Virus record (IMG/VR): IMGVR_UViG_2713896768_000001
Coordinates: 1-17,616 of that record
DNA from: a virus
Lineage: Duplodnaviria; Heunggongvirae; Uroviricota; Caudoviricetes
Length of the DNA: 17,616 nt
Strand: one strand, 5' to 3'
In this document: positions 1 through 17,616 of the stretch, in pieces
How the letters are laid out: every line of letters starts with the position of its first letter
Numbering within the stretch: position 1 is the first letter of the stretch
Made by a program: the position numbers and the translations under genes
The notes under the pieces: model-generated
Databases searched by the model: none
Seen by the model: the letters and a program-made list of their open reading frames with translations, nothing else
Told to the model about the DNA's origin: nothing

Positions 1-7057: not shown

Positions 7058-9314
7058 CGCAGATACGATTAAAGACTTCCTTGTTTCGCTGGGATTCGAT
7101 ATCGATCAGGCTGGCGCTAATAAGTTTGAAGCCGTGCTGAAAGGCGTTACCGCAAACGTTCTGAAGGTCGGCGCGGTGGTGGAAGGCGCAGCGCTGAGCA
7201 TTGTCGGATTTACCACCCAGATCGCGAATGGTCTGGATAAAATTTACTGGGCATCCCAACGGACGGGGGCCAGCGTCCAGGGCATCAAAGCGCTGGGCTA
7301 TGCCGCGTCGCAAACCGGTGCCAGCGCCGAGTCGGCCATGTCCTCCCTCGAAGGGCTGGCCGGTTTCATGCGTAGCAATCCGGGGGCGGAAGGCTTCCTG
7401 AACCGTCTTGGTGTCCAGACCCGAGATGCCAGCGGAAAGATGCGTGATACTGCGGCCATCTTTACTGGCGTTGGGCAAAAGCTCAACAACATGCCGTATT
7501 ACCGCGCGAAGCAATACGCGCAGATGCTTGGCATCGATGAAAACACGCTGATGGCGATGCGGCGCGGCATGAATGGCTTTACCGCCGATTACCAGTCTAT
7601 GCTGCAAAAGACTGGGTTCAACGCTGATAAGGCGGCTGTGCAGTCCAATAAATTCATGACGTCCATGCGCGGGCTTACGTCGCTGTTCGGCATTATGCGG
7701 GACAAGATCGGCTCAAACCTCGCTGGTGGTCTTGCTGGTTCGCTGGACAGCCTGCGGCGGCGCATCCTCGACAACTTCCCGAAGATTGAAGAGACGCTGA
7801 CCAGAGTTATTAAAGGCGTGATCTGGCTTGCGAACGCCTTCACGCGAATGGCGTGGCGGCTCATACAGGGCGCTGGCTCTGTCATTGACTGGTGGAAGCG
7901 TCTTGACGATGGCAGTAAAAATCTGCTGAAAATATTCGGTGCTCTACTTGTCGCATGGCGTCTGCTTAATTCTGCGTTCCTGAAATCCCCGATTGGAATT
8001 ATCACCACGCTGATTCTGGCGATCGGATTACTCTATGACGATTATCAGACGTGGAAAGAAGGCGGTAAAAGCCTGATTGACTGGTCCAAGTGGGAGCCTG
8101 CAATAGAAAAGGCGAAAAAGGCAATTCTCTGGCTGCGCGATAAGCTTCTGGGGCTGAAAGATTCTGTTGGTGGATGGCAGAACTCGCTGGAAATTTTGGC
8201 TACTTTCATCGCTGGGGTATGGGTAACAAAAGTATTGGGAGCATTCGCAAAAATATCCGGTCTTCCGATACCTCCATGGCTTAAATTATGGGGAGCGTAT
8301 GCTGGTTACCTGGTTTCAGATCGTGAAAACATAAAAGCCAGTGCTAAATCATCTTTGGACTATACCAAAAGGAACATTGGTGATGCTCTTGCTACGGTTG
8401 GCATCAAAACCGACCTTGGGCGAAAAGATGTTAGCGAGGTAAGAGAATGGCCCGCATGGATGGATTGGCTGCATGGTGGCCCAGGTAAGATTATTCGTCA
8501 GGCGCAAAGCAATGGCGTCGTTTATGGCGATAATGTTCAGCCTGACATTCCCGGGGCGGAACAGCATGTTCGTAGTAATGAAATTGCCCCGCATGAAAGA
8601 GATGAAATAAAAAACCGTCAGCAGGCTGCTAATGGTTATCTTGAAAAAATCTCAGACGGGATTGCCAAAATCGGTAATTTATTTTTCTCCCCGGCTGGAG
8701 CTGCTGAAATCTCTCCAAATATATCGGGTGACCCCTCCCAGTTTGCGCAATCAGTCAAACGTCCACAGGCCACAGCCCAGGGCAAAGTATTGCTCGACTG
8801 GATGGGGCCAATGTTCAATAAACTTGAGTCGCTTTATCAACTTCCAGCTGGTCTATTGAAAAGTGTGGCGATAACCGAGTCAGGTGGTAACCAGTTCGCC
8901 ATGTCCGGCGCGGGTGCAAAGGGGCTGTTCCAGTTCATGGATGGCACGGCGCGAGACATGGGCCTGCGTGGTAACGATGTGTTCGACCCGGAAAAGTCAG
9001 CTCAGGCAGCCGCTAAGTACCTTAGCCAGCTATTGCGGCAGAACGGCGGAGACCTTAGCAAAGCACTTGCATCATATAACTGGGGAATCGGGAACGTTCA
9101 ACGTTATGGAATGGGGCTAATGCCGCAGGAAACGCGCAATTACATTCCGAAAGTAATGAGCAATATGCCCACCAGCGCCCCGGTGATTCAGCAGGAAACG
9201 AACATTAACATCCACGGCGTTTCCGATCCTCGCGAAGCTGCCCGTTTGACTGTTGACCGTCAAAAGGGTGTGAATTCACAGTTAACCCAGCAACTCCCCG
9301 CAGGACCGAGATAA
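7047..9314 (+). CDS. Tail tape measure protein with C-terminal soluble lytic transglycosylase (SLT) domain
   Basis: 755-aa ORF following the chaperone. Alpha-helical Ala/Gly-rich N-terminal region, a hydrophobic central segment (…LLKIFGALLVAWRLLNSAFLKSPIGIITTLILAIGLLY…), and a C-terminal SLT signature (…AITESGGNQFAMSGAGAKGLFQFMDGTARDMGL…ASYNWGIGNV…) with the catalytic-type Glu in the E-S-G-G motif near 8877. Confidence 0.75.
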   Translation: MSGNADTIKDFLVSLGFDIDQAGANKFEAVLKGVTANVLKVGAVVEGAALSIVGFTTQIANGLDKIYWASQRTGASVQGIKALGYAASQTGASAESAMSSLEGLAGFMRSNPGAEGFLNRLGVQTRDASGKMRDTAAIFTGVGQKLNNMPYYRAKQYAQMLGIDENTLMAMRRGMNGFTADYQSMLQKTGFNADKAAVQSNKFMTSMRGLTSLFGIMRDKIGSNLAGGLAGSLDSLRRRILDNFPKIEETLTRVIKGVIWLANAFTRMAWRLIQGAGSVIDWWKRLDDGSKNLLKIFGALLVAWRLLNSAFLKSPIGIITTLILAIGLLYDDYQTWKEGGKSLIDWSKWEPAIEKAKKAILWLRDKLLGLKDSVGGWQNSLEILATFIAGVWVTKVLGAFAKISGLPIPPWLKLWGAYAGYLVSDRENIKASAKSSLDYTKRNIGDALATVGIKTDLGRKDVSEVREWPAWMDWLHGGPGKIIRQAQSNGVVYGDNVQPDIPGAEQHVRSNEIAPHERDEIKNRQQAANGYLEKISDGIAKIGNLFFSPAGAAEISPNISGDPSQFAQSVKRPQATAQGKVLLDWMGPMFNKLESLYQLPAGLLKSVAITESGGNQFAMSGAGAKGLFQFMDGTARDMGLRGNDVFDPEKSAQAAAKYLSQLLRQNGGDLSKALASYNWGIGNVQRYGMGLMPQETRNYIPKVMSNMPTSAPVIQQETNINIHGVSDPREAARLTVDRQKGVNSQLTQQLPAGPR

Positions 9315-9916
9315 TGGATATTTTATCAGCGATTTTTCGCCAGCAATCACGGCGAATTGGCCTGCTGATCCCCAGCGTGGTCGTTTCCGAAAAGCATTCT
9401 GATGCGCTCGAAATTACTGAGCACCCGGTGGAGAAGCCAACAACGAATAGCGCCTCGGGTTTCATCGCCGATCATGCGTATAAGCGCCCCAGCGAAGTCA
9501 CAATGGAATGCGGCTTCGCTGGGGGCGGTTCGTTGCTGGACTTCATTGATACATCTTCAATCGGCCTCAGCGCCGGACTGAGCCCGAAAGAGACCTATCA
9601 GCAACTGCTGGATCTCCAGTCCTCCCGGGTGCCGTTCGATGTGGTGACCGGGAAGCGGGTGTACAGCAATATGCTGGTGAGAGCCATCGAGGTGACAACG
9701 GACAAAACCAGCGAGAACGTGCTGAACTGCACGCTTACCCTGCGTGAAGTGATCATGTCGCAAACGCAGAGCGTTAGCGTTGCTGATAAATCAGATATGC
9801 AGGATGGCGTCAGCACATCGGCGGTGCAAAATTCCGGGACGAAATCCACTACACCGCCAAACGAATCTTTGCTGAGCCAGCTGGGCGGAAGCGTTACATC
9901 AGCATTCGGGGGATGA
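9314..9916 (+). CDS. Baseplate-associated protein (position of the Mu gp43/N-like protein; hypothetical)
   Basis: 200-aa ORF whose start overlaps the tape measure stop (TAATG at 9312-9316). Assignment is by synteny with a Mu-like baseplate cluster only. Confidence 0.4.
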   Translation: MDILSAIFRQQSRRIGLLIPSVVVSEKHSDALEITEHPVEKPTTNSASGFIADHAYKRPSEVTMECGFAGGGSLLDFIDTSSIGLSAGLSPKETYQQLLDLQSSRVPFDVVTGKRVYSNMLVRAIEVTTDKTSENVLNCTLTLREVIMSQTQSVSVADKSDMQDGVSTSAVQNSGTKSTTPPNESLLSQLGGSVTSAFGG

Positions 9917-9917
9917 T

Positions 9918-10223
9918 ATGCAGTTTAACGAAATACCGCTTTCTCCTGACAATCAGCAGTTCCGCGTTTTGCTGGGCAATACTACGTATACGCTCAGGAT
10001 CATCTGGCGCGATGCGGCTGGTTGGATTATGGACGTGATGGATAGCGGCGGTGCCGCGCTTCTCTCTGGCGTACCTCTACTGACCGGCGTGAACCTTTTA
10101 CGACAATTTCCACAGCTTGGCATTGATGGTGCGCTGGTGGTGGCGACCGATAAGGGCGCACCAGACGAGCCCACCAAAACCAACCTCGGCACATACAGCC
10201 ACCTCATTTTCGTGCAGGAGTAG
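9918..10223 (+). CDS. Small baseplate/tail protein (hypothetical)
   Basis: 101-aa ORF starting 2 nt after the previous stop; placed by synteny between tape measure and hub genes. Confidence 0.4.
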   Translation: MQFNEIPLSPDNQQFRVLLGNTTYTLRIIWRDAAGWIMDVMDSGGAALLSGVPLLTGVNLLRQFPQLGIDGALVVATDKGAPDEPTKTNLGTYSHLIFVQE

Positions 10224-10225
10224 AA

Positions 10226-11290
10226 ATGTCTCTTAACTGGATGCGCCATTTTGAGTTGCAGCTGTTGGACCAGAACGGGCAGGGTATTTCCCTGTCTGAT
10301 TTTAAGGTCACGTTCCAGATCGAGTGGGCAGATACACGCTGGCCGCGCGTGGCAAACGTGAAAATTTACAACCTTTCGACCGATACCACGAACAAGATAC
10401 TGGGGCAGGAGTTTGCAAAAATTCGCATCATTGCCGGGTATGACGGTATTGCGCCGGATGTTGATGCGAGCCAGGTTGGTGTCGCCCGGGAGATTTCACC
10501 AGACCAGGTAGGGCAGGTGAACGGTCAGAACTACGGCCTGATATTTGACGGTGATATTCGCTTCACCGTCACCGGGAAGGACAACATCACCGATTCCTGG
10601 GTGCTGATTCAGGCCATCAGTAACCACGAAGCGTTCCTCTACGCGACTACCATCACCACGCTTGCCGCTGGCTATACCGTTGCGGATCTGCACCGGGCGA
10701 CGATGCAGGATTTCAACGCGTTCGGCGTGACACAGGGCATTACCGGCGATTTTCCTGATACCGTGTTTCCTCGTGGCCGCGCGATTTACTCATCCAGCCG
10801 CAACGTGATGGATAATATTGCTGCGCAGTGCAAAGCGACATGGCAACTGGTGGATGGTCAGGTCCAGATGGTGCCGGAGGATAAATATATTCACGAAGCC
10901 ATTGTGTTGAATGCCAATACTGGCCTGATCGGTATGCCGCAACAAACGATGGGCGGCGGAGTAAACGTGCGGTGCCTGATAAACCCAAACATCCGTATTA
11001 ATGGTCTTATCCAGCTCGATCAGGCTTCGGTGTACCGCGCCGCGCTCGGCAATAGCGAAATCGCACAGTCGCCCGGGCGTATCACTGAAACGGAAGAGAA
11101 CGGCAACCGCGCACTGACCGGCACAACGTCACAGGCTGCCAGCATTGCGACAGATGGCGTTTATATCGTCAAAGCTATCGACTATACTGGCGACACCAGA
11201 GGTCAGGCGTGGTACATGGATTTGATGTGTTTTGCGCGTGGTGCTCGTGAAATGGTTAGTCAGGACACGCTTAAAAAATGGCAGGTATAA
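10226..11290 (+). CDS. Baseplate hub protein (P2 gpD / Mu gp44-like)
   Basis: 354-aa ORF with an AGGAG RBS. Size and position after tape measure and before the spike gene match the hub of P2/Mu-type baseplates. Confidence 0.55.
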   Translation: MSLNWMRHFELQLLDQNGQGISLSDFKVTFQIEWADTRWPRVANVKIYNLSTDTTNKILGQEFAKIRIIAGYDGIAPDVDASQVGVAREISPDQVGQVNGQNYGLIFDGDIRFTVTGKDNITDSWVLIQAISNHEAFLYATTITTLAAGYTVADLHRATMQDFNAFGVTQGITGDFPDTVFPRGRAIYSSSRNVMDNIAAQCKATWQLVDGQVQMVPEDKYIHEAIVLNANTGLIGMPQQTMGGGVNVRCLINPNIRINGLIQLDQASVYRAALGNSEIAQSPGRITETEENGNRALTGTTSQAASIATDGVYIVKAIDYTGDTRGQAWYMDLMCFARGAREMVSQDTLKKWQV

Positions 11291-11291
11291 G

Positions 11292-11642
11292 ATGGGTAAG
11301 GCCAAACTTCTAATTTGTGGTGTTCTTTTATCAGTTGTCGGCACGTCAGAGGCCTTAGCTGATACTCAGTGCGGGCCGTATCGCCTCACTGCGGGCAAAG
11401 AAGGACTAATGCTTATTAACGGGGTAAAACCTGAAACGCAAAAAATGTCTTTTCTCAAGTCTAAAGATGACTACCAAAACATGAAAGCAGAATGGATGGT
11501 TGCAACCGACCAACCCGGCCGCTGGGTTGGGCTTGAGTACATCAAGCGCAACGGCAAAGCCATTCTCAACGCACAGTGGTTGCAAGCCAGCATGGATTCG
11601 CCGCGTCAGTATGCAACATACGACTGCGTGAAGGTGAAATGA
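11292..11642 (+). CDS. Small exported protein with Sec signal peptide (accessory moron gene; function unknown)
   Basis: ATG at 11292, 2 nt after the hub stop, with an AGGT RBS. N-terminus MGKAKLLICGVLLSVVGTSEALA|DTQCG… has a basic n-region, hydrophobic core and A-L-A signal peptidase I site, with no lipobox. The mature protein is about 94 aa with two Cys. By eye it is AT-richer than flanking tail genes and it interrupts the conserved hub-spike adjacency. Confidence 0.55.
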   Translation: MGKAKLLICGVLLSVVGTSEALADTQCGPYRLTAGKEGLMLINGVKPETQKMSFLKSKDDYQNMKAEWMVATDQPGRWVGLEYIKRNGKAILNAQWLQASMDSPRQYATYDCVKVK

Positions 11643-11659
11643 TGATCCGCATCCTTAAA

Positions 11660-11724
11660 CATCAATAATCGTTGATCTCGCGTTTTTATTATGCACTAAT
11701 CTGTACATGTACAGAGAGGGTGCC
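11660..11724 (+). promoter_or_regulatory. Putative promoter/operator of the toxin-antitoxin operon, including a perfect 14-bp palindrome CTGTACATGTACAG (11701-11714) and a GAGAGGG Shine-Dalgarno
   Basis: 82-nt AT-rich intergenic region. The palindrome was checked by reverse complement and abuts the RBS. A weak sigma70-like pair is possible (TTGATC at 11672-11677, ACTAAT at 11695-11700, 17-nt spacer). Palindromic operators bound by Phd/YefM antitoxins are established for this family. Confidence 0.45.
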
Positions 11725-12138
11725 ATGAAAATCATTACTTACACGCAAATGCGATCGGATTTATCTGCAACGCTGGACTGTTTACGCTCTGGTGAAAGCG
11801 TCACAGTTACGCAGCGCGGAAAGCCCGACCTTGTCATCAGTGCAAAATCAGTTGATGAAATCGCTTCCGCAGATGAGGTAAAAACATCTGCGAAAACAAT
11901 AGACACGCATCTTGCGCAATTAATTGCATCGAATTTGTCACCACAGATAACGGAGGGTGTCATGAAGCTTACTAAGCAATTGGATGCCCTTCTTCAGTCT
12001 GATGAGGCTCGCCAGACTATGATGAAGGCCACTAATGCAGCAGTTGCTTTGCAGGGCGTGTCTGAGTCATTTATCAAAGCTCTGCAACATACTCAGACCA
12101 AGCATGCGGACATCATAAAAAAACTGGAAGATAAGTAA
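11725..12138 (+). CDS. Phd/YefM-family antitoxin with an extended helical C-terminal domain (137 aa; typical Phd/YefM is about 75-90 aa)
   Basis: N-terminus MKIITYTQMRSDLSATLDCLRSGESVTVTQRGKPDLVISAKS matches the YefM/Phd N-terminal fold (compare remembered YefM [41 protein letters not shown]). The ATG at 11725 with a GAGGG SD is preferred over the track start at 11707, which lies inside the palindrome. The stop overlaps the toxin start (TAATG). Confidence 0.7.
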   Translation: MKIITYTQMRSDLSATLDCLRSGESVTVTQRGKPDLVISAKSVDEIASADEVKTSAKTIDTHLAQLIASNLSPQITEGVMKLTKQLDALLQSDEARQTMMKATNAAVALQGVSESFIKALQHTQTKHADIIKKLEDK

Positions 12139-12545
12139 TGACTGAGATTACATTCCTTTCGGTAGATGAGGTCATCGCTATTCAGAAGAGCACATTGCCA
12201 AATAGCGGACAACCAGACCGGGGAAAACTCGAAGGTGCCCTCAATCGCGTCGATAACTTACGCATGTATGAAGGATGTGAGGATTTATTTAAATTTGCAG
12301 CTATGTACATGGTTGCGATAGCGAAGTCTCACGCTTTTAATGACGCCAATAAGCGAACGGCTTTCCAGGCCGCCAGCGTGTTTTTGCTTTTGAATGGCTA
12401 TGAACTGAATACCTCAATGGAGTTAGTCAAGCTGACCATCTTTGCTGCTACGGGAGAGGCCGACTGCGATAACACTGCTTTGGCGCTTAAACTTTTGTCA
12501 GATTATAAGAATGAGCTGCTGGCAGATACGATAACTGGCTACTGA
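12138..12545 (+). CDS. doc: Doc (death-on-curing) / Fic-family toxin
   Basis: 135-aa ORF translationally coupled to the antitoxin. It contains the Doc signature H-x-F-x-D-A-N-K-R (SHAFNDANKRTAFQAASVFLLLNGY, codons at about 12330-12356), compared with remembered P1 Doc …GHIFNDANKRTALNSALLFLRRNG…. Confidence 0.8.
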   Translation: MTEITFLSVDEVIAIQKSTLPNSGQPDRGKLEGALNRVDNLRMYEGCEDLFKFAAMYMVAIAKSHAFNDANKRTAFQAASVFLLLNGYELNTSMELVKLTIFAATGEADCDNTALALKLLSDYKNELLADTITGY

Positions 12546-12567
12546 TAGCAAAAAGTAAATTGTACAC

Positions 12568-12592
12568 AACCCGCCGCCGAGCGGGTTTTTTT
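12568..12592 (+). terminator. Rho-independent terminator (stem ACCCGC / GCGGGT, loop CGCCGA, followed by a T7 run)
   Basis: Read directly: aacccgc-cgccga-gcgggtttttttat, 23 nt after the toxin stop and just before the RBS of the spike gene at 12604. Confidence 0.65.
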
Positions 12593-12603
12593 ATGGAGTT
12601 TTT

Positions 12604-13344
12604 ATGCCAATTCCAACTCAATCACAGATCGGCGGCGAGCAGCAGACCGCGCAGGCCATAGCCGATTCGGTGTCTACCCAGATGCGCGTAGCGATGCCAG
12701 GCATCATTCAGTCGTTCGATCCTGACGCTGTAACCTGCACAGTAGAAGTGGCGCTTCGCGGTATTGTTGGCGACGGCTCCACCGAATTAAAACCGCTGGT
12801 GGATGTTCCTGTCATCTTCCCGCGCGGCGGCGGCTGCACGCTGACCTTTCCGGTTAAAGAAGGCGACGAGTGCCTGCTGCTCTTTGCCGACCGTTGCATC
12901 GATTTCTGGTGGCAGAGCGGCGGCGTGCAGGAGACCGTCGACCCGCGCCAGCATGACTTATCTGATGCGTTCGCCATCGTTGGCCCACAGTCGCAAGCAC
13001 GGAAAATCAGCGGTATCAGTACCAGCGCCGCGCAGCTGCGAACCGATGATGGTGCGGCGTTTGTAGAAGTCGCCGCAGGACATAACATCACCATTAAAAC
13101 ACCGGGCCAGCTTACAGCTACGGCTGAAGGTGGAACGACAATCACATCCCCGACTATCACGCTGAACGGCAACGTAACGATTAATGGCAACTTGTCTCAG
13201 GGAATGGGCGAAAGCGGCGGTACTGCGACGATGCTTGGGCCGGTGACGGTAACGAATGACGTAACAGCTTCTGGTATCAGTGTCGCCACGCATAAACATG
13301 GCGGAGTACAGACTGGCGGGGGAACTACCGGAGGGCCGCAATAA
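12604..13344 (+). CDS. Baseplate central spike protein (P2 gpV / Mu gp45-like) with C-terminal beta-helix and His-x-His tip
   Basis: 246-aa ORF with a GGAG RBS. The C-terminal region is Gly/Thr-rich and repetitive (…TITSPTITLNGNVTINGNLSQG…) and ends …VATHKHGGVQTGGGTTGGPQ (HKH at 13291-13299), matching the iron-binding apex motif known for spike proteins. Confidence 0.6.
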   Translation: MPIPTQSQIGGEQQTAQAIADSVSTQMRVAMPGIIQSFDPDAVTCTVEVALRGIVGDGSTELKPLVDVPVIFPRGGGCTLTFPVKEGDECLLLFADRCIDFWWQSGGVQETVDPRQHDLSDAFAIVGPQSQARKISGISTSAAQLRTDDGAAFVEVAAGHNITIKTPGQLTATAEGGTTITSPTITLNGNVTINGNLSQGMGESGGTATMLGPVTVTNDVTASGISVATHKHGGVQTGGGTTGGPQ

Positions 13345-13697
13345 TGCGATACCGTCGCGAAGATACTGAAGGCGATTACACTTTCGGCCAGGGTGACGAT
13401 ACTTTCCTTATCGACAGTCCGGAATGTGTCGCCCAGGCCGTAAAAACCCGTTTCGAGCTGTGGCGCGGTCAGTGGTTTCTCGATCTGACGGAAGGCACGC
13501 CGTATGTTCAGTCAGTGCTTGGGAAGCAGCGATCAGATGTCTACATCCTGGCTATACGCGAACGCATACAGGATACACCGGGCGTTCTGTCGATTCTTTC
13601 CTTCGATACCAATTATGACGGCACCAGCCGTCGCGTCACCTTCACTTCCTCCATTGACACAATCTACGGCCAGACGACTGTAACAAGCGAGGCATAA
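13344..13697 (+). CDS. Baseplate wedge protein (gp25 / P2 gpW / Mu gp46-like)
   Basis: 117-aa ORF whose start overlaps the spike stop (TAATG). Size and position between spike and J-like genes. Confidence 0.5.
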   Translation: MRYRREDTEGDYTFGQGDDTFLIDSPECVAQAVKTRFELWRGQWFLDLTEGTPYVQSVLGKQRSDVYILAIRERIQDTPGVLSILSFDTNYDGTSRRVTFTSSIDTIYGQTTVTSEA

Positions 13698-14897
13698 ATG
13701 GCTTTGAACCTCGACACGCTGGGGCTATCGGCAACGGTAACCGCCCAGGGGATTAGTGCGCCTGATTACCAGACAATCCTTGATACACTGACCAGCTATT
13801 TCAGGCAGATTTACGGTAGTGATGCCTACCTAGAACCAGACAGCAAAGACGGGCAGATGGTCGCGCTGGTGGCTCTTGCCGTGCATGACGCTAACAACAC
13901 CGCTATCGAGATTTACAACTCGTTTTCACCGATGACAGCGCAGGCCGCAGCGCTTAGCAGCAATGTGAAAATTAACGGGATCACGCGAAAAGTAGCGACA
14001 AACTCTACTGCTGACCTTCTGTTAACCGGTACGGCAGGCACGACTATCACGAATGGCTCCGCACGGGATAAAAACGGCATTATCTGGAATTTTCCAGCGA
14101 GTGTGGCGATCGGCGTTGATGGTACTGTGCTGGTGACGGCCACATGTGCGAATAGCGGTTCGGTTGCGGCGCTGGCCGGGACTATTACCACTATCAACAC
14201 CCCGACCCGAGGTTGGGTGTCGGTAACCAATCCAGTTGCGGCTACTGTCGGTTCACCAGCCGAAACCGACGCAGAGCTGCGCATTCGGCAGGGGCAAAGC
14301 GTCGCGCTACCATCGATCACACCGTTTGAAGGTGTCGACGGTGCTATCGCTAATGTTGCTGGCGTGACACGTCACAAACTATATGAGAACGACACTGGGG
14401 CAACCGACAGCAACGGGCTGCCGCCACACTCTATTTCCGCCATCGTCGATGGAGGGGATGTTACCGAGATAGCCCAGACCATCAGGGGGAATAAAGGGCA
14501 GGGAACGGCAACCTACGGGACAACTTCTGTCACAGTGCCGGATACTTACGGTAATCCTCACGTCATCAGTTTTTCACGCTCTACCGATGTGCCAATTTTC
14601 GTAGCCATTACCCTGAAAGTTTTTACCGGGTATACATCTCAAATCGGCGAGCAGATCAAACAGGCTGTTGCCGACTATATTAATGGCCTGACAATTGGCG
14701 ACGACGTTCTGCTGAGCCGTATTTATTCCCCGGCAAACCTCGGCGTTGTGAGCGGCGGGAATGCCCGCTATTACGATATTACCGACCTGCTGATCGGTAA
14801 GTCGTCTGGCAGCGTATCGGCATCAAACATTGATATTGCCTATGATGCTTCAGCGTCCTGTAGCACCGCGAATATCAGTATCACGGTGACCTCATGA
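13698..14897 (+). CDS. Baseplate J-like protein (P2 gpJ / Mu gp47 / T4 gp6 family)
   Basis: 399-aa ORF starting right after the previous stop; size and synteny are typical of baseplate J. Confidence 0.6.
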   Translation: MALNLDTLGLSATVTAQGISAPDYQTILDTLTSYFRQIYGSDAYLEPDSKDGQMVALVALAVHDANNTAIEIYNSFSPMTAQAAALSSNVKINGITRKVATNSTADLLLTGTAGTTITNGSARDKNGIIWNFPASVAIGVDGTVLVTATCANSGSVAALAGTITTINTPTRGWVSVTNPVAATVGSPAETDAELRIRQGQSVALPSITPFEGVDGAIANVAGVTRHKLYENDTGATDSNGLPPHSISAIVDGGDVTEIAQTIRGNKGQGTATYGTTSVTVPDTYGNPHVISFSRSTDVPIFVAITLKVFTGYTSQIGEQIKQAVADYINGLTIGDDVLLSRIYSPANLGVVSGGNARYYDITDLLIGKSSGSVSASNIDIAYDASASCSTANISITVTS

Positions 14898-15574
14898 GCA
14901 AATACACCGAACTGATCACTAACTACCACGCTACCAAGCCACTCTTTTTTGACCATATAGATCTGAGCACCCGCCCGCTGATTGATGTGTCCAGCACTAT
15001 GTCAGGGCTTATAACAGCCTTCGATATCGATACTGCTGTCGGTGTACAGCTCGACATCCTCGGTCTGTGGATCGGACGCAGTCGCATAGTCAGCCAGCCA
15101 ATTAGCGGAGTTTATTTCAGCTGGGACACTGACGGGCTTGGGTATGACCAGGGCATCTGGCAAGGGCCATATGATCCTGATTCTGGCTATACGACGCTAA
15201 GCGATGAGACGTACCGCATCATTCTGAAAGCGAAAATCGCTATCAACAACTGGGACGGTCGGAACGACTCTCTGCCTCCCATCCTTGACGCTGCTACCGC
15301 AGGCTCAGGCCTGAGGATGCAGATCGTCGACAACCAGGACATGACGATTTCGGTCTGGGTTTCCCCTGAAACTGATATTTCTGATGTGTCTCTCGAACTG
15401 ATCGCCGCTATCAAACAGGGCTATCTCACCGTTAAATCAGCTGGCGTATGGGCCGGTGATGTTGAAACGCCTTCGGTAGAAACACCGTCAGAAGGCTCTA
15501 AATTCTTTGGGTTTGATATGGATAACGAATACATCGGCGGGTTCGATGTTGGAGCATGGGGGACAATACTCTAA
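14894..15574 (+). CDS. Baseplate/tail protein (P2 gpI / Mu gp48-like, DUF2612-type)
   Basis: 226-aa ORF with ATGA overlap to the J-like gene; positioned immediately upstream of the tail fibre gene. Confidence 0.5.
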   Translation: MSKYTELITNYHATKPLFFDHIDLSTRPLIDVSSTMSGLITAFDIDTAVGVQLDILGLWIGRSRIVSQPISGVYFSWDTDGLGYDQGIWQGPYDPDSGYTTLSDETYRIILKAKIAINNWDGRNDSLPPILDAATAGSGLRMQIVDNQDMTISVWVSPETDISDVSLELIAAIKQGYLTVKSAGVWAGDVETPSVETPSEGSKFFGFDMDNEYIGGFDVGAWGTIL

Positions 15575-16515
15575 TGGCAATAAACAACTTTAAACCTTTC
15601 GCGCTTGATCCGAACGCTAACGTCACCTCACAAGCTGACTGGGAAGCACTTCCGGCTCTGCTTTCAGGGTTTACGGCAGGTAAAGCATCCAGCGCACAGG
15701 TCAACAAAGCCATTCGACAGGCCAGCTTTATTGCGGCAGCGCTTGCGCAGTACACAGCCAACAAAAGTGGGCTGGACGTGCTTGATGATGGTGACCTGAA
15801 CGGCTTTATCTCCAAAATGGGAACCGCTTTCGGGAAGGATTTCCAGGCACTTGATGCCACGCTGACGGCATTGGCAGGGCTCGCAACAGGTGAAAATAAA
15901 CTCCCGTATTTCACTGGAAATGATACAGCAGCGCAGACTGATTTAACTTCTGTCGGCCGCGACATTATTGGTAAAAGCACTATTGCTGACATTCTCACAT
16001 ACCTTGGTTTGGGAGAAGGCTCTGCATTACCTGTCGGTGTGCCTGTTCCGTGGCCTTCCGCCACTCCGCCGACAGGCTGGCTAAAATGCAATGGTGCGGC
16101 TTTTTCTGCTGAAGAATACCCGGAACTGGCAAAGGCTTACCCGACAAATAAATTGCCTGATTTACGCGGTGAATTTATTCGTGGCTGGGATGATGGGCGT
16201 AGTGCGGATGCGGGGAGAACAATATTATCCGCTCAGGGCGATGCCATACGTAATATCTATGGTGAGTTCAAGACTGTAAACACCGAAAATTATTCAATAT
16301 GGGAAGTAGCAAGCTCGTTTAAGGGAGCAGTGGTGCCTTTGAGTCCCTCTACAAACAATAGTTATTTCTCCTTAACCAGAAGTATGGTGACAGAAAGGTC
16401 CGAGGGCGGTGTTTACCCAAAAGTGATTGGCCTTGATGCTTCAAGAATTGTTCCAACTGCAAACGAAAATCGACCCCGTAACATTGCCTTTAATTATATC
16501 GTGAGGGCTGCCTGA
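15574..16515 (+). CDS. Tail fibre protein with C-terminal phage tail-collar domain; the C-terminal about 170 aa lie inside the invertible segment
   Basis: The ATG at 15574 overlaps the upstream stop (TAATG); the track start at 15556 is 6 codons upstream in the same frame. The collar-type motif …PVGVPVPWPSATPPTGWLKCNGAAFSAEEYPELAKAYPTNKLPDLRGEFIRGWDDGR… and the ending …RPRNIAFNYIVRAA are typical. A hix/gix-like site sits at codons around Tyr-Leu-Gly-Leu-Gly-Glu. Confidence 0.7.
   Translation: MAINNFKPFALDPNANVTSQADWEALPALLSGFTAGKASSAQVNKAIRQASFIAAALAQYTANKSGLDVLDDGDLNGFISKMGTAFGKDFQALDATLTALAGLATGENKLPYFTGNDTAAQTDLTSVGRDIIGKSTIADILTYLGLGEGSALPVGVPVPWPSATPPTGWLKCNGAAFSAEEYPELAKAYPTNKLPDLRGEFIRGWDDGRSADAGRTILSAQGDAIRNIYGEFKTVNTENYSIWEVASSFKGAVVPLSPSTNNSYFSLTRSMVTERSEGGVYPKVIGLDASRIVPTANENRPRNIAFNYIVRAA
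15992..16017. other. Left crossover site for a Gin/Hin/Pin-family DNA invertase: TTCTCACATACC-TT-GGTTTGGGAGAA
   Basis: Two 12-bp half-sites in inverted orientation (10/12 matching) around a 2-bp core, with 17/26 identity to the remembered gix site TTCCTGTAAACCGAGGTTTTGGATAA. An inverted copy appears at the window end, and a visible composition change begins near here. Confidence 0.6.
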
Positions 16516-17120
16516 TGGATAAAGCTATATTAAATAAGGAACTCATCGCCACAAAGGCGGGAGATATTACCGTTTATAATTATGATGGTGAAACACGAGA
16601 ATATATTTCCACATCAACCGAATATCTTGCTGTGGGTGTCGGTATCCCGGCATGTTCCTGTTTAGATGCTCCTGGCTCATATAAAGCTGGTTATGCAATT
16701 TGCCGTTCTGCAGATTTTAACTCATGGGAATATGTGCCAGACCATCGCGGTGAAATCGTCTATAGCACCGAAACAGGAGAATCAAAAGAAATCACAGCTC
16801 CGGGTGATTACCCTGAAAAGACAACCACTATCGCCCCGTTAACGCCATACGATAAATGGGATGGTGAGAAATGGGTGACGGATACCGAGGCACAGCATAG
16901 AGCAGCAGTAGACATGGCAGAAACACAGCGGCAGTCGCTGATTGATGCTGCAATGGTTTCCATTAGTCTGATTCAACTGAAATTGCAGGCCGGGCGGAAG
17001 CTGACGCAGGCAGAAAACACCCGACTTAACGCCGTGCTGGATTACACTGACGCGGTGATGGCAACAGATACCAGCACCGCGTCAGATGTCATCTGGCCAG
17101 TTCCTCCTGAGACGGTTTAA
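16515..17120 (+). CDS. tfa: Tail fibre assembly protein (Tfa)
   Basis: 201-aa ORF whose start overlaps the fibre stop (TGATG). The C-terminus …LNAVLDYTDAVMATDTSTASDVIWPVPPETV matches the conserved Tfa C-terminal pattern seen in lambda/P2/Mu-type assembly chaperones. Confidence 0.7.
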   Translation: MDKAILNKELIATKAGDITVYNYDGETREYISTSTEYLAVGVGIPACSCLDAPGSYKAGYAICRSADFNSWEYVPDHRGEIVYSTETGESKEITAPGDYPEKTTTIAPLTPYDKWDGEKWVTDTEAQHRAAVDMAETQRQSLIDAAMVSISLIQLKLQAGRKLTQAENTRLNAVLDYTDAVMATDTSTASDVIWPVPPETV

Positions 17121-17376
17121 TCTCAATCAGAATGGGTTCTCCCTTCTCGTTAACAGATATTTCCATTCCTTCAGGGATTTCAGATGCAGTAAAAAACCAG
17201 TTATCTTCTGGTAATTCAACAGCCCCGGTCACGTCATGAAGACCGGGGATTACTTCAGTCAAAGTAACAGGATTAAACAGGCGCACAATAAACCCTCCAG
17301 GAAAAAGCACTTGTTGATGGTGTTCCGTCGTACATCTGGCAGCGGACATAAAAACCGGTATTAGTGACCTGGTCAT
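17089..17376 (-). CDS. Minus-strand ORF downstream of the alternative fibre domain: possible short tfa' or frame-disrupted remnant
   Basis: 95-aa track ORF, but its first 34 codons overlap the Sv' reading frame and no convincing RBS/start follows the Sv' stop. Its 3' end overlaps the + strand tfa by 32 nt. It ends …EIKPSQEELAR. Coding status is uncertain. Confidence 0.25.
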   Translation of the reverse strand: MTRSLIPVFMSAARCTTEHHQQVLFPGGFIVRLFNPVTLTEVIPGLHDVTGAVELPEDNWFFTASEIPEGMEISVNEKGEPILIEIKPSQEELAR

Positions 17377-17616
17377 CCACGATCATTGAAACGTGAACGT
17401 TATTAGATGTGCCCCCATAATCCGTTCCTATTCTTTCCGCTATGCTGATAAAACGTGAAAGCTTAGGTAGCGCAATTGGATAAACGACTTTAGCCAGTCC
17501 ATTATCATTAGAACCCCCCGTTCCAAAGACTTCTATTGCACCATCTGACCAGCGTATCCACGCACCATTGGCATTAGCTCCTCGCTGAATGACATATCTG
17601 GCTTCTCCCAAACCAA
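17273..17616 (-). CDS. Alternative tail fibre C-terminal variable domain (Sv'-like), 5'-partial: open to the window edge, silent in this orientation
   Basis: The - strand frame is open from the window end to the stop at 17273-17275. The track start is a TTG, and the reading frame continues through the crossover site in the same frame as the fibre constant region. Confidence 0.5.
   Translation of the reverse strand, partial: GLGEARYVIQRGANANGAWIRWSDGAIEVFGTGGSNDNGLAKVVYPIALPKLSRFISIAERIGTDYGGTSNNVHVSMIVDDQVTNTGFYVRCQMYDGTPSTSAFSWRVYCAPV
17603..17616. other. Right crossover site for the invertase, truncated by the window end (TTCTCCCAAACC-AA…)
   Basis: The last 14 nt of the window are the exact reverse complement of 16004-16017 (TTGGTTTGGGAGAA), i.e. 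the first half-site plus core of an inverted copy of the left site. The rest would lie beyond the window. Confidence 0.55.

Follow-up and report, generated by a model that had tools for sequence, protein, structure and literature searches.

The window analysed here, the whole stretch of 17,616 nucleotides in a Caudoviricetes record (IMG/VR IMGVR_UViG_2713896768_000001), carries a contractile-tail module in the order sheath, tube, chaperone with a -1 frameshift site, tape measure protein (TMP), Dit-like baseplate protein, plug and hub. The open reading frame at 7047-9314 encodes the TMP of a SEN34/Brunovirus-like temperate myophage that resides as a prophage in E. coli. The DNA of the gene is 100% identical to that in E. 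coli strain TOK-001, whose product (WP_029403911.1) is labeled SLT-domain-containing in RefSeq. The features of the locus are collected in Table 1.

Table 1. Features of the tape measure gene and its neighbors, in window coordinates.
Feature	Position	Strand	Basis
Tail assembly chaperone gene, 141 aa	6444..6869	+	Pfam Phage_TAC_15, E=4.4e-33
Candidate -1 programmed frameshift heptamer A_AAT_TTT	6815..6821	+	Read from sequence
Chaperone -1 frame extension (DUF6889 part)	6822..7057	+	Frame translation; overlaps TMP start
TMP gene, 755 aa	7047..9314	+	ORF list, PHROG 2276, SEN34 homologue
Conserved N-terminal TMP module, aa 1-350	7047..8096	+	Comparison with eight relatives
Hydrophobic segment 1, aa 293-330, candidate membrane-inserting helix pair	7923..8036	+	Kyte-Doolittle
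Low-GC3, hypervariable central module, aa 351-575	8097..8771	+	GC3, identity drop, indels
Hydrophobic segment 2, aa 381-401	8187..8249	+	Kyte-Doolittle
Family-1 lytic transglycosylase (SLT, GH23) domain, aa 567-706	8745..9164	+	Pfam SLT, AlphaFold, Foldseek
Predicted catalytic Glu611 codon (GAG), TESGG motif	8877..8879	+	Alignment with T7 gp16 and Slt70
GLFQFM, SLT motif II (G-L-x-Q)	8922..8939	+	Alignment of 64 sequences
ASYNWG, SLT motif III (A-x-Y-N-x-G)	9069..9086	+	Alignment of 64 sequences
Conserved C-terminal tail, aa 710-755 (~46 residues)	9174..9311	+	Family motif; helix prediction
Dit-like baseplate protein	9314..9916	+	Pfam Dit_like, E=7.4e-31
Baseplate plug (Pam3 gp18-like)	9918..10223	+	Pfam Pam3_gp18, E=1e-24
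Baseplate hub candidate	10226..11290	+	Pfam E217_GP41, E=4e-6, 26.6 bits, cut-off 27

A tape measure gene in a SEN34-like tail module

The TMP gene lies 3′ of a frameshifting chaperone and 5′ of the baseplate genes, and its stop overlaps the start codon of the Dit-like gene. Upstream, the -1 frame is open from the heptamer through nt 7057. In the identical prophage, RefSeq names the first-frame product "phage tail assembly chaperone", while in relatives "DUF6889 family protein" is annotated at the position of the extension. For Klebsiella phage Mulock, the chaperone homologue is annotated with the joined frameshift product. Downstream, the SEN34 homologue of the hub candidate is annotated "baseplate hub". 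Toward the window's 3′ end, a search for inverted repeats flanking an invertible tail-fiber segment gave only one weak, irrelevant pair, and such a segment probably extends beyond the window.

The assignment of the gene as a tape measure, made at first from the letters of the DNA, is supported by its position, by the annotated SEN34 homologue and by a full-length match to PHROG 2276, "tail length tape measure protein" (E=7e-220), although PHROG names derive from annotation and not from experiment. The Pfam PhageMin_Tail model matches weakly (20 bits, cut-off 33.2). Alternatively, the protein could be an ejection and lysin protein of the tail lumen, with tail length set otherwise or by its N-terminal part only. 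Besides the sub-threshold Pfam score, this would be in keeping with the natural variants, which range from 638 to 857 aa among relatives whose tube, chaperone and N-terminal modules are near-identical (Mulock, 638 aa; SEN34, 669 aa; this prophage, 755 aa; strain CUPF09, 857 aa), and with the globular SLT, Enc34-type and Phage_lysozyme2 cassettes described below, which are unable to serve as a helical ruler. However, the ORF list of the tail module holds no other long ORF, the gene occupies the canonical place after a frameshifting chaperone, PHROG TMP families match it over the full length, and the density of the homologous gp41 of Pseudomonas phage Pa193 sits in the tail lumen. This alternative is considered unlikely.

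The closest described phage is SEN34 (Salmonella phage, Brunovirus); it is temperate, and electron microscopy shows its tail to be contractile (PMC5261728). Its TMP (YP_009191622.1) stands in the same gene order, has a homologous N-terminal module (44-88% identity per 50-aa window), and carries the same SLT cassette (90-96% amino acid identity) and the same C-terminal motif. It differs in its central module, which is shorter, unrelated and GC3-rich. Hafnia phage yong1 and prophages of Klebsiella and Enterobacter encode further homologues.

The lytic transglycosylase domain

An SLT-type motif series, TESGG…GLFQFM…ASYNWG, had been noticed near the end of the protein, and it is found where it was placed, in the frame of ORF 7047-9314 (TESGG at nt 8874-8888). 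Pfam SLT (PF01464) matches aa 589-689 with E=1.2e-24; the score of 86.6 bits, where the cut-off is 21.3, is far above chance level. The core of the domain is modeled by AlphaFold with pLDDT of 96-98, and Foldseek matches it with probability 1.0 to MltD, Slt, MltF, MltE, MltC and T7 gp16; the predicted fold is lysozyme-like and all-helical. The initial annotation called the domain C-terminal, at 8800-9170. Its presence and region stand, yet the confidently modeled core (aa 567-706) begins a little before nt 8800, at 8745, and is subterminal, with the stop codon 49 residues further on.

E611-S612 aligns with E37 of T7 gp16 and with E478-S479 of Slt70; E37 and E478 we take, from established literature, to be catalytic. 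Glu occupies position 611 in all aligned homologues (63/63). Neither of the two findings named beforehand as refuting the domain, a profile search with no SLT match or an alignment lacking the catalytic Glu, was obtained. Within motif II (GLFQ, aa 626-629), G626 is invariant and Q629 is kept in 62/64 sequences; within motif III (aa 675-680), all 64 sequences have Y677, N678 and G680. The dN/dS of the domain is 0.016-0.020 at dS of 0.41-0.51, and the domain is under strong purifying selection. Other frames around 8800-9170 contain short ORFs, for instance 78 aa at 8884-9120 on the plus strand and 60 aa at 8636-8818 on the minus strand; lying inside a gene under such selection, they are read as chance.

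By alignment and model, a family-1 lytic transglycosylase domain is present and intact, with Glu611 as the predicted catalytic residue. It is conceivable that the domain is catalytically inert and serves as a structural or peptidoglycan-binding part that holds the tail tip on the sacculus but does not cut it, since some virion lysin domains have structural roles too (review PMC6116005). The Glu-Ser pair and motifs II and III, however, are intact and invariant in homologues down to ~30% identity, dN/dS is ~0.02, and the alternative cassettes of relatives likewise keep a catalytic Glu, there in a HENG motif. A non-cutting domain is accordingly very improbable.

Another assignment that was considered is the endolysin of the prophage. 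This was rejected because the identical prophage has a lysis cassette of its own, annotated as separate holin, lysozyme and Rz-type genes. With an SLT domain within a tail-module gene and a separate endolysin, the protein is a predicted virion-associated lysin (VAL/VAPGH), a class for which TMPs are a recognized site (PMC6116005).

The same fold and catalytic motifs are found in E. coli Slt70 and MltC/MltE and in P. aeruginosa MltD, Slt and MltF. Those are housekeeping periplasmic enzymes or lipoproteins with accessory domains of their own, whereas here a cassette of ~140 residues is built into a predicted virion protein. Among phage proteins, Pa193 gp41 (PDB 9B45), the TMP of another myophage, likewise has its SLT domain in the interior: of its 858 residues, 491-582 make up the domain and 840-858 bind the tail tip (PMC11456595). 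Alignment of the two SLT regions (E about 1e-9) puts the catalytic Glu in register, the baseplate and capsid components encoded in the window are of the same E217/Pam3-type set as those of Pa193, and both proteins have a C-terminal helix after the enzyme. Outside the SLT domain, gp41 has no significant similarity to the TMP; its SLT ends about 275 residues from the C-terminus and not 49, and Pa193 is a virulent Pbunavirus while the phage here is temperate. T7 gp16 (PDB 7EYB, 6YT5, 7K5C) is also an ejected virion protein combining an SLT domain with an envelope-spanning function. Its fold matches and its E37 aligns with E611, but it is a core protein internal to a podophage capsid, has the SLT domain at its N-terminus and is not a tail ruler. 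Small peptidoglycan-degrading modules that are dispensable yet helpful for entry also lie within the tape measures of mycobacteriophage TM4 and phage T5 (Pb2) (PMC1796659, PMC6116005), and the muralytic motif of the TM4 TMP helps infection of stationary-phase cells (PMC1796659). TM4 and T5 are siphophages, however, and their enzymes are of other families (Rpf-like or motif 3; Pb2). By analogy with T7 gp16, the TM4 TMP and Pa193 gp41, we infer that the SLT domain would cleave peptidoglycan at entry.

Hydrophobic segments and the mosaic central module

The N-terminal module is kept in all eight relatives compared, with 40-100% identity, and phmmer finds it in 4531 cluster representatives (E<1e-3). 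Full-length AlphaFold modeling of the TMP (15 close homologues) gave pLDDT of 34.9, too low for use, with DSSP mostly helical. A long hydrophobic stretch had been proposed in the central, AT-richer part of the gene. The hydrophobicity is real, but it resides in two short segments and overlaps the AT-rich part only partially. Segment 1 (Kyte-Doolittle 19-residue peak of 1.98 at aa 311-329) belongs to the conserved N-terminal module, and its hydrophobicity is kept in SEN34, 606R2 and Mulock. Segment 2 (peak of 1.84 at aa 383-401) recurs only in LR-71-1 and 606R2, the relatives that have this central sub-module too. The remainder of 8300-8900 codes for hydrophilic sequence.

Between about 7950 and 8850, windowed GC is 0.45-0.48, down from 0.55-0.59. 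The AT-richer region first placed at 7900-8900 therefore exists, though the low-GC module itself is narrower, nt ~8100-8770. At nt 8097-8770 the GC3 is 0.30-0.46, while the window's other genes have a GC3 of 0.595 +/- 0.105. Across the same module, protein identity with the eight relatives collapses, indels are present, and DNA identity breaks at ~8070-8130, ~8430-8490 and ~8730-8790. The module is shared piecewise with E. coli LR-71-1, E. coli CUPF09 and phage vB_EcoM-606R2. In the phage collection, the sole megablast match to the TMP gene was Citrobacter phage Omnitron, over nt 1-515, so that at the DNA level the central module is shared by no sequenced phage in that collection.

A low GC content could in principle follow from amino acid composition (hydrophobic, Lys- and Ile-rich) or from local mutational bias, with no mosaicism involved. 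The region does code for hydrophobic helices, and GC2 is slightly lower in places. Nevertheless, the drop occurs mainly at third codon positions (GC3 from 0.68 to 0.38, with GC1 and GC2 nearly unchanged), the equivalent position of SEN34 has a GC3 of 0.74-0.82, the low-GC3 patch moves with the sub-module common to CUPF09, and sharp junctions of DNA identity flank it. On GC3 and the comparison with relatives, the compositional explanation was rejected; the probability left to it is minimal. Variants of the central module do not all have low GC3, and identity breakpoints exist; both points were checked. The module-wise comparison and GC3 agree on the mosaic origin that had been suspected, and the central module is an exchangeable, indel-rich module.

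Exchange of cassettes and a proposed model of ejection

Domain architectures of the family were surveyed in the best 150 of ~4500 representatives. In relatives that share the N-terminal module and the C-terminal tail, other domains stand in the SLT position. For instance, an Enc34-type PHA02564 muralytic domain (PMC8943055) occupies it in some (match to PDB 7Q47, E=3e-9, with the Glu of HENG kept), and Pfam Phage_lysozyme2 in 46 of the 70 scanned. Inspected per domain by hmmsearch, every real SLT and Enc34-type match is subterminal. The tail motif forms the extreme C-terminus in 95/135 full-length representatives (from the best 150 of ~4500), whichever cassette precedes it, and a helix is predicted at aa 728-749 within the tail. 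Judged from these architectures, at least three non-equivalent muralytic cassettes, the SLT domain among them, are interchangeable and appear to have been placed in one slot by recombination. By analogy with Pa193 gp41, the C-terminal tail is probably an anchor to the hub or tip.

Taken as a whole, it is highly probable that the gene encodes the TMP of a SEN34-like prophage, composed of four parts with an intact SLT domain; the protein would be ejected and cut peptidoglycan. The parts would be a conserved, mostly helical region with a hydrophobic helix pair at its end (aa 1-350), a hypervariable low-GC3 module with a second hydrophobic helix (aa 351-575), the intact transglycosylase with its predicted Glu611 (aa 567-706), and the conserved 46-residue tail. 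The course of ejection and cleavage can be pictured as follows. In the virion, a TMP trimer, largely extended, would occupy the tube lumen, with its C-terminal tail held by the complex of hub, plug and spike. Three folded SLT domains abreast would not obviously fit in the lumen; in the virion the domain would have to be stacked or else unfolded. Sheath contraction would push the gpV-type spike across the outer membrane, and after departure of spike and plug the TMP would be ejected into the periplasm with its C-terminus leading. There the SLT domain would fold and cut MurNAc-GlcNAc bonds locally, leaving 1,6-anhydro-MurNAc ends and opening the sacculus, and the hydrophobic helices would enter the inner membrane and help to build a conduit for DNA. 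The enzyme is probably accessory and may count most against dense or heavily cross-linked peptidoglycan, for instance in stationary phase or at low temperature.

An SLT domain in a TMP is an ordinary, common arrangement in phages and is already annotated. By itself it is of low significance, since TMPs with SLT domains are already recognized as one class among the virion-associated lysins and the RefSeq entry for the identical protein is so labeled. A more speculative reading, which we hold tentatively and consider rather doubtful at present, is that the site between ruler body and C-terminal anchor is a dedicated exchange slot for at least three enzymes, that entry is tuned to the wall chemistry or physiological state of the host both by which enzyme is present and by the hypervariable, membrane-active central module, and that the length polymorphism of ~220 residues between tails that are near-identical otherwise reflects a partial ruler.

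The TMP could be a clean model for how a globular enzyme is carried in a contractile tail tube and refolds after ejection. It could likewise serve as a model for whether tail length, host range or entry under stress changes with alternative cassettes and central modules. Both questions are directly testable in the natural series, which spans 638-857 aa and three types of cassette.

Tape measure gene and its prophage neighbourhood

The tail module holds only one long ORF (7047–9314), whose product is matched over its full length by PHROG 2276 ('tail length tape measure protein', E=7e-220). Two caveats attach to this identity: the Pfam PhageMin_Tail profile scores below threshold, and the AlphaFold model of the full-length tape measure protein (TMP) has a pLDDT of only 34.9. 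Near its end, the tail assembly chaperone gene carries a canonical X_XXY_YYZ heptamer, A_AAT_TTT (6815–6821, +), from which the −1 frame is open for about 80 codons to 7057, ending 10 nt inside the TMP gene. In RefSeq this extension, named DUF6889, is a small ORF of its own and not part of a joined product; for the Mulock homologue, the annotation does give the joined frameshift product. The order of chaperone, frameshift and TMP is the classic arrangement.

The window covers the structural genes of an E. coli prophage. The chromosomes of E. coli TOK-001 and strain 81 contain the 2,268-nt ORF at 100% identity, and 41 of the 5,426 complete E. coli genomes searched have related copies. Besides lambdoid early genes, the TOK-001 element, which adjoins yciI-tonB-trp, has terminase, head and contractile-tail genes and a lysis cassette (holin, lysozyme, lysis protein). 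Among characterised phages the closest is SEN34 (a Salmonella phage, Brunovirus), which is temperate, has early genes resembling those of lambda and shows a contractile tail in EM (PMC5261728). A head cement protein of the E217 gp24/Pam3 gp6 type and a DUF2184-type major capsid protein are encoded at 1067–2523; together with the Pam3 gp18-type plug, these link the virion module of this enterobacterial prophage with the structural lineage of E217, Pa193 and Pam3. The early genes of the prophage are lambdoid.

Between the hub and gpV spike genes, a low-GC island (11250–12600; GC about 0.45, GC3 0.44–0.50) encloses a Phd/YefM-like antitoxin (11707–12138, +; weak Pfam match) and a Fic/Doc toxin (12138–12545, +); the pair is a toxin-antitoxin cargo (moron) carried within the tail module. 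Only 2 of the 5,426 E. coli genomes have this entire context, and in relatives the site is occupied by a DUF4236 gene on the reverse strand. Just 3′ of the hub gene, an ORF of 136 aa (11232–11642, +) is without a Pfam match; it is listed with a TTG start, the true start perhaps lying later, and its TOK-001 equivalent in the same place is a 114-aa hypothetical protein. The tail-fibre end (16200–17616; GC 0.42–0.49), with genes on both strands, resembles the alternative half of an invertible segment of fibre genes. A serine recombinase adjoins this segment in the related TOK-001 prophage, and no bounding inverted repeat was found inside the window.

Features of the window and homologues of the tape measure protein in relatives
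Feature	Location	Strand	Basis or remark
DUF3383 sheath	4829–5989		Pfam
KPP10_Orf10 tube	6000–6440		Pfam
Tail assembly chaperone	6444–6869		Pfam
Dit-like protein	9314–9916		Pfam
Pam3 gp18-type plug	9918–10223		Pfam
E217 gp41-type hub	10226–11290		Pfam, weak
gpV-type spike with Apex motif	12604–13344		Pfam
Baseplate J	13698–14897		Pfam
Tail fibre and fibre chaperone genes	3′ of baseplate J		Pfam
Collar-domain fibre	15556–16515	+	
gpK-type fibre chaperone	16515–17120	+	
95-aa ORF	17089–17376	−	
gp53-like fibre C-terminus	17273–17611	−	
TMP homologue, CUPF09	L007 1501–4074		compared with window 7047–9314
TMP homologue, LR-71-1	L008 1501–3513		compared with window 7047–9314
Enc34-type (PHA02564) TMP homologue, vB_EcoM-606R2	L002 3980–4480		
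Enc34-type (PHA02564) TMP homologue, Mulock	L003		
Enc34-type (PHA02564) TMP homologue, Omnitron	L006		

The lytic transglycosylase domain

The initial annotation had placed a lytic transglycosylase (SLT) motif near the end of the TMP, and TESGG (nt 8874–8888), GLFQFM (8922–8939) and ASYNWG (9069–9086) are indeed all found in the translation of this ORF. Residues 589–689 match Pfam SLT (PF01464) with E=1.2e-24 and 86.6 bits, the cut-off being 21.3 bits. A PDB sequence search retrieved P. aeruginosa MltD, the Pa193 tape measure gp41, T7 gp16 and Slt70, and the predicted catalytic Glu611 (codon 8877–8879) lies opposite E37 of T7 gp16 and E478 of Slt70, the established catalytic residues of these enzymes. 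In an alignment of 64 homologues reaching to about 30% identity, the glutamate is kept in all 63 that span the column, and G626, Y677, N678 and G680 are invariant. The AlphaFold model of aa 517–755 has a core (aa 567–706) at pLDDT 96–98, which Foldseek matched to MltD, Slt, MltF, MltE, MltC, LtgA and T7 gp16 with probability 1.0. Against E. coli relatives, aa 576–706 show a dN/dS of 0.016–0.020 (dS 0.41–0.51), and the region is therefore under strong purifying selection. Neither of the outcomes that would have spoken against the initial annotation, a profile search without an SLT hit or an alignment lacking the catalytic Glu, was obtained. The SLT-like domain is unlikely to be an inert binding domain, since the catalytic motifs are intact and invariant and dN/dS is about 0.02.

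During entry, contraction and loss of the spike would be followed by exit of the TMP, C-terminus first. The SLT domain would fold in the periplasm and make local cuts in glycan strands; the hydrophobic helices may add to a conduit in the inner membrane. The TMP motif of phage TM4 is dispensable, yet promotes infection of stationary-phase cells (PMC1796659), and virion-associated lysins are known to reside in TMPs (PMC6116005); an E611Q substitution would therefore be expected to delay entry conditionally and not to be lethal.

Modules and exchangeable cassettes

Comparison with eight relatives, including SEN34, yong1, Omnitron, Mulock, vB_EcoM-606R2 and the E. coli prophages of LR-71-1 and CUPF09, divides the TMP into four parts: aa 1–350, aa 351–575, the SLT cassette and the final ~46 residues. 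The first part, containing a hydrophobic segment (aa 293–330) and the YDDYQTWKEGGKSLIDW motif, is kept in all relatives compared. The last (QQxTxxIxG..DP...RQ..N.Q) is conserved regardless of the upstream domain; in 95 of the 135 full-length representatives of the family it lies at the very C-terminus. Residues 351–575 are hypervariable, and indels give proteins of 638–857 aa across relatives. Among E. coli prophages the TMPs are 670, 755 and 857 aa long with N-terminal modules at 94–100% protein identity, and the length difference lies entirely within aa ~351–575. Because of the 638–857 aa polymorphism, part of the protein may be a non-ruler ejection protein; nevertheless, a tape measure is the better reading given the position of the gene, its profile matches and the precedent of Pa193.

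The central module is composite, aa ~351–460 resembling LR-71-1 and vB_EcoM-606R2, and aa ~476–575 (90–96% identity) being common only to CUPF09 among the eight. DNA identity changes at ~8070–8130, ~8430–8490 and ~8730–8790. The centre of the gene is AT-richer, as first read by eye: GC drops to 0.45–0.48, and GC3 to 0.30–0.46 across nt 8097–8770 versus 0.595 ± 0.105 in other genes, with GC1 and GC2 nearly flat. A compositional artefact is excluded by the GC3 values and the identity breakpoints. Since the central module of SEN34 has a GC3 of 0.74–0.82 and the low-GC3 patch goes along with the sub-module common to CUPF09, low GC3 is a property of the module and not of the position. The long hydrophobic stretch claimed by the initial annotation resolves into two short segments whose Kyte-Doolittle values peak at 1.98 (aa 311–329) and 1.84 (aa 383–401); the first belongs to the conserved module and is not in the low-GC part.

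Against LR-71-1 and CUPF09, dS is 0.41–0.51 in the SLT cassette (8772–9164), 0.13–0.15 in the N-terminal module and 0.09–0.19 in the C-terminal tail. This roughly threefold excess suggests that the cassette too has a separate history, and gives a hint of another recombination boundary around it.

Three relatives, vB_EcoM-606R2, Mulock and Omnitron, share the N-terminal module and C-terminal tail but have an unrelated domain of ~130 residues in place of SLT. [quoted passage not shown] No Pfam model detects it, and such TMPs are therefore labelled either 'hypothetical' or, in error, 'tape measure chaperone'. With aa 1–350 as the query, 1.84 billion cluster representatives yielded 4,531 relatives at E<1e-3. 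Among the best 150 of these, SLT occurs in about 17–21 and the Enc34-type domain in 28, always subterminally. Phage_lysozyme2 (PF18013) occupies the same slot in 46 of the 70 other, more distant relatives scanned from these 150 (proteins P0257–P0361 of the family alignment A4), and no recognised domain was found there in the remaining 24. Judged from these sequences, SLT is one of several interchangeable cassettes.

Muralytic domains on TMPs are textbook virion-associated lysins. RefSeq labels the identical protein WP_029403911.1 'transglycosylase SLT domain-containing protein'; thousands of homologues bear this label too, and in SEN34 the homologue's annotation is tape measure. The finding of SLT in this TMP is correct but ordinary. 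A limited literature search found no description of the three-way cassette exchange or length polymorphism in this TMP family, which are mildly interesting. That three muralytic folds occur independently in one slot is the best indirect evidence obtained here for peptidoglycan degradation as the job of the slot.

What the first reader, a model, noticed from the sequence alone, without database searches (positions are those of the whole stretch)
11292..12603. Accessory island inserted into the baseplate operon between hub and spike genes
In Mu- and P2-type baseplate clusters the hub gene is normally followed directly by the spike gene. Here about 1.3 kb intervenes, carrying a signal-peptide protein, a Phd/YefM-like antitoxin, a Doc toxin, a palindromic operator and its own intrinsic terminator. 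By eye it is AT-richer than the flanking tail genes. This is the layout of a moron or defence/addiction cassette sitting in a structural-operon hotspot. Doc is established as a kinase that inactivates EF-Tu; a role in prophage stabilisation or abortive-infection-like exclusion is inference. The pairing of an exported protein with a Doc module at this locus is not something I recognise as described.
Basis: partly seen in the sequence, partly recalled or inferred. Interest (0 to 1): 0.75.

Follow-up and report, generated by a model that had tools for sequence, protein, structure and literature searches.

The report
Phd/Doc toxin-antitoxin cassette in prophage hotspot
Between the baseplate hub and spike genes of this enterobacterial prophage lies a recombination hotspot for accessory genes, here holding an ordinary, already annotated Phd/Doc toxin-antitoxin pair; the neighbouring exported protein and the terminator are fixtures of the slot, not part of an inserted island.

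Summary
Between hub (10226-11290) and spike (12604-13344) lie three + strand genes, a perfect 16-nt palindrome and a terminator, at 44-46% GC against 53-59% in the flanks.

The "one inserted island" reading is only partly right.
- **Gap is universal.** In 101 related loci, hub and spike are never adjacent; the gap is 404-2470 bp and always AT-richer.
- **orfA is resident.** The signal-peptide protein (phrog_3443, STY1065/STY2022 family) follows the hub in 96 of 101 loci. In four it is the only gene in the gap.
- **The terminator belongs to the slot.** A hairpin plus T-run precedes the spike in all 102 sequences.
- **Only Phd/Doc is swappable cargo.** It occurs in 5 of 101 loci, with identical proteins beside different orfA and spike alleles. 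Other loci carry DUF4236, PD-Lambda-1-like, antirepressor, ClpP-like and other genes.

Doc keeps the HxFxDANKR motif and matches DOC_P1. The antitoxin is a long Phd variant. Its TGTACA-core operator is conserved even in a 45%-identical Serratia module.

Likely mechanism: an autorepressed EF-Tu-kinase toxin-antitoxin module. Whether it serves abortive-infection defence or retention is inferred. Both proteins are already named in RefSeq. Interest is low to moderate.

The parts
10226..11290 (+). Baseplate hub gene (354 aa), the left conserved flank of the slot. Its last 10-15 codons (from about 11241) already fall in the variable zone.
   Evidence: phrog_196 'baseplate hub', E = 1.2e-84. There is also a weak E217_GP41 match. 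DNA similarity to relatives stops at 11241-11264.
11292..11642 (+). orfA: a resident exported protein of the slot (116 aa). The predicted signal peptide covers residues 1-23 (11292-11360). The mature part is an 8-stranded beta protein with invariant Cys27 and Cys112. Function unknown.
11672..11700 (+). Putative sigma-70 promoter of the toxin-antitoxin operon: -35 TTGATC (11672-11677), a 17-nt spacer containing TG, and -10 ACTAAT (11695-11700).
   Evidence: Read from the sequence. An equivalent TTGnnn-N17-hexamer is present in L110 and L122. The consensus scan did not call it, so this part is inferred.
11700..11715 (.). Operator: the perfect 16-nt palindrome TCTGTACATGTACAGA, with two adjacent TGTACA cores. 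It abuts the -10 hexamer and lies 10 nt upstream of the antitoxin ATG.
   Evidence: It is the only perfect palindrome of 14 nt or more in the window. It is conserved at the same distance from the ATG in the 83%-identical (L110) and 45%-identical (Serratia L122) modules, while the surrounding sequence differs. TGTACA cores are the YefM operator motif (PMC1802561).
11725..12138 (+). orfB: a long Phd-type antitoxin (137 aa). It has an N-terminal Phd/YefM DNA-binding domain (residues 1-38), a variable or disordered linker, extra helices, and an invariant C-terminal helix (116-137) that probably binds Doc.
   Evidence: P1 Phd, E = 5.8e-5 with the family profile. Alignment A2. AF2 model. RefSeq WP_001515093.1 is named 'Phd/YefM family antitoxin'.
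12138..12545 (+). orfC: Doc toxin (135 aa), a Fic-fold kinase with the motif H65-x-F-x-D-A-N-K-R73. Its start codon overlaps the antitoxin stop codon (TAATG).
   Evidence: TIGR01550, 81.3 bits. PF02661. phrog_577 'Doc-like toxin'. P1 Doc 3K33, E = 7.3e-20 with the motif aligned. RefSeq WP_001515094.1.
11540..12580 (+). The Phd/Doc cassette as it is actually exchanged. About 100% DNA identity in other backbones starts inside the conserved 3' end of orfA (11537-11630) and runs to the terminator and the spike start.
   Evidence: Sliding-window identity against L002, L048, L076, L112, L115, L116, L120 and L121. Right-hand breakpoints fall at 12568 or 12581.
12568..12592 (+). Intrinsic terminator (AACCCGC-CGCCGA-GCGGGTT plus T7), the right boundary of the slot. 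It is a feature of the slot, not of the Doc cassette.
   Evidence: The same hairpin occurs in L004 and L005, which carry different cargo. A hairpin plus T6-8 is present in all 102 sequences, in at least 4 stem versions with compensatory changes.
12604..13344 (+). Baseplate central spike gene (246 aa), the right conserved flank.
   Evidence: Pfam spike N-terminal domain, E = 2.6e-41, plus the GpV Apex motif. TIGR01644 phage_P2_V.

Best explanation
The window is the structural operon of a SEN34/Brunovirus-like temperate myovirus of Enterobacteriaceae. In this lineage the hub-spike junction is a recombination hotspot with a fixed frame.

**The frame.** It runs: hub 3' end, then a resident exported beta-barrel gene (orfA), then a variable cargo bay, then a conserved intrinsic terminator with the spike ribosome-binding site. 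Cargo is exchanged by homologous recombination between the conserved 3' half of orfA and the terminator/spike 5' end.

**The cargo here.** The bay holds a bicistronic type II toxin-antitoxin operon of the Phd/Doc family, with a long (137-aa) Phd variant.

**How it most likely works.**
1. The antitoxin dimer, helped by bound Doc, binds the TGTACA-core palindrome that overlaps the operon's own promoter and represses it.
2. The antitoxin's C-terminal helix occludes the Doc active site.
3. When antitoxin synthesis stops or the antitoxin is degraded, free Doc phosphorylates EF-Tu and arrests translation.

**Likely payoff for a prophage.** The likeliest payoff is abortive-infection-type exclusion of other phages, retention of the cassette or prophage, or both.

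**Shown here:** gene identities, the slot architecture, cassette mobility and operator conservation.
**Inferred:** promoter activity, DNA binding, toxicity, the EF-Tu target and the biological role.
For: **Identity**
- Doc matches DOC_P1 at 81 bits, and P1 Doc at 7e-20 with an intact HxFxDANKR motif.
- The antitoxin N-domain matches P1 Phd at E = 5.8e-5 with the family profile.
- The stop and start codons overlap (TAATG).
- The invariant C-terminal residues F116, A119, L120, T123, H127 and I130 have the spacing 0, +3, +4, +7, +11, +14. That is the spacing of the Phd hot spots F56, I59, M60, H63, L67 and L70.
- AF2 gives a confident N-domain, a disordered linker and a C-terminal helix.

**Operator**
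- It is the only long palindrome in the window.
- It is conserved in position and sequence across modules down to 45% antitoxin identity.
- TGTACA is the YefM operator core.

**Hotspot**
- In 101 loci the gap is 404-2470 bp and never zero, and gap GC is always below flank GC.
- Clustering gave 45 groups of gap ORFs, some of them spurious. Among them are DUF4236, PD-Lambda-1-like (275 bits), PDC-S42, Arc plus P22-type antirepressor, ClpP-like, and an independent short Phd plus Doc in Yersinia aldovae.

**Cassette mobility**
- Phd/Doc proteins are identical beside orfA alleles of 66-98% identity and spike alleles of 69-100%.
- In the O55:H7 sister prophage, Doc is 94% identical while the hub is only 53%.

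**Doc mechanism**
- The EF-Tu kinase activity comes from the literature: Castro-Roa 2013, as cited in PMC13645617, and PMC9207808.
Against: - Nothing here is functional evidence.
- The antitoxin N-domain scores just under the Pfam and TIGRFAM cut-offs as a single sequence.
- The promoter was not called by the consensus scan.
- The two TGTACA cores are 6 bp apart centre to centre, not 12 bp as in yefM-yoeB, so the binding geometry may differ.
- No PADLOC model of a validated defence system matches. Only weak hits to 'PDC' candidate families were found.
- Only 2 of 20 representative gap proteins scanned (19 cargo families plus the L014 short Phd) hit PADLOC models at E <= 0.001, so 'defence hotspot' is not established.
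Confidence: 0.82

Rival explanations
1. One reading: a three-gene accessory island (exported protein, Phd and Doc) with its own terminator was inserted as a unit between hub and spike and works as one system.
For: All three genes are AT-richer than the flanks and lie between the hub and the spike. The same order, orfA-like gene then Phd then Doc, recurs in a sister prophage lineage.
Against: orfA homologs are present in 96 of 101 loci regardless of cargo, and are the only gene in the four smallest gaps. Identical Phd/Doc sits beside orfA alleles of 66-98% identity, with recombination junctions inside orfA. The terminator is universal to the slot. A 45%-identical Phd/Doc relative in Serratia has no orfA neighbour.
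Confidence: 0.04
2. The module is purely selfish. Phd/Doc persists in the cargo bay because losing it kills or arrests the cell (post-segregational or 'death on curing' logic). It gives neither the phage nor the host any defence benefit.
For: P1 Phd/Doc is the archetypal addiction module, and it is the closest solved homolog. The cassette is rare: 5 of 5426 complete E. coli genomes, counting the 82% variant. No validated defence family matches.
Against: The same bay holds PD-Lambda-1-like and PDC-S42-like genes in other relatives. Hotspots in other prophages, such as P2 and P4, are enriched in defence systems (PMC9122126, listed). The exact antitoxin is indexed in 944 blocks of the public assembly collection and shows signs of spread across backbones. 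None of this is decisive.
Confidence: 0.3
3. The intervening genes are conserved baseplate or virion components rather than accessory genes.
For: orfA is nearly universal at this position. It sits one nucleotide after the hub stop codon, so it is probably co-transcribed with the late genes.
Against: Phd/Doc is absent from about 95% of relatives, and Providencia phage PSTCR3 has no gene at all between hub and spike. orfA has a cleavable-type signal peptide, two invariant cysteines and lower GC than the flanks, which fits a periplasmic protein rather than a cytoplasmically assembled virion part.
Confidence: 0.05
4. The toxin-antitoxin pair is a decaying, non-functional remnant.
For: One relative (L115) has a truncated 125-aa Doc.
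Against: The catalytic motif, the coupled gene arrangement, the operator and the antitoxin C-terminus are all intact. The proteins are 100% identical across many backbones.
Confidence: 0.05

Closest known systems
Bacteriophage P1 Phd/Doc addiction module (PDB 3K33, 3DD7, 3HRY)
   Same: - Doc has a Fic fold and an identical catalytic motif (H-x-F-N-D-A-N-K-R-T-A).
- The antitoxin gene lies upstream and is translationally coupled.
- The antitoxin has an N-terminal Phd/YefM domain.
- The hydrophobic periodicity of the C-terminal neutralising helix is the same.
- There is a palindromic operator at the promoter.

   Different: - The antitoxin is 137 aa rather than 73 aa, with a 70-residue insert of linker plus conserved helices.
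- The module sits in the tail operon of an integrated myovirus prophage, not on a plasmid prophage.
- The operator has two abutting TGTACA cores.
- The Doc match is significant but distant (E = 7e-20).
YefM-YoeB / Axe-Txe operators (TGTACA-core palindromes; PMC1802561)
   Same: The antitoxin N-domain family is the same, and the hexamer core sits in a palindrome overlapping the promoter.
   Different: The cores here are 6 bp apart centre to centre and form one 16-nt palindrome, rather than 12 bp apart as long and short repeats. The toxin is Doc, not YoeB.
Phage morons (HK97/HK022 definition, Juhala 2000) and prophage hotspots of accessory or defence genes (P2/P4; Rousset 2022, PMC9122126)
   Same: - Conserved flanking genes with variable cargo.
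- Composition deviates from the flanks.
- A terminator lies at the downstream end and a promoter-like site upstream.
- Toxin-antitoxin and defence-like genes are among the cargo.

   Different: - The location is different (hub-spike junction) and so is the phage lineage (SEN34/Brunovirus-like).
- The bay is framed by a resident exported-protein gene.
- The terminator is part of the frame.
- Enrichment for defence genes is not shown.
Salmonella Typhimurium Phd/Doc (PMC9207808)
   Same: A Doc kinase that acts on EF-Tu and is neutralised by the Phd C-terminal helix through the hot spots F56, I59, M60, H63, L67 and L70. The antitoxin here has the same spacing of invariant residues.
   Different: The Salmonella antitoxin is the short 73-aa type, and several of the residues at those positions differ (A119, T123 and H127 here).

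Membership tests
Type II toxin-antitoxin, Phd/Doc family | The toxin is a Fic-fold protein with the Doc motif HxFx(D/N)(A/G)NKR. | tested here: met
   H65-A-F-N-D-A-N-K-R73 aligns with the P1 Doc motif. TIGR01550 scores 81.3 bits against a cut-off of 38.65. PF02661 scores 45.4 bits against 24.
Type II toxin-antitoxin, Phd/Doc family | The antitoxin has an N-terminal Phd/YefM fold. | tested here: met
   As a single sequence it falls just below the cut-offs: PF02604 28.5 against 29.8, and TIGR01552 20.2 against 20.8. The family profile matches P1 Phd residues 1-52 at E = 5.8e-5. AF2 gives a beta-alpha-alpha-beta-beta N-domain at pLDDT 86-88. Homologs carry precomputed PF02604.
Type II toxin-antitoxin, Phd/Doc family | A bicistronic operon with the antitoxin first and the genes coupled. 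| tested here: met
   The orfB stop codon and the orfC start codon overlap (TAATG at 12136-12140).
Type II toxin-antitoxin, Phd/Doc family | A C-terminal antitoxin segment binds and neutralises Doc. | tested here: inconclusive
   The invariant C-terminal helix has the hydrophobic spacing of the Phd hot spots. There is no significant sequence match to P1 Phd residues 52-73, and no model of the complex could be made.
Type II toxin-antitoxin, Phd/Doc family | Autoregulation through a palindromic operator at the promoter. | tested here: inconclusive
   The palindrome is unique in the window and conserved across divergent modules. Binding and repression cannot be tested with these tools.
Type II toxin-antitoxin, Phd/Doc family | The toxin arrests growth by phosphorylating EF-Tu, and the antitoxin rescues. 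| not testable with these tools
   This needs expression and phosphoproteomic experiments.
Phage moron | Present in some close relatives and absent from others, between conserved genes. | tested here: met
   Phd/Doc is in 5 of 101 loci, and the flanks are 95-99% identical in relatives that carry other cargo.
Phage moron | Its own promoter and terminator, and a composition that deviates from the flanks. | tested here: inconclusive
   GC is 0.457 against 0.556. The promoter is plausible but was not called by the scan. The terminator is present but is shared by every occupant of the slot.
Prophage anti-phage defence hotspot (P2/P4 type) | Conserved flanks with highly diverse, mutually exclusive cargo. 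| tested here: met
   Gap ORFs from 101 loci fell into 45 clusters, including some spurious short ORFs.
Prophage anti-phage defence hotspot (P2/P4 type) | The cargo is enriched in known defence systems. | tested here: inconclusive
   Of 20 representatives scanned (19 cargo families plus the L014 short Phd), only the PD-Lambda-1-like (275 bits) and PDC-S42-like (124 bits) proteins hit PADLOC. Doc itself gives only weak hits to PDC candidates.
   Phd/Doc is present in about 5% of relatives. orfA is present in 96 of 101 but has lower GC and a signal peptide. PSTCR3 has nothing between hub and spike.

The most novel reading that the evidence does not exclude
The hub-spike junction of SEN34/Brunovirus-like prophages may be an undescribed anti-phage or superinfection-exclusion hotspot. 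On this reading, two of its parts would do more than they appear to.

- The resident exported beta-barrel protein (STY1065/STY2022 family, phrog_3443) would itself be a periplasmic exclusion factor. It could, for example, act against the tail-borne SLT lytic transglycosylase or the receptor step of incoming phages, as T4 Spackle or T5 Llp do.
- The conserved extra helical insert of the long Phd antitoxin would act as a phage-trigger sensor that releases Doc for abortive infection.
Probability: 0.15. Interest if true: 0.55.

Novelty: new member of a known kind. Interest (0 to 1): 0.3.

Why it matters
As found, this is a routine prophage-borne Phd/Doc toxin-antitoxin module that RefSeq already names.

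The useful by-products are comparative:
- A cleanly delimited accessory-gene hotspot in a common family of enterobacterial prophages.
- A fixed frame for that hotspot: a resident secreted protein of unknown function, plus a conserved terminator in the middle of the baseplate operon.
- A diverse, mostly uncharacterised set of cargo genes, two of which resemble known or candidate defence proteins.

The cargo set could be mined for new defence or exclusion genes. The long-Phd variant offers a natural comparison for how antitoxin architecture tunes Doc control.

Tried and rejected
**orfA function**
- Pfam, NCBIfam and PADLOC gave no hit. PHROGs gave only an unknown-function family.
- Foldseek against BFVD found nothing at E <= 0.001.
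- The AFDB50 library was unavailable.

**Where the Phd/Doc DNA occurs**
- There is no match in 72,556 plasmids or 50,697 phage records, even in distant mode. A plasmid or P1-like origin is not supported.

**RNA elements**
- An Rfam scan of 11000-12900 gave only a sub-threshold Trp_leader hit over the terminator. No RNA element is proposed.

**Promoter**
- The consensus scan found one site inside the hub gene and none for the toxin-antitoxin operon, no more than chance.

**Extra TGTACA sites**
- The sites at 12304 and 12561 make 4 in the cassette against 0.28 expected. Neither has a counterpart in the 82% variant (L110), though the Serratia module has one inside doc at a similar offset. They were not pursued as operators.

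**Literature**
- Searches for STY1065/STY2022, SEN34/Brunovirus, and moron/baseplate/hotspot found no description of this slot.

**Tool errors**
- The first family searches failed on a one-base coordinate error.
Full report
**1. What is in the window**

All sizeable genes are on the + strand and make up the structural operon of a contractile-tailed temperate phage.
- Head and neck: major capsid, cement protein and neck terminator.
- Tail: a DUF3383-type sheath, a KPP10_Orf10-type tube, an assembly chaperone and an SLT-bearing tape measure.
- Baseplate: Dit-like protein, Pam3-gp18-like plug, hub (10226-11290), spike (12604-13344), sheath initiator, Baseplate_J and wedge protein.
- Tail fibre and its assembly protein.

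The closest named phages are Citrobacter phage Omnitron, with 95% hub identity. More distant are Salmonella phage SEN34 (Brunovirus), Klebsiella phage Mulock, Hafnia phage yong1 and Yersinia phage YP3.

**2. Checking the observation**

- orfA (11292-11642, 116 aa) starts one base after the hub stop codon and has a signal-peptide-like N-terminus.
- orfB (11725-12138, 137 aa) has a Phd/YefM-like N-terminus.
- orfC (12138-12545, 135 aa) overlaps the orfB stop codon. It is a Doc toxin: TIGR01550 81.3 bits, P1 Doc as best PDB hit at 7e-20, and the catalytic motif H65-AFNDANK-R73 intact.
- TCTGTACATGTACAGA (11700-11715) is the only perfect palindrome of 14 nt or more in the 17.6-kb window.
- A terminator-like hairpin with seven T lies at 12568-12592.
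- GC is 0.44-0.46 across the region, against 0.53-0.59 in the flanks.

**3. Comparison with relatives changes the picture**

I collected 8 annotated loci (7 E. coli prophages and Citrobacter phage Omnitron), 21 loci from other species' genomes and 80 viral contigs. In 101 of them the hub and spike lie on one stretch.

- **The gap is universal.** Hub and spike are never adjacent. The gap ranges from 404 to 2470 bp (median 961). Its GC (0.36-0.47) is always below that of the flanks (0.49-0.57).
- **orfA is resident.** An orfA homolog at 40-98% identity directly follows the hub in 96 of 101 loci. In the four smallest gaps (404-429 bp) it is the only gene. orfA is therefore a near-core gene of the lineage. 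It belongs to phrog_3443, which NCBI names the 'STY1065/STY2022 family phage-derived protein'.
- **The bay downstream is hypervariable.** Clustering the ORFs of the gaps gave 45 groups, some of them spurious short ORFs. They include:
  - DUF4236 on the opposite strand (19 loci);
  - small secreted or membrane proteins;
  - an EACC1-like protein;
  - a PD-Lambda-1-like T5orf172 protein (PADLOC 275 bits);
  - a PDC-S42-like protein;
  - an Arc-like repressor with P22-type antirepressors;
  - a ClpP-like protease;
  - in Yersinia aldovae, an independent short Phd plus a 41%-identical Doc.
- **Phd/Doc is rare cargo.** It occupies the bay in 5 of 101 loci and in 2 of the 59 related E. coli prophages.

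**4. The Phd/Doc cassette moves independently of orfA and the spike**

- Its two proteins are 100% identical next to orfA alleles of 66-98% identity and spike alleles of 69-100% identity.
- The exact antitoxin is indexed in 944 blocks of the public assembly collection. In all ten places inspected it sits in this slot, beside orfA products of 111-122 aa, hubs of 353-364 aa and spikes of 212-246 aa.
- Sliding-window identity shows that about 100% identity begins inside the conserved 3' end of orfA (11537-11630) and runs into the spike. The hub 3' end and the first two-thirds of orfA drop to 50-65% identity.
- Relatives with other cargo regain similarity at 12568 or 12581, inside the terminator.
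- Exchange therefore looks like homologous recombination between two conserved patches.
- A sister prophage lineage in E. coli O55:H7 has a hub only 53% identical. It carries an 82%-identical copy of the cassette (Doc 94%, antitoxin 83%) in the same slot, which points to transfer between lineages.
- A 45%-identical relative in Serratia lies in a different prophage, downstream of a Q-type antiterminator gene, with no orfA neighbour.
- No plasmid or sequenced phage record carries similar DNA.

**5. The terminator belongs to the slot**

All 102 sequences, including loci with no cargo, have a GC-rich hairpin followed by T6-8 immediately before the spike ribosome-binding site. At least four stem versions preserve pairing through changes on both sides: ACCCGC/GCGGGT, ACCAGC/GCTGGT, AGCCGC/GCGGCT and GGTCGCA/TGCGGCC. 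The window's own hairpin is shared with loci that carry unrelated cargo (L004, L005).

Providencia phage PSTCR3 has a hub 36% identical and a spike 62% identical. There the two genes overlap by 4 nt, with no intervening gene and no terminator. Direct adjacency therefore exists outside the lineage.

**6. Anatomy of the toxin-antitoxin module**

The antitoxin family (alignment A2) has four parts:
- a conserved N-terminal domain (residues 1-38);
- a variable linker;
- a conserved helical middle part;
- an invariant C-terminus (F116-x-x-A-L-x-x-T-x-x-x-H-A-x-I-I-x-x-L-E-D-K).

The family profile matches P1 Phd residues 1-52 at E = 5.8e-5. AF2 gives a confident N-domain (pLDDT 86-88), a disordered stretch at 46-58 and a C-terminal helix at 114-136 (pLDDT 81-85).

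The invariant C-terminal residues fall at spacings of 0, +3, +4, +7, +11 and +14. That is the spacing of the Doc-binding hot spots F56, I59, M60, H63, L67 and L70 mapped in Salmonella Phd (PMC9207808). I take this as support, not proof, that the C-terminus is the neutralising segment.

The palindrome is conserved exactly, and at the same distance from the start codon, in both diverged modules. Its TGTACA cores lie at -23/-17 in the window and L110, and at -25/-19 in the Serratia module, while the surrounding sequence differs. TGTACA cores are the experimentally defined YefM operator motif (PMC1802561), although there the centre-to-centre spacing is 12 bp and here it is 6 bp.

A plausible promoter abuts the palindrome: TTGATC, a 17-nt spacer containing TG, then ACTAAT (11672-11700). 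Equivalents exist in the other two modules. The consensus scan did not call it.

**7. orfA**

- Alignment of 32 homologs shows a variable signal peptide, invariant Cys27 and Cys112, and a nearly invariant C-terminal half.
- AF2 predicts an eight-stranded beta protein at pLDDT 82.7.
- BFVD gives nothing significant.
- I conclude it is an exported, probably disulfide-bonded periplasmic protein of unknown function. It is not functionally tied to Doc.

**8. Mechanism and role**

The best-supported reading is an autorepressed type II toxin-antitoxin operon. Its toxin, by homology to P1 and Salmonella Doc, phosphorylates EF-Tu and stops translation once the antitoxin is depleted (literature).

For an integrated prophage the benefit could be exclusion of other phages by abortive infection, or retention of the cassette or prophage. 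The company it keeps in the bay (PD-Lambda-1-like and PDC-S42-like genes) hints at defence. But only 2 of 20 representatives scanned (19 cargo families plus the L014 short Phd) hit PADLOC, and Doc itself gives only weak hits to candidate families. I leave the role open and lean slightly toward defence.

**9. Novelty**

Both proteins are already in RefSeq as Phd/YefM antitoxin and death-on-curing toxin. Toxin-antitoxin modules as prophage morons, and prophage hotspots, are established concepts (PMC9122126 and PMC10884400).

I found no description of this particular hub-spike slot, of its resident exported protein, or of the conserved mid-operon terminator.

Verdict: a new member of a known kind, of low to moderate interest.

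Noticed in passing
window 12568-12592, and the equivalent position in L001-L109: A conserved intrinsic terminator (hairpin plus T6-8) sits directly before the spike gene in all 102 related sequences, in the middle of the baseplate operon. At least four stem versions keep pairing through compensatory changes. It implies read-through or antitermination during late transcription, or insulation of late genes from transcription in the lysogen. It is absent from Providencia phage PSTCR3, where hub and spike overlap.
   Followed up: partly
window 11292-11642 (orfA) and homologs P0001-P0077: This is a near-core exported protein family (phrog_3443, STY1065/STY2022). It has a variable signal peptide and N-terminal half, invariant Cys27 and Cys112, and a nearly invariant C-terminal half. 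The predicted fold is an 8-stranded beta barrel with no informative structural neighbour. The gene is AT-richer than the tail genes around it.
   Followed up: partly
window 11241-11540: A hypervariable segment covers the last 10-15 codons of the hub and the first two-thirds of orfA. It shows 50-65% DNA identity between phages whose flanks are 95-99% identical. It varies independently of the cargo bay downstream.
   Followed up: partly
L014 (Yersinia aldovae) 3107-3699: An independent canonical short Phd (74 aa; PF02604 45.7 bits) plus a Doc only 41% identical to the window's occupies the same hub-spike bay. Doc-family modules have therefore been recruited to this slot more than once.
   Followed up: partly
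L020 (Pantoea dispersa), L016 (Pantoea ananatis), L068 and L071 (viral contigs): Other cargo in the same bay includes a PD-Lambda-1-like T5orf172 protein (PADLOC 275 bits), a PDC-S42-like protein (124 bits), and an Arc-like repressor with P22-type antirepressors. Most other cargo families have no annotation.
   Followed up: partly
window 12304 and 12561: Two further TGTACA hexamers lie inside and just downstream of doc. That makes 4 in the 961-bp cassette against 0.28 expected (Poisson P = 2e-4). The 82%-identical variant (L110) has no counterpart; the Serratia module has one inside doc at a similar offset (+552 against +579). Probably not operators.
   Followed up: yes
window 17273-17611 (- strand): A minus-strand ORF after the tail-fibre assembly gene has a weak Gp53-like tail-fibre C-terminal domain. 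Together with the pinE invertase downstream of the equivalent region in L110, it suggests an invertible alternative tail-fibre segment at the window's end.
   Followed up: no
window 8000-8600 and 16200-16800: There are two more GC dips (0.46 and 0.43), one inside the tape-measure gene and one over the tail-fibre and assembly genes. Low GC alone does not mark the hub-spike island as unique in this window.
   Followed up: no
L115, 3914-4291: One otherwise identical cassette encodes a C-terminally shortened Doc (125 aa rather than 135), a possible decay variant.
   Followed up: no

What the first reader, a model, noticed from the sequence alone, without database searches (positions are those of the whole stretch)
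11292..11642. Small exported protein of unknown function as a prophage moron
The protein has a clear Sec signal peptide (cleavage after ALA) and a roughly 94-aa mature domain with two cysteines (Cys25 and Cys113 of the precursor) that could form a periplasmic disulfide. Periplasmic prophage moron proteins are known to include superinfection-exclusion and virulence or fitness factors. I do not recognise the family.
Basis: partly seen in the sequence, partly recalled or inferred. Interest (0 to 1): 0.5.

Follow-up and report, generated by a model that had tools for sequence, protein, structure and literature searches.

The report
Exported beta-barrel protein beside phage hub
This is a real gene for a small protein that a prophage of gut bacteria exports to the space between the cell's two membranes. 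It belongs to an uncharacterised family that always sits next to the phage's tail-tip genes, and it most likely helps the host cell block entry of rival phages, though that function is untested.

Summary
The ORF (11292-11642, +, 116 aa) is real. It has a Sec-type signal peptide (…ALA|D) and a 93-aa mature domain, and the two mature-domain cysteines are invariant. They are Cys27 and Cys112, not 25 and 113.

The context is a SEN34-like temperate myophage tail module. In a hub-based sample, 30 of 34 relatives with hub identity of at least 52% carry this gene directly after the baseplate hub. The other four have a different exported protein or lipoprotein there. Twenty more distant relatives, and phage Pam3, go straight from hub to spike.

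The gene is therefore a clade-wide, non-structural insertion, not sporadic cargo. Downstream lies a variable cargo slot (here Phd/Doc) closed by a conserved terminator. Alleles are old and under purifying selection (dN/dS about 0.1). Recombination shuffles them, and they vary most in the first hairpin. One Serratia prophage has five tandem copies.

The best reading is a periplasmic entry blocker (superinfection exclusion), at about 0.35. No own promoter was shown and the function is untested.

The parts
11292..11642 (+). Gene for the 116-aa exported protein (PHROG 3443 family), stop codon included
   Evidence: ORF. PHROG hit with E 9e-46. 77 homologues. dN/dS about 0.1.
11292..11360 (+). Signal peptide, residues 1-23: MGKAKLLICGVLLSVVGTSEALA, predicted SPase I cleavage after A-L-A
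   Evidence: Read directly from the sequence. The leader varies in sequence but keeps a hydrophobic core plus AxA|D in nearly all of the 57 alleles. Leader dN/dS is 0.74, against about 0.1 for the mature part.
11361..11639 (+). Mature 93-aa domain. The model has eight beta-strand elements and its best fold matches are streptavidin-like beta-barrels. Cys27 (11370-11372) and Cys112 (11625-11627) sit on the first and last strands
11376..11414 (+). Most variable part of the mature protein (residues 29-41, the first hairpin), a candidate specificity determinant
   Evidence: 4-8 different residues per column here, against 1-3 in most of the C-terminal half. Three tandem paralogues in Serratia share a near-identical C-terminal half and differ mainly in the leader and this hairpin.
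11216..11500 (+). Exchangeable allele module: the last ~25 codons of the hub gene plus the 5' two-thirds of the small gene
   Evidence: Against loci with 100% identical flanks, DNA identity falls to 45-65% here. Identity of the hub's C-terminal 30 aa tracks that of the small protein's N-part (Spearman 0.67).
11140..11215 (+). Conserved left hinge inside the hub 3' end. It contains a promoter-like TTTATA-N17-TATACT at 11160-11188
   Evidence: Synonymous sites are conserved even in phages whose hubs are about 60% identical. The promoter scan scores 9/12, which is not above chance for the region. Its function was not shown.
11510..11630 (+). Conserved right hinge: the 3' third of the small gene, 96-100% identical between otherwise diverged alleles. 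It forms the left boundary of the cargo slot
   Evidence: Sliding-window identity profiles against L031, L033, L012 and L009.
11643..12567 (+). Variable cargo slot. In this window it holds a Phd/YefM antitoxin (11707 or 11725 to 12138) and a Doc toxin (12138-12545)
   Evidence: Pfam, NCBIfam and PHROG hits. The slot is 63-1715 bp long, with many unrelated ORF clusters in related loci. The same toxin-antitoxin cassette is 100% identical in L033, which has a different small-gene allele.
12568..12594 (+). Intrinsic terminator AACCCGCCGCCGAGCGGGTT plus a T-run. It closes the inserted unit just before the spike gene
   Evidence: Terminator scan. A match with up to 5 mismatches is found in 39 of 89 loci, mostly with the stem kept and the loop varying. 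In cargo-free L051 a terminator follows directly after the small gene.
10226..11290 (+). Baseplate hub gene, the upstream neighbour. Its stop codon lies 1 nt before the small gene's ATG
   Evidence: PHROG 196 baseplate hub, E 1e-84, and Pfam E217_GP41. Junction read.
12604..13344 (+). Central spike gene (gpV-like N-domain plus Apex motif), the downstream neighbour
   Evidence: Pfam hits at 2.6e-41 and 3.5e-8.

Best explanation
Well supported (about 0.9): the gene encodes a Sec-exported, non-structural accessory protein of SEN34-like temperate myophages of Enterobacterales. It is predicted to be soluble in the periplasm. The model has eight strands and resembles streptavidin-like beta-barrels, probably stapled by a Cys27-Cys112 disulfide. 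It is the fixed first gene of an insertion between the baseplate hub and central spike genes. That insertion has the order small gene, optional cargo, terminator.

Inferred mechanism (about 0.35): the protein is made in the lysogen, and also late in infection. It waits in the periplasm and interferes with the tail tip of an incoming related phage after adsorption. It could do this by binding the hub, the spike or the tape-measure protein (which carries a lytic transglycosylase domain). Alternatively it could bind a host envelope factor those proteins need. Either way, DNA does not reach the cytoplasm, which is superinfection exclusion at the entry step. The variable first hairpin would set which phages are recognised. 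Recombination at the conserved hinges and tandem duplication would renew that specificity.

Shown here: export signals, fold, synteny, clade distribution, allele mosaicism, purifying selection.
Inferred: the disulfide, expression from the prophage, the target, and exclusion itself.
For: - Export: a signal peptide and two mature cysteines are kept in nearly all alleles. Long variants carry a lipobox (…LSGC) plus an extra N-domain at the same position.
- Not structural: hub and spike genes abut or overlap in Providencia phage PSTCR3 and in the 20 evaluable loci with hub identity below 50% (gaps of 9-213 nt). In Pam3 the plug, hub and spike are gp18, gp19 and gp20, consecutive gene products (PMC11633184).
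- Tie to the tail tip: the gene lies directly after the hub in every sufficiently flanked locus retrieved by the protein itself (80 IMG/VR loci plus phage records). In the unbiased hub-based sample it is there in 30 of 34 clade members. The other 4 have another exported protein or lipoprotein in that place. A distant marine homologue sits between plug and hub.
- Signs of shifting specificity: old alleles are swapped between otherwise identical tail modules. Variation is concentrated in the first hairpin. Serratia aquatilis has five tandem paralogues. Pantoea stewartii has four co-resident prophages, each with a different allele.
- Benefit to the host rather than to the virion: the gene is intact in a decayed Rosenbergiella prophage. 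An orphan copy lies among ordinary chromosomal genes in Erwinia psidii, and another lies beside fliE in Pantoea vagans.
- Moron-like features: low G+C and a closing terminator.
- Neighbouring cargo is of the defence type, such as Phd/Doc and other two-gene cassettes.
- Precedent: HK97 gp15 is a tail-operon moron and envelope protein that blocks genome injection (PMC3594210).
Against: - There are no expression data, and no promoter was demonstrated. The gene is packed against the hub stop codon in all loci. The only promoter-like site scores 9/12, lies inside conserved hub coding sequence and is not above chance. Scans of the tandem array found no excess of promoters.
- There is no match to any PADLOC defence model and no similarity to a known exclusion protein.
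- The mature protein is under plain purifying selection (dN/dS about 0.1). No positive selection was shown.
- Small-protein alleles do not co-vary with tape-measure or spike alleles (Spearman 0.1-0.3).
- Up to five prophages of this tail type coexist in one Pantoea stewartii genome, four of them carrying the gene. Any exclusion is therefore not general.
Confidence: 0.35

Rival explanations
1. The protein is a periplasmic inhibitor or immunity protein against envelope-acting enzymes or toxins that do not come from phage entry, such as lysozymes, proteases, or T6SS, colicin or tailocin effectors. The barrel would bind and neutralise an enzyme that reaches the periplasm, and the variable hairpin and tandem arrays would match different effectors.
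For: - Small periplasmic beta-barrels often act as inhibitors (own knowledge: the Inh/APRin, MliC/PliC and staphostatin types).
- Tandem arrays of diverged paralogues and orphan chromosomal copies resemble immunity-gene repertoires.
Against: - There is no sequence match to any inhibitor or immunity family.
- This reading does not explain the strict association with hub and spike genes of one phage clade.
Confidence: 0.15
2. The protein is a lysogenic-conversion or fitness factor unrelated to defence. It would be a small ligand-binding periplasmic barrel (calycin or avidin-like in logic) that changes nutrient handling, stress tolerance or host interaction of the lysogen.
For: - The fold class (streptavidin-like barrel) is typical of small-ligand binders.
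- The mature protein is under purifying selection.
- Orphan copies lie outside recognisable prophage tail modules in Erwinia psidii and Pantoea vagans.
- Many morons are fitness factors (PMC3594210).
Against: - Avidin-family membership is rejected.
- A housekeeping-type ligand binder would not be expected to show allele shuffling, hairpin hypervariability and tandem diversification.
- The family is very narrow (60 clusters among 1.84 billion representatives, a few of them spurious hits to repeat proteins) and is almost always attached to one tail module.
Confidence: 0.15
3. The protein has a late lytic-cycle function. It would be made only with the tail genes and exported late in infection to modulate lysis timing. 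Alternatively it would protect the infected cell from superinfecting particles or lysis from without, or stop progeny from injecting into doomed cells.
For: - The gene is tightly coupled to the hub gene (-8 to +12 nt) in every locus, with no demonstrated promoter of its own.
- This would place it in the late transcript.
- T4 Spackle and RI are exported proteins that act during infection (own knowledge).
Against: - A conserved terminator sits directly after the unit in the middle of the tail operon, which fits a prophage-state transcript better.
- Intact copies persist in a decayed prophage and as chromosomal orphans, where no late transcription exists.
- Low G+C marks it as an add-on.
Confidence: 0.15
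4. The protein is a virion or assembly component of the baseplate, and the hydrophobic N-terminus is not a signal peptide.
For: - The gene lies between the hub and spike genes and is co-oriented and coupled with them.
- The marine homologue also lies within the baseplate genes.
Against: - The leader has a canonical n-h-c architecture with AxA, and it evolves like a signal peptide.
- Cysteines are conserved and lipoprotein variants exist.
- The gene is absent from functional phages with the same module: PSTCR3, yong1 and EKP1, and Pam3 (PMC11633184).
- It has no fold match to solved baseplate proteins.
Confidence: 0.03
5. The protein is a divergent avidin or streptavidin-family biotin binder exported to the periplasm.
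For: - There is a local match to chicken avidin (FIDRNGKEVLKTMWLL against YIKRNGKAILNAQWLQ). The PDB profile E-values are about 0.8. hhalign against an avidin plus streptavidin pair gives 65% probability over 27 columns.
Against: - None of the 49 family members hits Pfam Avidin, even at E up to 10.
- Against an 18-sequence avidin-family profile the hhalign probability falls to 0.45%, E 0.13.
- Sequence identity in the structural matches is only 6-8%.
Confidence: 0.02

Closest known systems
HK97 gp15 (tail-operon moron; superinfection exclusion)
   Same: Both are small envelope-targeted proteins encoded by an insertion inside the tail operon of a temperate enterobacterial phage. Both have atypical G+C and bacterial homologues outside prophages. 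gp15 blocks genome injection in a way that depends on the incoming phage's tail (PMC3594210).
   Different: gp15 is a single-pass inner-membrane protein of the YebO family. It lies between the chaperone and tape-measure genes and has its own promoter. Here the protein is predicted to be a soluble periplasmic beta-barrel after the hub gene, no promoter was shown, and there is no sequence relation.
T4 Spackle (Sp), a periplasmic inhibitor of the tail-associated lysozyme gp5
   Same: Own knowledge: Spackle is a small protein with a signal peptide that acts in the periplasm on the cell-puncturing apparatus of a superinfecting phage. The phage here also carries a tail-borne peptidoglycan hydrolase, an SLT domain at residues 589-689 of the tape measure.
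   Different: Own knowledge: Spackle is an all-helical protein of a lytic phage, and its gene is not in the tail module. There is no sequence or fold similarity, and no evidence here that the SLT domain is the target (no allele covariation).
Lipoprotein exclusion factors: T5 Llp, Cor of phi80/N15/HK022, Ltp of phage TP-J34
   Same: These are phage-encoded, exported and envelope-anchored small proteins that block entry. Ltp targets the tape measure (own knowledge; PMC3952083 for the Ltp family). Long variants of the present family are lipoproteins at the same locus.
   Different: The window protein has no lipobox: its Cys9 lies in LLIC, only 8 residues from the N-terminus. There is no sequence similarity. 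Llp and Cor act on an outer-membrane receptor and are linked to the receptor-binding protein, whereas this gene is linked to the hub.
Avidin/streptavidin family (Pfam PF01382), streptavidin-like fold
   Different: Profile tests fail, so this is fold-level resemblance only. Nothing indicates biotin binding.
Phage accessory-gene (moron or defence) hotspots, such as those of P2-like phages
   Same: Two conserved core genes flank a slot with many alternative cargo types, including toxin-antitoxin modules, and the cargo is exchanged by recombination at conserved boundaries.
   Different: Here the slot has a resident, almost always present first gene (this exported protein, or in four cases another exported protein). 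It also has a shared terminator, and it lies inside the baseplate genes.

Membership tests
Moron (as summarised in PMC3594210, which cites Juhala et al. 2000) | Extra DNA between two genes that are adjacent in related phages | tested here: met
   Hub and spike genes abut or overlap in PSTCR3 and in the 20 evaluable genomic loci with hub identity below 50% (gaps of 9-213 nt). In Pam3 the plug, hub and spike are gp18-gp20 (PMC11633184).
Moron (as summarised in PMC3594210, which cites Juhala et al. 2000) | G+C content differs from that of the surrounding genes | tested here: met
   In the window the small gene is 48.7% G+C, against 53.4% for the hub and 57.8% for the spike. The small gene is lower than the hub in 54 of 59 alleles, and GC3 is 49% against 58-60%.
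Moron (as summarised in PMC3594210, which cites Juhala et al. 2000) | Own transcription terminator | tested here: met
   A hairpin plus T-run at 12568-12594. Matches recur across loci, mostly with the stem kept and the loop varying, and in cargo-free L051 a terminator follows directly after the small gene. Termination activity was not measured.
Moron (as summarised in PMC3594210, which cites Juhala et al. 2000) | Own promoter, with expression from the repressed prophage | tested here: inconclusive
   There is no intergenic space (-8 to +12 nt). A single 9/12 promoter-like site at 11160-11188 lies inside conserved hub coding sequence and is not above chance. No transcript data are available.
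Moron (as summarised in PMC3594210, which cites Juhala et al. 2000) | Sporadic, patchy distribution among close relatives | tested here: not met
   The gene is present in 30 of 34 clade members sampled by hub and in all but three of the 23 phage records with hub identity of at least 52%. It is the downstream cargo that is patchy.
Sec/SPase I-exported periplasmic protein | An n-h-c signal peptide with a small-x-small cleavage site and no lipobox or twin-arginine motif | tested here: met
   Read from the sequence and kept in nearly all of the 57 alleles despite sequence turnover. No dedicated predictor or experiment was available.
Sec/SPase I-exported periplasmic protein | Actual export, and a disulfide that depends on the periplasmic Dsb system | not testable with these tools
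   This needs PhoA or BlaM fusions, cell fractionation and dsbA or Cys-to-Ser mutants.
Avidin/streptavidin family (PF01382) | Match to the family profile | tested here: not met
   Pfam: none of 49 members matches at E up to 10. hhalign against an 18-sequence avidin profile gives probability 0.45%, E 0.13. Only a 27-column local match to an avidin plus streptavidin pair was found.
Avidin/streptavidin family (PF01382) | Eight-stranded streptavidin-like barrel fold | tested here: met
Known anti-phage defence or exclusion protein families (PADLOC-DB, Pfam) | Sequence match to a described defence or exclusion protein | tested here: not met
   PADLOC returns no families at E up to 1. Pfam and NCBIfam return nothing meaningful.
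Periplasmic lysozyme inhibitors MliC/PliC (PF09864) | Match to the family profile or a close fold match | tested here: not met
Baseplate structural protein | Present wherever the module builds a virion, and cytoplasmic | tested here: not met
   The gene is absent from isolated phages with the same module, and the protein carries an export signal. Virion proteomics was not available.

The most novel reading that the evidence does not exclude
The family is a new class of allele-specific periplasmic gatekeepers. The exported barrel would recognise the tail-tip complex of an incoming SEN34-like myophage through its variable first hairpin. One candidate target is the variable C-terminal tail of the hub, which is inherited with the hairpin as a single recombination module. 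Binding would arrest penetration between the two membranes. Recombination at two conserved hinges and tandem duplication would generate new specificities. The same site would then recruit further defence cargo behind it.
Probability: 0.12. Interest if true: 0.7.

Novelty: new member of a known kind. Interest (0 to 1): 0.42.

Why it matters
Entry-blocking proteins made by prophages help decide which phages can infect clinical Enterobacterales. This matters for phage therapy and for gene flow between strains. Few such proteins are understood in Gram-negative bacteria, and I know of none that is a soluble periplasmic beta-barrel.

The family is small and easy to clone. Its natural allele series, hairpin variants, tandem arrays and lipoprotein fusions would make specificity mapping straightforward.

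Whatever the protein does, the analysis defines a previously undescribed accessory-gene hotspot inside the baseplate genes of SEN34-like prophages. It has a resident exported protein, exchangeable cargo such as toxin-antitoxin modules, and a shared terminator. That is useful for prophage annotation and for finding new defence genes.

Tried and rejected
- **Foldseek.** Searches against PDB and BFVD gave no significant hit. The best viral match was a Serratia phage Scapp "lipoprotein", E 0.087. The afdb50 library was unavailable.
- **Coupling to a target.** Small-protein alleles do not co-vary with tape-measure, spike, plug, Dit, gp25 or J alleles beyond background. Only the adjacent hub C-terminus co-varies, and linkage can explain that. 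An association with the tail-fibre receptor-binding region could not be tested properly, because the fibres are highly mosaic and often cut off in the loci.
- **Promoter search.** Nothing exceeded chance upstream of the gene or within the Serratia tandem array.
- **Rfam.** Only a sub-threshold Trp_leader hit on the terminator was found.
- **Positive selection.** Pairwise dN/dS shows purifying selection, and dS is near saturation between allele classes, so site-specific tests were not attempted.
- **Literature.** Searches on SEN34, exclusion plus periplasm, and baseplate hotspots found no paper on this protein.
- **Long repeat-protein hits.** The long repeat proteins examined from the remote search were composition-driven false positives.
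- **Complex prediction.** Predicting a complex with the SLT domain or hub tail was not attempted.

Full report
**1. Observation**

The + strand ORF from ATG 11292 to TGA 11640-11642 encodes 116 aa:

MGKAKLLICGVLLSVVGTSEALA|DTQCGPYRLTAGKEGLMLINGVKPETQKMSFLKSKDDYQNMKAEWMVATDQPGRWVGLEYIKRNGKAILNAQWLQASMDSPRQYATYDCVKVK

The N-terminus has the n-h-c layout of a Sec signal peptide, with A-L-A before the predicted cut. The mature part is 93 aa. Its two cysteines are Cys27 and Cys112. A third cysteine, Cys9, lies in the leader.

The hub gene's stop codon ends at 11290, so the two genes are 1 nt apart.

**2. It is a real, conserved, exported protein**

- A word-indexed search found 77 homologues, none with a Pfam domain, and all those that carry a name are called "hypothetical protein" (further members).
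- In a 49-sequence alignment both mature cysteines are invariant. The C-terminal 45 residues are highly conserved and the leader is not.
- Across 57 distinct alleles from related loci, all but two show a hydrophobic leader ending in AxA|D, and 55 have exactly two mature cysteines. One allele (L069) looks damaged at its N-terminus. The two SEN34/Mulock-type alleles were not parsed by the script, but they also start hydrophobic and carry two cysteines.
- Pairwise Nei-Gojobori estimates give dN/dS of about 0.74 for the leader, 0.11 for residues 24-75 and 0.06 for residues 76-116. This is the pattern expected of a cleaved signal peptide in front of a constrained domain.
- Long variants of 265-292 aa carry a lipoprotein lipobox (…LSGC), a ~190-aa extra domain and the same barrel. 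They occupy the same genomic position, which again places the barrel in the cell envelope.

**3. Family and fold**

- There is no hit in Pfam, NCBIfam or PADLOC. The only match is PHROG 3443, "unknown function", E 9e-46.
- A full HMM search of 1.84 billion representatives found only 60 clusters, a few of which are spurious hits to repeat proteins. The family is narrow.
- AlphaFold2 with the family alignment gives pLDDT 84, pTM 0.71 and eight strand elements.
- The first and last strands carry the two cysteines, so a disulfide that staples the barrel shut is plausible.
- A striking local match to chicken avidin did not survive a broader avidin profile (probability 0.45%). No family member hits Pfam Avidin. 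The resemblance is therefore at fold level only.

**4. Context in the window**

The surrounding genes form a tail module in this order:

| Coordinates | Gene |
|---|---|
| 7047-9314 | Tape measure, with an SLT lytic-transglycosylase domain at residues 589-689 |
| 9314-9916 | Dit-like protein |
| 9918-10223 | Pam3-gp18-type plug |
| 10226-11290 | Hub |
| 11292-11642 | The small gene |
| 11707-12138 | Phd antitoxin (11725 by the RefSeq start) |
| 12138-12545 | Doc toxin |
| 12568-12594 | Terminator |
| 12604-13344 | Spike |
| 13344-13697 | gp25-like protein |
| 13698-14897 | J-like protein |
| 14894-15574 | DUF2612 protein |
| 15556-16515 | Tail fibre |
| 16515-17120 | Tail-fibre assembly protein |

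G+C drops from 52-58% to about 45% across 11290-12600.

A 98.4%-identical stretch lies in the E. coli ECONIH5 chromosome, in a prophage beside torT. The isolated relatives are temperate myophages such as SEN34 (PMC5261728).

**5. Synteny and distribution**

- Loci retrieved with the protein itself comprised 80 IMG/VR loci plus phage records. Wherever flanks are present, the gene lies directly after the hub and before the spike.
- To avoid circularity I sampled by hub, using one genome per species. In the clade with hub identity of at least 52%, the family is present directly after the hub in 30 of 34 evaluable loci. The other four have a different exported protein or lipoprotein as the first gene after the hub.
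- In the 20 evaluable loci with hub identity below 50%, the hub-to-spike gap is 9-213 nt and nothing is inserted. These include Photorhabdus, Xenorhabdus, Morganella, Burkholderiales and Nitrospirota.
- Providencia phage PSTCR3 likewise runs from hub straight into spike. In Pam3 the plug, hub and spike are gp18, gp19 and gp20 (PMC11633184).
- Hafnia phage yong1 and "Elizabethkingia" phage EKP1 lack the family. EKP1 has another 108-aa protein with a signal peptide there.
- The gene is therefore a clade-specific, non-structural insertion. In this clade the position after the hub is reserved for envelope-targeted proteins.
- Six loci carry the small gene alone, with gaps of about 390-430 nt. This suggests it was the original insertion.
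- A distant marine homologue lies between plug and hub.
- An intact copy persists in a decayed Rosenbergiella prophage that has lost the hub. Orphan copies occur in Erwinia psidii and Pantoea vagans.

**6. Architecture of the insertion**

- Downstream of the small gene lies a slot of 63-1715 bp with many unrelated cargo types. These include Phd/Doc, a DUF4236 protein on the minus strand, other secreted proteins, two-gene cassettes and a membrane protein.
- The slot is closed by a terminator, AACCCGC-loop-GCGGGTT plus a T-run. In most matches the stem is kept while the loop varies. In cargo-free L051 a terminator follows the small gene directly.
- Sliding identity profiles show two independently assorting modules. 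Against L031 the flanks are 100% identical, but identity drops to 45-65% over 11216-11500. That stretch covers the last ~25 hub codons plus the 5' two-thirds of the small gene. Identity returns to 96-100% at 11510-11600, is lost again across the cargo, and returns at the terminator.
- L033 shares the toxin-antitoxin cargo at 100% identity but has another small-gene allele. L009 shares the small-gene allele but has other cargo.
- The left hinge (11140-11215) is conserved at synonymous sites even in phages with about 60% hub identity. It contains a 9/12 promoter-like site. I cannot tell whether it is a promoter, a recombination hinge or both.

**7. Variation**

- The most variable stretch of the mature protein is residues 29-41, the first hairpin.
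- Serratia aquatilis carries five tandem paralogues, one of them truncated. Three share a near-identical C-terminal half and differ mainly in the leader and first hairpin.
- Pantoea stewartii ATCC 8199 holds five prophages of this tail type. Four of them have the gene, all with different alleles (52-72% identity).
- Small-protein alleles do not co-vary with tape-measure or spike alleles (Spearman 0.1-0.3). They co-vary only with the adjacent hub C-terminus (0.67), which linkage could explain.

**8. Interpretation**

The anatomy is well supported: exported barrel, non-structural, resident first gene of a hub-spike accessory locus.

For function I favour a periplasmic entry blocker, that is, superinfection exclusion (about 0.35). 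Five observations point that way:
- the protein is in the compartment the incoming tail tip must cross;
- the gene is tied to tail-tip genes across deep divergence;
- its alleles and paralogues diversify in one hairpin and are shuffled between otherwise identical phages;
- it is retained where only the host can benefit;
- it sits beside defence-type cargo.

There are also precedents: HK97 gp15 (PMC3594210), Ltp-type lipoproteins (PMC3952083), and T4 Spackle and T5 Llp (own knowledge).

Four points count against it:
- no promoter or expression evidence;
- no similarity to known exclusion proteins;
- plain purifying selection;
- tolerated polylysogeny.

The rivals are an inhibitor or immunity protein against other periplasm-acting enzymes (0.15), a ligand-binding fitness factor (0.15), a late lytic-cycle role (0.15), a structural role (0.03) and a biotin binder (0.02).

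**9. Novelty and verdict**

The family is catalogued only as a PHROG of unknown function, and no paper on it was found.

The "moron" label is only partly apt. The small gene is a clade-wide fixture coupled to the hub gene, whereas the neighbouring Phd/Doc cassette is the freely exchanged moron.

If the function is exclusion, this would be a new member, with a new fold, of a known kind of prophage-encoded entry blocker. Interest is moderate. It is not very surprising, but it is cheap to test and comes with a well-defined natural allele series.

Noticed in passing
window 11700-12545: An intact Phd/YefM-Doc toxin-antitoxin cassette: Phd at 11707 or 11725 to 12138, Doc at 12138-12545 with the HxFxDANKR motif. 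A perfect 16-nt palindrome, TCTGTACATGTACAGA, lies at 11700-11715 across the start region and is probably the operator. The cassette has about 45% G+C and is 100% identical in prophages that carry a different small-gene allele (L033).
   Followed up: partly
window 12511-12594: Rfam gives a sub-threshold Trp_leader match (28.4 bits, gathering score 41) over the conserved terminator upstream of the spike gene. This is most likely just the hairpin plus U-run and not an attenuator.
   Followed up: no
L120 5092-7745 (Serratia aquatilis chromosome): Five tandem paralogues of the small exported protein lie after the hub gene, one of them truncated. Three have near-identical C-terminal halves but different leaders and first hairpins.
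   Followed up: partly
L090 8001-8879; L101 5099-5989; L106 5075-5941: Long lipoprotein variants at the same position: a lipobox, an uncharacterised ~190-aa N-terminal domain (no Pfam hit) and the barrel. In L117 (5086-6210) a lipoprotein carries a similar N-terminal motif (YKKRPGW…) but gave no hit to the barrel profile.
   Followed up: partly
window 11140-11215 (hub 3' end): Nucleotide-level conservation, including third codon positions, across phages whose hubs are only about 60% identical. The stretch contains TTTATA-N17-TATACT at 11160-11188. It could be a recombination hinge, an embedded promoter, or both.
   Followed up: partly
window 7047-9314 and 12604-13344: The C-terminal half of the tape measure (which holds the SLT domain, residues 589-689) and the C-terminal part of the spike are themselves mosaic among near-identical tail modules. 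Mean pairwise identity is 0.66 and 0.67, against 0.90-0.92 for the hub core and gp25.
   Followed up: partly
L095 371-709 (marine metagenome contig): A distant homologue (E 2e-7 to the family profile) is placed between the plug and hub genes instead of after the hub, in a phage with the same baseplate module.
   Followed up: no
L088 (phage EKP1) and L114 (Chryseobacterium sp. 18061 assembly): Records attributed to Flavobacteriia hosts (Elizabethkingia, Chryseobacterium) carry this enterobacterial-type tail module, with hub identity of 52-63%. L114 also has the small gene. The host assignment or the purity of the assembly may be wrong.
   Followed up: no
window 16515-17616; L006 19701-21710: In the near-identical ECONIH5 prophage, the fibre and assembly genes are followed by inverted copies of a tail-fibre assembly gene, a gp53-like fragment and a frameshifted recombinase. 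This suggests an invertible host-range segment. The minus-strand ORFs at 17089-17611 in the window may be part of it.
   Followed up: no
L099 6001-6342 (Rosenbergiella collisarenosi): The small gene is intact inside a decayed prophage that has lost the hub and has a truncated spike. It lies next to a T5orf172-domain gene and toxin-antitoxin genes of the RelE/MqsA type.
   Followed up: no

Follow-up and report, generated by a model that had tools for sequence, protein, structure and literature searches.

A palindrome of two abutting TGTACA boxes as a probable autoregulatory operator of a prophage Phd-type antitoxin/Doc operon

GTAC-box operators and the prophage cassette

Autoregulation through GTAC boxes is textbook knowledge for the antitoxins of the Phd/YefM type, and an operator of this kind is expected for them. 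Structural models currently explain conditional cooperativity by a toxin that bridges antitoxin dimers on one DNA face, and a spacing of 12-13 bp between boxes is central to them. The footprinted operator of YefM is made of palindromes with a TGTACA core and that of P1 Phd of palindromes with a GTAC core (PMC1802561), and binding of the TGTACA/GTAC box by these two antitoxins has been established experimentally (PMC1802561, PMC7544224). The 12-bp spacing of the YefM and Axe boxes is precisely maintained and constitutes a key feature of these operators (PMC7730913). In the complex of Staphylococcus aureus YefM with DNA, each dimer puts paired helices into one major groove, where Arg10 reads the guanines of TTGTACA while Tyr6 and Ser7 contact the flanking thymines (PMC7544224). 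In the P1 system, Phd is the repressor and Doc acts as co-repressor (PMC1802561).

We analyzed a palindrome that precedes a Phd-type antitoxin gene in a window of 17,616 nucleotides, i.e., the whole stretch of DNA taken from IMG/VR record IMGVR_UViG_2713896768_000001. The window is an E. coli prophage, and the toxin-antitoxin (TA) cassette that it carries matches the chromosome of strain ABWA45 with 99.9% identity. All the large ORFs of the window are found on the + strand and represent tail or baseplate genes; the TA genes sit between a small signal-peptide-like ORF (11292-11642) and a gpV-type spike gene that begins at position 12604. The cassette presents the following features:

11700-11715, no strand: perfect 16-bp palindrome TCTGTACATGTACAGA, which contains the 14-bp palindrome 11701-11714
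11702-11713, no strand: putative operator core TGTACATGTACA, invariant among homologous loci, with TGTACA boxes at 11702-11707 and 11708-11713 and GTAC centres 6 bp apart
11714-11720, + strand: Shine-Dalgarno sequence GAGAGGG of the antitoxin gene, overlapping the 16-bp palindrome by 2 nt
11725-12138, + strand: antitoxin gene of 137 aa; its N-domain of the Phd/YefM fold (approximately residues 1-40) is followed by a variable middle and, at F116-K137, by a conserved tail that binds Doc
12138-12545, + strand: gene of the Doc (Fic-fold) toxin of 135 aa, overlapping the stop of the antitoxin gene by 1 nt
12568-12594, + strand: intrinsic terminator (GC-rich hairpin and T-run) at the end of the cassette; a comparable hairpin ends most homologous cassettes

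The toxin assignment relies on a match to TIGR01550 (DOC_P1) of 81.3 bits against a cut-off of 38.65 and on a match to Pfam Fic (E=1.5e-11), and the translation carries the sequence HAFNDANKR, which corresponds to the Fic motif HxFx(D/N)(A/G)NKR. In E. coli G3/10 and related prophages, the slot that is occupied by the TA genes in the window (11643-12567) contains an unrelated insert of ~560 bp (locus L002, 2044-2610), which indicates that the TA module is a moron-like cassette. The terminator hairpin (12568-12587) is common to the TA-bearing prophage and to the relative with the different insert. The same baseplate slot holds homologous cassettes in the prophages of Pantoea, Pectobacterium and others, and a blastn search of the cassette against a phage collection returned only a 41-bp match to the backbone.

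The operon would constitute a self-contained unit with promoter, operator, antitoxin, Doc and terminator, inserted co-directionally among the baseplate genes of the E. coli prophage. Because of this co-directional insertion, the cassette would need a promoter of its own to be expressed in the lysogen. With an intrinsic terminator mid-way in a baseplate operon of the same direction, one may ask how late transcription reads through. We also observed a sub-threshold match to the Rfam family Trp_leader at 12511-12594 (28.4 bits for a gathering score of 41), which falls on the terminator hairpin and almost certainly reflects a generic resemblance between terminators.

The sequence-only reading of this region had reported a perfect 14-bp palindrome at 11701-11714, and CTGTACATGTACAG is indeed read at these positions. 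The palindrome extends by one extra base on each side, yielding the perfect 16-mer, which is built from two copies of TGTACA whose hexamers abut (centres of the GTAC boxes at 11704.5 and 11710.5); the TGTACA identity of the boxes and their 6-bp spacing had been missed. The surrounding sequence of the window reads ...cactaaTCTGTACATGTACAGAgagggtgccATG... As proposed, the 14-mer ends 10 nt before the antitoxin ATG at 11725, and the 82-nt gap in which it lies (11643-11724) is the sole intergenic space ahead of the antitoxin/Doc pair. The single nucleotide that was thought to separate the palindrome from the Shine-Dalgarno sequence does not exist, since the G at 11714 is both the last base of the 14-mer and the first G of GAGAGGG (11714-11720). 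No further GTAC was found in the intergenic region beyond the two boxes. Two other occurrences of TGTACA were considered as a second operator and rejected: the one at 12304 results from Met-Tyr-Met codons of Doc and is not conserved, and the one at 12561 is unique to the window and is likewise not conserved.

Across 500 shuffles of the window preserving dinucleotide composition, perfect palindromes of at least 14 bp occurred 1.35 times per shuffle on average (at least one in 75% of the shuffles) and those of at least 16 bp 0.34 times (present in 28% of the shuffles). No other palindrome of at least 14 bp is present in the window. The bare palindrome, taken alone, is therefore statistically unremarkable, and its significance comes from its conservation across species, since the exact 12-mer core is present in 21/21 distinct homologous loci (see below).

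Compared to the described systems, the locus presents both clear similarities and one marked difference. The E. coli yefM-yoeB operon (with its L and S palindromes) and axe-txe of pRUM possess, as here, two boxes with a TGTACA core; the site of yefM-yoeB overlaps the -10 region of its own promoter, as the palindrome overlaps a candidate -10 in the window, and it is bound by the N-terminal domain of an antitoxin with the Phd/YefM fold, a fold predicted here as well, with the toxin as co-repressor (PMC1802561, PMC7730913). In contrast, the boxes of yefM-yoeB are located 12 bp apart from centre to centre, whereas those of the window are 6 bp apart, such that abutting hexamers form one 12/16-bp palindrome. 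The toxin partner also differs (YoeB in yefM-yoeB, Doc here), and the antitoxin studied here is 137 aa long with a long variable middle.

The P1 phd-doc operon shares the toxin family (Doc, TIGR01550) and the predicted fold of the antitoxin N-domain (36% identity, rmsd 1.1 Å). When read directly, the P1 sequence is TATAAT-TGTGTACACA-taac-GAGTACAC-GAGG...ATG with GTAC centres 13 bp apart. The layout of -10, boxes and Shine-Dalgarno sequence is the same as here, but the spacing is 13 bp versus 6 bp, and the P1 boxes are of the GTGTACAC type whereas those of the window are TGTACA. In addition, P1 Phd is only 73 aa long, and the antitoxin of the window has a different and longer C-terminal part. 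Finally, P1 Phd and YefM adopt a same-face arrangement on DNA, from which the 6-bp geometry differs.

Conservation of the core and register to a candidate promoter

Homologous cassettes were drawn from complete E. coli genomes, from GTDB (one genome per species), from IMG/VR and from the contigs encoding database homologs. Anchoring the upstream regions on the motif yielded 21 distinct sequences from E. coli, Serratia, Morganella, Enterobacter, Lelliottia, Pantoea, Pectobacterium, Xenorhabdus and uncultured prophages. The exact 12-mer TGTACATGTACA was found in 21/21 of these distinct upstream regions of antitoxin-Doc cassettes, with an information content of 2.0 bits at all 12 positions. This conservation contrasts with the divergence of the antitoxins, whose identity to the window protein falls to 33-39% within the set, and with that of the flanks (-45 to -8), which present a near-random pairwise identity of ~32%. 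The outer C and G of the 14-mer vary among homologs (kept in 18/21 and 15/21, respectively) while the inner 12-mer is invariant. A degenerate form of the motif can be written as YTGTACATGTACAR.

The motif accompanies the cassette in varied contexts, including the baseplate slots of prophages from several genera, a pseudogene on a Pantoea plasmid and other phage regions. In IMG/VR, the 14-mer was detected in 114 stretches, 11 of which carry it directly upstream of an antitoxin of the window family; the remaining occurrences are presumably due to chance. Our literature searches did not retrieve the 12-mer in a TA context. The site itself represents a ready-made, sequence-defined marker to locate the cassette. 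We also noted two degraded cassettes in which the 16-mer or 14-mer palindrome is still intact: one on plasmid pC3_1 of Pantoea sp. C3 (L009, 3001-3114), with a stop at codon 6, and another (L149, 2001-2650) with a frameshifted antitoxin, a fragmented Doc and an adjacent IS element.

A palindrome devoid of function would be compatible with the ~1.35 perfect palindromes of at least 14 bp expected per shuffled window. However, the exact 12-mer recurs in 21/21 diverged loci at a fixed position relative to the candidate promoter described below, and its hexamer is identical to a known operator box. This conservation effectively refutes chance, which we regard as a negligible explanation.

The distance from the core to the ATG is variable, ranging from 11 to 17 nt, and homologs present a purine-rich GAGG-like stretch at variable distance from the core. 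The register to a -10-like element is fixed. This suggests that the core is positioned relative to the promoter and not relative to the ribosome-binding site. The candidate promoter elements of the window are the following:

11672-11677, + strand: candidate -35 TTGATC, separated from the candidate -10 by a spacer of 19 bp (putative)
11697-11702, + strand: candidate -10 TAATCT, whose last T is the first T of the putative operator core

Directly 5' of the core, a T-A-A-n-n-T pattern is conserved at positions -5/-4/-3/0 (T in 21/21, A in 20/21, A in 18/21 and T in 21/21), and 10/21 relatives carry TGn, which is characteristic of an extended -10, immediately before it. All 8 E. coli-like relatives present TTG(A/C)nn at the same distance as the -35 of the window despite diverged spacers, and TTGACT or TTGACC is found at 16-17 bp in two other lineages. 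The window itself is a weak match: TTGATC is followed by a non-optimal spacer of 19 bp and TAATCT agrees at 3/6 positions. A standard sigma-70 scan of positions 11200-12700 found no promoter; the assignment consequently relies on comparative conservation, which points to a putative promoter overlapping the core. An alternative weak promoter, ATGATC-16-AATAAT, lies ~33 nt further upstream and would place the palindrome in the 5' UTR.

This upstream promoter, if it were the real one, would allow the palindrome to be transcribed and to function as an RNA element, i.e., a 5'-UTR hairpin controlling translation or mRNA stability. Indeed, the palindrome can form a 6-bp stem with a 4-nt loop beside the Shine-Dalgarno sequence. 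Several observations argue against this hypothesis, however. The folding energy equals that of the shuffles (z = 0.00), it is the sequence that is conserved with no compensatory pair changes in the core, and no Rfam match was found. Moreover, the palindrome keeps a fixed distance to the -10-like element but not to the Shine-Dalgarno sequence and ATG, and a transcription start ~7 nt past this -10 would lie within the palindrome. We rejected the hairpin on the basis of the null z score and the lack of covariation and of an Rfam match, and we consider an RNA element very improbable.

Cassettes lacking the antitoxin N-domain

A set of 9 loci, mostly from Xenorhabdus, encode an antitoxin reduced to the C-terminal Doc-binding part (56-57 aa for the forms starting with MEK). 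An intact Doc gene adjoins in at least three of the nine (L010, L013 and L014). No N-domain was detected within ~3 kb of the 9 loci by HMM search in all six frames, and the exact 12-mer core is absent from 9/9 of them. Four loci (L012, L013, L014 and L026) align with a full-length Xenorhabdus locus and have kept the homologous promoter TTGACT-16-TGcTAATCT; the position of the core reads TGTACAcaTACA in these loci, which abolishes the second box. L010 and L011 no longer have the core but still carry TGcTAA. Since the promoter is retained without an intact core in these N-domain-less loci, the core is not needed for promoter function. Judged by these alignments, the core decays upon loss of the DNA-binding domain, and the loci are in effect a natural loss-of-function series.

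These loci also bear on the possibility that the palindrome is the site of a regulator other than the antitoxin, such as a host factor or a prophage repressor. The SOS box bound by LexA in E. coli is CTGT-N8-ACAG, with a 16-bp spacing and invariant outer CTG/CAG. The 14-mer reads CTGT-N6-ACAG and is superficially similar to such a box, and the cassette does sit in a prophage. However, the spacing is 2 bp short for LexA, and the homologs vary at the outer C and G but keep the inner 12-mer unchanged. We rejected a LexA box on the basis of this spacing and of the positions that are conserved. More generally, the motif travels with the cassette across genomic contexts and genera and decays when the antitoxin N-domain is lost, which renders another regulator highly unlikely.

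Overall, the comparative evidence (the 12-mer in 21/21 loci, its loss together with the N-domain, the fixed -10 register and the TGTACA box) supports the autoregulatory operator that the sequence-only reading had put forward. On this sequence evidence, the palindrome is very probably the autoregulatory operator of the prophage Phd-type antitoxin/Doc operon. Like the GTAC-box operators of the Phd/YefM antitoxins, it lies directly upstream of a type II TA operon whose antitoxin has the predicted Phd/YefM fold, it presents a palindromic box with a GTAC core and the DNA-reading residues are conserved; unlike them, its two boxes are 6 bp apart and not 12 bp (YefM/Axe) or 13 bp (P1 Phd). The palindrome would therefore belong functionally with these operators, without the canonical two-box spacing. 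The new element is the architecture: both boxes are merged in a single 12-bp unit, and this unit shows absolute conservation in a Phd-Doc lineage that is widespread among enterobacterial prophages. Such an operator would explain how a toxin module located in a silent late prophage operon is expressed and kept in check in lysogens.

DNA-reading domain and occupancy of the boxes

The antitoxin N-domain scores just below the cut-offs of two family models: residues 1-38 match Pfam PF02604 (PhdYeFM_antitox) with 28.5 bits for a cut-off of 29.8, and the protein matches TIGR01552 with 20.2 for a cut-off of 20.8. A profile search with the antitoxin family matches P1 Phd at E=1e-4, and similarity to P1 Phd is undetectable beyond approximately residue 50. 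AlphaFold2 predicts an N-domain with beta-alpha-alpha-beta-beta topology at residues 2-39 (pLDDT ~85), followed by a low-confidence linker and helices. When this model was compared to the PDB with Foldseek, every top match was a P1 Phd structure (rmsd 1.1 Å, 36% identity), the operator-bound 4ZM0 and 4ZM2 among them, and DNA-bound S. aureus YefM (6L8E) comes next with an rmsd of 1.4-1.5 Å.

In S. aureus YefM-YoeB (6L8E), one dimer binds each TTGTACA box through Arg10 and Tyr6/Ser7. The antitoxin residues that align with those reading the GTAC box, Tyr6, Thr7 and Arg10, are invariant in the family alignments, whereas the position of Gln11 is variable (S/T/A/E). The S. aureus operator is organized as GTAC-N8-GTAC; its two dimers occupy adjacent major grooves on a single DNA face and the DNA is bent by ~40 degrees. 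The window presents GTAC-N2-GTAC.

In the family alignment, the N-domain is invariant, the middle is hypervariable and the C-terminal tail (F116...HADIIKKLEDK, ~20 residues) is invariant, and total length ranges from 94 to 157 aa. An identical antitoxin was found on 506 contigs. Searching the protein database with an alignment of the N-domain for other toxin partners returned 3 truncated proteins only, and scanning the DNA of IMG/VR with the N-domain recovered only Doc-linked members. We rejected a longer gene of 143 aa that would begin at the ATG within the palindrome (11707): the homologs start with MK/MR, and this upstream ATG falls out of frame in those with a gap of 15-17 nt between core and ATG.

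The middle of the antitoxin (window 11845-12070, residues ~40-115) is hypervariable in both sequence and length, and some lineages present unrelated sequence. Within it, we observed an internal in-frame Shine-Dalgarno sequence and ATG, ACGGAGGGTGTCATGAAG (window 11950-11964), with GGAGGG at 11952-11957 and the ATG of Met80 at 11962-11964. This element closely resembles the real ribosome-binding site of the antitoxin gene, GAGAGGGTGCCATGAAA. In 7/7 homologs with xEGxM, Glu is encoded by GAG and follows a codon with G at its third position, although the residue before it is variable (T, R or K), as are the neighbouring synonymous sites. The stand-alone short antitoxins of Xenorhabdus start at about the equivalent of Met80. 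These observations suggest either an internal start that would yield a second, DNA-binding-deficient antitoxin product or a history of fusion and deletion.

The following account of binding and its stoichiometry, of the transcription start, of repression and of Doc's role is inferred from these comparisons. N-terminal dimers of the Phd/YefM fold would read each GTAC box in the major groove, with Arg10 contacting the guanines and Tyr6/Thr7 the flanking thymines, as in S. aureus YefM. Because the core starts on the last base of TAATCT, it covers the region where RNA polymerase would melt the DNA and start transcription. The bound region would run from the final base of the -10 to approximately +5, and its occupancy would exclude RNA polymerase or block the formation of the open complex, such that the operon is repressed. 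By analogy with P1 Phd-Doc and YefM-YoeB, Doc on the C-terminal tail probably modulates this repression.

Box centres 6 bp apart correspond to a helical rotation of ~206 degrees and a rise of ~20 Å. With this spacing, two dimers would be placed on roughly opposite faces of the helix. That all 12 bases are invariant suggests a full reading of the two boxes. Combining these elements, we tentatively propose a hyper-compact operator bound by two dimers on abutting TGTACA boxes from opposite faces, along with a short, DNA-binding-deficient antitoxin starting at Met80; this is a possible scenario, to which we attach limited confidence. If true, the opposite-face geometry would be incompatible with P1-style bridging of same-face dimers by a single Doc, and the long hypervariable linker (antitoxins of 94-157 aa versus 73 aa for Phd) may be what makes it workable. 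Likewise, a product from the conserved internal GGAGG-N5-ATG (Met80) would decouple the neutralisation of the toxin from repression. A natural variant with 6-bp spacing offers a simple test case for the generality of the models of conditional cooperativity.

Alternatively, the operator might be occupied by one dimer at a time, either on one of the boxes or centred on the whole palindrome, with the second box providing redundancy or a sliding register and not a second simultaneous site. Indeed, at 6 bp the wing and minor-groove contacts of YefM dimers (PMC7544224) could collide. The chromosomal Phd-Doc of Enterococcus faecalis, which is also a Doc module, provides a precedent in that its antitoxin recognises a compact single 10-bp palindrome beside the -10 box (PMC13034048). 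However, the fold of this antitoxin is an AbrB/MazE-like beta-sheet and differs from the beta-alpha-alpha-beta-beta Phd fold predicted here, and the invariance of all 12 positions in 21/21 loci argues that both boxes are fully read. The second box was the first to be lost in the N-domain-less Xenorhabdus loci, an order that is uninformative on stoichiometry. We consider single occupancy rather unlikely, though a serious alternative.

Finally, several loci contain orphan antitoxin genes that consist of the C-terminal domain (the Doc-binding tail only) with no downstream Doc: L015 (2923-3159), L027 (2339-2578) and L007 (2992-3201). The orphan gene of L027 is located directly upstream of a baseplate-hub-like gene. 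These genes could be remnants or phage-borne anti-Doc decoys.

What the first reader, a model, noticed from the sequence alone, without database searches (positions are those of the whole stretch)
11725..12138. Phd/YefM-like antitoxin with an unusually long C-terminal extension
The N-terminal 45 residues match the YefM/Phd DNA-binding fold well, but the protein is 137 aa, roughly 60 residues longer than canonical Phd (73 aa) or YefM (about 83 aa). The extra C-terminal region (…VKTSAKTIDTHLAQLIASNLSPQITEGVMKLTKQLDALLQSDEARQTMMKATNAAVALQGVSESFIKALQHTQTKHADIIKKLEDK) is predicted helical. It could be an expanded Doc-neutralising domain or an additional sensor or partner-binding module.
Basis: partly seen in the sequence, partly recalled or inferred. 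Interest (0 to 1): 0.6.

Follow-up and report, generated by a model that had tools for sequence, protein, structure and literature searches.

The report
Long-spacer Phd antitoxin with nested start
A prophage-carried Phd–Doc toxin–antitoxin pair whose antitoxin is twice the normal length because about 70 fast-evolving residues sit between its DNA-binding head and its toxin-binding tail, and whose gene holds a conserved internal ribosome-binding site that may also produce a short, tail-only antitoxin.

Summary
The ORF is real: 11725-12138 (+), 137 aa, overlapping a Doc toxin gene (12138-12545). The pair is low-GC cargo in the baseplate module of a myovirus prophage. It is not a frameshift artefact. 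The identical protein occurs on 506 contigs, relatives keep the length, and every segment has dN/dS below 1.

The "C-terminal extension" reading is only partly right. Residues 1-42 are a Phd-fold head. It is tied to a TGTACATGTACA operator found in 18 of 18 loci that have the head and 0 of 11 that lack it. Residues 113-137 are a near-invariant tail that always abuts a Doc gene. The extra length is an insert between head and tail.

Across 53 cluster representatives this spacer is 14-216 aa (median 67; window 72). It matches no known domain. Sister loci with 98-100% identical heads and 84-88% identical Doc have unrelated spacers, so it is unlikely to be an obligatory Doc-contact surface.

Unexpectedly, an in-frame ATG (Met80, 11962) follows an invariant GGAGGG kept by nucleotide-level constraint in 11 of 11 homologues. 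Natural head-less antitoxin genes start at or within a few residues of that position. A nested 58-aa short antitoxin is plausible but untested.

Verdict: new variant of a known kind, moderate interest.

The parts
11700..11715 (.). Probable operator: perfect 16-bp palindrome TCTGTACA|TGTACAGA made of two abutting TGTACA hexamers, 9 nt upstream of the antitoxin start codon
   Evidence: One search finds the palindrome. One search finds it once in the window against 0.04 expected; the exact dodecamer occurs once, 10-18 nt upstream of the start codon, in 18 of 18 loci with an N-domain-bearing antitoxin and in 0 of 11 loci without one. TGTACA is the published operator core of yefM-yoeB (PMC4803016). 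Binding itself is inferred.
11725..12138 (+). Antitoxin gene, 137 aa, stop included
11725..11850 (+). Residues 1-42: Phd/YefM-fold dimerisation and DNA-binding head
   Evidence: AF2 pLDDT is about 90.
11851..12060 (+). Residues 43-112: inserted lineage-specific spacer. It has a variable, low-confidence part (43-71) and a moderately conserved amphipathic helical part (72-112).
   Evidence: No Pfam domain. No Foldseek match.
11952..11957 (+). Internal Shine-Dalgarno-like GGAGGG, 4 nt before the in-frame ATG of Met80 at 11962-11964
   Evidence: The hexamer is invariant in 11 of 11 homologues. Codon 76 always ends in G although it encodes six different residues. It is one of the two longest invariant nucleotide runs in the gene; the other lies in front of doc.
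11962..12138 (+). Nested in-frame ORF from Met80: candidate 58-aa short antitoxin (MKLTKQLD...KKLEDK)
   Evidence: Inferred. Stand-alone genes starting at or near the equivalent position sit next to intact Doc in L021 and L022 and in Xenorhabdus L009, L010, L012 and L013.
12061..12135 (+). Residues 113-137: near-invariant C-terminal amphipathic helix SESFIKALQHTQTKHADIIKKLEDK, the probable Doc-neutralising element
   Evidence: Weak end-to-end match to the Salmonella Phd 52-73 peptide. Hot spots from PMC9207808.
12125..12131 (+). Invariant TGGAAGA inside the last antitoxin codons, 6-12 nt before the doc start; probable doc ribosome-binding or coupling site
   Evidence: the longest invariant nucleotide run in the gene.
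12138..12545 (+). Doc toxin gene, 135 aa, with Fic motif HAFNDANKR
   Evidence: TIGR01550, 81.3 bits against a 38.65 cut-off. (Fic). (P1 Doc 3k33_A, E=7e-20). (phrog_577).
12568..12597 (+). Intrinsic-terminator-like hairpin plus T-run after doc

Best explanation
This is an autoregulated Phd-Doc type II toxin-antitoxin cassette carried as cargo in a prophage baseplate module. Its antitoxin has three parts.

1. Residues 1-42 form the Phd/YefM dimeric head. It binds the TGTACATGTACA palindrome just upstream of the gene and represses the operon.
2. Residues 113-137 are a conserved amphipathic helix. It folds onto Doc and blocks its EF-Tu kinase activity, as residues 52-73 of canonical Phd do.
3. 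The extra ~70 residues are inserted between these two modules. This spacer evolves quickly and is replaced wholesale between sister lineages, so it is not an essential Doc-contact surface.

In the window's subfamily, the distal half of the spacer (80-112) plus the tail form a self-contained 58-aa unit. A conserved internal Shine-Dalgarno site and ATG at Met80 suggest this unit is also translated on its own. That would give a short antitoxin that neutralises Doc but cannot bind DNA, alongside the full-length repressor-neutraliser. When antitoxin synthesis stops or the antitoxin is degraded, free Doc arrests translation.

Shown here: the architecture, the conservation patterns, the co-occurrence of head and operator, the adjacency of tail and Doc, and the nucleotide-level constraint on the internal site.

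Inferred: DNA binding, Doc neutralisation by the tail, actual use of the internal start, and the biological role (prophage retention or anti-phage defence).
For: Head: hhalign to P1 Phd 92.9%; Foldseek 4zlx_A rmsd 0.9 A.

Operator: 18 of 18 loci with the head against 0 of 11 without it. TGTACA is the known yefM operator core.

Tail: F116, A119, L120, T123, H127, A128, I130, I131, L134, E135, D136 and K137 are invariant across 41 sequences. The tail ends at the start of a Doc gene in the loci that carry it, apart from decayed copies. It is retained in head-less antitoxin genes next to intact Doc. H127, I131 and L134 align with the experimentally defined hot spots H63, L67 and L70 of Salmonella Phd.

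Insert: HMM dissection of 53 representatives gives a spacer of 14-216 aa, median 67. DNA similarity is lost sharply at the spacer borders. Spacer identity is 17-27% where heads are 98-100% and Doc 84-88% identical. Spacers match no Pfam domain and have a hydrophilic, disorder-type composition.

Internal start: GGAGGG is invariant in 11 of 11 homologues, and the third base of codon 76 is fixed across six different amino acids. Only 3 of 39 invariant-residue codons have an invariant third base: E77, and L134/E135, which form the doc RBS. Natural genes start at or near the same position.

Doc: TIGR01550 and P1 Doc matches, Fic motif present.

Cargo status: GC 44-47% against 52-61% in the flanks, a terminator after doc, a variable slot in related prophages, and the cassette is far better conserved than the flanking baseplate genes.
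Against: The tail is not statistically similar to solved Phd C-termini. The profile against the PDB gives only chance hits. hhalign against P1 Phd finds nothing. The match to the Salmonella peptide is only P=0.004 at 9% probability.

Within the window's subfamily the spacer is under purifying selection (dN/dS 0.11-0.48). Helix 73-91 is strongly amphipathic. So the spacer may contribute to Doc binding or stability here.

The scan found no consensus sigma-70 promoter.

The internal Shine-Dalgarno site could serve another purpose. A predicted hairpin that sequesters it has no covariation support. No expression data exist.
Confidence: 0.6

Rival explanations
1. The whole region 46-137 is an enlarged Doc-neutralising domain: the additional helices wrap further Doc surfaces, for example the second, low-affinity Phd site or this clade's longer Doc C-terminal tail.
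For: Helices 73-91 and 114-136 are both strongly amphipathic. The mid module 72-112 is under purifying selection and is conserved in 12 representatives. It is retained together with the tail in head-less antitoxins. Doc in this clade has a conserved ~10-residue longer C-terminal tail than P1 Doc.
Against: Sister loci with 84-88% identical Doc carry unrelated spacers. Relatives of 72-84 aa with almost no spacer still pair with Doc. AF2 gives no compact fold (pTM 0.30 and 0.39).
Confidence: 0.2
2. The spacer is only a passive, weakly constrained flexible tether. Only its length and disorder matter, for example for protease lability or the entropic control of DNA binding described for P1 Phd. The internal GGAGGG-ATG is not used for initiation.
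For: Spacer length ranges from 14 to 216 aa. Several relatives have tandem repeats in the spacer. Composition is hydrophilic and disorder-type. No domain matches. pLDDT is below 50 for residues 46-57.
Against: Nucleotide-level invariance of GGAGGG includes a fixed third base under six different residues, matched only by the doc RBS. dN/dS is well below 1. Natural genes start at or near Met80.
Confidence: 0.25
3. The spacer is a sensor or partner-binding module, for example one recognised by a protein of an infecting phage or by a host protease adaptor, and its diversity reflects an arms race.
For: Conserved flanks with cassette-like replacement of the middle. The pair is always prophage cargo, in the baseplate slot or in a lambdoid early or accessory region beside other candidate defence genes.
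Against: No fold, domain or homologue outside the family. No dN/dS above 1. No PADLOC hit for the antitoxin. No direct evidence of any partner.
Confidence: 0.1
4. Artefact: a frameshift or a fusion of two genes in this assembly.
For: None beyond the unusual length.
Against: The identical protein is on 506 contigs and the length is conserved across genera. Every segment is under purifying selection. RefSeq annotates the same 137-aa CDS in independent complete genomes.
Confidence: 0.02

Closest known systems
Phd-Doc of bacteriophage P1 (PDB 3K33, 3KH2, 4ZM0)
   Same: Same gene order with start-stop overlap. The N-terminal fold is homologous. The toxin is homologous, with the Doc-type Fic motif. 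It is also prophage-borne.
   Different: P1 Phd is 73 aa, with its Doc-binding segment (52-73) directly after the head. Here about 70 residues are inserted. The C-terminal motif is not detectably similar to P1 Phd 52-73. The candidate operator is two abutting TGTACA hexamers. A conserved internal RBS and ATG is present.
Salmonella Typhimurium Phd-Doc (PMC9207808)
   Same: Both antitoxins end in L-x-D-K. H63, L67 and L70 (hot spots and gatekeeper) align with the invariant H127, I131 and L134.
   Different: Salmonella Phd is 73 aa with no spacer. Similarity is weak (P=0.004). The first helix of the tail would need a 4-residue insertion to align F56 with F116.
YefM-YoeB of E. coli (operator with a TGTACA core; Kedzierska 2007, as reviewed in PMC4803016)
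   Same: Phd/YefM head and the TGTACA operator hexamer.
   Different: In yefM the two palindromes are 12 bp apart centre to centre. Here the hexamers abut (6 bp). The toxin is Doc, not YoeB.
PanA(Phd-C):Doc of Corynebacterium doosanense and the modular-antitoxin concept of NetFlax (PMC10440598)
   Same: A portable, linear Doc-neutralising element attached to another domain. The isolated Phd-C peptide is unstable in vivo unless given bulk. That fits a mini-antitoxin carrying 33 extra helical residues.
   Different: There is no Panacea (DUF4065) domain here. The neutralising element is C-terminal to a Phd head and separated from it by a variable spacer.
Enterococcus faecalis Phd-Doc (PDB 9VZC; PMC13034048)
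   Same: Shows that Phd-Doc modules vary in architecture. Its C-terminal toxin-binding peptide SKQKHNELYKELVT resembles TKHADIIKKLEDK by eye.
   Different: Its head has an AbrB/MazE-like fold and the antitoxin is 79 aa. The similarity was not detected by the profile search of the PDB.

Membership tests
Phd/YefM antitoxin superfamily (PF02604) | N-terminal beta-alpha-alpha-beta-beta dimerisation and DNA-binding fold | tested here: met
   Foldseek hit to 4zlx_A with rmsd 0.9 A over 39 columns, followed by other Phd and YefM chains. hhalign to a P1 Phd profile: 92.9%, E=3.8e-7. AF2 pLDDT about 90 for residues 1-40.
Phd/YefM antitoxin superfamily (PF02604) | Score at or above Pfam/NCBIfam curated thresholds | tested here: inconclusive
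   PF02604 scores 28.5 bits against a 29.8 cut-off. TIGR01552 scores 20.2 against 20.8. Both are just below threshold because only the first half of each model is matched. 54 of 57 family representatives hit PF02604 at E<0.01.
Phd/YefM antitoxin superfamily (PF02604) | Toxin-binding C-terminal segment directly following the head, total length about 70-95 aa | tested here: not met
   137 aa. 72 residues lie between the head and the C-motif by HMM dissection.
Phd/YefM antitoxin superfamily (PF02604) | Autoregulation through a palindromic operator (TGTACA core in YefM) | tested here: met
   The sequence feature is present and co-occurs perfectly with the head, 18 of 18 against 0 of 11. Actual binding and repression cannot be tested with these tools.
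Phd-Doc type II toxin-antitoxin module | Downstream, translationally coupled Doc toxin with Fic motif HxFxD(A/G)NKR | tested here: met
   TAATG overlap. TIGR01550 scores 81.3 bits against a 38.65 cut-off. P1 Doc E=7e-20. The motif is HAFNDANKR.
Phd-Doc type II toxin-antitoxin module | C-terminal helix homologous to Phd 52-73 that occupies the Doc groove | tested here: inconclusive
   No similarity to P1 Phd 52-73. Weak end-to-end alignment to the Salmonella Phd peptide, with three hot spots coinciding. Position, invariance and adjacency to Doc support the role.
Phd-Doc type II toxin-antitoxin module | Antitoxin neutralises Doc toxicity; Doc phosphorylates EF-Tu | not testable with these tools
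   Needs co-expression and kinase assays.
Multidomain antitoxins with an accessory sensor domain (PanA/Panacea type) | Recognisable globular accessory domain (DUF4065 or other) | tested here: not met
   No Pfam domain in any of 57 family members, nor in 10 isolated spacers. No Foldseek hit for residues 58-137. pTM is 0.39.

The most novel reading that the evidence does not exclude
The antitoxin gene encodes two proteins from one reading frame: a full-length repressor-neutraliser and, from the conserved internal GGAGGG-ATG at Met80, a 58-aa neutraliser that cannot bind DNA. The short form would add neutralising capacity. It would compete with the long form for Doc, so it would set how strongly Doc acts as co-repressor. 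Because the short ORF also ends on the doc start codon, it would couple doc translation to itself. A predicted hairpin that sequesters the internal site might make this synthesis conditional on ribosomes translating from upstream. I found no such nested two-isoform arrangement described for type II antitoxins in the literature I could search.
Probability: 0.35. Interest if true: 0.6.

Novelty: new variant of a known kind. Interest (0 to 1): 0.45.

Why it matters
Phd-Doc is a textbook model for how an antitoxin's disordered tail couples toxin binding to operator binding. A natural family in which head and tail are held 14-216 residues apart gives ready-made material for testing how tether length and content affect neutralisation, co-repression and antitoxin lability. 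In this family the middle is swapped while both ends and the toxin stay nearly constant.

If the internal start is used, it would add a new layer of antitoxin-to-toxin ratio control. It would also explain how stand-alone mini-antitoxins arise. Practically, it shows that annotating this protein as a plain "Phd/YefM family antitoxin" hides a distinct architecture.

Tried and rejected
2. A profile of the C-terminal 30 residues against all PDB sequences gave only chance syntaxin hits at E about 0.05 and no Phd chain. hhalign against a P1 Phd profile found nothing.
3. An HMM of the narrow subfamily tail against the Salmonella and P1 peptides was not significant.
4. Foldseek of the helical fragment model against the PDB gave 0 hits.
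5. Pfam on 57 family members and on 10 isolated spacers at E up to 1 gave nothing above threshold. PADLOC and PHROGs gave no hit for the antitoxin.
6. The idea that helices 72-91, 92-112 and 113-137 are internal repeats has little support. Only helix 2 against helix 3 is weakly similar in register (45% probability). Helix 3 against the tail is not significant. No DNA tandem repeat was found.
7. The idea that different spacers are the same DNA read in different frames is not supported. The nucleotide alignment simply loses similarity in the spacer.
8. The hairpin that sequesters the internal Shine-Dalgarno site is predicted in most homologues. It has no compensatory changes and does not beat the shuffled or slid controls.
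9. The scan found no consensus sigma-70 promoter and no Rfam family.
10. tblastn of the antitoxin against 50,697 phage records gave no match.
11. Searches for the RefSeq accessions and for internal-start antitoxins in the paper library gave nothing relevant.

Full report
**1. The observation**

An RBS-like GAGAGGG sits 4 nt before the ATG. The TAA stop overlaps the ATG of the next gene (TAATG), a 135-aa Doc toxin at 12138-12545. Doc matches TIGR01550 at 81.3 bits against a 38.65 cut-off, the Pfam Fic family, and P1 Doc 3k33_A at E=7e-20, and it carries the motif HAFNDANKR.

The first ~42 residues are Phd-like:
- Pfam PF02604 scores 28.5 bits, just below its 29.8 gathering score because only half the model is matched.
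- A family profile aligns to a P1 Phd profile at 92.9% probability.
- The AF2 model superposes on the P1 Phd N-domain 4zlx_A at 0.9 A over 39 columns.

The length is genuine. The identical protein is on 506 contigs. Sixty-eight clusters at 90% identity from Escherichia, Citrobacter, Enterobacter, Cronobacter, Salmonella, Serratia, Klebsiella, Erwinia, Pectobacterium, Pantoea and Xenorhabdus are mostly 128-157 aa. Every segment has dN/dS below 1.

**2. Surroundings**

The window is the late structural module of an E217/Pam3/KPP10-like myovirus prophage. It runs from capsid, cement and neck proteins through sheath, tube, chaperone, tape measure with an SLT domain, Dit-like protein, plug, hub, spike (gpV), gpW, gpJ and DUF2612 to the tail fibre and its assembly protein.

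The toxin-antitoxin pair lies between a small signal-peptide ORF (11292-11642, phrog_3443) and the spike gene.
- GC falls to 44-47% there against 52-61% on either side.
- A terminator-like hairpin follows doc.
- In related E. coli prophages the same slot holds a DUF4236 gene on the other strand, or a 53-aa hypothetical.
- In divergent prophages that do carry the pair, Doc is 93-94% identical while hub and spike are only 52-69% identical.

So the pair is mobile cargo in a variable slot. It is rare: 5 of 5,426 complete E. coli genomes carry it, and no sequenced phage record does.

**3. Anatomy of the antitoxin**

Alignment of the close family shows a near-invariant head (1-38), a variable stretch (about 39-71), a moderately conserved helical stretch (72-112) and a near-invariant tail F116-x2-A-L-x2-T-x3-H-A-x-I-I-x2-L-E-D-K137.

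I searched 1.84 billion cluster representatives with the family profile and found 84 relatives. Separate HMMs for head and tail show the following:
- 53 representatives have both parts, separated by 14-216 residues. The median is 67 and the window has 72.
- 7 representatives have the tail only (56-67 aa).
- Only 12 share the window's middle module.

The spacers have the following properties:
- They match no Pfam domain.
- They are hydrophilic and rich in disorder-promoting residues.
- Several contain tandem peptide repeats.

The sharpest comparison involves three loci from Enterobacter, Lelliottia and a lambdoid prophage. Their heads are 98-100% identical, tails 77-82%, and Doc 84-88%, but their spacers are only 17-27% identical. 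Nucleotide similarity is lost exactly at the spacer borders. Relatives of canonical length (72 and 78 aa) with a related tail also sit in front of Doc genes.

The extra length is therefore an insertion between the two canonical modules, not a C-terminal extension. Within its own family the window's length is ordinary.

**4. What each part probably does**

*Head and operator.* A perfect 16-bp palindrome TCTGTACA|TGTACAGA lies 9 nt before the start codon. The dodecamer TGTACATGTACA occurs once in the window against 0.04 expected. It occurs once, 10-18 nt upstream of the start codon, in all 18 fetched loci whose antitoxin has the head, and in none of the 11 loci that lack it. TGTACA is the published operator core of yefM-yoeB (PMC4803016). 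In that system the two sites are 12 bp apart; here they abut. Autorepression is inferred.

*Tail.* It always ends on the start of a Doc gene. It is the most conserved segment, and it is strongly amphipathic. It survives in Xenorhabdus genes of 56-57 aa that have lost the head but keep an intact Doc.

In Salmonella Phd the residues F56, I59, M60, H63, L67 and L70 of the 52-73 peptide MDDEFAAIMAVHGNELRELADK are the binding hot spots (PMC9207808). hhalign aligns AVHGNELRELADK end to end with TKHADIIKKLEDK, which puts H63, L67 and L70 on the invariant H127, I131 and L134. The statistic is weak (P=0.004). The tail shows no detectable similarity to P1 Phd or to any PDB chain. Doc neutralisation by the tail is therefore a strong inference from comparative genomics, not a demonstrated homology.

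*Spacer.* AF2 gives helices at 48-70, 73-91, 93-110 and 114-136 with pLDDT 46-78 and pTM 0.30. Modelled alone, residues 58-137 give helices 61-70, 73-90 and one long helix 93-136, with pLDDT 83 and pTM 0.39. Foldseek finds no match. This looks like a segment that folds conditionally, not a globular domain.

**5. An unexpected feature inside the spacer**

The in-frame ATG at 11962 (Met80) is preceded by ACG GAG GGT GTC. That places GGAGGG 4 nt upstream, and it is the only strong Shine-Dalgarno-like 5-mer in the window's gene. Its context is almost identical to that of the true start (AGGGTGcCATGAA against AGGGTGtCATGAA).

The comparison covers 11 homologues with DNA, down to 48% protein identity:
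- The hexamer is invariant in all of them.
- Codon 77 is always GAG.
- Codon 76 always ends in G although it encodes T, R, K, M, S or A.

A codon alignment of the 10 full-length homologues among them provides an internal control. The only invariant nucleotide runs longer than 5 nt in the gene are this GGAGGG and TGGAAGA, which lies just before the doc start. Of 39 codons with an invariant residue, only three have an invariant third base: E77, and L134 and E135, which form the doc site.

The ATG follows 4 nt after GGAGGG in 10 of 11 homologues. The product would be 58 aa: part of helix 73-91, helix 93-110 and the tail.

Natural genes begin at or near that point:
- Two metagenomic contigs have lost the head and operator. 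They encode the 58-aa protein with the same GGAGGG-ATG, followed by an intact Doc and the spike gene.
- The Xenorhabdus mini-antitoxins start within a few residues of that position; their tblastn matches begin at residues 79-91.

Isolated Phd C-terminal peptides are reported to be unstable or slow-acting in vivo unless given extra bulk (PMC10440598; PMC9207808). The 33 extra helical residues could supply that bulk.

I infer that a short, neutraliser-only isoform is probably made in addition to the full-length protein. This is untested. A hairpin pairing GGAGG with a downstream CCUUC or CCUCC is predicted in most homologues. It has no compensatory changes and does not beat the controls, so I do not claim it.

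**6. Rivals**

- *Enlarged Doc-binding domain.* This remains possible for this subfamily, given the amphipathic helix 73-91, the purifying selection, and the retention of the module in mini-antitoxins. The spacer replacements beside near-constant Doc argue against it as a general role.
- *Purely passive tether.* This fits the family-wide variability. It does not fit the nucleotide-level constraint or dN/dS of 0.1-0.5.
- *Sensor module.* This is not excluded. It has no positive evidence beyond the hypervariability and the prophage or defence-island context.
- *Assembly artefact.* This is excluded.

**7. Comparison with known systems and novelty**

The head, the operator core, the gene order and the toxin place this in the Phd-Doc family. 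It fails the canonical layout, in which the tail directly follows the head. Its tail is a distinct sequence variant.

I found no paper on this family or on nested antitoxin isoforms in the held library. That search is not exhaustive.

I rate it a new variant of a known kind. A toxin-antitoxin specialist would find the long, swappable spacer mildly surprising. The conserved internal start would be of real interest if confirmed.

Noticed in passing
window 11643-12603; loci L016, L017: The gap between the phrog_3443 ORF and the spike gene gpV is a variable cargo slot. It holds Phd-Doc here, a DUF4236 gene on the opposite strand in E. coli 873.10, and a 53-aa hypothetical in E. coli C 236-04A.
   Followed up: partly
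window 11292-11642 (+): A 116-aa ORF with an N-terminal signal-peptide-like sequence (MGKAKLLICGVLLSVVGTSEALA/D) sits inside the baseplate module. It matches phrog_3443 (function unknown), is conserved next to the hub gene in all related prophages, and has lower GC than the structural genes.
   Followed up: partly
L002, L003 compared with the window: The toxin-antitoxin cassette is far better conserved than the baseplate genes around it (Doc 93-94% and antitoxin 83% identical, against 45-69% for hub, small ORF and spike). This suggests the cassette moves between divergent prophages while landing in the same slot.
   Followed up: partly
L005, L007, L015; proteins P0079-P0092: A subgroup has an almost identical head (MRKVSYTQMRAELSDILDAIRNGETVVVTQRGRPDTVL) and tail (KHAKIIKALEDK) but mutually unrelated spacers of 39-73 aa. 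Some of these spacers look beta-rich. The replacement is cassette-like with sharp DNA boundaries.
   Followed up: partly
proteins P0074, P0078, P0083, P0097, P0110: The spacers of these relatives contain tandem peptide repeats, for example MPNYLDDLKQAQKA three times in P0083 and about 25-aa repeats in P0074. They bring the antitoxins to 180-266 aa.
   Followed up: no
L009, L010, L012, L013 (Xenorhabdus); L006, L008, L011, L014: Xenorhabdus carries 56-57-aa head-less antitoxins next to intact Doc. L012 and L013 keep half of the operator (TGTACAcataca). Other loci are decayed copies with a truncated Doc or an orphan tail, and two of them lie beside gpV- or gpJ-like tail genes.
   Followed up: partly
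window 12495-12542 (Doc residues 120-135): Doc of this clade has a conserved C-terminal tail (LSDYxN[DE]L...) about 10 residues longer than P1 Doc. Its function is unknown. It could contact the antitoxin spacer.
   Followed up: no
window 11707-11709: An upstream in-frame ATG inside the operator palindrome gives a 143-aa product that some database records use (P0002, P0017). It has no RBS and the family alignment starts at 11725.
   Followed up: yes
window 11989-11991 (Leu89 codon) and 11985-11996: Leu89 is encoded by CTT or CTC in all 10 homologues that have Leu there, never by the common CTG, and the preceding codon usually ends in C. This gives CCUUC or CCUCC, complementary to the internal GGAGG. 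It suggests an element that sequesters the Shine-Dalgarno site, but covariation does not support it.
   Followed up: partly
window 17273-17611 (-); L002 10084-10575: Downstream of the tail-fibre assembly gene, an ORF on the opposite strand weakly matches a tail-fibre C-terminal domain (Gp53-like_C, E=4.6e-4). In a related prophage the same region has tail-fibre-assembly fragments on both strands. This may be an invertible host-range segment.
   Followed up: no
PDB 3k6q_A: A 139-aa structural-genomics antitoxin from Syntrophomonas wolfei (SWOL_0700) shares the Phd-like head. Long Phd-fold antitoxins of other lineages therefore exist in the PDB. I did not examine its C-terminal part.
   Followed up: no

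What the first reader, a model, noticed from the sequence alone, without database searches (positions are those of the whole stretch)
12138..12545. Doc/Fic-family toxin embedded in the phage tail operon
The Doc signature HxFxDANKR is intact (SHAFNDANKRTA) and the gene is translationally coupled to the antitoxin by a TAATG overlap, indicating a functional module. Inside a late operon it would be transcribed from its own promoter during lysogeny, while the terminator at 12568-12592 may attenuate late transcription into the spike gene.
Basis: partly seen in the sequence, partly recalled or inferred. Interest (0 to 1): 0.55.

Follow-up and report, generated by a model that had tools for sequence, protein, structure and literature searches.

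The report
Phd–Doc toxin–antitoxin cassette in prophage
This is an intact but ordinary Phd–Doc toxin–antitoxin gene pair, already annotated in public genomes, carried as a self-contained passenger cassette in a variable cargo slot of a lambda-like prophage's tail genes.

Summary
ORF 12138-12545 encodes a 135-aa Doc toxin (TIGR01550, 81 bits; 41% identical to P1 Doc). Its catalytic motif H-A-F-N-D-A-N-K-R aligns to the P1 motif. It overlaps the upstream antitoxin gene (11725-12138) through TAATG. The identical proteins are already annotated as Phd/Doc in RefSeq E. coli prophages.

New details:
- The antitoxin is a 137-aa "long Phd": a Phd DNA-binding domain, a roughly 65-aa linker/helical insert, and a conserved C-terminal neutralising helix.
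- A 12-bp palindrome, TGTACATGTACA, sits just 5' of the ribosome-binding site in 21 of 22 relatives, whatever their genomic context. It is the likely operator.
- The cassette (about 11650-12600) is a discrete mobile unit. It is 84-96% identical to a Serratia prophage copy while the flanks are 50-74% identical. Doc dN/dS is 0.02-0.05.
- The slot before the spike gene is a cargo hotspot, with about 40 ORF families including PD-Lambda-1, YafO and HEPN.
- The terminator is real but belongs to the phage backbone. It is present in cargo-free relatives and shows compensatory stem changes.
- The phage encodes a Q antiterminator, so the terminator most likely insulates late genes in the lysogen rather than attenuating late transcription.

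Novelty is low.

The parts
10226..11290 (+). Baseplate hub gene (phage backbone, left of the slot)
   Evidence: PHROG 196 baseplate hub, 1.2e-84. Weak Pfam E217_GP41 match.
11292..11642 (+). 116-aa small protein with an N-terminal signal-peptide-like segment (phrog_3443). Its stop codon is the left border of the variable cargo slot.
   Evidence: PHROG 3443, 9.4e-46. Conserved next to the slot in relatives. GC 46-49%.
11643..11724 (+). 5' control region of the cassette. It holds a conserved '-10-like' block (TATGCACTAAT, 11690-11700), a tentative -35 (TTGATC, 11672-11677), the operator palindrome, and a Shine-Dalgarno sequence (AGAGGG, 11715-11720).
   Evidence: Conserved with the cassette in unrelated contexts. 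Nucleotide identity to the Serratia/IMG-VR copies jumps from 50-74% to 88-96% at about 11650. There is no hit in the consensus promoter scan, so the promoter assignment is inferred.
11701..11714 (.). Perfect 14-bp palindrome CTGTACATGTACAG (core: two tandem TGTACA, 11702-11713). Probable Phd operator.
   Evidence: The TGTACA pair is present directly 5' of the SD in 21 of 22 cassette copies. P1 has GTAC-core palindromes in the same place relative to its -10 and SD.
11725..12138 (+). 137-aa 'long Phd' antitoxin. It has a Phd/YefM DNA-binding domain (1-45), a disordered linker and helical insert (about 46-112), and a conserved C-terminal helix (114-136).
   Evidence: 36% identity to P1 Phd over residues 1-45. 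Pfam PF02604 28.5 bits, just under the 29.8 cut-off. AF2 model and Foldseek top hits are P1 Phd/YefM. In the family alignment the C-terminus aligns to the Doc-binding helix of P1 Phd. The identical protein is WP_001515093.1, annotated as a Phd/YefM antitoxin.
12138..12545 (+). 135-aa Doc (death-on-curing) toxin
   Evidence: Identical protein is WP_001515094.1. dN/dS 0.02-0.05.
12327..12362 (+). Catalytic motif SHAFNDANKRTA (H65, D69, K72, R73)
   Evidence: Aligned to P1 Doc H66IFNDANKR.
12568..12594 (+). Intrinsic terminator (AACCCGC-CGCCGA-GCGGGTT plus T7), 16 nt before the spike ATG. It is a backbone element and forms the right border of the slot.
   Evidence: Present in 52 of 55 distinct relatives with a gap of at least 60 nt, including cargo-free ones. 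In the 41 sequences aligned for the pair count, 94% of cells are paired, 4 of 7 pairs have double changes, and 0 of 500 shuffles reach the observed values.
12604..13344 (+). Tail spike / baseplate V gene (backbone, right of the slot)
   Evidence: Pfam phage spike N-terminal domain (2.6e-41) and GpV Apex motif.

Best explanation
A functional, self-contained phd-doc type II toxin-antitoxin cassette (a 'moron') occupies the variable cargo slot between the hub/p116 genes and the spike gene of a lambdoid, Q-regulated, contractile-tailed prophage.

Mechanism, inferred from family membership:
- Doc is a Fic-fold kinase that phosphorylates EF-Tu and stops translation.
- It is held inactive by the C-terminal helix of the 137-aa Phd-type antitoxin.
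- Antitoxin dimers (with Doc as co-repressor) bind the tandem TGTACA palindrome between the promoter and the ribosome-binding site, so the operon represses itself.
- The genes are translationally coupled through TAATG.

In the lysogen the cassette is transcribed on its own, and the transcript ends at the backbone terminator 16 nt before the spike gene. During lytic growth, Q-modified RNA polymerase reads through both the cassette and the terminator.

When antitoxin synthesis stops, the labile antitoxin decays and Doc arrests the cell. That could follow prophage loss or host shut-off by an infecting phage. Because of the company the cassette keeps in this slot, I favour an abortive-infection/defence benefit to the lysogen, with post-curing killing as the alternative.

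Shown: the identity of both proteins, the intact motif, the coupling, purifying selection, the cassette boundaries and mobility, the conserved palindrome, the conserved terminator, and the Q gene in a near-identical prophage. Inferred: kinase activity and its target, operator binding, the promoter, lysogenic expression, read-through, and the biological role.
For: - Doc identity and motif.
- Antitoxin N-domain: sequence, model and fold search.
- The invariant C-terminal residues F116, A119, L120, T123, H127 and I130 have the same i, +3, +4, +7, +11, +14 spacing as the Doc-binding hot spots F56, I59, M60, H63, L67 and L70 of Salmonella Phd (PMC9207808).
- Purifying selection.
- Discrete cassette: 84-96% identity inside about 11650-12600 versus 50-74% in the flanks. 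GC is 44-47% versus 52-60%.
- The same cassette sits in other phage locations, such as next to holin/endolysin-like lysis genes and between the tape-measure and Dit genes of another myovirus.
- The palindrome is invariant in 21 of 22 copies. The P1 layout is analogous.
- The slot holds about 40 ORF families. They include PD-Lambda-1 (276 bits), PDC-S42, a YafO toxin, a HEPN protein, and a canonical 74-aa Phd plus Doc in two Yersinia genomes.
- Some slot cargo is on the minus strand, so it must have its own promoters.
- Terminator conservation and covariation.
- Q antiterminator in the collinear ABWA45 prophage.
Against: - No sigma-70 consensus hit in the 83-nt upstream spacer. My candidate hexamers are weak and their spacing is not conserved across relatives.
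- The antitoxin scores just under the curated Pfam and NCBIfam cut-offs and matches no PHROG or sequenced phage.
- The function of its roughly 65-aa insert is unknown and it is modelled with low confidence.
- None of my three topical literature searches turned up evidence that Phd-Doc defends against phages. The PADLOC matches of Doc are only weak hits to candidate families.
- A terminator kept even in cargo-free relatives is not fully explained by an insulation role.
- The Q gene was seen in a 90-96% identical relative, not in the window itself.
Confidence: 0.85

Rival explanations
1. Main role is prophage addiction ('death on curing'). Cells that lose the prophage by excision or deletion are arrested by the longer-lived Doc, as in plasmid prophage P1. 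The cassette stabilises the prophage rather than defending against other phages.
For: This is the founding function of the family in P1 (established knowledge; P1 doc is the closest solved relative). The cassette is found only on prophage or viral contigs: 6 of 5426 complete E. coli genomes, all chromosomal prophage sites for the copies inspected, and no plasmid hits.
Against: An integrated prophage is lost far more rarely than a plasmid, so the selective gain is small. The neighbouring cargo in the same slot includes validated or candidate anti-phage genes. The two roles are not exclusive.
Confidence: 0.3
2. A purely selfish mobile cassette. It persists because it is hard to lose and moves between phage hotspots, with no benefit to phage or host.
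For: It has spread into several different phage positions and backbones. It is rare: 6 of 5426 E. coli genomes.
Against: Very strong purifying selection on Doc across deep divergence. Control elements are strictly conserved. This fits maintained activity but cannot separate selfish from beneficial maintenance.
Confidence: 0.15
3. The terminator attenuates late transcription so that the spike, baseplate and fibre genes are made in lower amounts than the upstream tail genes.
For: The terminator is conserved with compensatory changes even where no cargo needs insulating. No room for a promoter exists in the 16 nt before the spike ATG, so spike transcription must pass through it.
Against: A Q-family antiterminator is encoded just upstream of the lysis genes in the collinear prophage. 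By established knowledge of lambda, Q-modified polymerase ignores intrinsic terminators. The feature is independent of the Doc module.
Confidence: 0.2
4. The module is a decaying remnant: an inactive toxin or an orphan antitoxin.
For: Some relatives show decay. L019 keeps only the C-terminal part of the antitoxin and a single TGTACA.
Against: In the window both ORFs are full length, the motif is intact, dN/dS is 0.02-0.17, and the exact antitoxin sequence occurs on 506 contigs.
Confidence: 0.03

Closest known systems
Phd-Doc of bacteriophage P1 (PDB 3k33, 3dd7, 3kh2; Phd-operator complex 4zm0)
   Same: Doc fold family and an identical catalytic motif xHxFNDANKRTA. The antitoxin N-terminal DNA-binding domain matches: 36% identity over 45 aa, Foldseek rmsd 2.1 A over 43 columns. 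The phenylalanine-led C-terminal helix aligns to the Doc-binding helix. Gene order and the TAATG overlap are the same. GTAC-core palindromes lie between the -10 and the SD. Both are phage-borne.
   Different: Only 41% identity for Doc. The antitoxin is 137 aa instead of 73 aa, with a roughly 65-aa linker/helical insert. The operator is two abutting TGTACA sites rather than two separated GTGTACAC-type sites. It lies in an integrated lambdoid prophage's late operon, not on a plasmid prophage. There is no experimental data.
Phd-Doc of Salmonella Typhimurium (PMC9207808)
   Same: Doc kinase acting on EF-Tu and neutralised by the Phd C-terminal helix. The hot-spot spacing F56/I59/M60/H63/L67/L70 matches the invariant F116/A119/L120/T123/H127/I130 here.
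   Different: That system is reported to have a 73-aa Phd. The residues at four of the six hot-spot positions differ (A, T, H and I in place of I, H, L and L), so cross-neutralisation is not expected.
Lambdoid 'morons' (promoter-gene-terminator units inserted in late operons, as described for HK97/HK022; my own knowledge)
   Same: An autonomous unit between two late genes. It has lower GC than its flanks, its own control region, and a terminator at its 3' end. The phage uses Q antitermination.
   Different: Here the terminator belongs to the backbone and predates the cargo. Cargo appears to be swapped in between the upstream gene and a resident terminator.
Defence hotspots of P2-like phages and P4-like satellites (PMC9122126)
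   Same: A fixed position in a prophage with conserved flanks and highly variable cargo that includes anti-phage systems.
   Different: A different phage lineage and position: hub/p116 to spike in a lambdoid myovirus. Defence activity of most cargo here, including Phd-Doc, is untested.
Fic AMP-transferases (HxFx[D/E]GNGRxxR)
   Same: Same Pfam family PF02661.
   Different: The motif has A-N-K-R in place of G-N-G-R, the Doc-type variant associated with kinase rather than AMPylation chemistry (established knowledge). It is a small single-domain protein.

Membership tests
Doc (death-on-curing) toxins, TIGR01550 / Fic superfamily PF02661 | Sequence passes the curated family models | tested here: met
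   TIGR01550 81.3 bits (cut-off 38.65). PF02661 45.4 bits (cut-off 24). PHROG 577 Doc-like toxin 1.5e-33.
Doc (death-on-curing) toxins, TIGR01550 / Fic superfamily PF02661 | Doc-type active-site motif HxFx(D/E)(A/G)NKR, with Lys where AMPylating Fic proteins have Gly | tested here: met
   H65-A-F-N-D-A-N-K72-R73 aligns column for column with P1 Doc H66-I-F-N-D-A-N-K73-R74.
Doc (death-on-curing) toxins, TIGR01550 / Fic superfamily PF02661 | Phosphorylates EF-Tu and arrests translation; toxic when expressed alone | not testable with these tools
   Inferred from homology only. Needs expression and phospho-EF-Tu assays.
Type II toxin-antitoxin operon (phd-doc type) | Antitoxin gene immediately upstream, same strand, overlapping or abutting the toxin gene | tested here: met
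   TAA 12136-12138 overlaps ATG 12138-12140. The pairing is kept in all 22 related loci.
Phd/YefM antitoxins (PF02604, TIGR01552) | N-terminal Phd/YefM DNA-binding fold | tested here: inconclusive
   The scores fall just below the curated cut-offs: PF02604 28.5 vs 29.8, TIGR01552 20.2 vs 20.8. Other evidence supports the fold. BLASTP to P1 Phd gives 36% over 45 aa, pairwise E 8e-9. The AF2 model has beta-alpha-alpha-beta-beta with pLDDT 83-90. All top Foldseek PDB hits are Phd/YefM-type, with best E 1.8e-3. The precomputed database annotation lists PF02604. I accept membership for the N-domain. Only about half of the Pfam profile is matched.
Phd/YefM antitoxins (PF02604, TIGR01552) | C-terminal segment that folds onto Doc and neutralises it | tested here: inconclusive
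   The conserved C-terminal helix 114-136 (pLDDT about 78) aligns with the P1 Phd 55-73 helix. It has hot-spot-like spacing. Binding was not tested and no complex model could be made.
Type II toxin-antitoxin operon (phd-doc type) | Autoregulation through a palindromic operator overlapping the promoter | tested here: inconclusive
   The invariant TGTACATGTACA lies 5' of the SD in 21 of 22 copies and the layout is analogous to P1. The promoter is not detected by the consensus scan. Binding is untested.
Phage 'moron' (autonomous accessory unit in a late operon) | Discrete insertion between conserved late genes, absent from close relatives, with atypical composition | tested here: met
   Relatives carry other cargo or none at the same site. 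There is an identity step at about 11650 and about 12600. GC drops to 44-47%.
Phage 'moron' (autonomous accessory unit in a late operon) | Expressed from its own promoter in the lysogen and ended by a terminator | not testable with these tools
   The terminator is present and conserved. Lysogenic transcription needs RNA data.
Known anti-phage defence systems (PADLOC-DB v2) | Significant match to a model of a validated defence system | tested here: not met
   Doc gives only weak hits to candidate families: PDC-M59B 1.9e-6, PDC-S23, PDC-S04. The antitoxin gives none.

The most novel reading that the evidence does not exclude
The terminator-anchored slot before the spike gene is an undescribed defence/cargo hotspot of a widespread clade of lambdoid contractile-tailed prophages in Enterobacterales. 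The long-Phd/Doc cassette in it is an abortive-infection system. In this reading the roughly 65-aa insert of the antitoxin, absent from canonical Phd, acts as the sensor or degron that releases Doc when another phage infects.
Probability: 0.12. Interest if true: 0.6.

Novelty: new member of a known kind. Interest (0 to 1): 0.25.

Why it matters
As a toxin-antitoxin pair it adds little, because the identical proteins are already named Phd/Doc in RefSeq. Three by-products are modestly useful.
- An uncharacterised long-antitoxin branch of Phd-Doc with a sharply defined operator (TGTACATGTACA). It could be used to test how antitoxin architecture affects regulation.
- A precisely bounded cargo slot in a common prophage type. 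It runs from the stop of the hub/p116 gene to a resident terminator. It already contains PD-Lambda-1, a YafO toxin, a HEPN protein and many unknown genes, so it could be mined for new defence genes.
- A clean example in which the 'moron terminator' is a backbone element that predates the cargo. This suggests that accessory genes with their own promoters are tolerated where a terminator already protects downstream late genes.

Tried and rejected
- The consensus promoter scan of 11000-13000 found nothing in the spacer upstream of the antitoxin. The only hit was 11160-11188, upstream of p116. My manual -35/-10 assignments (TTGATC-17-ACTAAT with an upstream TG, or TATTAT at 11687) do not keep spacing across relatives and remain tentative.
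- The hairpin energy z-score is not significant on a 52-nt piece (-1.15). The covariation count was used instead.
- Extra TGTACA sites inside doc (12304) and after it (12561) looked like secondary operators, since 4 of the window's 7 sites lie in the cassette. They are not conserved in relatives, so this idea was rejected.
- Rfam found no RNA family in the window.
- The antitoxin had no PHROG match, no PADLOC match and no tblastn match in 50,697 phage records.
- The cassette had no match in PLSDB plasmids.
- A literature search for the RefSeq accessions gave no papers. Three topical literature searches turned up nothing specific to this subfamily or to an anti-phage role for Phd-Doc.
- An inverted-repeat search for an invertible tail-fibre segment at 15400-17616 found none inside the window.
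- A complex model of toxin plus antitoxin could not be made with the single-chain tool. A Doc structure model was not run because the sequence match to solved P1 Doc was already decisive.
Full report
**1. The observation**

The + strand ORF 12138-12545 (ATG to TGA) encodes 135 aa. Residues 64-75 read SHAFNDANKRTA (nt 12327-12362).

- The protein passes the curated thresholds of TIGR01550 'death-on-curing family toxin' (81.3 bits against 38.65) and Pfam Fic/DOC (45.4 against 24).
- It matches PHROG 577 'Doc-like toxin', which PHROGs files under morons.
- Against solved structures the best hit is P1 Doc (3k33, E 7e-20, residues 7-119 on 4-120). H65-A-F-N-D-A-N-K-R lies exactly on P1 H66-I-F-N-D-A-N-K-R.
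- The antitoxin stop TAA (12136-12138) and the doc ATG (12138-12140) share one base. P1 phd/doc has the same TAATG junction.
- The terminator-like hairpin at 12568-12587 plus a T-run is found by the scan.
- The neighbours are tail and baseplate genes: Dit-like, plug, hub, spike with GpV apex motif, and Baseplate_J.

**2. The antitoxin**

The real start is ATG 11725, preceded by AGAGGG, giving 137 aa. That is nearly twice the length of P1 Phd (73 aa).

- Residues 1-45 are 36% identical to the DNA-binding domain of P1 Phd (phmmer to PDB E about 0.015).
- The curated Pfam and NCBIfam scores fall just under their cut-offs (28.5 vs 29.8; 20.2 vs 20.8).
- An AlphaFold model built on 19 homologues gives a confident beta-alpha-alpha-beta-beta N-domain (pLDDT 83-90). 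It then shows a disordered linker (45-57, pLDDT below 50), three low-confidence helices (56-110), and a better-defined C-terminal helix (114-136, about 78).
- The best Foldseek PDB matches are all Phd/YefM antitoxins, with P1 Phd first.
- In an alignment of the family with P1 Phd, the highly conserved tail SFIKALQHTQTKHADIIKKLEDK aligns with the Doc-binding helix of Phd.
- The invariant residues F116, A119, L120, T123, H127 and I130 have the same spacing as the hot spots F56, I59, M60, H63, L67 and L70 mapped experimentally in Salmonella Phd (PMC9207808).

So the antitoxin is a Phd with an inserted linker/helical segment of about 65 residues between its two functional ends. The role of the insert is unknown.

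**3. Already annotated**

The identical proteins are WP_001515093.1 and WP_001515094.1. RefSeq names them Phd/YefM antitoxin and death-on-curing toxin in E. coli ECONIH5 and ABWA45, at the same position of the same prophage.

- The exact antitoxin sequence occurs on 506 contigs of Enterobacteriaceae.
- The cassette is rare. It is in 6 of 5426 complete E. coli genomes, always chromosomal, and absent from 72,556 plasmids.
- Among deposited phage genomes, Doc's best matches are 43% identity or less, mostly P1-like phages. The antitoxin has no match there.

**4. A discrete, mobile cassette under selection**

- Compared with a Serratia prophage and an IMG/VR contig (L097, L011), nucleotide identity is 84-96% between about 11650 and 12600. 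It is only 50-74% in the flanking hub, p116 and spike genes.
- In protein terms, Doc is 94% identical to the L011 copy while the hub is 54% and the spike is 69%. Other diverged copies (L002, L012) give Doc 94%, hub 54% and spike 51-52%.
- GC falls to 44-47% against 52-60% in the flanks.
- dN/dS is 0.02-0.05 for doc and 0.12-0.17 for the antitoxin.
- More distant copies (59-84% Doc identity) sit in other phage locations. Several are followed by holin/endolysin-like lysis genes. One type lies between the tape-measure and Dit genes of a different myovirus. One lies in front of an 879-aa ORF that looks like a tape measure. The lysis-gene and tape-measure readings come from ORF beginnings only, not from family searches.

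**5. Control region**

The consensus promoter scan finds nothing in the 83-nt spacer. However, extracting the 110 nt upstream of the antitoxin ATG from 14 distinct cassette copies shows a clear pattern. Everything diverges except a block that ends in TGTACATGTACA (window 11702-11713; CTGTACATGTACAG in most copies) and lies directly 5' of the Shine-Dalgarno sequence.

- The TGTACA pair is present in 21 of 22 loci. The exception, L019, has lost the antitoxin's DNA-binding domain.
- P1 has the same layout: TATAAT, then GTAC-core palindromes (TGTGTACACA and GAGTACAC), then the SD.

I therefore read the palindrome as the Phd operator and place the promoter just upstream of it or overlapping it. The exact -35 and -10 hexamers remain tentative. 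Two further TGTACA sites in the window's cassette are not conserved and are probably incidental.

**6. The slot**

In close E. coli relatives the stretch between the stop of the 116-aa gene (phrog_3443) and the spike gene holds other cargo. Examples are a minus-strand DUF4236 gene, a 53-aa ORF, or, in Citrobacter phage Omnitron, a secreted 128-aa protein.

Across 78 species-representative genomes found with the spike protein, the distance from hub/p116 to the spike ranges from 3 nt to 2.8 kb. The 45 occupied slots (including the window and the viral-contig copies) contain about 40 ORF families. Among the ten representatives scanned were:
- a PD-Lambda-1 homologue (276 bits)
- a PDC-S42 candidate
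- a YafO toxin
- a HEPN protein
- a Mu-F-like protein

Two Yersinia genomes carry a canonical 74-aa Phd plus a 124-aa Doc that is only 41-42% identical to this one. Phd-Doc has therefore entered this slot at least twice. Several cargo genes are on the opposite strand, so they must be independently transcribed.

**7. The terminator**

A GC-rich hairpin followed by a T-run lies 15-23 nt upstream of the spike ATG in 52 of 55 distinct relatives whose intergenic gap is at least 60 nt.

- This includes relatives where the gap of 66-121 nt holds nothing but the hairpin, for example L102, L104, L119, L150 and L158.
- It is absent where the hub and spike genes abut, as in the more distant Photorhabdus/Xenorhabdus group.
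- On a 41-sequence alignment, 94% of cells pair. Four of the seven stem pairs show changes on both sides (CCCGC/GCGGG, CCTGC/GCAGG, GCCGC/GCGGC, CCAGC/GCTGG). No shuffle out of 500 reaches the observed values, and all slid registers collapse to 35-55% pairing.

The terminator is thus a selected backbone element and the right-hand border of the slot. It was not brought in by the toxin module.

**8. Late regulation**

The ABWA45 prophage is collinear with the window at 90-96% identity. It is lambdoid, with CI/Cro/CII, a nin region and a lambda-family holin. Its 'antitermination protein' in front of the holin matches Pfam Antitermination protein Q at 192 bits.

By established knowledge of lambda, Q-modified RNA polymerase reads through intrinsic terminators. 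Only 16 nt separate the hairpin from the spike ATG, so the spike must be transcribed through it. The most economical reading has two parts:
- In lytic growth the terminator is overridden.
- In the lysogen it stops transcripts that start at cargo promoters before they reach the spike, baseplate and fibre genes.

This is the classical moron arrangement, with one twist: the terminator is resident. I cannot exclude partial attenuation. Its conservation in cargo-free phages remains incompletely explained.

**9. How it most likely works**

Doc-family toxins are Fic-fold kinases that phosphorylate EF-Tu and block translation (established knowledge; EF-Tu phosphorylation by Salmonella Doc is shown in PMC9207808). 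Phd neutralises Doc with its C-terminal helix and represses the operon at palindromic operators, and in P1 it is proteolytically labile. All sequence features needed for that scheme are present here.

The biological pay-off is not shown. Because of the defence-type neighbours in the slot, I favour abortive infection when an incoming phage shuts down host expression. Post-curing killing and selfish persistence are the alternatives. The literature searches I ran returned no direct evidence for an anti-phage role of Phd-Doc.

**10. Verdict**

The finding is real and correctly identified, but ordinary. It is a new, uncharacterised member of the Phd-Doc family with a long antitoxin, sitting as a moron in a prophage cargo hotspot, and it is already annotated in RefSeq. 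Those on the terminator need revising.

Noticed in passing
window 11643-12594, and the equivalent gap in L003-L006 and L088-L167: The interval between the hub/p116 gene and the spike gene is a cargo hotspot. The gap ranges from 3 nt to 2.8 kb, with about 40 ORF families in 45 occupied loci. They include PD-Lambda-1, PDC-S42, a YafO toxin with an upstream partner, a HEPN protein with an upstream 250-263-aa partner, DUF4236, a Mu-F-like protein and several secreted proteins. Most have no family match.
   Followed up: partly
L102, L104, L107, L119, L122, L126, L149, L150, L152, L154, L155, L158, L164 (about 3940-4000 in each): Relatives with no cargo still keep the hairpin plus T-run between the hub (or p116) and spike genes. 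Why a Q-regulated late operon conserves an internal intrinsic terminator without anything to insulate is unexplained.
   Followed up: partly
window 11292-11642; promoter-like site 11160-11188: The 116-aa protein (phrog_3443) has a signal-peptide-like N-terminus (MGKAKLLICGVLLSVVGTSEALA) and low GC. It is missing from many relatives where the hub abuts the spike or the terminator. The only sigma-70 consensus hit in the region lies about 100 nt upstream of it, inside the hub gene. It may itself be an accessory, lysogen-expressed gene.
   Followed up: no
L151 218-810 and L161 about 3100-3700 (Yersinia similis, Y. aldovae): A canonical 74-aa Phd plus a 124-aa Doc, only 41-42% identical to the window's Doc, occupies the same slot. 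This is an independent acquisition of the same toxin family.
   Followed up: partly
L019 4777-5414: This cassette copy has an antitoxin ORF of only 75 aa. It keeps the C-terminal neutralising segment but lacks the Phd DNA-binding domain, and only one TGTACA remains upstream.
   Followed up: no
L168 19894-31719 and L001 1-7998; insertion point corresponds to window about 1072-1091: In E. coli ABWA45 and ECONIH5 a P4-like element is inserted between the DUF2213 head gene and the cement-protein gene of this prophage. It carries integrases, an Icd-like protein and a TOPRIM/DUF927 primase. The window lacks the insertion.
   Followed up: no
window 15556-17616; L001 24375-27310: The tail-fibre end has fibre and assembly genes on both strands. 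In relatives an adjacent serine recombinase gene is present, suggesting an invertible host-range segment. No inverted repeat was found inside the window, and the right end is cut off.
   Followed up: partly
L004 and L006, just after the p116 stop (about 3445-3480 and 3286-3320): A minus-strand terminator-like hairpin (GCGCCGGTCAACCCGGCGC plus T-run on the minus strand) closes the minus-strand cargo gene next to p116. Slot cargo of either orientation therefore appears to be bracketed by terminators.
   Followed up: no

Follow-up and report, generated by a model that had tools for sequence, protein, structure and literature searches.

In this study, positions 15992-17616 of the analyzed DNA (a stretch of 17,616 nucleotides, hereafter the window) were identified as the DNA that very probably inverts in a Pin/Gin-type tail-fibre switch with two states, carried by an E. 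coli prophage. The element carrying the segment is an Omnitron-like temperate myovirus prophage integrated beside yciI/tonB. The original prediction of a Gin/Hin-type invertible switch was borne out by the crossover sites, by a recombinase gene adjoining the segment in a near-identical genome, and by the occurrence of both orientations on identical backbones (contigs L018 and L010). As a tail-fibre inversion switch, the system is conceptually nothing new, the principle having been set decades ago by Mu, P1, e14, and P2-like prophages; the switch is of a textbook kind, and the remaining point of interest is the adjacent invertase, which belongs to an unstudied clade. The features of the segment are listed in the table.

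Table. Features of the invertible segment and its flanks (window coordinates; window-equivalent positions were obtained from L018)
Feature	Position	Strand	Description or basis
Sc, constant N-terminal part of the fibre, ~143-150 aa	15574..16003	+	ORF list, PHROG, L010
Left crossover site, complete	15992..16017	+	26 bp, TTCTCACATACC-TT-GGTTTGGGAGAA
Sv, variable fibre C-terminus in the expressed position	16018..16515	+	Collar domain
U, chaperone of 201 aa for tail-fibre assembly, cognate to Sv	16515..17120	+	Pfam, PHROG
U', 65-aa ORF downstream of the alternative tip	17089..17286	-	phrog_5400
S'v, silent alternative fibre C-terminus, 114 codons	17273..17616	-	Translation, L010 fusion
Right crossover site, inner half and core	17603..17616	-	TTCTCCCAAACC-AA on the + strand
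Right crossover site, outer half CCTTTTTTATAA	Window-equivalent 17617-17628		Past the window end, predicted from L018
Serine recombinase gene, 182 aa	Window-equivalent 17688-18236		Outside the window, predicted from L018

The left crossover site lies within the tail-fibre gene, in which it codes for ...ILTYLGLGE..., and comprises 12-bp half-sites flanking a 2-bp core, TT, at 16004-16005. At the window end, the final 14 nt (17603-17616, TTCTCCCAAACCAA) match the reverse complement of 16004-16017 exactly; the inverted partial copy that had been claimed for the window end is therefore real, and the perfect inverted repeat even reaches 15 nt (16004-16018 / 17602-17616). With up to two mismatches allowed, the 14-mer was found at only two places in the 17.6-kb window, both of them the sites (expected number, 0.07), and two such matches occurred in none of 200 dinucleotide shuffles. 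To read the right site in full, we took 14 nt from the window and the remainder from L018 (E. coli contig LDXD02000011), which matches window positions 3698-17616 at 99.957% identity over 13.9 kb. Past the window end, L018 reads CCTTTTTTATAA, followed by a 71-nt leader and a 182-aa gene; this brings the right site to 26 bp around an identical, inverted TT/AA core, such that both sites present TT when read in site orientation. The remaining 12 nt had been expected to read GGTATGTGAGAA and to complete a full 26-bp inverted repeat, neither of which held in L018: the outer half-site on the invertase side is degenerate (TTATAAAAAAGG read inward), and the inverted repeat is limited to 15 nt. Only part of the proposed AAACC-nn-GGTTT core stood, GGTTT being present in the right half of the left site and the left half carrying ATACC instead.

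More than 20 related loci carry the same site at the same place, with an invariant inner 14 bp and one copy per strand. In these loci, the outer half-sites remain fixed to the flanks, the inner half travels with the segment, and the bases just inside the sites swap (GGCTCT / GCCAGA / GCGGCA). Such fixation to the flanks is expected if the exchange takes place at the central TT. The left site also marks where homology to other phages and to approximately 99%-identical E. coli cassettes starts.

The two orientations of the segment in the window's prophage are represented by L018 and L010. L010 is 100% identical to window positions 4894-16018 and then continues as the reverse complement of the window's end; its flipped arrangement is a called gene of 257 aa in which Sc is fused in frame to S'v. 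The same was found in three further contig pairs, all with breakpoints at the sites: L020 and L023 share 2,930-nt flanks that are 100.000% identical on both sides of a 1.6-kb segment flipped between the 26-bp sites, and the pairs L026/L029 and L024/L028 are likewise flipped. The cassette was present in both orientations on P2-like, Mu-like, and window-phage tail modules, and a cassette 99% identical to that of the window was found in P2-like prophages across many E. coli genomes. Thousands of sequenced E. coli genomes contain the cassette. The end of the window coincides to the base with the end of the inverted repeat, and the L010 contig stops inside the segment. We did not count these end positions toward mixed orientations, because the left junction was assembled through and the window end was possibly chosen by a pipeline.

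The original prediction had placed a serine invertase gene just past the 3' end of the window, and such a gene was found in L018, where it begins 71 nt past the window-equivalent end, outside the segment. In the window's own prophage, this gene and the right outer half-site would presumably lie at the same positions, given the 99.96% identity. The encoded protein matched Pfam Resolvase (E-value 3.6e-39), HTH_7 (1.5e-9), and the DNA invertase family phrog_125 (6.5e-75), and it aligned over its full length to the Mu Gin structures 3uj3/4m6f (1.4e-56), Gin being its best solved relative; the value for gamma-delta resolvase was 4e-25. Its reading frame is uninterrupted, the catalytic Ser9 and Arg42 are present, and the Phe106 equivalent is conserved. 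The identity to Gin, Cin, and Pin was 49-57% (51-52% to Gin/Cin and 55% to PinE), whereas the classical members compared are 72-95% identical to each other (75% for Gin versus Cin). The window-type clade is a sister group of the classical invertases, is widespread in Enterobacterales, and has the sequence MIYGYARVSTNHQ...; a limited literature search revealed no characterization of it.

A frozen remnant was the best surviving of the alternatives that we considered, although an improbable one. It would hold that the cassette and sites derive from an active switch that no longer flips, the invertase being inactive or absent or the prophage defective, and the orientation fixed. Decayed relatives exist, including L007 with the left site only and no invertase, the lambdoid phage mEp237 with the invertase but only one site, and L002 with pseudogenised fibre and chaperone genes; moreover, the window itself shows a single orientation and no recombinase. 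Nevertheless, both sites are intact with identical cores, the L018 invertase retains an uninterrupted frame with its catalytic serine, and the opposite orientation of L010 on a backbone 100% identical to the window requires a recent flip.

It is very unlikely that the repeat is a by-product of convergent fibre ends sharing LGLGE, rearranged by occasional homologous recombination. It is true that these 15 nt encode a conserved fibre motif and that tail-fibre modules are notorious for their mosaicism, HK97, P2-like, and other phages carrying the same Sv-U module. However, RecA-dependent exchange would not proceed efficiently over a stretch of only 15 nt, and the sites show a 12-2-12 architecture with the inner half and core of the e14 sites, which have been proven experimentally. 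Homologous recombination within the common coding motif was rejected because the breakpoints of all compared pairs lay precisely at the site and because a Gin-family invertase gene constantly adjoins the segment (the decayed L007 excepted). Equally improbable is a shufflon-like system of several segments, comparable to Min of p15B or to the EPEC P2-like locus with three repeats, in which the fibre would have three or more tips and the window would show only part of the system: multi-site versions are known in E. coli prophages (PMC4272514), but the window and L018 contain only two site copies at up to two mismatches, and the segment consists of exactly two tips and two downstream ORFs. An Rci shufflon, with its tyrosine recombinase and multiple sfx repeats, was ruled out by the serine-type recombinase and the presence of two sites only.

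The probable start of Sc is the ATG at 15574, which overlaps the TAA of the upstream DUF2612/Wedge1 gene (TAATG, 15572-15576); the longest ORF starts at an in-frame ATG at 15556, and the fibre gene is called as 313 aa in L008 and L018. PHROG tail-fibre matches cover fibre residues 1-156, and Sc is 100% identical in L010, where it is fused to the other tip. An exact-protein look-up of the window's 319-aa fibre returned no match, and relatives were located via neighbouring proteins rather than via the fibre itself. Sv contains a Pfam Collar domain (residues 161-208, E-value 1.4e-15), has PHROG tail collar fibre matches, and is approximately 90% identical to the stf/tail-fibre ends of HK97 and P2-like phages. 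Its stop codon overlaps the start of U, which matched Pfam Caudo_TAP (2.3e-29) and phrog_105, tail fiber assembly (3.7e-95).

The original prediction had further proposed that a frame running in on the minus strand from the window end joins the fibre in frame after inversion, replacing a collar C-terminus with an unrelated one. Both statements agree with our results. S'v lacks a start codon of its own; inward from the window end, its frame stays open for 114 codons and continues that of the fibre gene through the TT core, and the fusion exists as real sequence in L010. S'v yielded only a weak Gp53-like_C match (E-value 0.0047), which, set against the Collar match of Sv, shows that the two tips are unrelated. 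NCBIfam provided no specific family for the fibre parts or the invertase, all matches lying far under the curated cut-offs.

The ORF following S'v, U', has a GTG start that overlaps the S'v stop and is preceded by a GGAGGG Shine-Dalgarno sequence; it is convergent with U and overlaps its 3' end by 32 nt. It matched phrog_5400, a family of unknown function (E-value 2.6e-23), and weakly the tail-fibre-assembly family phrog_188 (3.6e-4), and contained no Caudo_TAP domain. U' is annotated as a CDS in RefSeq relatives, and the identical protein is indexed in 4,195 collection blocks, every time between S'v and U. Its probable role is that of an assembly protein for S'v in minimal or truncated form. 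Because U' comprises just 65 aa without Caudo_TAP, fibres made in the S'v state might be assembled poorly. Inversion exchanges the fibre C-terminus together with the downstream assembly gene, as in Mu, P1, and e14, the two in-frame arrangements being Sc-Sv(Collar)-U(Caudo_TAP) and Sc-S'v-U', of which the second has an atypically short assembly gene. For annotation, two minus-strand "hypothetical proteins" become a silent fibre tip and its helper, and the prophage's fibre gene has two products, such that assemblies will break or disagree at the segment.

By analogy with the studied members of the family, the switch would operate as follows. The late operon would read through the constant Sc. 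The small serine recombinase, whose gene lies just outside the segment, would bind the two 26-bp sites, cut both at the central TT/AA, and rejoin the ends after a 180-degree subunit rotation, thereby flipping the 1.6 kb. In the window orientation, Sc is fused to the Collar-type Sv and followed by the chaperone U; in the other orientation, it is fused in frame to the unrelated S'v and followed by U'. Two promoter-like matches were found in the segment, which is not above expectation (shuffle mean, 3.7), and a consensus terminator scan of the segment revealed weak terminator-like hairpins only. The lack of a significant promoter signal inside the segment suggests that the tip joined to Sc would be the sole tip made. 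A lysogen population would then release virions of either receptor specificity. The adjacent invertase is presumably the acting enzyme in the source strain, flipping presumably continues there, and the two tips presumably recognize different receptors.

Among known systems, the e14 P segment with PinE has the same order of elements, namely Sc, site, tip and chaperone, then in convergent orientation chaperone and tip, followed by the site and the invertase gene, and the fibre C-terminus is exchanged in e14 as here. In the MG1655 sequence of e14, the 14 bp of the inner half-site and core (TT-GGTTTGGGAGAA) are identical to those of the window, and e14 further resembles the window type in the degenerate outer half of its right site. 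The outer half-sites differ, being TTCTCACATACC and TTATAAAAAAGG in the window type and CTCTCGAAAACC and TTTTCATAAACG in e14, and so does the content of the cassette, which is stfP/tfaP/tfaE/stfE in e14, whereas the second chaperone of the window cassette is the 65-aa ORF. L028 possesses a PinE-like enzyme, 95% identical to PinE, that serves the same cassette as the window's. The same inner half-site is used by classical Pin-like invertases, and an enzyme from another prophage in the cell could thus flip the segment in trans. Inversion has been shown experimentally for the e14 P segment and for the EPEC P2-like and Mu prophages (PMC4272514).

The Mu G segment (Gin/gix) and the P1 C segment (Cin/cix) share with the window type an invertase gene outside the segment, 26-bp sites with 12-bp half-sites, and convergent S/U and S'/U' pairs that form a host-range switch. 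The gix, cix, and pix sites that we extracted from real sequences showed the same layout as the window's sites. The segment spans 1.6 kb here and approximately 3 kb in Mu, the core is TT here and TC in Mu, and the half-sites differ. The hix sites resemble those of the window in that only approximately 14-15 bp are common to both copies and the outer halves are degenerate. Hin, of the flagellar phase switch of Salmonella, belongs to the same enzyme family as the adjacent invertase (PMC3798978, PMC4513852), but Hin flips a promoter, whereas a coding end is flipped here. Invertible tail-fibre loci of the same event class have been detected in the P2-like and Mu prophages of EPEC E2348/69 through sequencing of clonal cultures (Goldberg et al. 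2014, PMC4272514), and gene-altering inversions have been catalogued (Milman et al. 2023, PMC9881135). Unlike the EPEC loci, the present cassette is placed on an Omnitron-like myovirus baseplate module (DUF2612/Wedge1 and baseplate J) and is accompanied by an invertase of a divergent clade.

The details of control of this invertase may differ from those of the characterized enzymes, given the 49-57% identity and the failed markers of Fis/enhancer dependence. In the Fis-dependent subfamily, the recombinational enhancer consists of two Fis sites that lie 48 bp apart within the 5' part of the invertase gene. The Fis-site consensus, KNNYRNNWNNYRNNM, is degenerate. Perfect matches were present at gene nt 23 and 71 in all seven classical invertase genes examined; those of hin, which has one extra codon, are at nt 26 and 74. 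By this degenerate consensus, none of the five window-clade genes carried the perfect pair, showing instead one mismatch in each site, an altered spacing, or no pair at all. A basic residue at Hin position 51 (helix B) and the Fis-contact residues Q151, R154, and L155 are uniquely conserved in the Fis-dependent subfamily (PMC3798978), and the L018 invertase lacks these residues, having A, E, E, and R at positions 51, 151, 154, and 155. In 117 of 120 clade representatives, a non-basic residue occupied the Hin K51 position; K47 was kept, and positions 151, 154, and 155 were variable (R in 44, L in 55). Helix E read Y-N-F-R-x-I in all 120, within the invariant motif Y-N-F-R-x-I-x-x-A-x-Y, in contrast to the classical lock F-F-F-H-x-M; neither this lock nor the high identity of the Fis-dependent subfamily was found in the clade.

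Hin is strictly Fis/enhancer dependent, whereas the clade enzyme naturally has Asn at the position of F105 and Arg at that of H107. Substitutions at these two positions of Hin confer Fis-independent activity: F105N allows inversion without Fis at apparent in vivo rates above those of the wild type, and H107Y is a hyperactivating mutation (PMC3798978 / PMC4513852). The loss of the Fis-contact patch and of one helix-B basic residue, the absence of consensus Fis sites, and the Asn at F105 raise the possibility, which we advance tentatively and slightly doubt, that a distinct Gin-like clade serves this switch, may have dispensed with Fis/enhancer control, and acts on pix-type sites. A limited literature search for naturally Fis-independent tail-fibre invertases returned no match to the clade. 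In place of Fis/enhancer control, a conserved hairpin sequestering the ribosome-binding site may restrict the output of the clade enzyme. If this reading is true, a natural and abundant Fis-free Gin-family invertase would offer a ready-made test of control evolution and a compact inversion tool independent of a host factor. The outer half of the pix-type site beside the clade gene is strongly degenerate and A/T-rich.

The two crossover sites of the original prediction, one inside the tail-fibre gene and an inverted partial copy at the window end, were both present, and the perfect inverted repeat spanned 15 nt (16004-16018 and 17602-17616). A search of the 17.6 kb for the 14-mer at up to 2 mismatches located only these two repeat copies; 0.07 matches were expected by chance, and two copies occurred in 0 of 200 dinucleotide shuffles. 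BLAST matches among phages began at the left site (query approximately 587-605; window 15986-16004), as did those to complete E. coli genomes (query approximately 1087-1102; window 15986-16001), and the site is therefore a module boundary. The last window base, 17616, is the exact end of the 15-nt repeat, where the two orientations part, and the end of one E. coli contig (L010, position 11722) also falls within the segment. These ends may be assembler breaks from mixed orientations or merely reflect the way the window was cut.

Features of the invertible segment and the adjoining fibre gene
Feature	Window position	Strand	Remark
Left crossover site	15992-16017		TTCTCACATACC-TT-GGTTTGGGAGAA; read from the window sequence
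Tail-fibre ORF, 313/319 aa	15574 or 15556 to 16515	+	contains the left site
Caudo_TAP chaperone gene, 201 aa	16515-17120	+	directly after the fibre ORF
Open frame, 114 codons, entering at the window end	17616-17273	-	from translation
65-aa ORF	17286-17089	-	after the 114-codon frame; in the position of a second tail-fibre assembly gene

The decisive contigs were identified through exact-protein look-ups with neighbouring baseplate proteins. One E. coli contig (L018/L008, GCA_001039215.2) was 99.957% identical to window 3698-17616 and extended past the window end. A "recombinase family protein" gene lay directly 3' of the segment in the first two annotated E. coli relatives examined, and in L018 the right site was followed by a 71-nt leader and a 182-aa gene, which placed a Gin homologue just where a recombinase had been expected. 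Its product matched Pfam Resolvase (3.6e-39), HTH_7 (1.5e-9), and PHROG 125 "DNA invertase" (6.5e-75), aligned end to end with Mu Gin crystal-structure sequences (1.4e-56; gamma-delta resolvase, 4e-25), retained the catalytic Ser9, and shared 100% identity with the protein annotated as DNA invertase in lambdoid phage mEp237. The expectation of a perfect 26-bp inverted repeat did not hold: the right site in L018, TTCTCCCAAACC-AA-CCTTTTTTATAA, has a different outer half. The TT core is common to both sites, in inverted orientation. Degenerate outer halves are also found in natural sites of the Gin/Pin family, as in the e14 right site from MG1655 (TTCTCCCAAACC-AA-CGTTTATGAAAA). The L018 flank was E. 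coli chromosome at 99.3%, on the yciI-tonB side; the mEp237 record places its own attachment site here and describes it as resembling the one used by phage Phi80. The structural module resembled that of Citrobacter phage Omnitron (96%).

Contig L010 (GCA_038404605.1) was 100% identical to window 4894-16018 and beyond that ran into the sequence of the window end in reverse complement. The in-frame joining of the minus-strand frame to the fibre constant region, predicted to follow inversion, was seen here as real sequence (...ILTYLGLGE joined to ARYVIQRG...), called as a 257-aa gene. Comparison of L020 with L023 revealed 2,930-nt flanks on each side that were 100.000% identical and a 1.6-kb segment flipped between 26-bp sites. 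In a comparison of more than 20 loci, the 14 inner bp did not vary and had one copy per strand, the outer half-sites were fixed to the flank, and the first bases inside the segment (GGCTCT, GCCAGA, or GCGGCA) changed sides, which is the pattern left when strands break and rejoin at the central dinucleotide. The exact 65-aa ORF appeared in 4,195 index blocks of the collection; the 10 places examined carried the same cassette in three tail backbones (P2-like, Mu-like, and the DUF2612/Wedge1 type of the window), where it pointed either way with respect to the invertase gene. Contigs shorter than 2 kb were the only ones in 805 of these blocks, a pattern compatible with assembly breaks around an invertible segment. 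Many sequenced E. coli genomes contain copies of the cassette at approximately 99% identity. Inversion has been shown experimentally for the e14 segment and, in clonal E. coli cultures, for P2-like and Mu prophage fibre loci (PMC4272514), and fibre genes are among the enriched families of catalogued programmed inversions (PMC9881135).

By its architecture, sites, and behavior, as read from these sequences, the feature is classed with inversion switches of the Pin/Gin type; the first reading described something genuine and interpreted it correctly. The closest likeness is e14 P/Pin, with an inner half-site and core identical to those of the window; the switch works like Mu G/Gin and P1 C/Cin and adds an ordinary case to a type of device known for decades. 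By analogy with the family, a recombinase tetramer would synapse the two sites, 2-bp staggered cuts would proceed via phosphoserine links, and one half would then rotate 180 degrees. The late operon would express only whichever tip is joined to the constant N-terminal part of the fibre, and the two tips would differ in receptor specificity, as the two fibre tips of Mu G(+)/G(-) do. Since other prophages (L001, L020, and L028) pair this cassette with classical enzymes, a Pin-like enzyme of another prophage in the same cell could flip the segment in trans.

The adjacent enzyme of this prophage type is not a close member of the Gin/Cin/PinE group. We aligned the enzymes of L018, L003, L012, L016, and L025 with Gin, Cin, PinE, and four classical-type prophage enzymes. 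The former five constituted a separate clade, 79-92% identical within and 49-57% identical to the classical enzymes, which were 72-95% identical to one another. McLean et al. named K47, R/K51, Q151, R154, and L155 (Hin numbering) as uniquely conserved in Fis/enhancer-dependent invertases (PMC3798978). The K47 equivalent was retained in the clade enzyme; the R/K51 equivalent was A (117 of the 120 representatives of the clade have a non-basic residue there), and the Q151, R154, and L155 equivalents were E, E, and R and varied across the clade. Helix E read Y-N-F-R-x-I-x-x-A-x-Y in 120/120 representatives, unlike the F-F-F-H-x-M-x-x-L-x-M of classical enzymes. Chang and Johnson report that Hin F105N inverts independently of Fis and shows apparent in vivo rates above wild type, and that Phe106 is essential (PMC4513852). 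The clade carries Asn and Phe exactly at these positions. Perfect matches to a degenerate Fis consensus occurred at gene nt 23 and 71 in 7/7 classical genes and as a pair in 0/5 clade genes. The hin gene has perfect matches at nt 26 and 74; Fis sites 48 bp apart are the known enhancer position. The result for the clade genes, obtained with a degenerate consensus, appears in line with the protein residues. We do not place the adjacent enzyme in the Fis/enhancer-dependent subfamily.

An 11-12-bp hairpin (TTTCTCCTGTT...AACAGGAGAAA) was observed in the invertase leader (L018 13957-13983; window-equivalent approximately 17654-17680, beyond the window). The leader folding energy was approximately -22 kcal/mol, and the hairpin buries the Shine-Dalgarno AGGAGA. 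All six loci of the divergent clade retained it (in L025/mEp237 with a compensatory change of one pair); the pairing upstream of classical pin-like genes was analogous but weaker. The hairpin may throttle invertase translation. We tentatively propose, with somewhat less than even confidence, that the enzyme serving this prophage type comes from a sister clade of the Gin family that is naturally independent of Fis, and that it is possibly throttled by the conserved RBS-burying hairpin; if true, this would hold moderate interest for specialists in recombinases. In mEp237 (L019, JQ182730; 2454-5549), the invertase 100% identical to that of L018 was accompanied by one recognizable crossover site only, and an msgA-like gene occupied the position expected for the alternative fibre tip; this locus is probably a frozen switch.

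The segment comprised two fibre tips with a downstream ORF behind each. The 65-aa ORF, with a GTG start and a good Shine-Dalgarno sequence, overlapped the convergent U gene (the ORF downstream of the other tip) by 32 nt and corresponded to phrog_5400 (unknown function), its assembly-protein match being only weak. A promoter scan of the segment yielded no signals above chance. Within the 3' end of U, just preceding the overlap of the two convergent genes, the 15-nt arms of an inverted repeat flanked a 9-nt loop (CTGACGCGGTGATGG / CCAGCACCGCGTCAG; window 17047-17085, +), a structure that could be a bidirectional stem-loop between the two expression units.

Amid the tail-module baseplate genes, a Phd-like antitoxin and Fic-domain gene pair was located at window 11707-12138 and 12138-12545 (+), on Pfam matches made in L018 (8028-8848), the contig 99.96% identical to the window. 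Relatives L006, L012, L016, and L017 lacked the pair, which is on that basis regarded as a variable "moron", putatively toxin-antitoxin or host-modifying cargo. The protein in the tape-measure position (755 aa; window 7047-9314, +) contained a lytic transglycosylase (SLT) domain, and its length ranged from 667 to 755 aa among relatives.

Follow-up and report, generated by a model that had tools for sequence, protein, structure and literature searches.

The silent half of an invertible tail-fibre segment at the end of the window (the whole 17,616-nt stretch of viral DNA analysed here) contains a genuine gene for a 65-residue protein, at positions 17089–17286 of the minus strand, which is coupled to the alternative fibre frame that precedes it. 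The product is likely to be an acidic accessory protein of a Gp53-like fibre tip, a minimal chaperone or cap that is homologous to the N-terminal domain of tail-fibre assembly (Tfa) proteins. The initial annotation had left open whether this silent module had decayed through a frameshift or encodes an unusually short assembly factor. The latter is the best-supported reading, in the form of a single-domain relative of the Tfa N-terminal domain, although the length and start of the product differ from those initially given. The features of the region are as follows.

15556–16515, plus strand: expressed fibre gene, 319 aa, constant to ~16005, followed by a variable tip with a Collar domain
15992–16017, no strand assigned: left crossover site TTCTCACATACCTTGGTTTGGGAGAA, centre TT at 16004–16005, inside the fibre gene
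16515–17120, plus strand: classic tfa of the expressed cassette, 201 aa, Pfam Caudo_TAP match with E=2.3e-29
17089–17286, minus strand: small gene, GTG start, encoding a single-domain protein of 65 aa, 7.3 kDa and pI 4.2
17273–17616, minus strand: silent alternative fibre tip, ~113 codons, distantly of the Gp53-like_C type and truncated within the crossover site where the window ends
17287–17376, minus strand: spurious 5' extension of the 95-aa ORF, which is the fibre C-terminus in another frame and is unconserved
17294–17298, minus strand: Shine–Dalgarno sequence GGAGG, 7 nt 5' of the GTG and within the fibre codons Trp-Arg (TGG AGG)
17603–17616, no strand assigned: right crossover half-site TTCTCCCAAACCAA, matching the right arm CTTCTCCCAAACCAACGTTTAAGAAAA in locus L001

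Start site and product of the small gene

The arrangement of reading frames described in the initial annotation was reproduced. In the ORF listing, the longest minus-strand ORF after the alternative fibre frame spans 17089–17376 (95 aa, ATG); the fibre frame has no stop between the window end and the TAA at 17273–17275, where it terminates; the two frames overlap by 104 nt (17273–17376); and the ORF runs 32 nt (17089–17120) into the 3' end of the convergent tfa. The accompanying statement that this ORF lacks a convincing start and ribosome-binding site proved incorrect. An in-frame GTG lies at 17286, 30 codons into the 95-aa ORF, and the sequence upstream of it, cctGGAGGgtttatt, contains the GGAGG motif. 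RefSeq/PGAP annotates exactly this 65-aa ORF as the 'hypothetical protein' WP_001236015.1 on 99–100% identical DNA of E. coli prophages. The fibre stop and the GTG start overlap by 14 nt, a typical coupled arrangement.

The start is common to orthologues. Those of Cronobacter, Kosakonia, Yersinia and other genera have their start codon (ATG) at the same position, with the same 14-nt overlap and a GGAG(G/T) motif, which reads GGAGG in the window, L004 and L007 and GGAGT in L003 and L009. The Kosakonia (L007) and Yersinia (L009) loci carry an in-frame stop one codon 5' of this ATG, so that a longer product is impossible there and the start is fixed. Over its first 30 codons, the 95-aa ORF reads the end of the fibre gene in a different frame, and neither the sequence nor the openness of this stretch is conserved. 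The longer ORF is an artefact that arises when the first start codon following a stop is taken as the beginning of the gene, and the genuine product is the 65-aa protein from 17286, not the 95-aa protein from 17376.

The core of the small protein comprises residues 1–56, while residues 57–65 form a variable tail that enters the antisense of tfa. AlphaFold2 run on the family alignment predicted a beta-rich fold of five strands and one short helix (pLDDT 88) with a low-confidence tail. A terminator-like hairpin with a T run is located inside the small ORF (17196–17212, minus strand) and is probably due to chance. Scanning of 16400–17616 identified no sigma-70-like promoter, and the three terminator-like sites in this interval showed no excess over the shuffled expectation of 1.5 ± 1.2.

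The invertible segment is intact and switching

The small gene and the alternative tip are part of a Pin/Gin-type invertible segment that is intact and switching. The complete pair of ~26-bp inverted crossover sites is seen in L001 and L006, whereas the last bases of the window are the central AA dinucleotide of the right site, the rest of which lies beyond it. A window end at the crossover centre would fit a contig break arising from mixed segment orientations in the sequenced population. A serine recombinase/Resolvase gene is located directly beyond the segment in L001, L016, L004–L006, L024 and L025; the window ends short of this position. The alternative tip matches Pfam Gp53-like_C (E=4.7e-4, profile positions 2–80 of 84) and phrog_2557 (E=1e-15). 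Simulated inversion joined the 150 constant residues to this tip in frame, generating a 263-aa fibre, and full-length fibres with the alternative tip are found in genomes in the ON state.

Both orientations occur in natural isolates. The equal-length genomes of E. coli DG341-1 and DG342-2, which belong to one chicken isolate series, encode identical flanking proteins and are apparent clone-mates, carry the segment in opposite orientations (463-aa fibre and 65-aa ORF, ON, versus 519-aa fibre and 201-aa Tfa, OFF). Both orientations were also observed when L006 was compared with L005. The crossover sites, the in-frame inversion and the ON and OFF genomes show that the alternative module is live and not decayed.

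In megablast comparisons, the similarity of the window's tfa to the widespread tfa of HK97, P2-like phages, SfIV and others ends at 17098, 22 nt before its stop codon, which places the final three codons of the small ORF (Ala, Arg, stop) in foreign antisense DNA. A mosaic joint lies at 17098/17099, inside the 3'-3' overlap; the final 7 tfa codons belong to the rarer cassette, as does the small ORF apart from its own last three codons. This rarer cassette is present in 138 of 5426 E. coli genomes.

A conserved family under purifying selection

A search of 5.8 billion proteins identified 141 homologues of the small protein, mostly of 57–65 aa, in Escherichia, Enterobacter, Kosakonia, Salmonella, Cronobacter, Hafnia, Yersinia, Citrobacter and Pseudescherichia; for those of 72–90 aa, a start further upstream had been called on the same ORF. 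The 57–65-aa homologues share the N-terminus MRLFNP across at least seven genera of Enterobacterales, and the biggest cluster alone occurs on ~1000 contigs. Full-length homologues with a conserved start in related phages are therefore available for the 65-aa product. The family alignment consists of a 56-residue core with 13–14 invariant positions and a variable tail of 1–9 residues. Pairwise dN/dS between genera is 0.05–0.2, with dS saturated, and the low ratio persists after removal of the five codons shared with the fibre gene; judged by these substitution patterns, the small gene is under purifying selection. The short forms span about 45–100% identity, indicating that they are old or have arisen repeatedly.

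Among 50,697 phage records, relatives of the small protein are encoded in two, S164 and JK004. A literature search found no paper on this family. The fibre described in a paper on enterocoliticin is of another kind and depends on Caudo_TAP.

Genomic context of the small gene

In the near-family loci examined, the small gene always stands directly after the fibre gene, with the 14-nt overlap present in the window, L004–L011 and L019, and this layout suggests that the two genes are co-transcribed. A Kosakonia sacchari P2-like prophage (L007) shows the order J, I, fibre (387 aa), 61-aa ORF, a GC-rich hairpin with a T run that was judged terminator-like by eye, and sheath, with neither a Tfa nor an invertase. 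A 527-aa fibre followed by a 57-aa ORF is found in a second P2-like element (L019), and in both elements the small gene is the sole occupant of the P2 gpG (Tfa) slot. Similarly, a 58-aa relative follows a 365-aa fibre-like gene at the end of the module in L021, and in Yersinia enterocolitica (L009) the small gene comes after a fibre of 294 aa, within a baseplate module of the Mu-like type. Cronobacter-type P2-like phages carry the same 64-aa protein in both orientations, with either a 464-aa fibre and the small ORF or a 523-aa fibre and a 198-aa Tfa.

Comparison of the window (13698–17616) with L001, L009 and L016 placed the cassette of tip and small ORF in three tail-module types, which are P2-like, Mu-like and the baseplate J/gp47 plus DUF2612 type of the window. 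The last of these is found in E. coli EH09-18-41 as a prophage adjoining yciI/tonB. The occurrence in three module types shows cassette exchange between unrelated myophage lineages. In the Yersinia enterocolitica locus (L009:5175–5415), a 240-nt gap separates the fibre and its 57-aa ORF from a resolvase, and a second cassette is absent; Tfa C-termini gave very weak matches in minus frames (E 0.2–0.4), which might represent the remnant of a lost convergent tfa. In E. coli F2_407_2_2 (L002:4436–5140), a rearranged P2-like prophage contains an IS26 ~0.3 kb 5' of tfa, which separates tfa from the early genes (integrase, cox), and the silent Collar tip and the invertase are absent there.

Homology to the N-terminal domain of two-domain Tfa proteins

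Searches of Pfam and NCBIfam gave no match for the small protein, and Caudo_TAP (PF02413) was not matched at E<=1 by either the 65-aa or the 95-aa product. The small protein matched phrog_5400, a group of unknown function, with E=2.6e-23 over profile positions 1–66 of 145 only, and gave a weak match to a Tfa PHROG. A profile search of 1.8 billion representatives revealed further short proteins together with relatives of 123–192 aa that carry the domain at residues 1–57, and these longer relatives explain the partial coverage of phrog_5400. The domain is fused to Caudo_TAP in P0133 (E=1.5e-12), P0140 (1.5e-7) and P0152 (7.6e-5), to Phage_tail_APC (PF16778) in P0142 (above the gathering score) and in P0144 and P0137 (below it), and to DUF4376 in P0156. 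Phage_tail_APC is also present in P0161, in which the small domain aligns with residues 77–114 and not with the N-terminus. Gp1 of Cronobacter phage JK004 (128 aa; tblastn E=2e-6) is another two-domain relative and follows a Gp53-like_C tip.

By sequence, the small protein is a homologue of the domain that makes up the first ~57 residues of short two-domain Tfa proteins. For Mu and Pam3, one report (PMC9608196, citing North et al. 2019) describes two Tfa domains, of which the N-terminal one is variable and binds the fibre tip, whereas the C-terminal one is conserved and helical and trimerises. The homology to residues 1–57 of the two-domain relatives, taken together with this domain model, indicates that the small protein corresponds to a stand-alone Tfa N-domain. 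It ends 8–9 residues after that domain and has no conserved helical C-domain. No same-strand remnant of a Tfa C-domain was detected by tblastn in any frame downstream of the small ORF in the window and four other loci, and the sole C-domain signal there is the convergent tfa on the plus strand.

More distant comparisons gave little or no similarity. Alignment of the family profile with Mu U, Mu U', the window's 201-aa Tfa and e14 TfaP by hhalign revealed none, and hmmsearch with the enlarged family profile returned only 7–9-bit matches, to the S164 Tfa and to ORF47 of Pantoea phage LIMEzero. The fold search of the PDB with the small-protein model gave no match, and no superposition on the solved N-terminal beta-sandwich of Mu Tfa or Pam3 gp25 (5YVQ; Pam3 gp24–gp25 complex) was obtained. 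Its best matches in BFVD were marginal and included LIMEzero ORF47.

The partner tips exhibit weak but consistent end-to-end matches to Pfam Gp53-like_C, most of them below the gathering score (E 1e-2 to 1e-5), with the Yersinia and LIMEzero tips scoring above it. The tips located 5' of P0133 and P0140 resemble that of the window (pairwise E=1e-4 and 4e-6, respectively). Across 11 loci, tip identity and N-domain identity correlate with a Spearman coefficient of 0.42; because the pairs are not independent, this value speaks for cassette linkage only and is not evidence of contact. Within one tip subgroup, the 58-aa single-domain protein of L021 (3222–3398) and the 131-aa Caudo_TAP protein of L013 (398–793) have N-domains that are 52% identical and tips that are 57% identical. 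The co-occurrence of a short and a two-domain form in this subgroup suggests that the C-domain was apparently lost or gained more than once, so that more than one lineage seems to lack it.

Comparison with known systems

The closest counterpart is the P-segment of e14 in E. coli K-12 (stfP-tfaP / tfaE-stfE, PinE), with a crossover core of the TTGGTTTGGGAGAAGG / CCTTCTCCCAAACCAA type as in the window; the published e14 repeat has the same crossover core (PMC12529663). Both segments have a convergent two-cassette layout in which the 3' ends of the accessory genes overlap, by 29 nt in e14 and 32 nt in the window. In e14, StfP (Gp53-like_C, E=8e-16) and TfaP (137 aa) face TfaE (200 aa) and StfE (Collar), so that both systems pair a Collar tip with a Tfa of ~200 aa in one cassette and a Gp53-like_C tip with a short accessory protein in the other. 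A serine invertase is adjacent in e14, as in the loci homologous to the window. In contrast to the 65-aa accessory protein of the window, TfaP keeps the Caudo_TAP C-domain, and the N-domains of the two proteins have no detectable similarity.

The G segment of Mu and the C segment of P1 are broader counterparts of this switch. The accessory genes of the window differ from Mu U and U', both of which are full length (175 and 177 aa) and do not overlap. The two-domain Tfa proteins Mu gpU, P2 gpG, lambda Tfa and Pam3 gp25 are, like the small gene product, encoded directly after the fibre. In size and predicted secondary structure, the small protein resembles residues 1–55 of Pam3 gp25 in their published description (PMC9608196), but it is missing the helical C-domain, a proposed trimeriser, that defines the two-domain family.

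LIMEzero ORF47, annotated as 'tail fiber assembly protein', resembles the small protein in its length of 60 aa and its start with MRYF, and follows the T7-type fibre ORF46, which has a Gp53-like_C tip (32.9 bits; L018:4836–6459). Comparison with the family gave a Foldseek (BFVD) probability of 0.87 with a TM score of 0.52–0.55 and an hhalign E value of 6.5e-4. These values no more than suggest homology, the similarity being marginal (7.5 bits by hmmsearch). Unlike the source of the window, LIMEzero is a lytic podovirus without an invertible segment, and its ORF46/ORF47 pair is a suggestive, independent example of the pairing between a Gp53-like tip and a small protein.

T4 gp57A, a general fibre chaperone of 79 aa, is a very small phage protein that is required for fibre assembly; it is helical, and its gene is not known to stand beside a specific tip. 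In contrast, the small protein of the window is predicted to be beta-rich and is tightly tied to one tip type, and no sequence relationship between the two was found.

Proposed mechanism and alternative explanations

Flipping of the ~1.6-kb segment (16005 to ~17615) joins the constant N-terminus of the fibre (150 aa) in frame to the alternative tip, and the small gene then follows the fibre in the late operon, replacing the 201-aa Tfa. In the proposed mechanism, the product of the small gene would serve as a minimal chaperone or cap by binding to the fibre at its distal tip, either during or after assembly. It would contribute no trimerising C-domain, and the Gp53-like tip would presumably be independent of that domain. 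We infer the physical binding to the tip and the role in assembly or capping from homology and linkage. In the current model, the key chaperone activity resides in the C-domain, and a protein that consists of the N-domain alone might therefore have no chaperone function at all. The broader proposal, that a widespread family of N-domain-only Tfa proteins suffices for the assembly or capping of Gp53-like tips and that the C-domain is dispensable there, is a tentative one that may well prove wrong.

Several other explanations were weighed against a functional 65-aa accessory protein. A frameshift-decayed module, in which a true Tfa' would be split over two minus-strand frames, was suggested by the initial impression of two overlapping frames, and it is refuted by the conserved short ORF with its fixed start, the purifying selection, the in-frame inversion and the lack of Tfa-like coding in the other minus-strand frames downstream, where no C-domain remnant is left. 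The layout with the 14-nt overlap is kept across genera and the module is ON in natural isolates; the 65-aa protein is also identical between the ON and OFF genomes of the apparent E. coli clone-mates, which likewise contradicts decay, and this explanation is hardly credible. The 95-aa ORF from the ATG at 17376 has in its favour that it is the longest ORF and that some gene callers choose longer starts (72–90 aa), but its extension is unconserved and closed by a stop in Kosakonia and Yersinia, the Shine–Dalgarno sequence is conserved at the internal start, and translation of the extension would require 104 nt of dual coding with a conserved fibre C-terminus, which makes it a vanishingly improbable product. 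It is also very improbable, if less so, that the small ORF is the dead remnant of a two-domain Tfa that was cut by the recombination joining the two cassettes and was kept through its linkage to the tip. The end of tfa similarity at 17098, which leaves the last three codons in foreign antisense DNA, the variability beyond residue 56 and the existence of two-domain relatives would fit such an origin, whereas a dN/dS of 0.05–0.2 between genera, the conserved start and Shine–Dalgarno sequence, the occurrence of short forms without a convergent tfa (with a hairpin and T run after the Kosakonia one) and their identity range, which makes them old or repeatedly arisen, argue against it.

A different possibility is that a genuine small protein attaches to the tip without assisting its folding, acting instead as a virion tip cap or as an adhesin or specificity modifier, or else that it has an unrelated role. 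The small protein lacks the C-domain that is thought to drive trimerisation, and chaperones that remain bound or act as caps are documented in two reports (PMC10579305; PMC9608196); such cap, adhesin or specificity-modifier roles have been proposed for the chaperone 'caps' of Alteromonas, Mu Tfa and T2 gp38. In addition, AP22 gp53 was expressed alone in E. coli in a report that mentions no chaperone, and its C-terminal fragment is trimeric (bioRxiv 10.1101/518761), which suggests that Gp53-like tips may need no folding helper. The position in the gpG slot and the Tfa N-domain homology, however, fit a cap and a chaperone alike, and we regard a purely non-chaperone role as unlikely.

Implications

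The identification of the 65-aa product resolves an annotation ambiguity that recurs in more than 1000 enterobacterial contigs, where the gene appears as a 'hypothetical protein' or with a wrong start, and it shows that the host-range switch has a functional silent half. The tail-fibre assembly proteins also gain a minimal relative with a single domain. If the small protein works alone, nature supplies a test case for the two-domain Tfa model, which assigns binding to the N-domain and trimerisation to the C-domain. The small protein would also be a very small helper to co-transfer with Gp53-like tips in the host-range engineering of phages and tailocins. Should the N-domain-only reading hold, the C-domain, which is regarded as the core of Tfa function, would be dispensable for Gp53-like tips.
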